Source: Promethearchaeota archaeon (GTDB lineage Archaea; Asgardarchaeota; Lokiarchaeia; Sigyniarchaeales; SOKP01). From it: DNA of 34,992 nt. Below, piece after piece: positions 1-34,992 of the stretch. Position 1 is the stretch's first letter; every line of letters starts with the position of its first letter. Below the pieces are notes generated by a model. The model saw nothing but the letters and a program-made list of their open reading frames with translations, did not search any database and was not told the origin of the DNA. The translations under genes were made by a program, and so were the position numbers. The stretch lies in the NCBI GenBank assembly GCA_048941265.1, contig JBHLNT010000029.1, forward strand, positions 1 through 34,992, written 5' to 3'.

Positions 1-603
1 AAGATCAATAAGCGGCAAATCATCTAGGTTTTCTAAAAGCTCACCTTTTAGGATTTCAGGATTTTCCTCTAAAGTTTTTCTAGACTCTATTTCTCCATTC
101 ACGAACGAAACTACATATCTAAAAAAAGTAATTTCGGCCTCATCAACACATATAGCATCAAAAGGAGTGGCTTTTTGAATATAATATTCTCCAAAATATG
201 AGGGAATATTTTCAGGAAAAAACGTATTTGGTAGAACAGAAGGATGATAACCACCTACTATGATTTTACATTTGGGATTAATTTTCTTTATCATCCAAGC
301 AACTTCGATCGAACTTAAATATGTAAAAGACGTATAACAACTAATGGCTACAAGGTTAAAGCTAAACTCCTCGTATAAATCTGTTAATAAAATTTCAAGA
401 GCTAATCGAAATTCTATTAGCGTCTCGTGAGAATAAATCGGTAGATCCTCAAATCTTAAATCCAAATAGGTTTCTTGCAATTCATATTTAAGTTCATCCT
501 TTTTTGAATTCAAATAATTGGAAATTCTCAGAAAACTCTCAGTCAGGAAACGCTTATCACCAAAAGATTCTGTAGGTTGAAGATAAAGTATTTTAACTGT
601 CAT
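1..603 (-). CDS. B12-binding-domain radical SAM protein, N-terminal part (runs off the window)
   Basis: Open frame from ATG at 603 (MTVKILYLQP...) with a cobalamin-binding-like pattern VAISCYTS...IKKINPKCKIIVGGYHPS...FDAICVDEAE...LENLDDLP. Not in the ORF track; the CxxxCxxC motif would lie beyond the window edge. Confidence 0.75.
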   Translation of the reverse strand, partial: MTVKILYLQPTESFGDKRFLTESFLRISNYLNSKKDELKYELQETYLDLRFEDLPIYSHETLIEFRLALEILLTDLYEEFSFNLVAISCYTSFTYLSSIEVAWMIKKINPKCKIIVGGYHPSVLPNTFFPENIPSYFGEYYIQKATPFDAICVDEAEITFFRYVVSFVNGEIESRKTLEENPEILKGELLENLDDLPLIDL

Positions 604-664
604 CTAAAATGGTATTTTAATCTTTGTATTTATATTCAACTAATTTTTTTGGGTTTAATTTGTA

Positions 665-2071
665 TTATCTGAGTGAACTTCTAAATCGAAAATATTTATA
701 CATCTTTTTTTCAATTTTCGCTACAGCTGGTATCAGAAAATGATTAAATATTACTTCTAATTCGTCAGGATTATATGTATAGTATTTAAATACAAATTTT
801 TTTGGTAGATTGGTTCCTTTAACATCAAATAGCTGATTTATCACTGGTAAAAAGTTCTGATATAGTGTTTTTTCTTTATTAATGAATTTCTTTTCAGGCA
901 TTGCCTTAATGAAATATCCGAAAGAGTGAGAGAATAGAAGAAATAGACAATAAAAGCATATATACTTGCTTAGAAAATAAATATGCTCAATCGTGGAACA
1001 TGGATAATAGATTTCAACATCTAAACCAATCGTAATATAATTATCCTCATAAATTTCTTCAGGAAACTCCTTATAACCGAGGACTCTCAATTGATTTATC
1101 ATCTTAAGAAATTTTTTTTCAATATAGATACATATTTTAAGTTCTTGATAGTTGTCAAAAGTTCTTCCATGAAATTGGATGGATTTAAAATCATAAGTTA
1201 GAACTTTAATAGGAAGTTGAAAATAGTTGAAAAAACTTTCCCATCGTAATGAATTTGGTTTAATTTCAATATAATCTGATTTTACGAATTCTATACAATG
1301 ATAAGCAAACTTTAAAATATATTTCTGTAATATATTATTGTAATCTCTGATTTTCTTTCTACAATATTGGATATATTCTATAGTTTTCAAAATAGATTCA
1401 ATTAAAGGGATATAAAAACACATGTATCTATTTCTATATCCTTGAACGATTGCCAAAACTTCTGCCTGGTTTACCAACGAGAAATTTATTTTTTCTTTAA
1501 TCAAATTGTCTTGTTTTATTTGATAATCCGGATTTTTTAATTTATAGTTAACCTGAAATTTCTTCTCATAAATCCCTATTGGATTGCTCTTTATAGGATT
1601 AAATATGATAATCTTCTTGTTTAAATTTCTTACCTTCTCTAAGATTATTTCAAGATGATTTATCCATTTATTTAATAATTCTTTGTCGTTAAAACTTATC
1701 TTTCTTGAATCAAAATAATAATCGTTTGGATTAGTTTTATAAAGGTATTTCGATTTGATCTGTGAAAATGTTCTACAAAGATAAATCTCATCCTCTAAAT
1801 ATCGTAAATTTTTTAGCCTTTTTTGATTCCATTTAATACGGAATAATTCAGGAATAATTATTTCTATTATCTTCTCTTTTGCCATACTTAAAAGGCATGA
1901 GATCAAAAGGTCTTTACTGATATTAATTTTAGATTTCTGACCACAAAAATAATTCTCTATTTTATGTAAAAGAGCTGCTTTTATACTTCCACGTGATTCG
2001 AGGAATCTTAAGATTTCTTGTTCTATATCTTTATATTCCCACGAAGCTTCACTTTCTTTGCTTTCGGTCAT
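665..2071 (-). CDS. hypothetical protein (468 aa)
   Basis: Long ORF. The N-terminus is vaguely winged-helix-like, but no family was recognised. Confidence 0.6.
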   Translation of the reverse strand: MTESKESEASWEYKDIEQEILRFLESRGSIKAALLHKIENYFCGQKSKINISKDLLISCLLSMAKEKIIEIIIPELFRIKWNQKRLKNLRYLEDEIYLCRTFSQIKSKYLYKTNPNDYYFDSRKISFNDKELLNKWINHLEIILEKVRNLNKKIIIFNPIKSNPIGIYEKKFQVNYKLKNPDYQIKQDNLIKEKINFSLVNQAEVLAIVQGYRNRYMCFYIPLIESILKTIEYIQYCRKKIRDYNNILQKYILKFAYHCIEFVKSDYIEIKPNSLRWESFFNYFQLPIKVLTYDFKSIQFHGRTFDNYQELKICIYIEKKFLKMINQLRVLGYKEFPEEIYEDNYITIGLDVEIYYPCSTIEHIYFLSKYICFYCLFLLFSHSFGYFIKAMPEKKFINKEKTLYQNFLPVINQLFDVKGTNLPKKFVFKYYTYNPDELEVIFNHFLIPAVAKIEKKMYKYFRFRSSLR

Positions 2072-2166
2072 TTGAATCTTAAAAATATTCTAAATGAAAC
2101 TATTTAAGGTTCACGATTTTTAATATTAATTATTTATGAAAAGCATAATCAAGTATCCTGTAAAGT

Positions 2167-2781
2167 CTATTGTAGGAAGAATGGAGCAAATATTAAAAAT
2201 CCAAAAAATATAGACATTAAAAGAGAATATATCAAATTACGAATAACTTTCCTAGGATTACTAATATTTCTGTTATTATTTATTAAATACCATATTGTAA
2301 GAAGCAAATGTAAAAATGCTTCAAAAGATGCTAATGCAAAAATCAAATAAATAAATCTCTCAAATTCATATTTACTTTTATTAGGATCTTTGATCCTATC
2401 CACATCATAGAAATCGAGCTCAACAGCATCAATAAGTTGGAAAATTAAAGGAGGTGGAAGAAAAGTTGAAACCCAAATCAAAAGATAAATTAAGAAATTA
2501 AATGCAATGCCAATAGCCAAAAATATATAGATAGTCCCAACAATTAAACGCGGTTTTTTTAGCTGATTCTCACTCTCCTCTATCTTTTTAAGTCTCTCAA
2601 CTAGGTAAATTCCCCTTAGTTTATTTAACGTTAAGATCCCTACAAAGAGTAAAATAAAGACGAAAATATATTTTAAACAAAAGAAAAAAAATAATAAACC
2701 ACTGTTTAAAACCCCAAATAAGTCATCAGTTTTATGAACGAGATCAGAAATTTCAAAATTTATATATATTAATGTTTTCAC
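2167..2781 (-). CDS. hypothetical multi-pass membrane protein
   Basis: 204-aa ORF with about 4 hydrophobic segments; start codon uncertain (GTG). Confidence 0.65.
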   Translation of the reverse strand: MKTLIYINFEISDLVHKTDDLFGVLNSGLLFFFFCLKYIFVFILLFVGILTLNKLRGIYLVERLKKIEESENQLKKPRLIVGTIYIFLAIGIAFNFLIYLLIWVSTFLPPPLIFQLIDAVELDFYDVDRIKDPNKSKYEFERFIYLIFALASFEAFLHLLLTIWYLINNNRNISNPRKVIRNLIYSLLMSIFFGFLIFAPFFLQ

Positions 2782-2952
2782 GTTAGTTTTTATGAAAATT
2801 TGTATTTAAACTCTTAATAAATGGTTTTTCAGTAGATTTTTATTAAAATAAAAAGTTGGTATCCTCTCTTTTCAAAATTCTTATTTATCTAAAAAAAATT
2901 TTAATTATGGATGAAAATTCATGTAAGTAATTAAACTTAAAGAGGAGAAAAG

Positions 2953-3092
2953 CGCCCCCGGCTTTCCCAACGGCCTGGAAATCAAACCGTTTATGGATCG
3001 AACATGCGACCGCCCGGTTACAGCCGAATTCTCTCTATAAGCTCTGATTGTCGATAACAGCCGGGTGCTCTACCTAACTGAGCTACGGAGGC
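2953..3092 (-). tRNA. tRNA-Asn(GTT) with two introns (37/38 at 3019-3054; 63/64 at 2963-2992)
   Basis: Spliced sequence GCCTCCG TA GCTC AGTTAGGTA GAGC A CCCGG CTGTTAA CCGGG CGGTC GCATG TTCGATC CATGC CGGGGGC G forms a full cloverleaf with G73. Confidence 0.9.
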
Positions 3093-3128
3093 GTGATTTT
3101 CCAATGCATAAACGCAAAAAGCGTTTAA

Positions 3129-3233
3129 TGCTCTCGCCGGGATTCGAACCCGGGTCACCAGGGTGAAGGCCTAGTATGCCTCGCTGTCTTCCTAAGAATG
3201 AGGGAGACTTTGGCCGGACTACACTACGAGAGC
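3129..3233 (-). tRNA. tRNA-Glu(TTC) with D-loop intron (~21/22, 3180-3209)
   Basis: GCTCTCG/CGAGAGC acceptor stem, CCGGG-TTCGAAT-CCCGG T arm, CTAGG-CCTTCAC-CCTGG anticodon arm, and a 30-nt hairpin insert between GGCCAA and GCAT. Intron boundary uncertain by 1-2 nt. Confidence 0.85.
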
Positions 3234-3407
3234 ATAGTATATTGCGTTAATTTTTAGATTTTTAATTAAGTAAAGTTTTTTCTAAAAAAAAAATTTAAAA
3301 TTAACTTATTTACAAGGTAGATGTTTTAATCAACTAAGAAATTAAAAATTTTCTATTATGAATTTCAATTAAGAAATTAATTCCTATCATTTTATTTTGA
3401 AGTTTAA

Positions 3408-3525
3408 TGCGGGAAGAGGGATTTGAACCCCCGAACTTCTACAAGACTGGATTCTAAGTCCAGCGCCTCAAGTCGGCTTTCGAAAAGGCTCGAAAATGCC
3501 ATTAACCAGACTTGGCAATTCCCGC
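3408..3525 (-). tRNA. tRNA-Leu(TAG) with D-loop intron (21/22, 3469-3501)
   Basis: GCGGGAA/TTCCCGC acceptor, CTGGA-CTTAGAA-TCCAG anticodon arm, long variable arm, A73. BHB: GGTT/GACT helix, AA^T and TG^A bulges, GGC/GCC intron stem. Confidence 0.92.
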
Positions 3526-3548
3526 TTAAATATGACCTAAAATTTAAA

Positions 3549-3708
3549 TGCAGGGAGTGGGATTCGAACCCACGTACTCCTACGAGACCGGATATCTCAT
3601 CAGAGTTGCTAAATCAACGGAATTTATTTTTTAAAGATCTTGAGTCCAGCTTATGAGATTATTTCTCAATAGAGTCCGGCACCGTTGACCAGGCTTGGTT
3701 ATCCCTGC
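3549..3708 (-). tRNA. tRNA-Leu(CAA) with two introns (32/33 at 3644-3673; 37/38 at 3594-3638)
   Basis: GCAGGGA/TCCCTGC acceptor, spliced anticodon arm CCGGA-CTCAAGA-TCCGG, long variable arm. BHB central helices CCGG/CTGG and CTCA/TGAG. Confidence 0.9.
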
Positions 3709-3776
3709 TTGAAGGGGTATTAACTCTAAGCCGGCGACCTCAATATTTTATATATTTATATAATAATTCTCTAATT

Positions 3777-4139
3777 TTAATCTTTTTCAACTAATTCTGT
3801 CAAAATTTTCTCTACAAAACTCAAGAGGGGTTTTGCAATTTCTTCTTCTTTTGTTCGATCTCTTAAAAAAAGGAGGAGTAAAACCGGTTTTTTTAAGGTA
3901 TGAGACGCTTTTTCAGATATTATAGTACTTAATAACTTTTTATTAACTCCGAATAGACTATAGGAGGCTGAAATAGGTTTTAATCCTTCAGTCAATGGAG
4001 GGCTTCCCAAGGTGACATTCCCTATTCCCATCTCTTTTTGATCAGAAATTAACAAGAGAAAACTATTATGTAACTTAAATAAAACTGCATAAATTTTTAA
4101 ATTATCAATTAAAAAGTCCTTATTTATTACAGGTATCAT
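3777..4139 (-). CDS. proteasome assembly chaperone PAC4/PSMG4-like protein
   Basis: 120 aa; the pattern KLHNSFLLLI...GNVTLG...SLFG...IISEKAS...KKPVLL resembles PAC3/PAC4 family as recalled. Confidence 0.6.
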   Translation of the reverse strand: MIPVINKDFLIDNLKIYAVLFKLHNSFLLLISDQKEMGIGNVTLGSPPLTEGLKPISASYSLFGVNKKLLSTIISEKASHTLKKPVLLLLFLRDRTKEEEIAKPLLSFVEKILTELVEKD

Positions 4140-4185
4140 GGCTTGGGTGAGTCATTTTTTTTAAATGATTTTAATAAAAAAAAAA

Positions 4186-4989
4186 TTACAGCTCGGCTTC
4201 TCTGATTGCTTCATCAACATCGTAATTCTTGTTTACAATTAAATATAATGCTCTTACTACCTTTGTAGGATCGTCTGCTTGAAAGACATTTCTGCCATAG
4301 GCAACTCCTGCCCCTCCAACATCAATTGATTGCTTGGTAATCTCTAAAATCCCCCTTAATCCTGCCTTTTCTCCCCCTGCGATAATAACTGGAGCCATGC
4401 AACCCTTAACCACTTCTTTAAAGGAATCCGGGTCACCAGTCCAATTTGTTTTTACGATATCCACACCTAATTCAGCAGCAACTCTCGCAGCAATCTTAAC
4501 GACCTCAACATCATATTCATCTTCTATGTTTTCCCCTCTGGGATACATCATAGCTAAGAGAGGCATTCCATATTCTCTACATTCTCTTGATACTTTTCCT
4601 AAGGTTTCTAGCATCTCTGGATCAGATTGAGTCCCTATATTTATATGGAGTGAAACTCCATCCGCACCCAACTTAACAGCCTCTAAAACAGTATTTACTA
4701 AAACTTTATAATTAGACATTGGGCTCAATGAAGTTGATCCCGAGAGATGTAATATCAAACCTATATCAGGACCATACCCTCTATGTGCATATAATGGAAT
4801 CCCGATATGTCCTAATACAGCATTCGCACCACCTAATGCAACCTTATTTACCATATCTCCGAGATCATTTTCAATACCTTTGATAGGTCCCACTGTTAAA
4901 CCATGATCCATAGGGACGATGATTGATTTTCCATTTTCCCTATTCATAATTCTTTCCATTCTAATACTTTTACCGATATATCCAGACAT
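4186..4989 (-). CDS. DhnA-type class I aldolase, likely 2-amino-3,7-dideoxy-D-threo-hept-6-ulosonate synthase (AroA')
   Basis: IVPMDHG, LAMMYPRG, ARVAAELGVDIVKT, IIAGG and GRNVFQ motifs. Confidence 0.85.
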   Translation of the reverse strand: MSGYIGKSIRMERIMNRENGKSIIVPMDHGLTVGPIKGIENDLGDMVNKVALGGANAVLGHIGIPLYAHRGYGPDIGLILHLSGSTSLSPMSNYKVLVNTVLEAVKLGADGVSLHINIGTQSDPEMLETLGKVSRECREYGMPLLAMMYPRGENIEDEYDVEVVKIAARVAAELGVDIVKTNWTGDPDSFKEVVKGCMAPVIIAGGEKAGLRGILEITKQSIDVGGAGVAYGRNVFQADDPTKVVRALYLIVNKNYDVDEAIREAEL

Positions 4990-5097
4990 TTTTAACTTTC
5001 CTCCCTATCTTTAGCAATTCTTTTAAAATTATATTTTATTAAAGTATCATATTAATATAATATACAGCAAAATATCAAGTTTAGGAATTCTTATAAT

Positions 5098-5316
5098 ATG
5101 TCAAAGTTAGAGTCTAAAGATCAGATTGATATACTTCAATGTTATAATTGCGGTACAGAAATTAGCGATGCAAAATTGAAACAATGTCCCAATTGTGGTA
5201 TAATTTTAGACCCAAATCATTATGTTAAATGGAGAAATAGTTTTATTGGTTGTATTTGTTTATTATGCCTAATTCCCATAATAATTATCTTAATAATTAG
5301 TGCTTTTTCTATTTAG
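5098..5316 (+). CDS. small zinc-ribbon protein with C-terminal transmembrane helix
   Basis: CYNCG...CPNCG followed by a hydrophobic, Cys-rich C-terminal tail. Confidence 0.7.
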   Translation: MSKLESKDQIDILQCYNCGTEISDAKLKQCPNCGIILDPNHYVKWRNSFIGCICLLCLIPIIIILIISAFSI

Positions 5317-5385
5317 ATCTAATTTTCTTTTTAATAACATTTGAGAATTAACTTTGAGACATTACTATTACCTTTATCATATTTA

Positions 5386-6459
5386 TTACGGGAAATATCC
5401 TGGAAATTCAAGTCCAGAAATTTCAGGAAAACCACACATTATATTCATGCATTGAATGGCATTACCTGCAGTTCCTTTCACCAAATTGTCAAGAGCACAT
5501 AAAACCACAATCCTATTCATTCTTTGATCAATTTGAAAACCTATATCTGAATAATTTGTTCCGCTGATTAGTTTCGGATCCGGTAATCTAAATGTTCCTG
5601 TTTTTTGATTAACTAAACGAATAAAGGGTTCTTTGTCATATGCGGCTCTGTATGCTTTGAATAAAACCTTCTCATCGATTTCTTTTGTGTCATTAAAAAA
5701 AACATGAGATGTAGATAATATTCCTCTTACTAAATTAACACCATGGGCAGAAAAACCCACTCTGACTTCTTGGTCTAGATTTTTATTTTTTTTAAGAACT
5801 AATGCTAATTCTTGCTCTATTTCTGCTGTATGTCTATGACCTGTCATTTTATAAGGGCGAATGCTATTAGCTCTGATAGGATGGTGTGTTGATTCGTTAA
5901 CACTTGCTCCAGATCCAGAAGATCCCGTTTTAGAATCAACTATAATATTTTTTACTTGAATTAAATTTTCATTAATTAAAGGATATAACCCATAAATAGC
6001 ACTAGAAGCATGACAACCTGCCACAGCTATCAAATTTGCATTTTTAATTTCTTCACGATGTAATTCAGGTAATCCATAAACCGCATTCTCTAATATCTCA
6101 GGATGAGAATGCTCTTTTTTGTAATATTTTTGATAAACATTTTTATCTTTTATCCGAAAATCTGCACTCAAATCAATTACTTTTAATCCAACCTCTAGTA
6201 AGCCAGGAACCATATCTTGTGAAACACCATGAGGTACTCCTAAAAAAATAATATCACATTTTTCTTTTGCCTTTTCAATGCTATATTCTTCAAATTTAAG
6301 GTTCGAGATCTTTCGTAGATTCGGATAAATTGAATGAAAATATTTAGAGATTAGTTTACGAGAAGTTATATAAGTTATATTCACATTAGGATGATAACTT
6401 AATAGTCTAACAGCCTCTCCCCCAGCATAACCACTTGCAGCAATAACGCCTACTTCCAT
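5386..6459 (-). CDS. argC: N-acetyl-gamma-glutamyl-phosphate reductase (ArgC/LysY family)
   Basis: ASGYAG, VIDLSADFR, VYGLPE, AGC catalytic Cys, HRHTAEI and DNLVKGTAGNA motifs. Confidence 0.92.
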   Translation of the reverse strand: MEVGVIAASGYAGGEAVRLLSYHPNVNITYITSRKLISKYFHSIYPNLRKISNLKFEEYSIEKAKEKCDIIFLGVPHGVSQDMVPGLLEVGLKVIDLSADFRIKDKNVYQKYYKKEHSHPEILENAVYGLPELHREEIKNANLIAVAGCHASSAIYGLYPLINENLIQVKNIIVDSKTGSSGSGASVNESTHHPIRANSIRPYKMTGHRHTAEIEQELALVLKKNKNLDQEVRVGFSAHGVNLVRGILSTSHVFFNDTKEIDEKVLFKAYRAAYDKEPFIRLVNQKTGTFRLPDPKLISGTNYSDIGFQIDQRMNRIVVLCALDNLVKGTAGNAIQCMNIMCGFPEISGLEFPGYFP

Positions 6460-6714
6460 ATATTCAAAAAGGCTAATAAAATTTTAAACTTATCGATATG
6501 ATTGAAGAATTAAATAGAATAAGAAAGAAATTTCTTTGAGGAACGTTATTTTCGAAAATAAAACTTATGATCCGATAATATAGTAAATATAATCATAACA
6601 GAGTAATAAAGACATATTTAGGGCATAATAATAGGTTAAATTATTGATTCTTGATATTTGAAATCTTATTGAATTAATATTTGGAAATCAACGTTAAAAA
6701 AATAATAAAAAAAT

Positions 6715-7320
6715 TTAAACTCCAAAAATTTGCCTTAATTCGCTATAAATCTTTGAAAGCTCAGAAATTATTTGAGTATTATTTTGTTGCAGATAATAAT
6801 TTATATACCCTGAAAGCCCATCAGCGTCTTTAATCCATTCTAAAAAAGCTTCAATTTCACCTTTCAATTGGGGGTCTATACTAGGTGTTGCCGAAGCTGC
6901 AGCGGGTACAGTTTTACCTAATTGAGTATTTGACCCCATATAGGGTGTTTTTGAACTCATTGAGGTAATAATTCTTTGTACATCCATGGCAGCTCCAGGT
7001 GCATATCCATCCGGTTCAAGATATGCAATTAATTTATGTTCATCATCTTTTGCTGCTACAATACTTCCCTCACCACGAATAGAGGTAGCAACTAATCTTT
7101 CAGGCTCACATTGCAGCATAGAATATTTTACCCCTGAAACCATGATAAATTGAGCATTTTGAGCAACCCAACTAGCAATAACTCTCCCTACATCCGCACT
7201 GATATCCCAATTATCTGTTGAATAAATTATTTCATTTGTGCCTGAAATCACAGCTGCAGCAATAATATGAGGATCTTTTTGCATTAAATTATAAACGGCA
7301 GTTGCGGGATCTAATGGCAT
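6715..7320 (-). CDS. Asgard profilin-like protein with C-terminal helical extension
   Basis: Residues 1-125 (IIAAAVI...IIYSTDNW...GVKYSMLQCEPERLVATS..GEGSIV) resemble Loki profilins, then an Ala/Pro linker and a ~55-aa helical tail. Confidence 0.7.
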   Translation of the reverse strand: MPLDPATAVYNLMQKDPHIIAAAVISGTNEIIYSTDNWDISADVGRVIASWVAQNAQFIMVSGVKYSMLQCEPERLVATSIRGEGSIVAAKDDEHKLIAYLEPDGYAPGAAMDVQRIITSMSSKTPYMGSNTQLGKTVPAAASATPSIDPQLKGEIEAFLEWIKDADGLSGYINYYLQQNNTQIISELSKIYSELRQIFGV

Positions 7321-7448
7321 TTTTTCATTTCCTTATTTTAGATTTTTATACATCACAAATAATAAAAATCTTTGATTTAAACTTTTTTATAAATATAATT
7401 ATAAAAATTTTAATAAAAATTTATGGATAGCTATAATTTTAAAAACTA

Positions 7449-7916
7449 TTAGTTTTTCTTTTTTATATTAATTCTCCCAAAAATAGGTTTATAATGAAGT
7501 CTCATTTTATTATTTAATTTCTTATTATTTACCTTATAATCTTGCTCAATTATTATCTTTTGTCCAAAGTAGAGCTCATGTAAAATATCTGATTTTTTTA
7601 ATTGTTTTAAATGTTCTTTTAAATTCAATTCTGTTTTAAATAATTTTCCACAAGCCGGACAACTTGGCGAGGCTTTTTCTAACAAACCCTTCGGCTTTTT
7701 AACAATCACGGGATATTTTTCTTTGGAATATTTATTTGTAGCGTTATAGGTTTTACAAATATGTCTTATTAATCTTCCATAGGGAGGATATTGGAAAAAA
7801 ACTTTACAACCATGGGTACATTCCCAATACAGAACATCATTTCCACAACGTGGACAAGAAGTCTTGAAAGAACGGAGATAACAATGTTTTCCATGTGACT
7901 TATAAATTTGTCGCAT
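7449..7916 (-). CDS. zinc-finger protein (CxxC/His-rich N-terminus plus C2H2-like finger)
   Basis: CPRCG...WECTHGC...HIC and CPACGKLF...LKEHL...H motifs. Confidence 0.7.
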   Translation of the reverse strand: MRQIYKSHGKHCYLRSFKTSCPRCGNDVLYWECTHGCKVFFQYPPYGRLIRHICKTYNATNKYSKEKYPVIVKKPKGLLEKASPSCPACGKLFKTELNLKEHLKQLKKSDILHELYFGQKIIIEQDYKVNNKKLNNKMRLHYKPIFGRINIKKKN

Positions 7917-8235
7917 TAATTAAAAGGAAAATACAACCATTTTAAAATATTTCGATTAAATTTCGTAATATATTTAGTTTTCAACAAATTTTAGATTAGC
8001 ACTCAAAAAATCAATCTAAATTTTTAATTTTCAAAGTCTTTTCGTGAAAAAAAAATTTTATATTTTTCTTTTATTAGCCGACAAAAATATTCTATTAAGG
8101 AGTTAAAATTTTATAATAACTTGAAGAAAAAAAATTAATATCATTATTAACTGAACAACTAATAAAACGCAAACATTTAAAAATGTAAAAATAATTATAG
8201 AACTTAGAGATAAGATATTTTAAAGGGTTGATTAA

Positions 8236-9162
8236 ATTACGTCGGAAGATACTTCAAATGTATGTCCGGAATGTGGTAATAATAATTTGATATTAGATAA
8301 TTCACGAGCCGAAATCATATGTAACGACTGCGGATTGGTGTTAACTCAAAAGATCATAGATTCTGGACCCGAATGGAGGGCATTTTCAACAGAGGAAGCT
8401 AATAATAAAGTAAGAGTTGGCGCCCCTACGACTCTTACTTTACATGATAAAGGCTTATCAACTATGATAGGTTGGAAAAATAAAGATGCTTTTGGAAAAT
8501 CTATAAGTCCTAAAATGAAAGCAGAAGTATATAGATTAAGAAAATGGCATGTGAGAACAAGAACTAATAAATCTATTGATCGAAATTTAGCCTATGCTAT
8601 GAATGAATTAGATAGATTTGCATCTCAATTAAATTTATCTAAGGATATAAAAGAATCATCAGCACATATTTATAGAAAAATGGCTAATAAAAATCTTATA
8701 AGAGGACGTTCAATAGAGGCAATGTTAATTGCTTCTATATATGCTGCTTGCAGATTAAATAGTGTTCCTAAAACACTTGATGATTTTATTGAATTTGCTT
8801 CAGTTGATAAAAAAAAGATTGCTCGTTGTTATAGATTGATTATCAATGAACTAAGGATTAGCATAAAAGTCTCTTCTCCTATAAATTTTATACCAAGATT
8901 TTGTGCGGAATTAAATCTTTCTGGTAGTACACAGAATAGGGCAGCAGAAATATTAAAATTAGCTAAAAAATTTCGTATCACCGCAGGAAAAGCACCTACA
9001 GGTCTCGCAGGAGCCGCGTTATACGTTGCTGCTATGCAGGAAGGAGAACGTAGGACACAAAGGGAAATTTCTTTAGCAGCAGGAGTAACTGAGGCTACAA
9101 TCCGTAATCGATACAAAGAACTTATTAATCATTTAAAGATACAAAATGAGATTTTTTCATAA
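8236..9162 (+). CDS. tfb: transcription initiation factor B; probable non-canonical ATT start at 8236
   Basis: Zn ribbon CPECG...CNDCG, GPEWRAF B-reader and two cyclin repeats. The first CxxC lies upstream of the track's TTG at 8287. Confidence 0.95.
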   Translation: MTSEDTSNVCPECGNNNLILDNSRAEIICNDCGLVLTQKIIDSGPEWRAFSTEEANNKVRVGAPTTLTLHDKGLSTMIGWKNKDAFGKSISPKMKAEVYRLRKWHVRTRTNKSIDRNLAYAMNELDRFASQLNLSKDIKESSAHIYRKMANKNLIRGRSIEAMLIASIYAACRLNSVPKTLDDFIEFASVDKKKIARCYRLIINELRISIKVSSPINFIPRFCAELNLSGSTQNRAAEILKLAKKFRITAGKAPTGLAGAALYVAAMQEGERRTQREISLAAGVTEATIRNRYKELINHLKIQNEIFS

Positions 9163-9174
9163 GTAAAAGAAAAT

Positions 9175-9324
9175 TTAACGAACTTTTATTCTTTTAATTA
9201 CATCAGGTCTTTTTTTATATAAAATACGGAATCCACAATGAGAACATTTAATACCTGGAAGCGCACTTAATTCTTTTTTACTTACTTCCTTCCCGCAGTT
9301 TTTTCTAGCGCATACATACTTCAT
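9175..9324 (-). CDS. rpoP: DNA-directed RNA polymerase subunit P (Rpo12), 49 aa
   Basis: Translated by hand: MKYVCARKNCGKEVSKKELSALPGIKCSHCGFRILYKKRPDVIKRIKVR. Too short for the ORF track. Confidence 0.93.
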   Translation of the reverse strand: MKYVCARKNCGKEVSKKELSALPGIKCSHCGFRILYKKRPDVIKRIKVR

Positions 9325-9427
9325 GCTAATATGATATATTTATGATAATTAAAATATTTTTCGGTATTTAGATTAAAATTCAAAATAATTTAATATCTTA
9401 AAAGTAAAATAAAAAAAGATAAATCAA

Positions 9428-10240
9428 TCAAATATATAATGATTTACGTTTTTCATCTGTATCTACGATATTGAATGTATCGAGCTCTTTCTCTAATTTA
9501 TCTCTTTTTTCTTGTAAGTTTTTCGTGATATCATCAATATTTTCCAAAGAATATTTCTTCTTAATTGGTAAGGTGAATGATTTTTTAATCATATCCAAAA
9601 GGGAGATAGATGCCCTTAAATCTGTAATATCCTCATTCACCATAGCAATATTATCTGTTTCTGCGAGTAAAACTAAACCATCAATATTAAAACGAGCTTT
9701 TGCCAATGTAGGAATTAAACCATTAGCACCAATAATGACCCCTTTTAAAATTTTCTCGCATTGATTCTCACTTAAAAATCTTTCTAATATCTCCCGATTT
9801 GTTGAAGTAGCATATATTTTTGGAATTTTTGACTGAAGATTTTGACTGCTTATGGGATATGCTCCTAACGCGATAATTAATCGAATATTACATTGGGCAA
9901 TTATTTCCGTGAGAAAGTTAGAAATTTTATATATACCTTTAGGAGTAAGACTTTGAGCGTCAGCCGTAATTAACATGATATCTCTCTTCTTTTGCGGATC
10001 TTTCCAAATTAAAATCTCAGCCTTTGGAGCTGCTAATATACTATCATCAACAATGGCACCAGCAGGATATTCATCAAAGATAATATCCATATAATTTTTG
10101 GCTTTTAACTGACCAACTAAAGAATCCAAAGCAAACTTTCCAACATCTGCAATCCCGGGCATTCCGATTATACAAATTGCATCAATAAAATCGTTTTTAG
10201 AAAATTTAAGATGTTCAATAATTTTAAACGAATCCATCAT
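9428..10240 (-). CDS. PAC2-family proteasome assembly chaperone
   Basis: GMPGIADVGK, DAQS, IIALGAY, IIGANGL and LLAET motifs. Confidence 0.88.
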   Translation of the reverse strand: MMDSFKIIEHLKFSKNDFIDAICIIGMPGIADVGKFALDSLVGQLKAKNYMDIIFDEYPAGAIVDDSILAAPKAEILIWKDPQKKRDIMLITADAQSLTPKGIYKISNFLTEIIAQCNIRLIIALGAYPISSQNLQSKIPKIYATSTNREILERFLSENQCEKILKGVIIGANGLIPTLAKARFNIDGLVLLAETDNIAMVNEDITDLRASISLLDMIKKSFTLPIKKKYSLENIDDITKNLQEKRDKLEKELDTFNIVDTDEKRKSLYI

Positions 10241-10460
10241 CTTATCTTACATTTTTATAATTAAAATTATATAAAATTAAAATCCATTTTACTACCTATA
10301 AAATGTAATATTATCTAGATAGACTGATAATTTATTGTAATATTAATTCTGAGAGGTATATTTAGATAATATCAAGTATAATTATTTTTGAGATAAATAC
10401 TTACAAATTCGAAATAAATAAAAAAACGATTACATTGAATTAAAGACTATGCTTTGAATA

Positions 10461-11060
10461 ATGACTAAATTAAAATATAAATGTATGAAGTGTGGTACAT
10501 GCTGTTTTGAGATTCCTGGAAGCCCCGGAACAAAAAGAATTCCTTTATATCCTGAAGAAGTTGATGAATTAATAAAAATAGCGAAAAATAATAATTTAAA
10601 CTTCAAGGTTATCGAAGATTTAGTTTTTCCAGATATAATTAATCGGAAGATCTTAGTTTTGACTTATAGAATTATAATTGATAACGAAAATCAATGTTGT
10701 CCTTTTTATAAAAACAGTATTGGCTGTACAATTCAAAATGTTAAACCATTAGCATGTCAAGCATATCCTTTATCCTTAAAACGCATAGATGCTTTTCGGT
10801 TTGAACTTTCTATTGACCCTCTCTGCAATTTTGTGCTAGAAAATTATGAAAACCTTAAAAATATCAATTTGGAAAGATTAAAAGAAATTTTTGAAGAAGA
10901 GTATCCTAAAGCAGAAAAATTTTATAGAAAAAATAAAAATTTACAGCTTGAAATCAGAAGGCTGGAAGCGGAGAAAAAGATAAAGATACCAAAAGAGATA
11001 GAAAAAAATAATTATAATAAGTTTTTAAAAGAATGGGACAGAGAGGAAATTATAGTATGA
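10461..11060 (+). CDS. YkgJ-family cysteine cluster (Fe-S/Zn-chelating) protein
   Basis: CMKCGTCC, CPF, CTIQNVKPLACQAYP motifs. Confidence 0.85.
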   Translation: MTKLKYKCMKCGTCCFEIPGSPGTKRIPLYPEEVDELIKIAKNNNLNFKVIEDLVFPDIINRKILVLTYRIIIDNENQCCPFYKNSIGCTIQNVKPLACQAYPLSLKRIDAFRFELSIDPLCNFVLENYENLKNINLERLKEIFEEEYPKAEKFYRKNKNLQLEIRRLEAEKKIKIPKEIEKNNYNKFLKEWDREEIIV

Positions 11061-11692
11061 AAAAATTTATTTCTCTGCTTTCTGGAGGTTTTGATAGTCC
11101 TGTTGCGGCATATTTTATGACAAAAAGGGGATTTAAACCAATTTATCTCTCTTTTTTAACTTCTGATGATACCAATCATTCAATGCGAAATAAAATAATA
11201 GAGATTATACATAAATTGTCAACGTATACGGATTTTAAAGCTAAATTATATTTAATTAACCATGACCCTAATTTAGAACTCTTCAAAAAAGAATGTGAAA
11301 GAAAATTAACATGCATTTTGTGTAAAAGATTGATGATACGTATCGCCTTTCAAGTTGCAAAGATCGAGAATGCTACTTTTATAGTCACTGGAGATATTTT
11401 AGGAGAACAAGCCAGCCAAACTCTAGGTAATTTATATGTATATAATGATTTGGTTAAAGAATTACCTATACTTCGACCTTTAATAAGTTTTAATAAACAA
11501 GATGTTATGATGATTAATAGAGATATTGGACTATATGAGATATGTTCACAGAAATCAGCTTCTTGCCAATATAATCCTCAATATCCAGAAACTAGAGCTA
11601 AATCAAGAGGAGTTGCGGGAGAAGAATCTAAAATGGATATTAATACTCTCATAATTTCTTCAATTAAAAAGTCAGAAATTTTATTCATTTAA
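11057..11692 (+). CDS. ThiI-like tRNA sulfurtransferase catalytic domain (no THUMP domain)
   Basis: SGGFDSPVA PP-loop, CILCKR, TGDILGEQASQT and RPLI motifs. The likely ATG at 11057 overlaps the upstream stop (ATGA). Confidence 0.82.
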   Translation: MKKFISLLSGGFDSPVAAYFMTKRGFKPIYLSFLTSDDTNHSMRNKIIEIIHKLSTYTDFKAKLYLINHDPNLELFKKECERKLTCILCKRLMIRIAFQVAKIENATFIVTGDILGEQASQTLGNLYVYNDLVKELPILRPLISFNKQDVMMINRDIGLYEICSQKSASCQYNPQYPETRAKSRGVAGEESKMDINTLIISSIKKSEILFI

Positions 11693-12079
11693 TTTTAACT
11701 CCTTGATAAATGCTGTAAAGTTCATATCATCTAATTCTTTTTCCTTAAAATTGTTCAAGGCGTCAGACAGGGTCTGAGCAATAAGATGTTTACAAACAAC
11801 TTTTTTTCTTTTTACAACTACTCTTTTATAAAAATCTATGCAACTACAATATATTTTTGGATAAATTAAATATTCATCATTCTCACCGATCGCAGTCCAC
11901 ATAATTCTGTTAGATGGCTTAAAAATATATTTAGTAACACCTCTTTTTAAAGCTTGCAGGATCTCTGAAGATTTATTTGGATAGATTGACTCTAAATAAT
12001 TCACAAATTCATCATCAATTTCTCCTTTTGCTTTAATTTTCGAGTATATTTCTGATAATAAATCTTTTGACGATTGCAT
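11681..12079 (-). CDS. SWIM zinc-finger protein
   Basis: YCSCIDF...CKHL motif. Confidence 0.85.
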   Translation of the reverse strand: MQSSKDLLSEIYSKIKAKGEIDDEFVNYLESIYPNKSSEILQALKRGVTKYIFKPSNRIMWTAIGENDEYLIYPKIYCSCIDFYKRVVVKRKKVVCKHLIAQTLSDALNNFKEKELDDMNFTAFIKELKLNE

Positions 12080-12122
12080 TCAATTATAATATTATAATAG
12101 ATAAATAAAAAGGATCATTAAT

Positions 12123-13418
12123 TTGAAAAAAATTTTATTTCTCCCAACACGATATTTTCCTTCAATTTCAGGAGCAGAATTTTATTTACAAAGGATGGCC
12201 GAATTATTATCTTCTAAATATTCTTATCATATTGATATTTTTACTTCAAATGCAATTGATTTTAAAGCTTTAAGAAGCATGAAGGGAAAATCAATAAAAA
12301 AAGAAGATAAATTTTTCAAATATGTAAATAATTTAAAAATAAATAGGTTTCCTATAGAAGAAAAAGGATCATTACAAGAAAAAATGGCATATATTAAAGA
12401 TATTCCTGAGTATCGATTATTAAAATTGTCTGATGAGAGTTTAACATTGTTTTTAAAAAATGGCCCATATTTACATGATCTAATTGAATATTTTTTAGCT
12501 TTAAAAGATAATAATTATTATTTAGCTCATGCTGTTTTTTTCCCTTATTTTAACCTTATCATCACCTTGATTGCTGGAAAGATTTTTAAAATCCCTACGA
12601 TTTGTACTCCATTTTTCCATTTTTCAAATCCTAGATATTTGAATGATAAATTAATGGAAGTTTTAAGAAAATTTGATTTTTTAATAGCGTGTACTAATCT
12701 TGAAAAGGAGTTTTTAATAAAATATTGTAAAGTTAGCAGAGAAAATGTTGCGGTTATCCCTATGGGAGTAGATATGGAAAAATTTGTATCAGCAAATAAA
12801 CCTAAATCAACTAGTTACAAATTTAAAGAAAAATTTTTCCAAAAAAAAGAGAAAAAGTATAAAATGGTATTATTCTGCGGTTATAAGAATTATGAGAAAG
12901 GAGCTATTTCTCTTTTAAAATCAATTCCAATGATTCTACAAAAAATAAAAAAAGTTTATTTTGTTTTTATAGGACCTTCAACTCTTGCATATAATCGAGA
13001 ATTATCTAAAATCTCAAAAATTAAAAATTCAAGGATTATTAATTTTACTCCCGATAATTTGACAGGTTATTATGATAAAAAAAAGTTAGCAGCATTTAAA
13101 GAAACAGATGTATTTTGTATGCCAAGTAGAAGTGATGCTTTTGGGATAGCCTTTTTAGAAGCATGGGCTGCGGGGAAACCAGTAGTCGGTGCTAACATAG
13201 GTGCTACACCTGAGGTTATAAATAATAATTTTGATGGTTATTTAGTCGATTTTGATAATCCCCGGGATATAGCTGAAAAAATAGTAAAGTTATTGAAAAA
13301 AAAGAAAATAAGAAAAAAATTTGGCTCTGAGGGTAATAAAAAAGTCGCACAACATTATTCGTGGGGATATATTGCAGAGCAAACTCATATAATATATCAA
13401 AAATTAATGAACAATTAG
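12123..13418 (+). CDS. glycosyltransferase family 4
   Basis: GAEFY, IPMGVD, EKG and PSRSDAFGIAFLEAWAAGKPVV motifs. Confidence 0.9.
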   Translation: MKKILFLPTRYFPSISGAEFYLQRMAELLSSKYSYHIDIFTSNAIDFKALRSMKGKSIKKEDKFFKYVNNLKINRFPIEEKGSLQEKMAYIKDIPEYRLLKLSDESLTLFLKNGPYLHDLIEYFLALKDNNYYLAHAVFFPYFNLIITLIAGKIFKIPTICTPFFHFSNPRYLNDKLMEVLRKFDFLIACTNLEKEFLIKYCKVSRENVAVIPMGVDMEKFVSANKPKSTSYKFKEKFFQKKEKKYKMVLFCGYKNYEKGAISLLKSIPMILQKIKKVYFVFIGPSTLAYNRELSKISKIKNSRIINFTPDNLTGYYDKKKLAAFKETDVFCMPSRSDAFGIAFLEAWAAGKPVVGANIGATPEVINNNFDGYLVDFDNPRDIAEKIVKLLKKKKIRKKFGSEGNKKVAQHYSWGYIAEQTHIIYQKLMNN

Positions 13419-13440
13419 AAAAGATATTTGTGAAAAAAAA

Positions 13441-14673
13441 ATGAAAATCTTGTCAGGGAATCCTTACCTAAAAATAAATAAAAAGAAAATCATGGTAGAC
13501 TTAATTCCTTTTGATGAAATACTAAAATTATCCAAAACTCCTATATTGATCTTTTTAGAAAATAAAATACGGGACAATATCATTTCATTTAAGAATATAT
13601 TTGGAGAAATCTTCGAAAATTTTGAAGCATTTTATTCATTTAAAGCAAATTTTCTTCCTGAGATATGTAAAATTATATGTTCGGAGAGAATTGGTGCTGA
13701 AATCATCGGATTACCAGAACTACAACTAGCATTACGGCTTGGTTTTCCTGTAGATAAAATCTTAATTGGAGGGCCATATCTACCAAATGAGCTTATAGAA
13801 GAAAGTGTAAAAAATAGGGTAAGAGAAATAATCGTATATAGTTTAAATGATTTAGATAAAATTGATTCTATTGCAAAAAAAAGAGATAATGTCCAGAACA
13901 TTTGTTTAAGAATTAACTCTCAGAAATATGAGAGTAAATTAGGAATTAATTTAGATGATAAAACTATTCTACACTTGAGTAAGAAAATCGAAAAATTACA
14001 AAATATCAATATTGTCTCAATTTTATCTCATTATGCAACTCAAATGAACAATATGGAACTGTTCATTAAAAATACAAGTGTTTTGGGATCAGCTTTTAAA
14101 AAATTAACTGACATTGGTATTAAGATCAAAAATATAAATCTCGGAGGAGGATTTCCAGAAGCAACTATAATGCCTGAAAAACAATTAATAAAGGTTGCGA
14201 ATGGATTAAAAACAACTATTGAAAATTTTAATATAGATTATGAAAAAATCTATTTTGAGCCCGGTAGATATTTTATTGGAGATTCTGGATTATTTATTAC
14301 TGAAACTATTAGTGTTGTTAAAGATAGATGGATTTTTTTAAACATTGGAAATCACATATGCCCTAAATTTGCCAGATGTTCTCTAAGATTTTATAATGCT
14401 AGTCAAATTGATGAACCTCACAAATTTAAAACTTCTATTGCCGGGATTCTCCCTACAGATCAAGATGTTTTAGTAAAAGATTACTTTTTCACAGAACATC
14501 TACACGTAGGTGATAAAGTTATTGTTACAAACGTAGGGGCCTATATTCTTACATTTTCTAATCGTTTTCCATATTCTTTACCAACTATCTTTCTTGTCAA
14601 GAATAGCGATATTAAAAAAATTTTTAATGCCTCTATAGATCATGATATTTCTCTCTATTACATGAAATCTTGA
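13441..14673 (+). CDS. PLP-dependent group IV decarboxylase (LysA/ornithine decarboxylase-like)
   Basis: YSFKAN (PLP Lys), SKLG, NLGGGF, FEPGRY and VGAY motifs. Confidence 0.8.
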   Translation: MKILSGNPYLKINKKKIMVDLIPFDEILKLSKTPILIFLENKIRDNIISFKNIFGEIFENFEAFYSFKANFLPEICKIICSERIGAEIIGLPELQLALRLGFPVDKILIGGPYLPNELIEESVKNRVREIIVYSLNDLDKIDSIAKKRDNVQNICLRINSQKYESKLGINLDDKTILHLSKKIEKLQNINIVSILSHYATQMNNMELFIKNTSVLGSAFKKLTDIGIKIKNINLGGGFPEATIMPEKQLIKVANGLKTTIENFNIDYEKIYFEPGRYFIGDSGLFITETISVVKDRWIFLNIGNHICPKFARCSLRFYNASQIDEPHKFKTSIAGILPTDQDVLVKDYFFTEHLHVGDKVIVTNVGAYILTFSNRFPYSLPTIFLVKNSDIKKIFNASIDHDISLYYMKS

Positions 14674-14839
14674 AGAAATTATCCGCTTTGATTGAATTTT
14701 TATCATACATTTTAGATTTATGTAGAGAAGGTCTCCCAATAACATGTGGAGTATCATCTGTATATTATATAAATTCTAATCTTTTTTTAAAATCTATTTC
14801 TCTATCCTTAAAAGAAATAAATAATGTGAAAAATAAAAA

Positions 14840-15946
14840 ATGGAATCGTTTATCAGAAATGCTAAAAAAAGGAATACAATTCAATCTAGAGAAGAAAAAG
14901 TAGGATATGCGAATATTAAAATAGTGGGTTGTGGTGGAGCAGGAAATAATACTGTTGATAGATTAATGAAGATCGGTATTAGGGGTGCTAATTGCGTTGC
15001 AATAAATACCGATCGTCAACATCTTGATATGAGAGATGCGCACATAAAGATTTTAATAGGAAAAAATTTAACAAGAGGTTTAGGAGCGGGAGGTAATCCT
15101 GAGATAGGAAAAGCAGCAGCAGAAGAGTCTAGAGAAGATTTAACCAAAATATTAAGGGATTCAGATTTAGTTTTTATCACCTGTGGTGAAGGTGGAGGAA
15201 CCGGAACAGGAAGCGCACCAATAGTAGCGGAAATAGCAAAACTTGAAGGAGCAATTGTCGTTGGAGTGGTGACGATCCCTTTCAATACAGAGATTGGGCG
15301 CATTGAAAAGGCCAAAGAGGGATTAAACCTTTTAAAACAGTATGCAGATACATTAGTCGTAATTGATAACAATCGATTATTAGAAATTGCTCCAAACTTG
15401 CCAATCATCGAAGCATTCAGTGTTGCAGATGAAGTTTTAGCAAGTATGGTTAAAGGGATTACCGAAACTATTTCCCTTCCATCGTTAATTAATTTAGATT
15501 TTGCAGATGTGCGAACTATTTTAAGTACTGGAGGGGTAGCTATTGTTGGCGTTGGAGAATCAAATGGAAAAGAAAATCGTGTAGAAGAGGCAATTAATGA
15601 TGCTCTAAACTTACCCTTATTGGATGTAACTATTGATGGTGCTAAAGGTGCGTTAATTCATGTATGTGGTGGAAATGACATGACACTTGCCGAGGCTAAC
15701 TCAGTTGCGCAGAAAATTTATGATAAAATGGACATAAATGATTCTATGGTGATTTGGGGCGCAAGAGTATCTGATGAATTTAATGGCTATCTAAGAGTGA
15801 TGCTATTAATAACTGGCATAACATCGCCCCAAATATTTGGAAAATCTCCCTCGAATGATCAATTAACTTATCAATCAAAGCTAGGCAAATCAAAGCTAGC
15901 ATTAAGTGATGATATTTTTAATATTGGTGAAATCTCCTTTGAATAA
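14840..15946 (+). CDS. ftsZ: cell division protein FtsZ
   Basis: GCGGAGNN, TRGLGAGG, GGGTGTG and INLDFADV motifs. Confidence 0.97.
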   Translation: MESFIRNAKKRNTIQSREEKVGYANIKIVGCGGAGNNTVDRLMKIGIRGANCVAINTDRQHLDMRDAHIKILIGKNLTRGLGAGGNPEIGKAAAEESREDLTKILRDSDLVFITCGEGGGTGTGSAPIVAEIAKLEGAIVVGVVTIPFNTEIGRIEKAKEGLNLLKQYADTLVVIDNNRLLEIAPNLPIIEAFSVADEVLASMVKGITETISLPSLINLDFADVRTILSTGGVAIVGVGESNGKENRVEEAINDALNLPLLDVTIDGAKGALIHVCGGNDMTLAEANSVAQKIYDKMDINDSMVIWGARVSDEFNGYLRVMLLITGITSPQIFGKSPSNDQLTYQSKLGKSKLALSDDIFNIGEISFE

Positions 15947-15993
15947 ACGAAAATTTTTGACCTTTTAATAATCCTTTTTTCAATTACACATAT

Positions 15994-16362
15994 ATGGAAA
16001 ACAAGTATTTGCCAATAATTGAAACAGAAATTGAGAATTTATTAACAAAAATAGATACATTTAACTAGTTTTTTTCTATAAACGTTGAATATTACATTGA
16101 TGGATGGGCTATATTTCTAAATGAAAAAAGTATGTATGCTCGAAGGATTGTACTTTTTAAATCATATTATGACGATTTATTTTCTATTAAAAACTTTGAA
16201 GTTAATTTGAACAATAGTCAAAAAGAACAGAACAATGAGCTCTATTCCATCTTAAACCTTGATACTATAGATAAAGTAATAAAAGAATTAAAAGAAATCA
16301 TTTATGGTAAGGACATTATGAGATATACTTCAGAAAAGTATTTTAATAAGGTTTTCAAATAG
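15994..16362 (+). pseudogene. 122-codon hypothetical ORF interrupted by an in-frame TAG at 16066-16068 (pseudogene, read error or readthrough)
   Basis: ATG at 15994 is in frame with track ORF 16132-16362: MENKYLPIIETEIENLLTKIDTFN*FFSINVEYYIDGWAIFLNEKSMYARR... Confidence 0.55.
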
Positions 16363-16365
16363 GAA

Positions 16366-16923
16366 TTAAAATTCAGGTTTGTATAATTTGCGAAATTCTT
16401 CTTTTTTCTTTTGATTATACTTATTTTCCAAAAATTTCAATACAACATGATGTGGCATACCATTAATCAGCATGCTCACCGCTTTTCTTGCGACTTGCAA
16501 GTTTTCAAAATCTGCGATAATCGATATGGTTTTTCCATACACAGAAATAAACGATTCTGCATACTTCTCAATTGCCTTACGCATTTCTCCATTTCGACCA
16601 ATAACTCGTCCTTTTACATGTTTAATCCTCTTATCAGATTTCCCTAAAATAGATATAAGATTAAAAATCTCAAGATCATATGTCTCCTCCAATAGTCTCA
16701 AGGCTTTATTTGGATTAAATCCTCTATTTATTGCATTCATAATTTTTTGAGCTATAAAAACATTTAGAGGATTGGAGTTTTGACTGTTTCGATCAGGCAA
16801 AATTTCGCATTCGCCGGTTTTACTGTCTAAATTAATTTTTACTCCTAATATGTTTTCAATATTCCTTTTTGTCTCTCCTTCTTTTCCAATTACTACTGCA
16901 ATGCGTGCTTTAGAAATCTTCAT
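16366..16923 (-). CDS. KH-domain RNA-processing protein (Dim2/Pno1 family)
   Basis: Two KH motifs (VIGKEG, GRVIGRNG) and adjacency to RIO1. Confidence 0.9.
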   Translation of the reverse strand: MKISKARIAVVIGKEGETKRNIENILGVKINLDSKTGECEILPDRNSQNSNPLNVFIAQKIMNAINRGFNPNKALRLLEETYDLEIFNLISILGKSDKRIKHVKGRVIGRNGEMRKAIEKYAESFISVYGKTISIIADFENLQVARKAVSMLINGMPHHVVLKFLENKYNQKKKEEFRKLYKPEF

Positions 16924-16971
16924 AGGCTTAAACTACATTATTTGTATATCCATTAATAATTATTCATTTTT

Positions 16972-17820
16972 TTATTTAACCAAATCTATGACATCGTAGT
17001 AAAATGTTTTTGGATCCAGATTCGAAATTCCTTGTTTTTCAAAATAATTAAAAACATTTTTGATATCTCTTGTTAAATAAACCTCTGCTTTAGGATGTTC
17101 AGTAGAAACTGCTTGAGAAATGTCAATTACGACAGGCTTTTGGTTATGATATAAAATATTAAATTCTGAAAGATCTCCATGCACTAATCTCGCTTTTTGA
17201 TATAAAACTTTGATGAAATGCAATATCTCATTGAATATCTCCTCAAGATTGATAGGATCTTTTATATCCTTTAACAAGGGGGCAGGTATAGCTCCAAATC
17301 CTATATATTCCATCAATAAAATATTATTTTTAATATATATTGGTCTTGGTACTCTTAAATCTGCTTTATATGCTCTTTTAAGGTTCTTAAATTCTTTACT
17401 GGCCCATAAAAATATGATCTTTGAAACATTATGAGGAATTTTCTTAAACCTTGGATCTCCAATAATATAGTTTCTCATCCATTTTGAAGTGTTACTATCA
17501 ATTTTATAAATTTTTATGGCAACTTCTTTATCATTATGATCGTAGGCGAGATAGATATTTGCCTCTTTACCAGCTGAAATTACACCCTCGATTCTCTCCA
17601 AAGGACCACTTGTTAATAATTTATTTAATGTAAAAACTGTGCGCTCATCAAACACAGATTCTATTACCGCTCTTTTTTTCGATTGATCAATCTTTTTAAT
17701 TCTTTTTGAATCAATACTTTTCTTCTCTAGCTCATCTATGCTTAAATTGATCTTATCATCTAATGTGTTATCCAAATCCTCTTCAAAGTCCTCCTCTGGC
17801 TTATCGTTGTTTTTTACCAC
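16972..17820 (-). CDS. rio1: RIO1 serine kinase
   Basis: ISAGKEANIY, AIKIYK, LVHGDLSEFNIL and IDISQAV motifs. Confidence 0.93.
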   Translation of the reverse strand: MVKNNDKPEEDFEEDLDNTLDDKINLSIDELEKKSIDSKRIKKIDQSKKRAVIESVFDERTVFTLNKLLTSGPLERIEGVISAGKEANIYLAYDHNDKEVAIKIYKIDSNTSKWMRNYIIGDPRFKKIPHNVSKIIFLWASKEFKNLKRAYKADLRVPRPIYIKNNILLMEYIGFGAIPAPLLKDIKDPINLEEIFNEILHFIKVLYQKARLVHGDLSEFNILYHNQKPVVIDISQAVSTEHPKAEVYLTRDIKNVFNYFEKQGISNLDPKTFYYDVIDLVK

Positions 17821-17856
17821 TAATTAACCCTCTATGCTTTTTTACTAGTAATTCTT

Positions 17857-18747
17857 TCATTTAAAAAAAAAAGAATAATCTTTAATCAATTTATCTCCGT
17901 CAGGATTTCTTAAAATTACTTTACTTTTTGAAATAGAATCAACATAAAATTTTTTTTCTTCAATAAAAACTGTATCATTTTTATGTAAAGGTAAAATTTT
18001 AATTAAGGATTTTAATCTATAGAGGTTTCTTCCTTTCTGAGAGTCACGCCCTACTAGTTTTTTTGTTCTCTTTAATATAAAATGATAATTTGCTCTTAGA
18101 TATTTTATAATATGATTCATCAACTCATTAGTGCTCAGATACAAGTCAACACCATATTTTTGGTCTTCAACTTTTGATATGTATTGCCTTGGATCCTTTT
18201 CAAATAGTACTTCCACATGATGATGTATTTTTTCGAGGATTTCAGCTATTATATCAAATTCCGTCTCATCTTTTACTCTTAATTGAATTATTGATAAATA
18301 GTAAGTACCGCCCCGAATATTTGAACAATTTTTACACAAATCATATTCCACATTAATTTGTAGATTCTTTCGGTGTTTTATAGCTACATTATCTATCAAC
18401 ATCCCTTCAACCACTGCTTTTATTGACTTTAACATATTTTTTGATGAATATACAAAACTATTTTTATCAAAAGAGATTGAAAAATTGATTTTTCCGGCTT
18501 TTGAATATGATTTTAATAAGAATTTCCTTATGGCATCCTCAATAATAGCGAAAATCTCTTTTCCTTGAGACTCAAACCATTCCTCCTTTATGGTATACTT
18601 CCCACAATCGATACAGATTTTAAATATAAAAATTCCTGGTAATTCAAATAAAGGATGCTCTTTTGAATAACAATGGATGCACATTCCAAAGTGAGGTGCG
18701 GAATCATCAAGATCTTTCCCACATATTGCACAAAACTTACGAGCCAT
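17857..18747 (-). CDS. nmd3: NMD3 ribosomal export/maturation protein
   Basis: Four CxxC pairs, YYLSIIQLR, GVDLY and KLVGRD...YR motifs. Confidence 0.9.
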   Translation of the reverse strand: MARKFCAICGKDLDDSAPHFGMCIHCYSKEHPLFELPGIFIFKICIDCGKYTIKEEWFESQGKEIFAIIEDAIRKFLLKSYSKAGKINFSISFDKNSFVYSSKNMLKSIKAVVEGMLIDNVAIKHRKNLQINVEYDLCKNCSNIRGGTYYLSIIQLRVKDETEFDIIAEILEKIHHHVEVLFEKDPRQYISKVEDQKYGVDLYLSTNELMNHIIKYLRANYHFILKRTKKLVGRDSQKGRNLYRLKSLIKILPLHKNDTVFIEEKKFYVDSISKSKVILRNPDGDKLIKDYSFFFK

Positions 18748-19046
18748 TAAAACATCATCTTCATTGCCATGGGAACACCATTAATAGAGCGCACACCTTC
18801 TATAGGGAGAATTTTACAGTTAACGGCCTCCTTTACGATATGTTCTCCCACAATATTAAAATATGAAGCTTGCTTTAAAATTTCAATTGCTTCCTCTACA
18901 TTGATTAAAGTCCCACCAAAAAACTGGTTTGTTATTTTAATCTGTAAATTTCCTTCCGTAAAAACTTGATCGAGTAAATTTTCATCGCAACAAGCTACAG
19001 TTTCAATATCATTTTTATAATGAATCTTAAGGAAAACTTTCATCAT
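18747..19046 (-). CDS. DUF424 family protein
   Basis: LKIH...VACCDENLL...FFGG...NIVG...GVP pattern, in its usual position between aIF2beta and NMD3. Confidence 0.85.
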   Translation of the reverse strand: MMKVFLKIHYKNDIETVACCDENLLDQVFTEGNLQIKITNQFFGGTLINVEEAIEILKQASYFNIVGEHIVKEAVNCKILPIEGVRSINGVPMAMKMMF

Positions 19047-19076
19047 TTAAATTATTTTCATCCTGCTAAAGATTAA

Positions 19077-19490
19077 TTATTTTTCCCTAATTACTCTCCT
19101 TGCACCACATGCACCGCACTTGAGAAATAATTTTTTTGCTTCCCTTTGAATTTCTGTATCCGGTTTATTGCAAACATCACACAAAACATAAGTTTTAGTA
19201 TAACTTTCAATTAAACGGTTAAGCACTTGTTCTTTATAAATACCTTTTAAAAATAATTGTTGTCCTCGTATTTCACCCATAGTTCCTGCTGTTTTTAGAA
19301 AAATCCCTAAAAAATGTCTGGCATCTCTATTAAGTGTATTTATGATTTTGTTAAAGTTAGTGATAAAAGTATTTTTACTTTCAATTCTTAATTGGACTTT
19401 TGGAATTTCAAATCTAGAAGATTGCTTAACGTTTTCTGGAATTTTTTCGTAAGCTCTCTCCAATAACTTATTGTAATCGTGTAAATCCAT
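19077..19490 (-). CDS. eif2b: translation initiation factor 2 subunit beta
   Basis: YNKLLERAY...RFEIP...YVLCDVCNKPDT...CGACGA. Confidence 0.93.
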   Translation of the reverse strand: MDLHDYNKLLERAYEKIPENVKQSSRFEIPKVQLRIESKNTFITNFNKIINTLNRDARHFLGIFLKTAGTMGEIRGQQLFLKGIYKEQVLNRLIESYTKTYVLCDVCNKPDTEIQREAKKLFLKCGACGARRVIREK

Positions 19491-19590
19491 GATTATCTTT
19501 TTTTTGAATAATTTTTAATATTAATTAGTAATAATACTTCTTTAGAATAATATTTTTTTGATTTTTACCGAAGAATTTTTTATTACCAAA

Positions 19591-20349
19591 TCAATAACTC
19601 TGATAAACACCTTCTTCGGATTGATAAATTTTTGATTCCATCTCTAAATCTGTAAGATAATTTTTAAAATCCTCCTCAGAAAGTTCTAGAGTGTTTTTTA
19701 ATTCTTCAAAACTAATCCCTTTTCCCTCTTTAGTGTATTTTTTGATTATTGAATAAATTCTTTCTTTAACCTCGTCAGACTCTGAAGTTTTTTCATTCTC
19801 AAATAATTCGTTAATATCAATTTCATCAGAAGATAAATCAATCTCATATTCCTCTTTAATTATTGCGGGGATTTGTTCTAATTCTCCAAATTTAATTTCT
19901 TTTATTATTTCTGCGTTTCTTAATAAGATTAAATCCGGTTCTCTAACTTTTTTGATGATTTCAGGATAAATTTGAGGAAAACCATTCCATTCTCCAATTC
20001 TACCAATAATATCTACAATATCGCCTTTAATAAAATCACTATATTGATCTGGAGTTATCTGAAAAAGAATTGCACGAATTAAACCCGTACCATCATCTAA
20101 TTTAAATTCCAAATTTACTTTAAGATCGGTTTCTTCATCTGATGAGATTGTACTATCAACATCCTGAGTACTTATAAGCTCTCGCTTCTCAGTAATAGTT
20201 GCAATAATTCGGACTCTTTTAATCTTTCCAAATAAAGTTAAATATGAATTATCATTACTTAAATATTGTCCTTCTAAAAGGTGTTTAATCCAACAACAAA
20301 CTGCGGGAAATCTTTTAAAACTCTGCGTTTCATTCATACTGATCAACAA
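19591..20349 (-). CDS. RPA32/RPA2-like single-stranded DNA-binding subunit (OB fold plus C-terminal winged helix)
   Basis: RVRIIATI...LDDGTGLI...GDIVDIIGR OB fold, an acidic linker and a GISFEEL...LE..SKIY winged helix. Start may be the ATG at 20337. Confidence 0.75.
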   Translation of the reverse strand: MLISMNETQSFKRFPAVCCWIKHLLEGQYLSNDNSYLTLFGKIKRVRIIATITEKRELISTQDVDSTISSDEETDLKVNLEFKLDDGTGLIRAILFQITPDQYSDFIKGDIVDIIGRIGEWNGFPQIYPEIIKKVREPDLILLRNAEIIKEIKFGELEQIPAIIKEEYEIDLSSDEIDINELFENEKTSESDEVKERIYSIIKKYTKEGKGISFEELKNTLELSEEDFKNYLTDLEMESKIYQSEEGVYQSY

Positions 20350-20435
20350 ATAAAAATAAACTATTTTTTAATAAAGAGCTATCTATTAAAAAATAAATAT
20401 ATTGAAATAAATACTATCTTTGTAAAAAGGTAAAA

Positions 20436-20606
20436 TGGTAGCGGGGGTTCGAGATCCATAGCGCTGGAAATCAGCGGATACTTTATTCATCAGGAAATCA
20501 CGTTCAGTCTTTCTGTGTTGAACGAACGATCTCAGGGTTTCTTAAGTGAAAACTCTATTTTCCATTTATGAGCCCTGCGGCATAAACCAGGCTAGCCCAC
20601 CCCGCT
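20436..20606 (-). tRNA. initiator tRNA-Met(CAT), CCA encoded; intron at 37/38 (20539-20566) plus a 64-nt T-loop insertion parsed as three introns
   Basis: A1-U72 (AGCGGGG/CCCCGCT), three consecutive G-C pairs in the CAGGG/CCCTG anticodon stem, GTTCG/CGAAC T stem and ACCA end. Confidence 0.93.
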
Positions 20607-20629
20607 AAGGGTTAAATTTATTCCTATGA

Positions 20630-20646
20630 GTTATTTAAATTGTTTA
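20630..20646 (-). promoter_or_regulatory. BRE/TATA-like promoter of tRNA-iMet
   Basis: Minus strand reads AAACAA-TTTAAATA about 26-33 nt upstream of the tRNA 5' end. Confidence 0.55.
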
Positions 20647-20760
20647 TGAATCATAATAATGTTCCAATAATTTAATGTTTTCCCTTTTTTAGTGCCGTTT
20701 ATTAATATATTTATAAAAATAGGATATAAATTAGGAATAAAATGGAAATTTTTATCTAAA

Positions 20761-21567
20761 ATGGCAGATCAGCATTCACAAAGTTTTTTTGGTCAAAATA
20801 CAGGCTTAATCATAAGCAGTTCTTCAAAATCGGATGCTTTTTTATTTATAAGAGGTATAAGGAGAAAAAGTGATGGTAATTGGGAAAAACTATCTGCAGG
20901 TGAAGGTAAAGTTATTAAATGCTCTTTAGAAGAAATTGTCATGATTCTTACTGTATTAAACCGTAATTCTCTAAAGTGGCAAAGTTATCATACTTATAAG
21001 GATAATAAAACATCTATTTCCATTGGATGGGAAGATGAAGAAGCTAAAACTTTATGGATAAATATTGATAAATATTCAAAGATGATAAATTATGCTCAAG
21101 CAGAAATAATACGTTTATTATTGATCCATATTTTAGATGAAAAAATTAGATATGCTACATCTTCTAACAATGAAAATATGAATAAAGGTAAAGACCTTAT
21201 TAATTCTCCCAAAGATATTAATTATATCAGCCATAATGGAAAAAGTTATTATGAAAATTATAAAGCAAACTATAAGAACAAAAAAACTCAAATTACAACT
21301 TTAGAGCCGAATAATCCTCCTTTTCAACAAGAGAATTCAATTATCTCAAACTCATCTCCTAATGCGAATCTCTTAAATGAGATGAGTAATATAGACGGAA
21401 CAATTTCAGGTGAAACCCATAAAGCATTGTTAATAAATTTTAACTCTGGAAAGGAAATTTGGATTCCTAAATCGACTATTCACTGTCAATACAGTCCAAA
21501 GCAAAATTTAGTGCAAAAATTCTTAATTGATAATTGGGTCCTAAAGAGGAACAAAATCATTTCATGA
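20761..21567 (+). CDS. hypothetical protein; N-terminal domain Whirly/PC4-like, C-terminal small beta domain
   Basis: ATG at 20761 preferred over GTG at 20692. Two domains are joined by an Asn/Ser-rich linker. Confidence 0.6.
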   Translation: MADQHSQSFFGQNTGLIISSSSKSDAFLFIRGIRRKSDGNWEKLSAGEGKVIKCSLEEIVMILTVLNRNSLKWQSYHTYKDNKTSISIGWEDEEAKTLWINIDKYSKMINYAQAEIIRLLLIHILDEKIRYATSSNNENMNKGKDLINSPKDINYISHNGKSYYENYKANYKNKKTQITTLEPNNPPFQQENSIISNSSPNANLLNEMSNIDGTISGETHKALLINFNSGKEIWIPKSTIHCQYSPKQNLVQKFLIDNWVLKRNKIIS

Positions 21568-21682
21568 ATTTAATATTATAATTTAAAATAATTGTTTAAT
21601 TTTTTCTTTATTATGGATTGTAACCGTTAACCTTAATTTTTATTCATAATTTCCAATCTCAATTAAGGTTAATAGTTGCTAA

Positions 21683-23509
21683 ATGAGTTTATCTGATTTA
21701 ATAATTGATTTTTTTTTAAATCCTTGGTTCTTACTTTCCTTGGTTTTTTGGGGAATTGTGGGTATTTTGTCATATTTGTTAAGAAAGAAAAAAGAAGCTG
21801 TTATGGTTTTTTTCCCTTTATTAGCATTATTTAAAACTAAAAAATTGAATAACTTTATTCTAAAGATATCGAAAAAAGCACCAAGATTTTGGCGAATATT
21901 CTGGACAATTGGAATATTTATTTCTTTTGCATTTACAATTTTTGCTTTTTTCTTCTTTTTCATTAATCTTTTTAACTTAATCACAAATCCAAGGATTGAA
22001 AATGCAGTTACGCCTCTTATTCCTGGAGTAACAGTAAGTTTACCTTTATTTATGTATCTAATAATACCAATTTTATTCGTTATGACAACCCATGAATTTG
22101 CACATGGAATTGCTGCGAACAGCGATGGAGTTGAGGTAAAATCAACTGGAGTCCTTGGAGCAGGATTTTTCTATTTAATTGGGCTAGGAGCATTCGTAGA
22201 AGTCAACGAAAGAGAATTAAATTCATCAAAATTTCATAGAAATACCCGCTTAAGAATTGCTTCTGCTGGTACTTTTGTAAACGCCATCACGGCGGGAATC
22301 GCTATTTTATTAATTTTAAATTTTCCTCTCCTTATTTCCCCTTTTTACGGTCCACAACTCTATCAAGTCGATACTGTATTAACTAAGGAACAGGGAGGAT
22401 TCAATGAGGGAAATTTGGACAAGGGGGATGTATTAAGGGCCGTGAAAAAAAAAGGATCAAATGAAGGTTTTATTTATTTTGATAGCTATACAACTCTTCA
22501 TACAATATTAGAAAATGACTCGCGTAAACTTAAGGTTTCAGTTGGAGATGAGTTGACTTTAAAGATCTATCGACCAAGAATAGAAAAATATGTTGAAAAA
22601 GATATCAGTTTAGGACCACTTTATAATATTGGTATTTTATATGAGTACGCTTCTAACACAGAATTAAAAATAACATACATTTTTTCAAAAGAAGAGGGTG
22701 GAAATAATTATAATGAAAAATTGGAACAAGATTTAATTATCACAAAATTAAATGGAACGTATATAAATGTTGAGAAAGGGAAAACTCTTGAAAAATTTTT
22801 AACACACTATAATTTAACGACGATGAAATTAACTTCAAAATCGGGAAAGAACTATTATTTAAATGTAGAGCTTGATGGAGTTCGAATTGGAATTTTAACG
22901 AAATTATATTGGATGCCTAAAAATGATCTTGCAAAATTGCTTGGTGGAGAGCTACCAGATTTTTTAATAAGAGAACTTATATGGTTATGGATCATAGCTT
23001 TTAGTGTTACCATTTTTAATATGTTACCTCTTCCTATCTTTGACGGCGATCGCGTTGTGAAAGAATTTGTCAAGTGGGGAGTAGGAGAAAAATATATAAA
23101 AACTAAAAAAAAGAAAGAAAGAATTTTATATAAAAAAGGAGAGAAAAATTATCCCTTATCAGAATATCGTGTTGAAAAAATAGATTCAATAAAGATAATT
23201 ATAAAAGATAAATCAAGAATTGGAATGGGAATTGAAAGCCAAAGCGAAGTATTATTAAGTGACAATAAATACTCCCTCATAGATGCTATTGGAGATGGAT
23301 TTAAGTCAACCATATCATTCGATTTTCCTAAGCAAACAGAATTGCCGGATAATTCAATTATTGAAGTGTCATATGAATATCAATATGATGAAAAGAGACG
23401 ACAAAAAAAATTAATTTTAAACACCATAAGAATAATTACCCTATTCATAGTTGCCGCTAATTTTATTTTATCATTCGTGTTATTAGGCGCTGTTACCTTT
23501 TGGATCTGA
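21683..23509 (+). CDS. site-2 protease (M50 family) with PDZ-like inserts
   Basis: HEFAH zinc motif, GAFVE, NMLPLPIFDG and multiple TM segments. Confidence 0.9.
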   Translation: MSLSDLIIDFFLNPWFLLSLVFWGIVGILSYLLRKKKEAVMVFFPLLALFKTKKLNNFILKISKKAPRFWRIFWTIGIFISFAFTIFAFFFFFINLFNLITNPRIENAVTPLIPGVTVSLPLFMYLIIPILFVMTTHEFAHGIAANSDGVEVKSTGVLGAGFFYLIGLGAFVEVNERELNSSKFHRNTRLRIASAGTFVNAITAGIAILLILNFPLLISPFYGPQLYQVDTVLTKEQGGFNEGNLDKGDVLRAVKKKGSNEGFIYFDSYTTLHTILENDSRKLKVSVGDELTLKIYRPRIEKYVEKDISLGPLYNIGILYEYASNTELKITYIFSKEEGGNNYNEKLEQDLIITKLNGTYINVEKGKTLEKFLTHYNLTTMKLTSKSGKNYYLNVELDGVRIGILTKLYWMPKNDLAKLLGGELPDFLIRELIWLWIIAFSVTIFNMLPLPIFDGDRVVKEFVKWGVGEKYIKTKKKKERILYKKGEKNYPLSEYRVEKIDSIKIIIKDKSRIGMGIESQSEVLLSDNKYSLIDAIGDGFKSTISFDFPKQTELPDNSIIEVSYEYQYDEKRRQKKLILNTIRIITLFIVAANFILSFVLLGAVTFWI

Positions 23510-23564
23510 TAGAAATTATAAAGTGATTTTTATTAACGATATAAAAAATGGCTATAATTTATTT

Positions 23565-24524
23565 ATGCAGATTGGAAGCTGTACGTACTGCCATAAAAAT
23601 ACGCTAGTTATACATAGAAAATATTCAGGTGAATTTATCTGTAAAAAATGCTTTATCGATAGTATAGAAAAAAATATTTATAAAACAATCTCAAAATTTA
23701 AAATGCTAAAGCCACGGGATAATATTGTTGTTGCAATCTCCGGTGGTAAAGATTCTCTTACCCTGCTTTATAATCTAATAAAAATTCAAAAAAAAAACTA
23801 TCAATCAAAACCTTTAATAGCCTTAACTATCGATGAGGGAATAAATAATTATAGAAATAATAGTATTAAGAATGCGAGTGATTTCTGTAAAACTTATGGT
23901 ATAACCCATAAAATTATTACTTTTAAAGAGAAAATTGGAAAAACATTAGATGAAATTATCTCTCTCAAAAAGAATTCTAATGATTACCAAAATGCTTGTA
24001 ATTATTGTGCTACATTAAGAAGACGATTATTAAATGATGAAGCTAAAGAACTTGGCGCCGATGTTCTTGCTATAGGACATAACCTTACCGACATCGCGGA
24101 AACATTTCTAATGAACATCCTATTTAAAAGATTTCAATTAATTTCGAATCAGTATTTTTTTAAACAAGAAAATAATAAGATTGATAAATTTTTTATTAAG
24201 AAAATTTCACCATTAATGAGAATTCCTGAGGAGGAAATTTTTTTATATTCAAATTTAAAAAATTTTAACCATTATCCTTCTCATTGTCCATATAGAGAAA
24301 AAGATCCTATCTTAAGAAAAAGAGTGCTAGAATTTATCCAAGAATGTAAAAAATTTAGCCCAGAAATTGAATTTAATTTATTTAATGGATTTTTAGAAAT
24401 GTCAGAATTATTTTATACCCAGCACCAACCAAAAAATTATAATTTTTGTGAAGTTTGTGGATATCCTTGTGGAAATATGAAAATCTGCCTTTATTGTAAT
24501 TATAAAAAAGAATTTAACTGTTAG
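23565..24524 (+). CDS. tRNA 2-thiolation protein TtuA/Ncs6 family (TIGR00269-like)
   Basis: N- and C-terminal Zn fingers, SGGKDS, CNYC, GHNLTD and CPY motifs. ATG at 23565 preferred. Confidence 0.9.
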   Translation: MQIGSCTYCHKNTLVIHRKYSGEFICKKCFIDSIEKNIYKTISKFKMLKPRDNIVVAISGGKDSLTLLYNLIKIQKKNYQSKPLIALTIDEGINNYRNNSIKNASDFCKTYGITHKIITFKEKIGKTLDEIISLKKNSNDYQNACNYCATLRRRLLNDEAKELGADVLAIGHNLTDIAETFLMNILFKRFQLISNQYFFKQENNKIDKFFIKKISPLMRIPEEEIFLYSNLKNFNHYPSHCPYREKDPILRKRVLEFIQECKKFSPEIEFNLFNGFLEMSELFYTQHQPKNYNFCEVCGYPCGNMKICLYCNYKKEFNC

Positions 24525-24526
24525 TA

Positions 24527-25507
24527 TTACTTTATTAAAAATTCGCTAATTTCTTTTAATTTATCATATCCTCGTATTTCTGTCTTAAAAAGTGGAATCT
24601 CTATTAGTTCCTTATGCAATTTCTCTCCAAAAATTTCTCTTATTTTGCTTAAATTTTTTTGTTGCATCTCCCTTCGAGCTTTACAAAAATCGCATAGCTC
24701 TATTGTATCTTGATATAGTTGGTTTATTATAATATCTGAATTAGGAATATTATATTTCAACAATTCATTTAAAAGTCTGCCAGTTTCTGCTATGGCCATC
24801 TCTTCTGGAATTGTGACTACAACAAAAGAATTTTTGGAAGGATTGGTAAGGTCATCTCGAGCGTTCACAATAGAGTTTTTGAGGTTTTCAAGAAGTTCTA
24901 AAGAATTATCCTCTTCTATTTCATCCTTCCCAAACATTTTTTTAAAAACTCCAAAAAATTTGCCCACTTTCATTCTTAATTTCAACAATTTTCCAATCCA
25001 TCCGGATAATGTCTCTGGAAGACTTAAAAACCTTAAAGTATGACCAGTTGGAGCCGTATCAAAAATGATCAAATCATAATCATGATCTGTCTCAATGAAT
25101 TCTAACACTTTTCCGAATGCCAATGCCTCATCAATTCCTGGAGGATTCATGGATGCAAATTCTTGGATATCACCCATACCAAAACTATCCATCATATTAC
25201 CCATACCCATATCTTCCATAGGATTCACATTAGTTAATCCCTTAAATTCGGTCATGTTTGCTTTAGGATTTATCTCAAGAGCAGTCAAATTTTTAACTTG
25301 TTTGACTGGAGATGGCTCTCCAGGTGGCAATTCTACCCCTAAACTGTCCCCTAAAGAATGAGCAGGATCGGTACTAATAATTAAGGTGTTTCTACCATGT
25401 TCCGCAGCCCAAATAGCTGAACTTGCCGCACAGGTCGTTTTGCCCACTCCTCCTTTCCCACCAAACATAACCATCTTTAAATTTAATAATATCTCTTTCA
25501 ACTCCAT
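24527..25507 (-). CDS. ArsA/Get3 (TRC40)-family ATPase
   Basis: GKGGVGKTT, STDPAH, Met-rich segment before PGIDE, DTAPTGHTLRFL and C-terminal CDFC. Confidence 0.92.
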   Translation of the reverse strand: MELKEILLNLKMVMFGGKGGVGKTTCAASSAIWAAEHGRNTLIISTDPAHSLGDSLGVELPPGEPSPVKQVKNLTALEINPKANMTEFKGLTNVNPMEDMGMGNMMDSFGMGDIQEFASMNPPGIDEALAFGKVLEFIETDHDYDLIIFDTAPTGHTLRFLSLPETLSGWIGKLLKLRMKVGKFFGVFKKMFGKDEIEEDNSLELLENLKNSIVNARDDLTNPSKNSFVVVTIPEEMAIAETGRLLNELLKYNIPNSDIIINQLYQDTIELCDFCKARREMQQKNLSKIREIFGEKLHKELIEIPLFKTEIRGYDKLKEISEFLIK

Positions 25508-25612
25508 AATTTTTCACGCATTTTACTTATTATTTAGGAAACAACTTTAAAAAGTAATTGAGATAATAAACTATCAAAATTAAGTTCGAATCAATTTTAT
25601 GTTAAAATTCTT

Positions 25613-26887
25613 TTAATAACTGAGCTTATAGCGAAGAATTGCCACGATTCCTCCAAATGTGCTGTATAACATCTCACCTTCTTCTGTTTCAGTCGAAAGT
25701 ATCTCTATATCTGTCCCTGTTGTCTCAGCGATATCACCAAGTTCATCAATTATGGATTTTGTTTCAGTAATACTGAAATTATTCGAATTGCATTTAGGAC
25801 AACTTTCTTCTTGGATTTCTGATTCTATTTTACTTAAATATGCTTCTTTTGAGGTTCTACTTTCAATATAACCACAATTAGAACATTCTAATTTGATTTT
25901 ATATGAATCTAATTTCTCAGAAAGGATCAATATATCAACAGCGCTATAATTTAAGGCCTTTTGTACTTCTTGTAATCCATATGTAGCTAATCCTGTATCA
26001 TTAGAAATTTCTTTCATAAAGCGTTGCATAACTTGTTTCTCTCGTATATATTTTACATTCTCAATTTTATCCTTAATCTTTTCGATCAAAGCTCTAATTC
26101 CCTCAGCACCTCCGTAGCCCAAATCAACAACATCAATGATTTTATCCCGTAATCGGTAATCTAAGCTTTCATCACTTACGAATTTTTCTTTTGAAGGACC
26201 AGGTCCCCCTATAAAAAGTCCGCTTAAATCTTCCATAGGTAAAAATATTTTGTTCATTTCTTCTGAAATCCTACGGTAAAATTGCTTTTCACCCTCTTCA
26301 ATCAATCTTTCAAATCTTTTTTGTGATTGACCTCCTGCTCGATGTTTACCATGAATCCCTGAAGTAAATTCTCTTACTATTTCCACATGATTGCCTCTAA
26401 TGTAACCGACGGCAGATTCTGCTCTTCCAATTACAATTAGACCAAAAGTTTCTTTCGGTTGAAGCATTTCTTCTAAGGGCCATAATAAAAATTCACTTGC
26501 GCAATGATATCGGAAGGTTGTCACTTTCCCAGGTGGATGAAGAATATATAATTCATTTTTTTCGGTTCCAGGAGTATTATTTTGGGGGATAGCTCCTGAG
26601 AACATAACTAAACCGTTATCAGGAGCCTCATTGATGTTTCTTAATTGTCCTAAAAGACTTGAAATACCATCTAATACATTCTTCCGAGTAAGTTTGGATT
26701 TAATATTTTGACTTTCACTTATCTCATTTTTGAGATAATTTGTTACATCTGATATCTTTCGATCATGCGGAATGTATAGTGATATTAATTCAGTATGGAA
26801 TCCTTTCTTATTTCTAAGATTATCCAATAACTTTTTAGTCCTATAAAATTCTAAATCGCTACTTTTCTTTTTAAGCTCATAACTCAT
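25613..26887 (-). CDS. prf1: peptide chain release factor aRF1
   Basis: TELISLYIP, NIKS, YHC, GGQS and FGGIVAILRY motifs. Confidence 0.97.
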   Translation of the reverse strand: MSYELKKKSSDLEFYRTKKLLDNLRNKKGFHTELISLYIPHDRKISDVTNYLKNEISESQNIKSKLTRKNVLDGISSLLGQLRNINEAPDNGLVMFSGAIPQNNTPGTEKNELYILHPPGKVTTFRYHCASEFLLWPLEEMLQPKETFGLIVIGRAESAVGYIRGNHVEIVREFTSGIHGKHRAGGQSQKRFERLIEEGEKQFYRRISEEMNKIFLPMEDLSGLFIGGPGPSKEKFVSDESLDYRLRDKIIDVVDLGYGGAEGIRALIEKIKDKIENVKYIREKQVMQRFMKEISNDTGLATYGLQEVQKALNYSAVDILILSEKLDSYKIKLECSNCGYIESRTSKEAYLSKIESEIQEESCPKCNSNNFSITETKSIIDELGDIAETTGTDIEILSTETEEGEMLYSTFGGIVAILRYKLSY

Positions 26888-26985
26888 AAATATCTACACA
26901 ATTATTAAAACATACAAAAGATTAATAGTTTTTCTTTATTTTAAATCCATAAATATAAAGAACTAACGTATGGACTTACGAAAAT

Positions 26986-27789
26986 ATGAAGAATAACGAA
27001 AATCAAAATCACAGCTTACCAAAAACTCACCCTCGTTATCAAAGTTTAAAATATCGTCATAAAATTATTGAAGGTATGAAAAATTTAGTAGTTGCTGAAG
27101 CAGGATTAATTGCACATGGAAGAGGTGAATGTTTTGATTATATTTTGGGTGAAAAGACAAATGAAACTGCCAAAAAGGCTATAAAAGCAGCAGTCGCTTT
27201 GCTATTACTCGCAAAAAAGCCCGTGATAAGTGTTAATGGGAATACTGCAGCATTAGTTCCTAAAGAGTTAGTAGAATTGTCAAATGTGATTAATGCTCCT
27301 TTAGAAATCAATTTATTCTATCATAAAGAAGGACGAATTGAAGCCATTAGAAAAGATTTAGTAGATGCTGGAGCAAAAGATATTCTTGGGATTAATAAAG
27401 ATGATATGACTAGTCTTGATAATTTAGAGAGTAATCGGCGCTTTGTTGATATTGCTGGAATATATCAAGGAGATTGTATTTTTGTCCCTTTAGAAGATGG
27501 AGATCGTACTGAAGCTCTCAAAAAAATTGGAAAGAAAGTTATAGCTATCGATTTAAATCCGATAAGCAGAACGGCAATCTGGGCAGATATAACAATTGTA
27601 GACAATATTGTGAGAGCCTTACCAGAAATGATTAAAGTCGCTGATGAATTAAAAAAAATTAAAAAAAACCGATTAAGTGAAATTGTGGACAGATTTAATA
27701 ATAAAAAGAACATTCAAGAAGCATTAGATTTAATTATAGATTATATCAATGCCCAAAAGAAAGACGCATTCAAGATATTACAAACTTAA
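26986..27789 (+). CDS. 4-phosphopantoate--beta-alanine ligase (archaeal phosphopantothenate synthetase)
   Basis: HPRYQSL, GLIAHGRGE, SVNGN, VPLEDGDR and IDLNP motifs. Confidence 0.92.
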   Translation: MKNNENQNHSLPKTHPRYQSLKYRHKIIEGMKNLVVAEAGLIAHGRGECFDYILGEKTNETAKKAIKAAVALLLLAKKPVISVNGNTAALVPKELVELSNVINAPLEINLFYHKEGRIEAIRKDLVDAGAKDILGINKDDMTSLDNLESNRRFVDIAGIYQGDCIFVPLEDGDRTEALKKIGKKVIAIDLNPISRTAIWADITIVDNIVRALPEMIKVADELKKIKKNRLSEIVDRFNNKKNIQEALDLIIDYINAQKKDAFKILQT

Positions 27790-27887
27790 TTTATGATTTA
27801 TCGTTTCAAAAAAGATTAAATGTTTTTAATATTTTTAATTAGATAGTTTTAATATATCATTATAATAAAATTGAAACTTAGATTGCG

Positions 27888-28427
27888 ATGGGTACAGACA
27901 AAGACACACGTACAAGAATTATTAAAGATAGCACTACTGATAAGACATATATTATTAGGAAATGTACGTTTGAGGATTTAGAATTAGTCAAGGAAGTTAA
28001 TGAAAAAGAATTGCCGGAAGATTATCCCTTTTTCTTTTATAAAAGTATTCTCGATAATTACCCGGAATCCTTTTTAGTAGCCTGTCCCAAGGAGGATACA
28101 AGCAAAATTATAGGATATGTCATGTGGAGAATTGAAAGAACTCCCTCCAAAAATAGCTTAAGATTAGTCAATAAAGGACATTTAGTATCCATTGCGGTTA
28201 GTCAAGAGTATAGAAGATTAGGAATCGCCAGCGCATTGCTCTCAGAAAGCATGCCTGAAATCAAAACCCACAGCATAAATGAATACGTTTTAGAAGTAAG
28301 AGTTTCAAACTATGGGGCTATCTGCCTATATCAAGGATTCAATTTTAAAACTGAGGGTATTAAGAAAAAATATTATAGGGACGGAGAAAACGCGTATTAT
28401 ATGGTTAATAAACTAGACGATAATTAA
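27888..28427 (+). CDS. N-alpha-acetyltransferase (Ard1/RimI family)
   Basis: LPEDY, GHLVSIAV, RRLGIA, LEVRVSN and YYRDGENAY motifs. Confidence 0.92.
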   Translation: MGTDKDTRTRIIKDSTTDKTYIIRKCTFEDLELVKEVNEKELPEDYPFFFYKSILDNYPESFLVACPKEDTSKIIGYVMWRIERTPSKNSLRLVNKGHLVSIAVSQEYRRLGIASALLSESMPEIKTHSINEYVLEVRVSNYGAICLYQGFNFKTEGIKKKYYRDGENAYYMVNKLDDN

Positions 28428-29431
28428 TTTAATGATTGTTCCAATCCTTTAATTAAATAGGTCAAGGTCTCATTAATAGGTACGTTCACTCCCAATTCTT
28501 GAGCATATTTTACGATTCTACCATTTATAAACTCTATTTCTGTTTTTTTTCCCTTTAAAACATCCTGCAGCATACTATTTATATTTTCTGAAGTTTTTTC
28601 TGCTACTTCATACATTATTCCTATATAATCCGACTTTGAAAGATTCACATTTTTTAGCCCAGCAATTTTGATTGCTTCCTTTACAGCTTCAGCCATTAAA
28701 ATCTTTAATCTTTCATCCTGTAGTAATTGACCGTTCTTTAAGCGAGTTAACGCACCAAAAGCATTGATGCCAATATTAACGAATACTTTTTCCCAACTTT
28801 CTCTAATTATATCATTAACATTTATCGTTTCTAAACCTGAAATGTTTAGAATATCGGTCAAAAGATTTAATCCCTTCTGAGCATCGTCTAATCTCTTACT
28901 TACTAAATTTGATTTATGTATAAATGGAAAACCTGCCTTTGTAATACCTTTTCCAGTATGTAAAATTTTACCCGGCTGTTCAAGTAATGCTCCAGTTGAA
29001 GTAACTGCTCTAATAATCTTTTCAGGTAAGCAATATTCTTTTACAATGTCTTCATTACCAATTCCGTTTTGCAAAACTACTAACCAATTACAAGAATCAA
29101 TTATTCTCTTGTATTGAGCAAGTGCACTTTCACTATCATAAGTTTTTGTAGTAAGAAACAAATAATCAAATATAGCCTCTGATTCTTGTAATGAAGCTCC
29201 CAAGAATTTATCTGGGGATTCAAAAGCTCTTATATTTTTAATATCTTTAATCTCTTGACCCACAATTAAATTTAATCCATTATTATTAATAGCTTCTGCA
29301 TGTTTTTCTCTACAAAACAAAATTACTTCAATGGAATATTTTTCAGATTTAATTGAAGCTAAATACCCCCCAAATAAAGTTCCTATAGATCCTGCTCCTA
29401 TAAACCCTATCTTTACTCTGATTTTGCTCAT
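28424..29431 (-). CDS. panE: 2-dehydropantoate 2-reductase
   Basis: GAGSIG, LQNGIG, WEK, N..IN, SMLQD and TEIEFING motifs. Confidence 0.92.
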   Translation of the reverse strand: MSKIRVKIGFIGAGSIGTLFGGYLASIKSEKYSIEVILFCREKHAEAINNNGLNLIVGQEIKDIKNIRAFESPDKFLGASLQESEAIFDYLFLTTKTYDSESALAQYKRIIDSCNWLVVLQNGIGNEDIVKEYCLPEKIIRAVTSTGALLEQPGKILHTGKGITKAGFPFIHKSNLVSKRLDDAQKGLNLLTDILNISGLETINVNDIIRESWEKVFVNIGINAFGALTRLKNGQLLQDERLKILMAEAVKEAIKIAGLKNVNLSKSDYIGIMYEVAEKTSENINSMLQDVLKGKKTEIEFINGRIVKYAQELGVNVPINETLTYLIKGLEQSLN

Positions 29432-29474
29432 CCTTATTAATATTCTTTAATATGTTTTGATGCTATATATAACT

Positions 29475-30338
29475 TTAAAAAAACTTCTCTAAACTCGTTT
29501 GACCTTTTGAATACGTCCCAGATTTTTTTTTGATCTCAAAAATTTGAATTGTTTCTGGATCATTACGAGGTTTAACTTCTAATTCTCTCATAAGCATTAA
29601 TGAATTTTTGGCTGCATACCCCGAAAAATGATTATTAAAATAAATTCCAACTTTTTTGGAATTTTCAATTACTTCTCGGACTGATATTGCCCATTTTTTA
29701 ATCTCATCCTCATTGAAACAATAATCAAACCATATTTTCTTACCATACCCATGAAAACGTATATATGCTAATTCTAAATTAGTCACATCCATCCTAGGAG
29801 GTAATAAAGGCTCAATTACAGCACAATAACTAAGCTTATTAGTCTTTAAGTAATTAAAAGCCTCATCATCCATCCATGATTTGTGTCTAAATTCGACAAC
29901 TAATTGGTATCCCTCTTCTTCCCGATCTCTTGGCCAATTAGCAATAAATTCTTTTAAATTGCTAAAATGTTTTGCTTTTTGAAATGATGGTGGTAATTGT
30001 ATTAAGAATGCTAATAATTTTTTTGATTCAATTAAGGGATTCATTGCTTCTAAAAAAAAATTCAGATCATCTGTACAATTATCTATATCTAATTTAGTAT
30101 TATGAGTTATGGTTTGAGGGATTTTCGCTGAAAATAGAAAGTCGGGAGGTGTATTCTTTACCCAATTTTCTACGATCCACCTTGAAGGAATATTATAGAA
30201 CGTTGTATTAATCTCATTTGTATAAAAAACAGTCGAGTAGTATAAAAGAAAATCCTTTTTTGTCAGGCTTTTAGGGTAAAAAGAACCGACCCATTCATCA
30301 TAGCTCCACCCAGAAGTACCGATTAATACTTTTTTCAT
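29475..30338 (-). CDS. DUF72 family protein
   Basis: IGTSGWSY, EINTTFY, LIQLPPSF, VEFRHKSW, YIRFHG and YFNN motifs. Confidence 0.92.
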   Translation of the reverse strand: MKKVLIGTSGWSYDEWVGSFYPKSLTKKDFLLYYSTVFYTNEINTTFYNIPSRWIVENWVKNTPPDFLFSAKIPQTITHNTKLDIDNCTDDLNFFLEAMNPLIESKKLLAFLIQLPPSFQKAKHFSNLKEFIANWPRDREEEGYQLVVEFRHKSWMDDEAFNYLKTNKLSYCAVIEPLLPPRMDVTNLELAYIRFHGYGKKIWFDYCFNEDEIKKWAISVREVIENSKKVGIYFNNHFSGYAAKNSLMLMRELEVKPRNDPETIQIFEIKKKSGTYSKGQTSLEKFF

Positions 30339-30491
30339 AGTTTTTCCACTTAATCCTTGAGGTTTTTTTTTATTTCTTCCAGATGAAAAATTTTTCCTAC
30401 ATTAAATATATATCCCCCTCATGAATTTCTCACACTTAAAATCATAAAAGAATTATATTTAAATAATCAAGATACTTTACAATAATGAATA

Positions 30492-31634
30492 ATGCCTTCC
30501 TTAACGCTTAAGCAAATAGTTGACAGCTATTTGATTGGTGAAATCGATAAATCTTCTCTATTAAGTTATATCATATCTCTTATCGAAACATGTAGCGACG
30601 AAAAATTAAGATTAGAAGCTCTTGAATTCTTAAATAAATCACAATTAAAATCTGAACTAGTTTTTAAATTTCTGGAAAATTTATTAATTTCAGATGAAAG
30701 CCATCTTATTAAGGCATATTCTGCTAAATTTCTTATTACCAATTTCCCTAAAAAGGCCTATTCGCCATTATTTTGGGCACTCAGAAATCTAGAATGGCCT
30801 TTATTTAATGGACACAAAAATAATGCTTTAAGTTCTATTTTAAAGCAATTAAGAAAAGTAAAGGATACAAAATTACTTTCTTTGCTTAGGTTAAAAGAAC
30901 ATATATCATATCAAAATGAAATCTTCTTCCCAAATAACGGGGTGCTAAATTTACAAGACCTGAATATTAATAAAATAAGTGAAATTGAAGGGCTCCAGAG
31001 TCTTACAGACCTTAAAGAATTAAACTTAACAGGAAATAATATATCAGAAATTAATAATCTAGAAAATCTTGCCAACTTAAAAAAATTAAATCTCTCAGGG
31101 AATTACATAACAGAGATTAAAGGTCTAGATTCCCTCAAACAATTAAACCATTTATATTTACAAAATAATAATATAGCCGAAATTAAAGGCCTTAATAATC
31201 TAAAAAATTTACATTTTCTAAACCTCGAAAACAATAACATAACCGAAATAAAAAATCTTCATCATAATGTCAATTTAACCACTCTCTACCTTAATAACAA
31301 TGAGATTAATGAAGTAAAAAATCTTGATTATCTCCATGAATTATATTTCTTAGCACTTAATAATAATAATATTAAAGAAATAAAAGGACTTGGCACCTTA
31401 AGAAATCTAAGAATCTTACAACTCGCAGGAAATAAAATACAAGAGATCAAAGGACTCGGAAACCTGAAAAAATTAACCAATTTAAATTTATATAACAATG
31501 TTATTAAAGAGACAAAAGACCCTAACTTACCCAATCTCTATTTCTTTAGTCTCGACAACAATAAAATTCCTAAATTCCAATTAAAGGAATTCTACAAAAA
31601 ACATCGAAAATTTAGATATTTCCATTACTTTTAA
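30492..31634 (+). CDS. leucine-rich repeat protein (22-aa SDS22-like repeats) with HEAT-like N-terminus
   Basis: About 9-10 LxxLxLxxNxIxEIxGL repeats. Confidence 0.9.
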   Translation: MPSLTLKQIVDSYLIGEIDKSSLLSYIISLIETCSDEKLRLEALEFLNKSQLKSELVFKFLENLLISDESHLIKAYSAKFLITNFPKKAYSPLFWALRNLEWPLFNGHKNNALSSILKQLRKVKDTKLLSLLRLKEHISYQNEIFFPNNGVLNLQDLNINKISEIEGLQSLTDLKELNLTGNNISEINNLENLANLKKLNLSGNYITEIKGLDSLKQLNHLYLQNNNIAEIKGLNNLKNLHFLNLENNNITEIKNLHHNVNLTTLYLNNNEINEVKNLDYLHELYFLALNNNNIKEIKGLGTLRNLRILQLAGNKIQEIKGLGNLKKLTNLNLYNNVIKETKDPNLPNLYFFSLDNNKIPKFQLKEFYKKHRKFRYFHYF

Positions 31635-31652
31635 TCTAATTTGCTCTTTCTG

Positions 31653-32045
31653 TTAGTCATTAACCATGTCCAGAAGCGATTTTAAATTGGAATCTGCACT
31701 TTTAATAATCGCATTCCTAATCAGCTCTACACATAAATCGCTCTCTTCTCTTTCTAAAATCCATTTAATTGGTTCGAACGCAAGTTTAGGATAATTTTCT
31801 ATTATAACTTTAGCAGTTAAACCTCTTATTTGATAATTCTCATCAGAAATAAGTACTTGTTCCAAAAAATTGAAAAATTCATGAGTTTCGGGTTTAATAA
31901 CTCCCATAACTTCAATGCCGTCAAGTTTCAATGTAACATCTTCAGTATGCTCCACTATTGACTTTAAATAATACAAAGCAGATGATTTGTCGTACTCCCT
32001 TTTCTCATATTTGCGATATATATCGAAAGGGTTTAATTTTGACAT
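31653..32045 (-). CDS. HEAT-like helical protein homologous to the N-terminus of the flanking LRR proteins
   Basis: Shares DKSS..Y..S..E, FLE..LISDE...I...AK and A..P..W.L motifs with both neighbours. Confidence 0.75.
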   Translation of the reverse strand: MSKLNPFDIYRKYEKREYDKSSALYYLKSIVEHTEDVTLKLDGIEVMGVIKPETHEFFNFLEQVLISDENYQIRGLTAKVIIENYPKLAFEPIKWILEREESDLCVELIRNAIIKSADSNLKSLLDMVND

Positions 32046-32153
32046 CCAATCATTATTTAAGAAAGGGAATCATTTAAATTTATATCAATTATCTGAAAAA
32101 ATAGCATTAAAAACTTAAATATTTATATATCCAACTCATTTAATTAAATGTAG

Positions 32154-33296
32154 ATGCCCCTTTTAGAGCCTAGAGAGACTTATAATAAATATTTGACCGG
32201 AAAAATTGATAAATCTTCAATAATTAGCTATTATATTTCCTTAATCGAAAAGAGCAATAAAGATTGGCTAAGAATTGATGCTTTAAGATTTTTAAATAAA
32301 TTAGGGCTTAAATCCGATTTTTACTTCAAACTCCTGGAATATCTCCTACTTTCTGATGAAGATTTTGTGATTAAAGCCTATGCAACAAAATTTCTTATTA
32401 AGAGTTTTCCTTATAGAGCAGTTAGGCCTATTCAATGGGCACTTGAAAATCTGGATTGGAATTCACTCAATGACTACCCAAAAATCGGATTAGGTTCCAT
32501 TTTAAGGGACTTAAGAAATTCTAAAAACCCTAAATTAATTCCCCTGTTAAATCTTAAGGAACATGTTGCATTTGATAATGAGATTTTTCTAGTGAAAAAT
32601 CATATATTAATTCTCAATAATTTAGGAATTACTAGTATAAAAGAAATAGAAGGTTTAGAAAAACTTGCGAATCTACACGAATTACACCTCTCAGGAAATG
32701 AAATTTCTGAAATTAAAGGACTTGAAAACCTTACTAAATTGAAACTCTTAGACCTTTCATATAACAAAATTAAACAAATAAAACATTTGGACTCTCTCTT
32801 AGATTTAAATCAGTTATACCTTAATAATAATGAAATAAATCAAATTAGCGGCCTCGATAATTTAATTAATTTACATTTTCTGAACCTTGACTCTAATGAG
32901 ATAACTGAAATCGATGGTCTAAATCATAATAAAAATCTTCATACCTTATACCTCAGCCATAATAACATTACTGAAATCGAAAATCTCACATCCCTCACGA
33001 ATCTCTTTATCCTCGCATTAAACAATAATAAAATTAAACATATAAATGGTTTAGAGAATTTATATAACTTGAGAGTACTACGCCTAAATGATAATCAATT
33101 AACGGAAATTAAAGGGTTCAATAACCTCAATAATTTAATAACCCTTAATTTAGCCAATAATAAGATTAAAAGGATACCTAGATCAAATCTGCCGCGTCTC
33201 ACCTGCTTCAATATCGATAATAATCAGATCCCCGAAGAAAATCTAATATTCTTCTACAAAAATAATGGTATATTTAAATACCTTCATTGCTTTTAA
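32154..33296 (+). CDS. leucine-rich repeat protein, paralogue of 30492-31634
   Basis: Same length (380 aa), colinear N-terminal domain and LRRs. Confidence 0.9.
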   Translation: MPLLEPRETYNKYLTGKIDKSSIISYYISLIEKSNKDWLRIDALRFLNKLGLKSDFYFKLLEYLLLSDEDFVIKAYATKFLIKSFPYRAVRPIQWALENLDWNSLNDYPKIGLGSILRDLRNSKNPKLIPLLNLKEHVAFDNEIFLVKNHILILNNLGITSIKEIEGLEKLANLHELHLSGNEISEIKGLENLTKLKLLDLSYNKIKQIKHLDSLLDLNQLYLNNNEINQISGLDNLINLHFLNLDSNEITEIDGLNHNKNLHTLYLSHNNITEIENLTSLTNLFILALNNNKIKHINGLENLYNLRVLRLNDNQLTEIKGFNNLNNLITLNLANNKIKRIPRSNLPRLTCFNIDNNQIPEENLIFFYKNNGIFKYLHCF

Positions 33297-33505
33297 CTTC
33301 AAAGAATACAAAATCTCATTACCTGGTTTAATATTTCAAATGTTTTCCCTGTTATTTCATTTTTAAAATTTTTGATCTAAGACCATAAAATTTTTAACCT
33401 AATAATTACTCTAATATTTCGTCGATGGTTCAACTATCAGTTTTTAAAAAAATTTATTCTTACGACCATCGCAAGTTATTGGTTGAGAAAAATATCTCAT
33501 CTAAT

Positions 33506-33625
33506 ATGATGACATACGCCAATAACGGCATCGGACTCGCGGAAGTACGTCACAGGAGATGAATACCTTGCGCTGCCTGGGAAAGCTGAGGAGTGTGGCG
33601 CCACAGGAAACGAGACGTCCGTACC
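33506..33625 (+). ncRNA. GC-rich structured element with C/D-box-like motifs in the 23S rRNA leader
   Basis: ATGATGA at 33506, CGGA at 33532, GAGATGA at 33556, CTGA at 33586; helices CGGAC/GTCCG and TGTG/CACA; GC-rich island within AT-rich flanks. Confidence 0.4.
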
Positions 33626-33792
33626 AAGCACTAAAAATCGTGCTCATAGGAACATACCCCATTGTAAAATCAAATGTCCCAAATATGAGGTTTGATTTAC
33701 AATCGCGAATACTTGCCAATTTTATATGCTTATCTTTCACACACTTAATACCTGTGCATAAGCAATCTGAACCTTTCCTTGAGTAGACGCCA

Positions 33793-34992
33793 TGACGCCT
33801 CCGCTATTTGGTGGATATCTTGGCTTGGGCACCGATGAAGAGCGTGACAAGCTGCGATAAGCTTGGGTTAGTCGCACGTAGACTTCGACCCCAAGATCCT
33901 CGAATCGGACATCCGCTTGCGGCCCAATAATCCGCAAGATTCCCATAACCCTAAGGTGAGGGAAGGGGAACCCTGGGAAGTAAAACATTTTAGTACCAGG
34001 AGGAAAAGAAAACAACAGTGATTCCGTGAGTAACGGCGAGCGAAAGCGGAACAGGTCAAACCGAATCCAATCGGGAAACCTTTTGGAGATGTGGTGTGTG
34101 GACCTCATACGACCTCCCTAGTGAAGGTGAAAACCTCTGGAATGCCGTGCCATAGAGCGTGACAGCCGCGTAACCGCAAACTAGAAGGTTGATTTGAGGT
34201 ATCCCGAGTAGTGCGGGATGGTTTTCTCGTACGAATGTGCCAAACACATATTGGCAAACCTAAATATGTCCCAAGACCGATAGTGAAGTAGTAGCGTGAG
34301 CGAAAGATGAAAAGTAACCCGGAAGGGTCGTGAAAAGTGCTTGAAACCAAATAGCTTAATAAGGATGCAGCCTGAAAGGATAGATTCTGAGCGAATGTGT
34401 TCCGGTGACGGAATATCAGAGCACAGAGGACTAGGGTTGCATCATCAGTCTGGAATCATTGGCCAGGGAGTTTATAGTAGAGGCGAGCTTAAGTGTCTCG
34501 CGGCACGGAGGCATAGGGAAACCAATATTCTTGCATCCTAATTATCACATTAGGATGACCTATTCGTTATACGATGAGCTATGCTCTCTAAAAACGTTTA
34601 GCGATTCCTTCTAAGGAATTAGGTCAGAAGAATGGTCTTAAAGGGCCAAGAGTCTCTGCTATAATACCCGAAGCCGGTCGATCTATTCCTGGGCAAGATG
34701 AAGCCGTTCGAAAGGGCGGTGGAGGTCTGCAGTAGTGATGACGTGCAATTCTCTTACATGACCTGGGAATAGGAGCAAAAGGCTAATCTAGATCGGTGAT
34801 AGCTGGTTCTCCCCGAAGTTGGTGTCAGCCAAGTCTCAAGCGAGGTAGCCAGTGGGGTAGAGCACTAATTGCGAAGTAAGGGGAAGAAATTCCTCGCCTC
34901 GCTCTTAAACTCCGAAACTGCTGGCGCCGTAGACCTTGGGAAACGGGTTGGTGGGCGTAAAGTCCATCGCCGAGACGGGAACAACCTAGACT
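33793..34992 (+). rRNA. 23S rRNA, 5' part (runs off the window; 5' end approximate)
   Basis: Conserved LSU segments GGTGGAT...CCGATGAAG..CGTG.CAAGCTGCGATAAGC, AAACAT.TTAGTACC, ACCGATAGTGAA..AGTA.CGTGAG.GAAAG and GATAGCTGGTTC. Confidence 0.97.

Follow-up and report, generated by a model that had tools for sequence, protein, structure and literature searches.

The tRNA genes of Thermoproteales reportedly carry multiple introns, in work said to be that of Sugahara in 2008 and Fujishima in 2010. Those introns are BHB-dependent, lie at many positions with up to several per gene and are served by an (alpha-beta)2 splicing endonuclease EndA, and the genes analysed here appear alike in these respects. 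A difference is that 28.3% of the Thermoproteales introns belong to families across tRNA types at an identity of at least 80%, as given in a census of Asgard genomes (bioRxiv 10.64898/2026.10.13.758758), whereas the introns analysed here share a short motif only, with no full-length similarity. The "Thermoproteales-like" proliferation proposed in an earlier note on this DNA is only loosely apt as a description. With 8 introns in 5 genes, the sample is too small to estimate a density for the whole genome.

The closest described systems are found in Asgard archaea. Heavily interrupted tRNA genes, non-canonical sites and misses by annotators have already been catalogued there (PMC11291895; bioRxiv 10.64898/2026.10.13.758758). 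Both sources, the Asgard paper of 2024 and the 90-genome census, report several short introns per gene, many of them non-canonical, with D-arm and T-arm sites. They also report D-arm insertions that are weak in BHB and missed by software, and positions that turn over between close relatives. In all of this they resemble the genes described below. They differ in their focus on Jordiarchaeia and Atabeyarchaeia, and no Loki-type taxon is mentioned by name in the census's main text. For its "other families" the census gives 0.91 insertions per gene, against 8 in 5 genes here, which is a small sample.

Kaneta et al. 2018 (PMC5829648) reported an (alpha-beta)2 EndA with an L1 specificity loop across Asgard archaea, and a Lokiarchaeota genome is part of both their tRNA panel and their EndA tree. 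This is the broad-specificity type that the relaxed motifs (hBH, HBh') of our window require; the window is the whole stretch of DNA analysed, 34,992 nucleotides. Two EndA paralogues were counted in 44 of 60 Asgard genomes in the 2026 census (bioRxiv 10.64898/2026.10.13.758758). For Asgard archaea the literature already covers heavy non-canonical interruption, genes missed by annotators and an (alpha-beta)2 EndA that has a specificity loop. The tRNA-Sec of Lokiarchaeota (Mariotti et al. 2016, cited in PMC5330540) is likewise a gene of Loki-type archaea with a non-canonical intron in its T arm. It differs in being one gene with one intron, whereas the window holds elongator tRNAs for Leu, Glu and Asn and an initiator tRNA-Met.

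Five interrupted tRNA genes in one window

The placement of this DNA in an Asgard lineage, made in the earlier note, agrees with a profilin-family match and archaeal/eukaryote-type information-processing genes in the window, and with nearest relatives that are Promethearchaeia/Promethearchaeota (Lokiarchaeia-type) MAGs. The host genome is AT-rich, and low-complexity spacers are numerous. The GC-rich non-coding islands of the window are solely the five tRNA genes and the 23S rRNA leader. The leader (33290-33800) was considered as a hidden tRNA and rejected, as the Rfam scan returned nothing there. The features are as follows, with BHB helices given in base pairs.

2953-3708, minus strand: cluster of tRNA-Leu(CAA), tRNA-Leu(TAG), tRNA-Glu(TTC) and tRNA-Asn(GTT)
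3549..3708, minus strand: tRNA-Leu(CAA), 160 nt, three exons; spliced product called by ARAGORN as tRNA-Leu(caa), 85 nt
3644..3673, minus strand: intron 1 of tRNA-Leu(CAA), position 32/33, 30 nt; full BHB (central 4, outer 2, inner 2)
3639..3643, minus strand: micro-exon of tRNA-Leu(CAA), 5 nt, tRNA positions 33-37 including the anticodon, delimited by the intron coordinates
3594..3638, minus strand: intron 2 of tRNA-Leu(CAA), canonical 37/38, 45 nt; full BHB (central 4, outer 6, inner 2)
3408..3525, minus strand: tRNA-Leu(TAG), 118 nt; spliced product called as tRNA-Leu(tag)
3469..3501, minus strand: D-loop intron of tRNA-Leu(TAG), position 21/22, 33 nt; full BHB (central 4, of which 2 are G-U, outer 2, inner 3)
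3129..3233, minus strand: tRNA-Glu(TTC), 105 nt; spliced product called as tRNA-Glu(ttc), 75 nt
3180..3209, minus strand: D-loop insertion of tRNA-Glu(TTC), position 21/22, 30 nt, with an internal hairpin; poor BHB (central 2 of 4, outer none, inner 4)
2953..3092, minus strand: tRNA-Asn(GTT), 140 nt; spliced product called as tRNA-Asn(gtt), 74 nt
3019..3054, minus strand: intron of tRNA-Asn(GTT), canonical 37/38, 36 nt; relaxed BHB (central 3, outer 5, inner 3)
2963..2992, minus strand: T-stem intron of tRNA-Asn(GTT), position 63/64, 30 nt; HBh'-type (central 3, outer 1, inner 9); contains TGATTTCC
20436..20606, minus strand: initiator-type tRNA-Met(CAT), 171 nt, CCA encoded (20438-20436); called as tRNA-Met(cat) after splicing
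20539..20566, minus strand: intron of tRNA-Met, canonical 37/38, 28 nt; relaxed BHB (central 3, outer 5, inner 1)
20453..20516, minus strand: T-loop intron of tRNA-Met, position 59/60, 64 nt; hBH-type (central 4, outer 5, which is the T stem, inner 0); contains TGATTTCC twice

The intron coordinates of the cluster and of tRNA-Met were checked by in-silico splicing, and tRNA positions were numbered by hand from the sequence. Each of the five genes carries one or two short introns of 28-64 nt. The window total is 8 introns, 3 canonical (37/38) and 5 non-canonical. Every position that the earlier note had assigned to the six cluster introns, namely 32/33, 37/38 (twice), 21/22 (twice) and 63/64, proved exact, and its statement that the genes are multiply interrupted, mostly at non-canonical sites, agrees with 5 of 8 introns outside 37/38. 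Its tally of about 10 introns, 7 of them non-canonical, was too high. Two introns suffice to give the tRNA-Met cloverleaf, and the total is therefore 8.

Default ARAGORN found none of the five genes in the unspliced window, and neither did the Rfam tRNA model at its gathering score. For the unspliced Leu(TAG), the best Rfam tRNA match was partial, with 28.4 bits against a threshold of 29. After excision of the 8 introns in silico, ARAGORN called all five genes with the expected anticodons. In the ARAGORN drawing, the spliced tRNA-Met pairs A1 with U72, and its anticodon stem has three G-C pairs at the base. With introns allowed, ARAGORN found 3 of the 5 spans and gave the correct anticodon in none of the three; tRNA-Asn(GTT) was not detected even in this mode. 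At an 80% score threshold ARAGORN returned 55-70 calls, mostly spurious, which were discarded. The claim that every tRNA of the window is split holds for all five genes, with no intact tRNA found in the whole window by default ARAGORN or by the Rfam tRNA model at E≤1. The expectation that annotators would miss or miscall these tRNAs was borne out for ARAGORN, by default and with introns allowed, and for the Rfam tRNA model.

Other classes of element were considered. The exons of all five genes are colinear on a single strand, within 105-171 nt, and the genes are neither split nor permuted. Group I and group II introns gave no Rfam match (2700-4000 at E≤10; whole window at E≤1), and the insertions measure merely 28-64 nt. 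The Rfam scan of the cluster region returned sub-threshold matches only, none of them of snoRNA type. Box C/D guides have the consensus RUGAUGA for box C and CUGA for box D with guides of 10-12 nt, and are intron-borne in archaeal tRNA-Trp. A guide in intron 2 of Leu(CAA) or in the tRNA-Met intron was rejected, as the boxes are not conserved or not paired. Intron 2 of Leu(CAA) has a UGAUGA-like stretch at its 3' end, of which the first U is lost in orthologues, as is the upstream CUGA.

We consider it very likely that the five loci are functional tRNA genes, that their introns are putatively spliced out, and that the host is an Asgard archaeon of the Promethearchaeia (Lokiarchaeia-type).

Pairing at the splice junctions

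Among the 8 junctions, BHB motifs are full in 4 (4 central pairs and a flanking helix), relaxed in 3 (3 pairs) and absent in 1 (Glu, 2 pairs). Seven introns thus show the motif, and the Glu(TTC) insertion does not. The imperfect central helices mentioned in the earlier note for Glu and Asn were recovered (2 of 4 pairs in Glu, 3 of 4 in both Asn introns), and the 37/38 intron of tRNA-Met likewise has 3 of 4. At least 3 central and at least 4 flanking pairs were found at 7 of the 8 junctions defined by the cloverleaf. Among the remaining 19,121 cut pairs of these precursors, 194 (1.0%) reached this level of pairing, as did 10,774 of 956,450 in shuffles (1.1%). The BHB pairing at the junctions exceeds chance, an enrichment that is aided by the outer helix of anticodon-arm and T-arm introns being partly the tRNA stem itself. 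The geometry used agrees with Yoshihisa 2014, in which the first two anticodon bases lie within the 4-bp central helix (PMC4090602).

The D-loop insertion of Glu(TTC) is the weakest case. It may be an expansion kept in the mature tRNA, or part of a decaying copy with another Glu(UUC) gene elsewhere, and we regard such an unspliced insertion as improbable. Its central helix of 2 of 4 pairs and its missing outer helix, alike in the window and in relative L002, agree with that possibility. In the Asgard census, only 33% of the D-arm insertions missed by tRNAscan-SE lie at canonical BHB motifs, and some are perhaps not introns (bioRxiv 10.64898/2026.10.13.758758). No other register with at least 3 central pairs also restored the cloverleaf. 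Position 33 of the window copy (3168) is C, which also fits this rival reading, and the L002 orthologue carries the same insertion with U33. U33 is near-universal in tRNAs, and the window copy might be impaired, given this C33. Against this, exact excision of the 30 nt leaves a normal D arm and a 75-nt tRNA, and the conserved inner helix places both cuts at the cloverleaf junctions. In a pairwise alignment, the L002 copy differs from the window at about 14 of 105 aligned positions, nine of them inside the 30-nt insertion. The hairpin of the insertion is preserved in L002 by compensatory changes, read from the same alignment, as expected of a functional gene. A putatively spliced D-loop intron is the reading that we retain for Glu(TTC).

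The D-loop intron of Leu(TAG) was found in the orthologues of L002 and L019, where its inner helix is retained through one-sided changes.

The earlier tally of about 10 would imply that tRNA-Met has more than two introns, the additional ones being nested within the 64-nt T-loop insertion. This intron contains a direct repeat of TGATTTCC, with the copies 27 nt apart, and a relaxed motif between the copies (central 3, outer 3, inner 2) would excise 28 nt. However, a single cut pair at 59/60, where the central helix has 4 of 4 pairs and the T stem serves as the outer helix, excises the entire 64 nt and leaves a 7-nt T loop. None of the nested candidates has a 4 of 4 central helix, all being relaxed, and nested excision is unnecessary for the maturation of tRNA-Met. 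We think that nested introns are unlikely here and count two introns in tRNA-Met, both of which rest on one sequence.

Conservation in relatives and a predicted order of splicing in tRNA-Leu(CAA)

The complete four-gene cluster recurs in L002. The same two Leu(CAA) introns are present in ten other, separately assembled MAGs, of which nine were aligned with the window sequence (10 genes sharing both introns); the tenth is L006. In this alignment identity is 93% for the exons, where 72 of the 85 columns do not vary, and 60% and 68% for the two introns. The micro-exon columns are invariant in all 10 sequences. For the cloverleaf, the second BHB motif and the intron-1 hairpin together, 99.7% of 340 cells are paired, with one broken cell (L017), and 8 of 34 pairs change on both sides. 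The covariation score was reached by 0 of 500 shuffles, and slid controls were 38-48% paired. In the intron-1 hairpin, both-sided changes occur at 4 of 5 pairs. The central helix of intron 1 has one compensatory change, in L010, where tRNA position 28 has changed and the nucleotides that it pairs with, one in the anticodon stem and one in that helix, have both changed to match. The central helix of intron 2 is paired in 10 of 10 sequences. Pairing kept while the sequence changes was thus found for Leu(CAA); the other genes have 1-2 orthologues only.

Pseudogenes, chimeras of the assembly, or tRNA genes into which a mobile or self-splicing element has inserted are hardly credible explanations of the loci: standard finders do fail on them and the genome is AT-rich with many low-complexity spacers, but the exons are near-invariant, the introns drift and compensatory changes occur across 10 independently assembled genomes, and insertions of 28-64 nt are too short for elements of either kind.

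All 15 Leu(CAA) genes examined (window and 14 orthologues) have at least one intron, and introns occur at five or more positions of this locus across the 15 genomes. The earlier note had implied novelty and named routine occurrence in the lineage as its test; the interrupted state is routine in the relatives, and the implied novelty is undermined. Boundaries defined by alignment are imprecise in three relatives: in L010 intron 2 came out as two pieces, in L013 the junction had 1 central pair, and in L007 the product was 99 nt long. These three were taken for the approximate location of the insertions only. Intron positions of the Asn gene are swapped between two genomes in which the neighbouring aldolase is 93% identical. 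The Asn orthologue of L002 is without the 37/38 intron and has introns near 26/27 and at 33/34 instead. The 63/64 intron is present there, with a compensated hairpin and 4 central pairs.

From what is established about archaeal tRNA splicing, folding of the precursor would present every intron-exon junction as a BHB or relaxed BHB motif. EndA would presumably cut within the two bulges, and an RNA ligase of the RtcB type would then join the exons and circularise the intron. With 5 of the 8 introns non-canonical and imperfections in half of the motifs, cleavage would presumably require a broad-specificity (alpha-beta)2 EndA with an L1 loop, as reported for Asgard archaea. EndA gave no Pfam or NCBIfam match among the 34 ORFs of the window, nor among 7 unassigned ORFs at relaxed thresholds, so the link of this enzyme to the host is by taxonomy only.

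The two BHB motifs of Leu(CAA) use the same nucleotides and cannot coexist, and the introns would therefore be removed sequentially. The unconstrained fold of the precursor (z-score -5.1 against 200 shuffles) includes the central helix of intron 1. Forced BHB energies were -45.9 kcal/mol for 32/33 and -39.3 kcal/mol for 37/38. The unconstrained fold favours removal of the 32/33 intron first, an order that we infer from predicted energies only. On a tentative and rather doubtful reading, the 5-nt anticodon micro-exon, whose two splice motifs exclude each other, would be an inherent means of imposing an order on splicing. A conserved CCGTTGA block in intron 2 shows complementarity to the D arm, with which it pairs in the MFE fold. 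Eight of the nine pairs never vary and the ninth changes on one side only, so this pairing has no support from compensatory changes. The same block forms the 5' strand of a small hairpin within intron 2.

A recurrent intron motif and the calling of tRNA genes

The sequence TGATTWCC is the one fresh lead here. It occurs once in the Asn 63/64 intron and twice in the Met 59/60 intron of the window. Among the relatives, L002 has it in the Asn 33/34 intron and the L014-L017 clade in the Leu(CAA) 37/38 intron, and a near-variant, TGATTTCT, lies in the variable-arm insertion of L013. AG follows directly in three occurrences, and the motif occupies nucleotides 9-16 in both Asn introns of about 30 nt. 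The 10-mer TGATTTCCAG was sought in the loci of the relatives; its matches lie elsewhere. Two of them (L006, L019) fall within the aldolase gene, and no recognised tRNA gene contains one. Part of the introns of this lineage could be one family that moved between tRNA genes and positions, which we put forward tentatively and consider rather doubtful. If true, it would mean intron copying in the style of Thermoproteales in this Asgard lineage, and it would bear on how introns arrive. According to the census, intron copying is nearly absent in Asgard archaea, and the arrival of introns is the central open problem (bioRxiv 10.64898/2026.10.13.758758). The shared core is so short that it would be invisible to the whole-intron clustering of the census at 80% identity.

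A finder based on the T arm and the acceptor stem, which is blind to genes with T-arm introns, recovered in the loci of the relatives no tRNA beyond the Leu(CAA), Leu(TAG) and Glu orthologues. A pipeline based on ARAGORN or plain Rfam would report no tRNA in the window, and it would likewise find nothing in 23 related loci, which together span about 360 kb and contain at least 18 tRNA genes. Inferences on codon usage, completeness and genetic code for such genomes require intron-aware tRNA calling. The known mechanism of tRNA splicing is unchanged by these results. They widen a trait already published for Asgard archaea to include a group of Promethearchaeia (Loki-type), and they provide a clean comparative series, material in which the gain of introns could be caught.

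Interrupted tRNA genes and their predicted splice junctions

Four tRNA-like genes were found on the minus strand at 2953-3708, and a fifth at 20436-20606.

3549-3708, minus strand: Leu(CAA) tRNA gene
3408-3525, minus strand: Leu(TAG) tRNA gene
3129-3233, minus strand: Glu(TTC) tRNA gene
2953-3092, minus strand: Asn(GTT) tRNA gene
20436-20606, minus strand: initiator-type Met(CAT) tRNA gene

Introns were called by scanning all cut pairs and keeping those whose removal restored the cloverleaf. The six introns of the cluster lay exactly at the positions given in the earlier note. Its count of about 10 introns for the whole window was too high, because the Met gene needs just two, and no nested candidate with a full central helix was found inside the 64-nt Met intron. 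Cutting out the eight introns by coordinates left products of 85, 85, 75, 74 and 79 nt for Leu(CAA), Leu(TAG), Glu, Asn and Met, respectively, and ARAGORN recognised each of the five, with the anticodon expected. In the spliced Met product, A1 pairs with U72 and the anticodon stem has three G-C pairs at its base. The Met gene also encodes the 3' CCA (20436-20438); the four clustered genes have none.

Introns of the five tRNA genes and base pairs at their junctions (central, pairs in the 4-bp helix; outer and inner, flanking pairs)
Intron; length; central; outer; inner
Leu(CAA) 32/33; 30 nt; 4; 2; 2
Leu(CAA) 37/38; 45 nt; 4; 6; 2
Leu(TAG) 21/22; 33 nt; 4; 2; 3
Glu(TTC) 21/22; 30 nt; 2; 0; 4
Asn(GTT) 37/38; 36 nt; 3; 5; 3
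Asn(GTT) 63/64; 30 nt; 3; 1; 9
Met(CAT) 37/38; 28 nt; 3; 5; 1
Met(CAT) 59/60; 64 nt; 4; 5; 0

In the bulge-helix-bulge (BHB) geometry used, the central helix forms between a run of four exon bases that ends two bases ahead of the 5' cut and a run of four intron bases that ends two ahead of the 3' cut. Yoshihisa 2014 (PMC4090602) likewise places the first two anticodon bases in the central helix. At least three central and at least four flanking pairs were present at 7/8 cloverleaf-defined junctions, at 194/19,121 (1.0%) of all remaining cut pairs spaced 25-70 nt in these five precursors, and at 10,774/956,450 (1.1%) in shuffled precursors. The tRNA's own stems contribute part of the outer helix, so the central helix gives the clearer evidence; it was complete (four pairs) at four of the eight junctions and had three pairs at three. 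By the rule of a 90-genome Asgard tRNA census (bioRxiv 10.64898/2026.10.13.758758), four junctions were canonical, three relaxed and one neither. The D-loop insertion of Glu is the weak point of the splicing account: it formed 2/4 central pairs both in the window and in L002, a close relative's locus with the whole cluster, and no alternative register was better. Position 33 of Glu(TTC) (window 3168, minus strand) is C, where U is almost universal, and the L002 orthologue has U. The C33 may be a genuine variant, or may point to an impaired gene copy or a mistake in the assembly.

Standard finders failed on all five genes. Default ARAGORN found no tRNA gene in the whole window. With introns allowed, it reported three of the five spans as Lys(ctt), Lys(ctt) and Trp(cca), none of them correct, and missed Asn and Met. 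None of the five genes reached the gathering score of the Rfam tRNA model; the best match in the window was partial, in the Leu(TAG) gene (28.4 bits vs a threshold of 29). Default ARAGORN also found no tRNAs in 23 Asgard loci (~360 kb) that contain at least 18 tRNA genes (14 Leu(CAA), 2 Leu(TAG), 1 Glu and 1 Asn), and six tRNAs plus one tmRNA in 22 non-Asgard control loci. In seven of the loci, the Rfam model at gathering recovered 2/10 known genes.

Conservation and intron turnover in relatives

Relatives were retrieved through the aldolase gene next to the cluster (4186-4989, minus strand), giving 72 loci. MAGs made up the 19 nearest of these (amino-acid identity 78-95%), most labelled Promethearchaeia or Promethearchaeota (Promethearchaeales belongs to class Promethearchaeia); four bore names of other Asgard groups (Thor-, Hod-, Hermodarchaeota) and five just "uncultured archaeon". 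The next aldolase relatives (L022, L026-L072; 54-62% identity) were mostly Smithella, other Desulfobacterota and Spirochaetes, not other archaea, save for several Promethearchaeota MAGs of comparable identity (L020, L021, L023, L024). The Leu(CAA) gene adjoins the aldolase in 14 further genomes, and L002 (aldolase 93%) has the complete four-gene cluster in unchanged order, with a gap of 6 nt between Leu(CAA) and Leu(TAG). The spacers 3234-3407 (Leu(TAG)-Glu) and 3093-3128 (Glu-Asn, containing a small hairpin) are well conserved relative to L002 and are probably promoter or processing signals.

The window's Leu(CAA) gene was aligned with nine from relatives that share the 32/33 and 37/38 introns; L006 (third intron) and L007, L012, L013 and L018 (other intron sets) were left out. 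The exons were 93% identical, with 72/85 columns invariant, and the introns 60% and 68% identical. Pairing was intact in 99.7% of the 340 cells that make up the cloverleaf, the intron-1 hairpin and the 37/38 motif; slid controls were 38-48% paired, and 8/34 pairs changed on both sides. The covariation score was matched by 0/500 shuffles. The intron-1 hairpin covaried at 4/5 pairs. L010 differs at tRNA position 28, and matching changes are present in the base opposite it in the anticodon stem and in the base it pairs with in the intron-1 central helix; this helix had one broken cell, in L017. These sequence patterns indicate that the tRNA genes are under purifying selection, in independent assemblies, and on that ground a reading as pseudogenes or artefacts was rejected. 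The interrupted tRNA genes are a real, conserved feature, which the earlier note had read correctly.

The earlier note had also suggested a comparison with other Asgard genomes. Every one of the 15 Leu(CAA) genes compared, 14 orthologues plus the window's own, was interrupted by at least one intron, and 13/15 carried at least two. The sets differ between relatives, with approximate boundaries in L007, L010 and L013.

Leu(CAA) genes of relatives with other intron sets
L012 (9527-9651): D loop only
L013 (11331-11444): variable arm only
L018 (7006-7142): D loop and 37/38
L007 (11238-11420): D loop, 37/38 and T loop
L006 (11438-11624): 32/33, 37/38 and T loop

Asn introns also differ between close relatives: 63/64 is common to both genes, but the window gene (2953-3092) otherwise has 37/38, and that of L002 (11879-12045) has 33/34 and another intron near 26/27. 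Leu(CAA) intron 2 is shorter in L005, resembling a deletion between two TGAT repeats.

The sequence TGATTTCC occurs five times in the window vs 2.6 expected, three of them inside the two T-arm introns. Motif sites lie on the minus strand at 2977-2984, 20466-20473 and 20493-20500, and in relatives at L002:11955 and L014:13259. Its form with one ambiguous position, TGATT[AT]CC, a motif picked after it had been noticed, occurred 8 times within the tRNA genes recognised in the window and relatives (3,400 nt) and 27 times in the remaining ~790 kb, both strands counted. Two sites represented among the eight are non-orthologous to the window's (the L002 Asn 33/34 intron and the Leu(CAA) 37/38 intron of L014-L017), and the motif occupies nucleotides 9-16 in both ~30-nt Asn introns. 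Among 28 intron pairs tested, uncorrected, Asn-63/64 and Met-59/60 share a 10-mer (matched by 13/5,000 shuffles), and Leu-37/38 and Met-59/60 align at 17/20 positions (score reached by 19/5,000). The motif may reflect common descent of some of the introns, or it may be a bound element.

Proposed splicing

The precursor junctions would be presented as BHB or relaxed (hBH, HBh') motifs, the splicing endonuclease EndA would cut both junctions of each, and an RtcB-type ligase would join the exons, the introns leaving as circles. EndA cleavage, RtcB-type ligation and circular introns are established archaeal biochemistry. Relaxed and non-canonical sites need a broad-specificity EndA. No EndA gene was found among the ORFs of the window. 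Kaneta et al. 2018 (PMC5829648) report (alpha-beta)2 EndA with an L1 loop throughout Asgard and include a Lokiarchaeota genome in their tRNA predictions and EndA tree; the census reports two EndA paralogues in 44/60 Asgard genomes.

The Leu(CAA) anticodon is carried by a 5-nt micro-exon (3643-3639, minus strand) between two introns. The 3' end of intron 1 also provides the outer helix and first central pair of the 37/38 motif. Because of these shared nucleotides the two motifs cannot coexist, and simultaneous cutting would free a pentanucleotide, which in this model implies that the introns are removed one after the other. The unconstrained fold of the precursor (-55.3 kcal/mol, z = -5.1) includes the 32/33 central helix, and forcing each motif gave -45.9 kcal/mol (32/33) vs -39.3 kcal/mol (37/38). 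From predicted energies only, we infer that the 32/33 intron would leave first. A CCGTTGA block in intron 2 (3614-3620, minus strand) is kept in all 11 genes with that intron (the window's plus those of 10 relatives). Its sequence complements the D arm of its own tRNA (3682-3690), and the minimum-energy fold pairs both over 9 bp; 8/9 pairs were invariant and none showed a compensatory change.

Genomic setting and published Asgard introns

The window is AT-rich (G+C ~29%). It encodes information-processing genes of archaeal or eukaryote type (TFIIB, eRF1, NMD3, a RIO kinase, FtsZ and leucine-rich-repeat proteins), and a match to the profilin family was barely over the Pfam cut-off. A 291-aa ORF (20692-21567, plus strand), divergent from the Met gene, matched RNase P protein component 1 weakly and below threshold (17.4 bits vs a cut-off of 90; E = 0.0036). 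From 33787 to the window end (34992) lies an archaeal 23S rRNA gene, behind a GC-rich leader (33503-33650) without an Rfam match. The 33 kb upstream contained neither 16S rRNA nor a spacer tRNA, which suggests that the rRNA genes of this genome are unlinked.

All three parts of the earlier interpretation (intron proliferation, a relaxed-specificity EndA, and tRNA genes missed or miscalled by annotators) are already published for Asgard archaea. Valentin-Alvarado et al. 2024 (PMC11291895) report introns in 92-95% of Atabeyarchaeia and Freyarchaeia tRNA genes, over half of these genes being multi-intron and some missed by tRNAscan-SE. The census of October 2026, surveying 90 Asgard genomes (bioRxiv 10.64898/2026.10.13.758758), finds that 25-30% of insertions escape tRNAscan-SE, the majority of them in the D arm, where BHB motifs are weaker. 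It also describes repeated recent intron gains, widespread two-subunit EndA, and 0.91 insertions per gene in its "other families". Its main text names no Loki-type taxon; its supplementary tables may list the lineage. For Lokiarchaeota, PMC5330540 cites a 2016 report of a tRNA-Sec intron in the T arm, and a literature search for Loki-specific accounts returned nothing beyond the papers cited here. The interrupted tRNA genes of this window are thus another case of an already described Asgard trait, and their interest is modest.

Follow-up and report, generated by a model that had tools for sequence, protein, structure and literature searches.

Introns in the tRNA genes of Asgard archaea have been reported to be numerous and often non-canonical, with multiple introns in one gene and up to five intervening sequences per gene. 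In the portions of these reports available to us, T-arm insertions lie mostly at canonical BHB boundaries, most genomes encode two EndA paralogues, introns are gained rapidly and in a lineage-specific manner, and standard finders miss genes (PMC11291895; preprint 10.64898/2026.10.13.758758, Goswami et al. 2026). Nested introns removed in a dependent order, in which the BHB of the last intron forms after the others leave, have been described in pre-tRNAs of Thermoproteales (Sugahara et al. 2008; Tocchini-Valentini et al. 2009, cited in PMC3728597), for which the maximum is given as three introns per tRNA gene (PMC4033280). Work on ARMAN archaea documented two introns within one T arm and cleavage in vitro of a relaxed motif lacking the inner helix (PMC3239211). 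Heavily interrupted Asgard tRNA genes and nested archaeal tRNA introns are already published, and the initiator tRNA gene analyzed here is a further example. The Asgard papers, unlike this work, centre on Atabeyarchaeia, Freyarchaeia and Jordiarchaeaceae, and in the parts of them available to us we found no mention of 'initiator' or of single-nucleotide exons (PMC11291895; 10.64898/2026.10.13.758758). In the article passages that we surveyed, among them those of Valentin-Alvarado 2024, neither this gene nor any pair of BHB introns separated by a single nucleotide was described.

The gene lies in a window of 34,992 nucleotides, the whole stretch of DNA that was analyzed, which belongs to an AT-rich genome assigned to the Lokiarchaeia (hereafter, G000; 5.0 Mb, 91% complete, 361 contigs). 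It was compared with orthologues in related genomes, above all with that of a congener representing a different species-level genome (hereafter, G001; 92% complete, 10 contigs). The features of the locus, in the order in which they would be transcribed, are as follows.

20632–20639, minus strand: TATA-box-like element TTTAAATA, 26–33 nt upstream of position 1, read from the sequence
20436–20606, minus strand: tRNA-iMet gene, 171 nt including discriminator A73 (20439) and encoded CCA (20438–20436), read from the sequence
20567–20606, minus strand: exon 1, positions 1–37 (acceptor 5' strand, D arm, anticodon stem 5' strand, CTCATA)
20539–20566, minus strand: intron 1, 28 nt at 37/38, relaxed BHB
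20518–20538, minus strand: exon 2, positions 38–58 (A38, CCCTG, variable loop AGATC, T stem GTTCG, TTCAA)
20483–20517, minus strand: 35-nt lineage-specific insertion between A58 and A59, either a separate 58/59 intron or the 5' part of a 64-nt intron
20482, minus strand: A59, a one-nucleotide exon if 35 and 29 nt leave separately, intron-internal if 64 nt leave at once
20453–20481, minus strand: 59/60 intron, 29 nt (unit C of the original prediction), with homologues and covariation in orthologues
20439–20452, minus strand: exon 3, positions 60–73 (T60, T stem CGAAC, acceptor 3' strand CCCCGCT, A73)
20424–20435, minus strand: T-runs, TTTT then TTTTT, directly 3' of the encoded CCA, read from the sequence

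Reading the sequence bore out the outline first proposed for this locus, namely a minus-strand tRNA-iMet with a 28-nt insert at 37/38 and 64 extra nucleotides in the T loop. The acceptor stem is AGCGGGG/CCCCGCT with an A1:U72 pair, the anticodon stem is CAGGG/CCCTG, the anticodon is CAT, and the T stem GTTCG (20527–20523)/CGAAC (20451–20447) encloses 71 nt, comprising seven loop nucleotides and the 64 extra ones. An A1:U72 pair and three G:C pairs in the anticodon stem are marks of archaeal and eukaryotic initiators, and both are found here, the three G:C pairs being consecutive (29–31:39–41). The exons equal those of 43 other orthologue genes save for stem covariation, and exon 1 is 100% identical over 41 nt to that of compact intron-less orthologues. 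ARAGORN made no tRNA call for the gene on the unspliced window or with the introns only partly removed, and the Rfam tRNA model had no match to it; both products spliced in silico, one with A59 and one with C59, were called by ARAGORN as tRNA-Met(CAT) with a regular cloverleaf and a 7-nt anticodon loop. The assignment as an initiator-type tRNA-Met was thereby upheld: 20606–20436 is a real initiator-type tRNA-Met gene, and its host is an intron-rich archaeon.

The assembly of the locus is corroborated by other sequences. A contig from another sample spans 20200–20591 and a contig from another study spans 20200–20486, each with 0 differences, and the iMet gene of G001 has the same architecture at 91% identity, which speaks against the misassembly that the original prediction had named as a reason to abandon it. 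The contig from the other study also contains a lone joint (20452 to 20562, side 21), which most likely derives from a relative's iMet gene and was left out of the analysis. Of nine sequencing runs listed in a search for the locus, none was an RNA run containing it. An unexpressed gene with an intact tRNA-iMet elsewhere had been named as another such reason; no second iMet gene was detectable in G000 (91% complete) or G001 (92% complete). Between these two genomes the exons differ at 0/76 positions (exon 2 at 0/21, exon 3 at 0/14) and the introns at 15/92 (P ~1e-6), with 5/28 differences in the 28-nt intron, 8/35 in the 35-nt insertion and 2/29 in the 29-nt intron. Purifying selection acts on the exons, and because the exons are unchanged while the introns vary, and because no second iMet gene was found, we regard the gene as a predicted functional initiator tRNA gene and probably the sole copy in the genome. 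The incompleteness of the genome and its 361 contigs, together with the frequency with which tRNA genes are missed, leave some room for the idea that this is a decaying copy disabled by the insertion, with the working initiator tRNA encoded in an unassembled part. We consider that idea scarcely credible, since the exons are identical between two species-level genomes whose introns differ at 16%, since G001 keeps the architecture and has no other iMet gene that we could find in its 10 contigs, and since the gene is flanked by a promoter-like TATA element and a T-run. The element TTTAAATA presumably represents an archaeal TATA box, to whose consensus we take it to be similar, and conservation in the stretch around it is lower in G001; the T-runs at 20424–20435 are likely to act as a transcription stop.

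The 28-nt intron at 37/38 is an ordinary relaxed anticodon-loop intron. Its central helix, CTCA/TAAG, has 3/4 pairs, its outer helix is the anticodon stem (h=5), and its inner helix is a single pair (h'=1). The same 3/4 central helix occurs in 21/35 orthologue 37/38 introns, so that this relaxed form evidently functions in the archaeal family as judged from its recurrence, though it lies outside the strict canonical BHB definition.

The 29-nt unit at 59/60 is a genuine BHB intron that is conserved across the archaeal family and has long been carried by it. It has a central helix TTCA/TGGA, a 3' bulge TC^T, an inner helix TA/TA and a hairpin CGCTG-ATTTC-CAGCG, and once the upstream 35 nt are gone it forms a full hBHBh' motif of the canonical BHB class (h=5, H=4, h'=2, plus the hairpin). 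Homologous 59/60 introns of 31–37 nt are carried by 21 other distinct orthologues, 19 of them as hBHBh' and two as hBH, and across these homologues all four helices are either compensatory or invariant. In the covariation analysis of this intron, 96.5% of cells were paired compared with 16–47% in slid controls, eight pairs changed on both sides, all inner-helix pairs (4/4) showed compensatory changes, and the covariation score was reached by 0/500 shuffles. The retention by selection of an inner helix beside the 5' bulge suggests that this helix is important for splicing. In G000 and G001 it adjoins the 5' bulge only after the 35 nt have been removed, and the motif of the 29-nt intron can form only with those nucleotides gone; on this point, as on the reality of unit C itself, the original prediction was right. 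The intron showed no sign of belonging to a mobile family, as its hairpin pattern CTGNNTYCCAG occurs 29 times in the genome with a tRNA context, judged by eye, only at the iMet copy, and a BLAST search of the iMet precursor against the genome returned only chance-level matches of 13–21 nt.

The distribution of T-loop inserts among orthologues separates the 64 nt into an old and a young part. Of the distinct orthologue genes compared, 45 in number, 22 lack any insert in the T loop, 21 carry the 31–37-nt intron at 59/60 alone, and two, those of G000 and G001, have 64 nt. The 35-nt insertion is confined to these two genomes (2/135 in the family, 2/161 in the class), and the 64 nt are composite in origin, consisting of the old 59/60 intron and a younger 35-nt insertion. 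When genome and metagenome contigs were searched with a 15-letter pattern, no iMet gene was among the at least 240 loci listed, which were chance matches, and the three that passed a loose filter were in non-tRNA contexts; further carriers of the insertion may nevertheless be present in public data. A regular-expression scan of G000 for T-loop introns gave 4100 candidates and was too unspecific in this AT-rich genome. An 8-nt direct repeat, TGATTTCC, is common to the insert (20500–20493) and the old intron (20473–20466), with a rough chance estimate of ~0.03, and a partial duplication of the old intron may be the source of the TGAAT found at the insert's end. In the minimum-energy fold the insert complements the 5' strand of the T arm in two parts of 6+6 pairs, with two G-U pairs in the outer part. 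Taken together, the repeat and the T-arm complement hint at a local duplication or template switch, at a level near chance.

The insert also contains, in G000, an arrangement resembling a box C/D guide RNA, with UGAUGA (20492–20487), a 12-nt spacer and CUGA (20474–20471) extending across the insert, A59 and the old intron. Such spacing is that of an archaeal C/D half-unit. A box C/D guide RNA is known from the intron of an archaeal pre-tRNA-Trp (PMC4090602). We rejected this candidate: box C is absent from G001 (UGCUGG), the Rfam snoRNA match has only E = 7.5, and no complementary rRNA or tRNA was found for the 12-nt guide, its lone other exact match in the genome being a 12-mer on contig C195 at chance level.

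The enzyme that would process these introns is predicted to be of the two-subunit type. G000 encodes two distinct EndA paralogues, with PF01974 matches on contigs C258 (107 bits) and C323 (69 bits), in ORFs of 201 and 198 aa that both match TIGR00324. The closest solved structures are 3p1z_B, 3ajv_B and 2cv8_A for the 201-aa paralogue on C258 and 1a79_A for the 198-aa paralogue on C323, and the former three are catalytic subunits of solved two-subunit enzymes. The presence of two paralogues is what is expected of a host of an (alpha-beta)2 endonuclease, to which we assign G000 with the subunit roles as predictions. It is for endonucleases of the two-subunit type that cleavage of relaxed motifs is reported (PMC3239211).

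On the structure of the precursor, we propose that the iMet gene probably has three introns, or two, and not four. The reading that we adopt, tentatively and with a confidence just short of even, is that all three introns are of BHB type, that the 35-nt intron is removed before the 29-nt intron, and that A59 is a single-nucleotide exon; the separate excision of the 35 nt, the order of removal and the retention of A59 in the mature tRNA are what we infer. Under this reading, the 35 nt would have entered between A58 and A59, one nucleotide upstream of the old intron, in the common ancestor of G000 and G001, and would have pushed the central and inner helices of the old intron apart. The two-subunit splicing endonuclease would then cut the 35-nt unit at a weak motif in which G53–C56 pairs with GAAT, with bulges AA^C and AA^A, after which ligation would join A59 to A58 and restore to the old intron its canonical hBHBh' motif. 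The 29-nt intron would leave second, giving the loop TTCAAAT that is invariant in the archaeal family. The order would be forced, and A59, never released alone, would be a one-nucleotide exon joined first on one side and then on the other. The original prediction had likewise called for order-dependent removal and a one-nucleotide exon, and both stand if the mature tRNA keeps A59, while its order within the insert is not supported.

Several observations on the insert are consistent with its separate excision. The 35-nt unit has a GTTC/GAAT central helix with 4/4 pairs (cuts AA^C and AA^A) and with h=1 and h'=1 in both G000 and G001, and G001 keeps this helix through an A-to-G change (GGAT, T-A to T-G). 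A 4/4 helix at the boundary that restores A59 occurs in 3.7% of random genomic 35-mers and in 5.3% of shuffles. Position 59 is A in all 43 of the 43 other distinct orthologue genes, and none of the 24 parseable ARAGORN tRNAs of G000 has C59. The 3' end of the insert together with A59 and the 29-nt intron (20489–20453) shows three G000/G001 differences compared with 7/27 in the rest of the insert, a comparison of little power as only two related genomes carry the insert. Against the two-step route, its first step rests on a 4-bp helix with 1-bp flanks on each side in both genomes. The unit fails the canonical BHB class and fits the helix-only relaxed class alone, and it would be the lone exception among orthologue-set introns, whose flanking helix is at least 2 bp in 62/62 instances and at least 4 bp in 61/62. 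The possible derivation of its TGAAT from the old intron, noted above, also counts against this route.

An alternative was present in the original prediction as a secondary parse, and our analysis turned it into a serious rival because it has a flanking helix in both genomes. In this alternative there are only two introns: the 35 nt enlarged the old 59/60 intron, and a single 64-nt intron (20516–20453) leaves in one step, with recognition of TTCA/TGGA, of the TC^T bulge and of the native T stem as a 5-bp h, and with the 5'-strand cut, AC^A, falling two nucleotides past the helix, to give the loop TTCAACT with C59. The raw precursor can already form the native T stem with TTCA/TGGA and the TC^T bulge, and a broad-specificity enzyme should then cleave two nucleotides beyond the helix and yield C59 in one step. 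This is the only one-step path and the sole parse with 4/4 central pairs and a flanking helix at every step in both genomes. The 64-nt unit, a candidate single intron, falls within the canonical BHB class, as hBH in G000 (h=5, H=4, h'=0) and as hBHBh' in G001 (h=5, H=4, h'=3, with two G-U pairs). A relaxed hBH (BHL) 59/60 intron, that of ARMAN-2 pre-tRNA-Cys, has been reported to be cut in vitro by a broad-specificity archaeal endonuclease (PMC3239211), and a missing inner helix seems to be tolerated in the archaeal family as well, given that seven orthologue 37/38 introns are hBH with h'=0. The alternative requires no coincidence in the inserted sequence, and its C59 product is accepted as tRNA-Met by ARAGORN. 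In constrained folding, the one-step conformer and its rival reached −41.9 and −42.5 kcal/mol in G000, where the folds do not separate the models, and −54.6 and −50.7 in G001, where the one-step conformer is more stable by 3.9 kcal/mol; taken as a whole, the precursor shows no unusual stability (z = −1.07).

What speaks against one-step removal is largely what speaks for the two-step route. C59 would alter the position that is A in every other orthologue and would introduce a base seen there in no parseable tRNA of G000, the 4/4 helix that falls precisely where A59 is restored, seldom seen by chance and kept in G001, would be left unexplained, and the strongly covarying inner helix would stand 38 nt from the central helix instead of 3. 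We therefore rate removal of a single 64-nt intron as a substantial possibility, if a somewhat doubtful one.

The original prediction had gone further and split the insert, proposing four introns with an obligatory cascade in which unit A (18 nt) and then unit B (17 nt) leave at 58/59, followed, beyond A59, by unit C (29 nt). As sequence, these units are as proposed: enumeration recovered A at 20517–20500 (GTTC/GAAC, AA^C and GT^G), B at 20499–20483 (GTTC/GAAT, AA^G and AA^A), and C at 20481–20453 (TTCA/TGGA, AA^G and TC^T, stem CGCTG/CAGCG), with A59 at 20482, and it recovered the 64-nt parse (AC^A and TC^T) as well. Both genomes offer the path of the cascade with every central helix at 4/4 (GTTC/GAAC and GTTC/GAAT in G000, GGAC and GGAT in G001) and ends in TTCAAAT; B in G000 is HBh' with a 3-bp inner helix, and GTTC/GAAC is contained in CGTTCA/TGAACG, the local helix of highest stability in the precursor. 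That helix is also a difficulty, as in G000 it runs to six uninterrupted pairs, so that the two 3-nt bulges would not form. Moreover, unit A lacks a flanking helix (h=0, h'=1 in G000; 0/0 in G001), the inner helix of B is down to 1 bp in G001, and both units fail the canonical BHB class in both genomes. Among random genomic 35-mers, 31% contain an internal site that would allow an A/B split, as do 42% of shuffles. When only a 4/4 central helix was required and up to three steps were allowed, there were 288 paths to a 7-nt loop in G000 (1310 in G001), of which 26 (27 in G001) gave TTCAAAT, and the cascade is one of those 26 and of the 288. A comparison with orthologues carrying subsets of the introns had been suggested, and the orthologues include the 22/45 without a T-loop insert and the 21/45 with the old intron only; none has A or B alone, nor does any of the 161 class genomes. 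The three-unit parse of the T loop is thus no more than chance would give, with C as its only full hBHBh' unit, and we consider the cascade very unlikely. We likewise found no evidence for a regulatory role of the kind suggested earlier, as a control point for translation initiation.

In its setting, the gene resembles the published Asgard cases in two respects: finders are weak in G000, where only 27 tRNAs were called by ARAGORN across 5.0 Mb and 22 matches to the Rfam tRNA model exceeded its cut-off, and congeners have quite different intron sets in the same iMet gene. A ceiling of three introns per gene, given in the original prediction, holds for the Thermoproteales (PMC4033280) and does not hold for Asgard archaea, where up to five per gene are reported in the available part of the preprint, which counts stretches of at least 10 nt and by that rule would count the 35+1+29 composite as one (10.64898/2026.10.13.758758). 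Under the favoured two-step reading, the 29-nt intron would have to wait until the 35 nt have gone, and this would parallel the nested introns of Thermoproteales as these are described in the sources available to us. The 59/60 position, with a T arm mimicking the anticodon arm, is shared with ARMAN-2 pre-tRNA-Cys (2011, PMC3239211), although, as far as that report is available to us, the ARMAN enzyme is of the three-unit epsilon2 type whereas G000 has two separate paralogues, the ARMAN intron is 13 nt long compared with a 64-nt candidate here that has 38 nt between its central and inner helices, and the ARMAN intron pair is 6 nt apart compared with 1 nt here.

The general picture of Asgard tRNA introns, already published, is unchanged by this gene, and what it may add depends on the route. 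If the two-step route is real, the archaeal endonuclease/ligase pair would be able to process introns stacked one nucleotide apart, and a new intron could persist by splitting the motif of an old one. The gene would then be a compact natural test case for the minimal structure needed by an Asgard-type two-subunit endonuclease, for the enforcement of intron order by RNA folding alone, and for the arrival of new introns next to older ones in a gene that is essential and present as a single copy. Should the one-step route prove real, a 59/60 intron would tolerate the separation of its central and inner helices by 35 additional bases, and the otherwise invariant A59 of the initiator tRNA would be replaceable by C. 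By either route the gene is a good benchmark for tRNA finders, as both ARAGORN and the Rfam tRNA model miss it, and the series of orthologues with no T-loop intron, with the old intron only, and with the old intron and the new insertion documents stepwise intron gain within one genus.

On the minus strand of the window we read an initiator tRNA-Met gene from the sequence, with the following parts:

20606-20436, minus strand: tRNA gene
20566-20539, minus strand: 28-nt anticodon-loop insert at 37/38
20527-20523 and 20451-20447, minus strand: T-stem strands GTTCG and CGAAC

The acceptor stem (AGCGGGG/CCCCGCT) ends in an A1:U72 pair, the CAT anticodon sits on a stem (CAGGG/CCCTG) with three G:C pairs adjoining the loop, and the discriminator A and CCA are encoded; a TTTAAATA element lies upstream at -33 to -26, and T-runs follow the CCA. 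The T-stem strands are separated by 71 nt, 64 more than a T-loop, and the original prediction of these 64 extra nucleotides and of 28 nt at 37/38 proved real and accurate. ARAGORN found no tRNA at the locus in the unspliced window, and the Rfam tRNA model left it unmatched at the gathering threshold and up to E = 10; with the inserts removed in silico, ARAGORN called both candidate products tRNA-Met(CAT) with a regular cloverleaf. The gene is unusual enough to be missed by tRNA finders.

Contigs from another sample (20200-20591) and another study (20200-20486) show 0 differences, which answers the suspicion of misassembly where they cover the locus. The gene of G001, a different species-level genome of the genus, is built in the same way over 168 nt (91% identity) and differs from that of the genome under study (G000) at 0/76 exon positions and 15/92 intervening positions; at the intron rate, the unchanged exons have a probability of ~1e-6. 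An intact copy elsewhere had been raised earlier as a possible objection, but neither exon BLAST nor a compact orthologue query detected a second initiator gene in G000, which is 91% complete, or in G001, which is 92% complete in 10 contigs. Because of the matching contigs, shared architecture, exon conservation and lack of a second copy, we conclude that the gene is under selection and probably the sole initiator tRNA gene, and sequence conservation indicates that it is functional.

We compared 45 distinct orthologous initiator genes, extracted from 58 loci across the genus, family and order. The T-loop is TTCAAAT without an insert in 22, a single 31-37-nt insert lies 3' of A59 in 21, and a 64-nt insert is found in two (G000 and G001). 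The 31-37-nt inserts all represent a single homologous intron at position 59/60. Its central helix pairs TTCA with TGRR, and the bulges are AA^N and NN^T; further elements are a 2-4-bp inner helix, an internal loop rich in A, and a hairpin with a CTG/CAG or TTG/CAA stem and the loop nTyTC. Its BHB motif is full (hBHBh') in 19/21 and relaxed, lacking the inner helix (hBH), in 2/21. In the alignment of these introns, paired cells reach 96.5%, versus 16-47% with partners slid; 8 of the 17 pairs, all four inner-helix pairs among them, vary on both sides, and the covariation score was reached by 0/500 shuffles.

The 3' 29 nt of the long insert (20481-20453) are this family intron, and the earlier proposal of a BHB intron here, unit C, is borne out by homology to the covarying intron in 21 orthologues. 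The 5' 35 nt (20517-20483) aligned to no other orthologue insert and are confined to G000 and G001, 2/135 genomes in the family and, by a pattern for enlarged inserts, 2/161 in the class. Since the 29 nt match the family intron and the 35 nt are unaligned and restricted to these two genomes, the 64 nt are an old intron joined to a young 35-nt insertion between A58 and A59. In the insert, TGAACG-TGATTT (20506-20495, minus strand) can pair with AGATCG(TT)CGTTCA in the variable loop and T arm (20532-20519) through 6+6 pairs with two G-U wobbles, which is the minimum-energy local fold and is largely retained in G001. This T-arm complementarity, together with an 8-nt direct repeat, TGATTTCC, at 20500-20493 and 20473-20466, hints at local duplication or template switching as the source of the 35 nt.

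The hairpin of the 59/60 intron (20475-20462; alignment columns 25-37) has nearly invariant loop letters in 21 distinct orthologues (T, C and C next to the closing pair; loop nTyTC), and its stem covaries; splicing alone would not account for such loop conservation. A candidate box C/D guide half (UGAUGA, 12-nt spacer, CUGA; 20492-20471, minus strand) was rejected: G001 does not keep the arrangement, and a search for rRNA or tRNA targets gave none.

The original prediction had further split the 35 nt into stacked introns A (20517-20500) and B (20499-20483), leaving before C in a four-intron recursive cascade. All three units and their cut sites were located, but we consider the cascade very improbable and over-read from chance helices. 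A 4-bp central helix alone is a very permissive criterion: with it, G000 has 288 paths and G001 has 1310 that reach a 7-nt loop in up to three steps, and 26 and 27 of these, respectively, yield TTCAAAT. Unit A has no flanking helix (outer 0, inner 1 in G000; 0/0 in G001), and in the minimum-energy fold its pairs form the middle of a continuous 6-bp helix (CGTTCA/TGAACG), which would leave no room for 3-nt bulges. The inner helix of B has 3 bp in G000 and only 1 bp in G001; a site permitting the A/B split occurs in 31% of 35-mers drawn at random from genomic sequence and in 42% of insert shuffles; and the suggested search for orthologues with intron subsets found A alone or B alone in no genome examined.

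We propose, at a little under even likelihood, that the 35 and 29 nt are separate introns. The 35 nt would leave first as a 58/59 intron cut at AA^C and AA^A, with G53-C56 paired to GAAT (20488-20485); this would restore a canonical motif to the 29-nt intron, whose removal would give TTCAAAT with A59 as a one-nucleotide exon. The order of the two steps would be forced. Position 59 is A in 43/43 other orthologues, and C59 occurs in 0/24 parseable tRNAs of G000. The 4/4 helix at the A59-restoring boundary arises in only 3.7-5.3% of random inserts and is retained in G001 via an A-to-G change. In the old intron, the inner helix, which covaries strongly, adjoins its bulge only without the 35 nt.

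Against this stands excision of a single 64-nt intron, cut at AC^A to leave TTCAACT, which we regard as a serious, somewhat less likely possibility. The T stem, TC^T bulge and TTCA/TGGA helix would form in the raw precursor, and a broad-specificity enzyme would cut 2 nt past the helix. Already named as an alternative in the original prediction, this parse loses ground to the conserved A59 but is the only one with a flanking helix at every step in both genomes; at least one such helix of 2 bp or more is present in 62/62 intron instances of the orthologue set, to which the 35-nt unit, with 1 bp on either side, would be the sole exception. Seven orthologue 37/38 introns likewise lack an inner helix, and an archaeal endonuclease of broad specificity is reported to have cleaved a 59/60 hBH intron in vitro (PMC3239211). 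The corresponding conformer is about equal to its rival in G000 (-41.9 vs -42.5 kcal/mol) and stabler in G001 (-54.6 vs -50.7 kcal/mol).

G000 encodes EndA twice, as paralogues 201 aa and 198 aa long:

C258:57304-57528, contig of G000: first EndA paralogue
C323:14914-15162, contig of G000: second EndA paralogue

Among solved structures, catalytic chains of two-subunit (heterotetrameric) enzymes come closest to the first, and the M. jannaschii-type chain 1a79_A to the second. With two paralogues, the first resembling catalytic two-subunit chains, both routes are enzymatically conceivable. The gene is best explained by an old 59/60 intron of the family and a young insertion of 35 nt, which would be spliced out either in two forced steps (A59) or in one (C59). 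These comparisons gave no evidence for the control of translation initiation suggested in the original prediction.

Most tRNA genes of G000 are hidden from standard tools: with introns allowed, ARAGORN called only 27 tRNAs, several doubtful (e.g., Phe-AAA, Asn-ATT), and across 5.0 Mb the Rfam model gave 22 hits above its cut-off. A cluster of tRNA-like matches (3005-3601, minus strand), none called by default ARAGORN, probably comprises more intron-interrupted tRNA genes:

3129-3233, minus strand: RF00005 match, 49.2 bits
3415-3480, minus strand: RF00005 match, 28.4 bits
3005-3092 and 3549-3601, minus strand: weak RF00005 matches

An archaeal large-subunit rRNA (33787-34992, plus strand; 5' 1115 positions, 902 bits) runs off the window end.

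The gene fits the published picture of interrupted archaeal tRNA genes. Thermoproteales are classic for multiple and non-canonical BHB introns: at most three in one gene have been reported (PMC4033280), and some introns there acquire their motif only once others have left (PMC3728597, which cites Sugahara 2008 and Tocchini-Valentini 2009). ARMAN-2 has two introns in one T arm, at 53/54 and 59/60 (PMC3239211). Asgard genomes with 92-95% of tRNA genes interrupted were reported in 2024 (PMC11291895), and a 2026 preprint describes a mean of 2.2 intervening sequences per gene, with five at most, a 30% miss rate for the standard annotator, repeated lineage-specific intron gains, and two EndA paralogues in 44/60 genomes (10.64898/2026.10.13.758758). 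In the main-text literature that we searched, we found no description of introns 1 nt apart in an initiator tRNA; the novelty might lie in this spacing, with a common exon half of the central helices.

Intron sets of the initiator gene differ strongly among close relatives (loci L003, L011/L012, L021/L022 and L030). Two genomes (G002, G005) have one 48-nt 37/38 intron only; two (G004, G006) have a 31-nt intron near 45/46 and the 59/60 intron without one at 37/38; G007 has introns at 37/38 and 59/60; and G030 has a 30-nt D-loop intron with the 59/60 intron. Because the same gene carries different sets in such close relatives, these comparisons indicate rapid intron turnover inside the genus and family.
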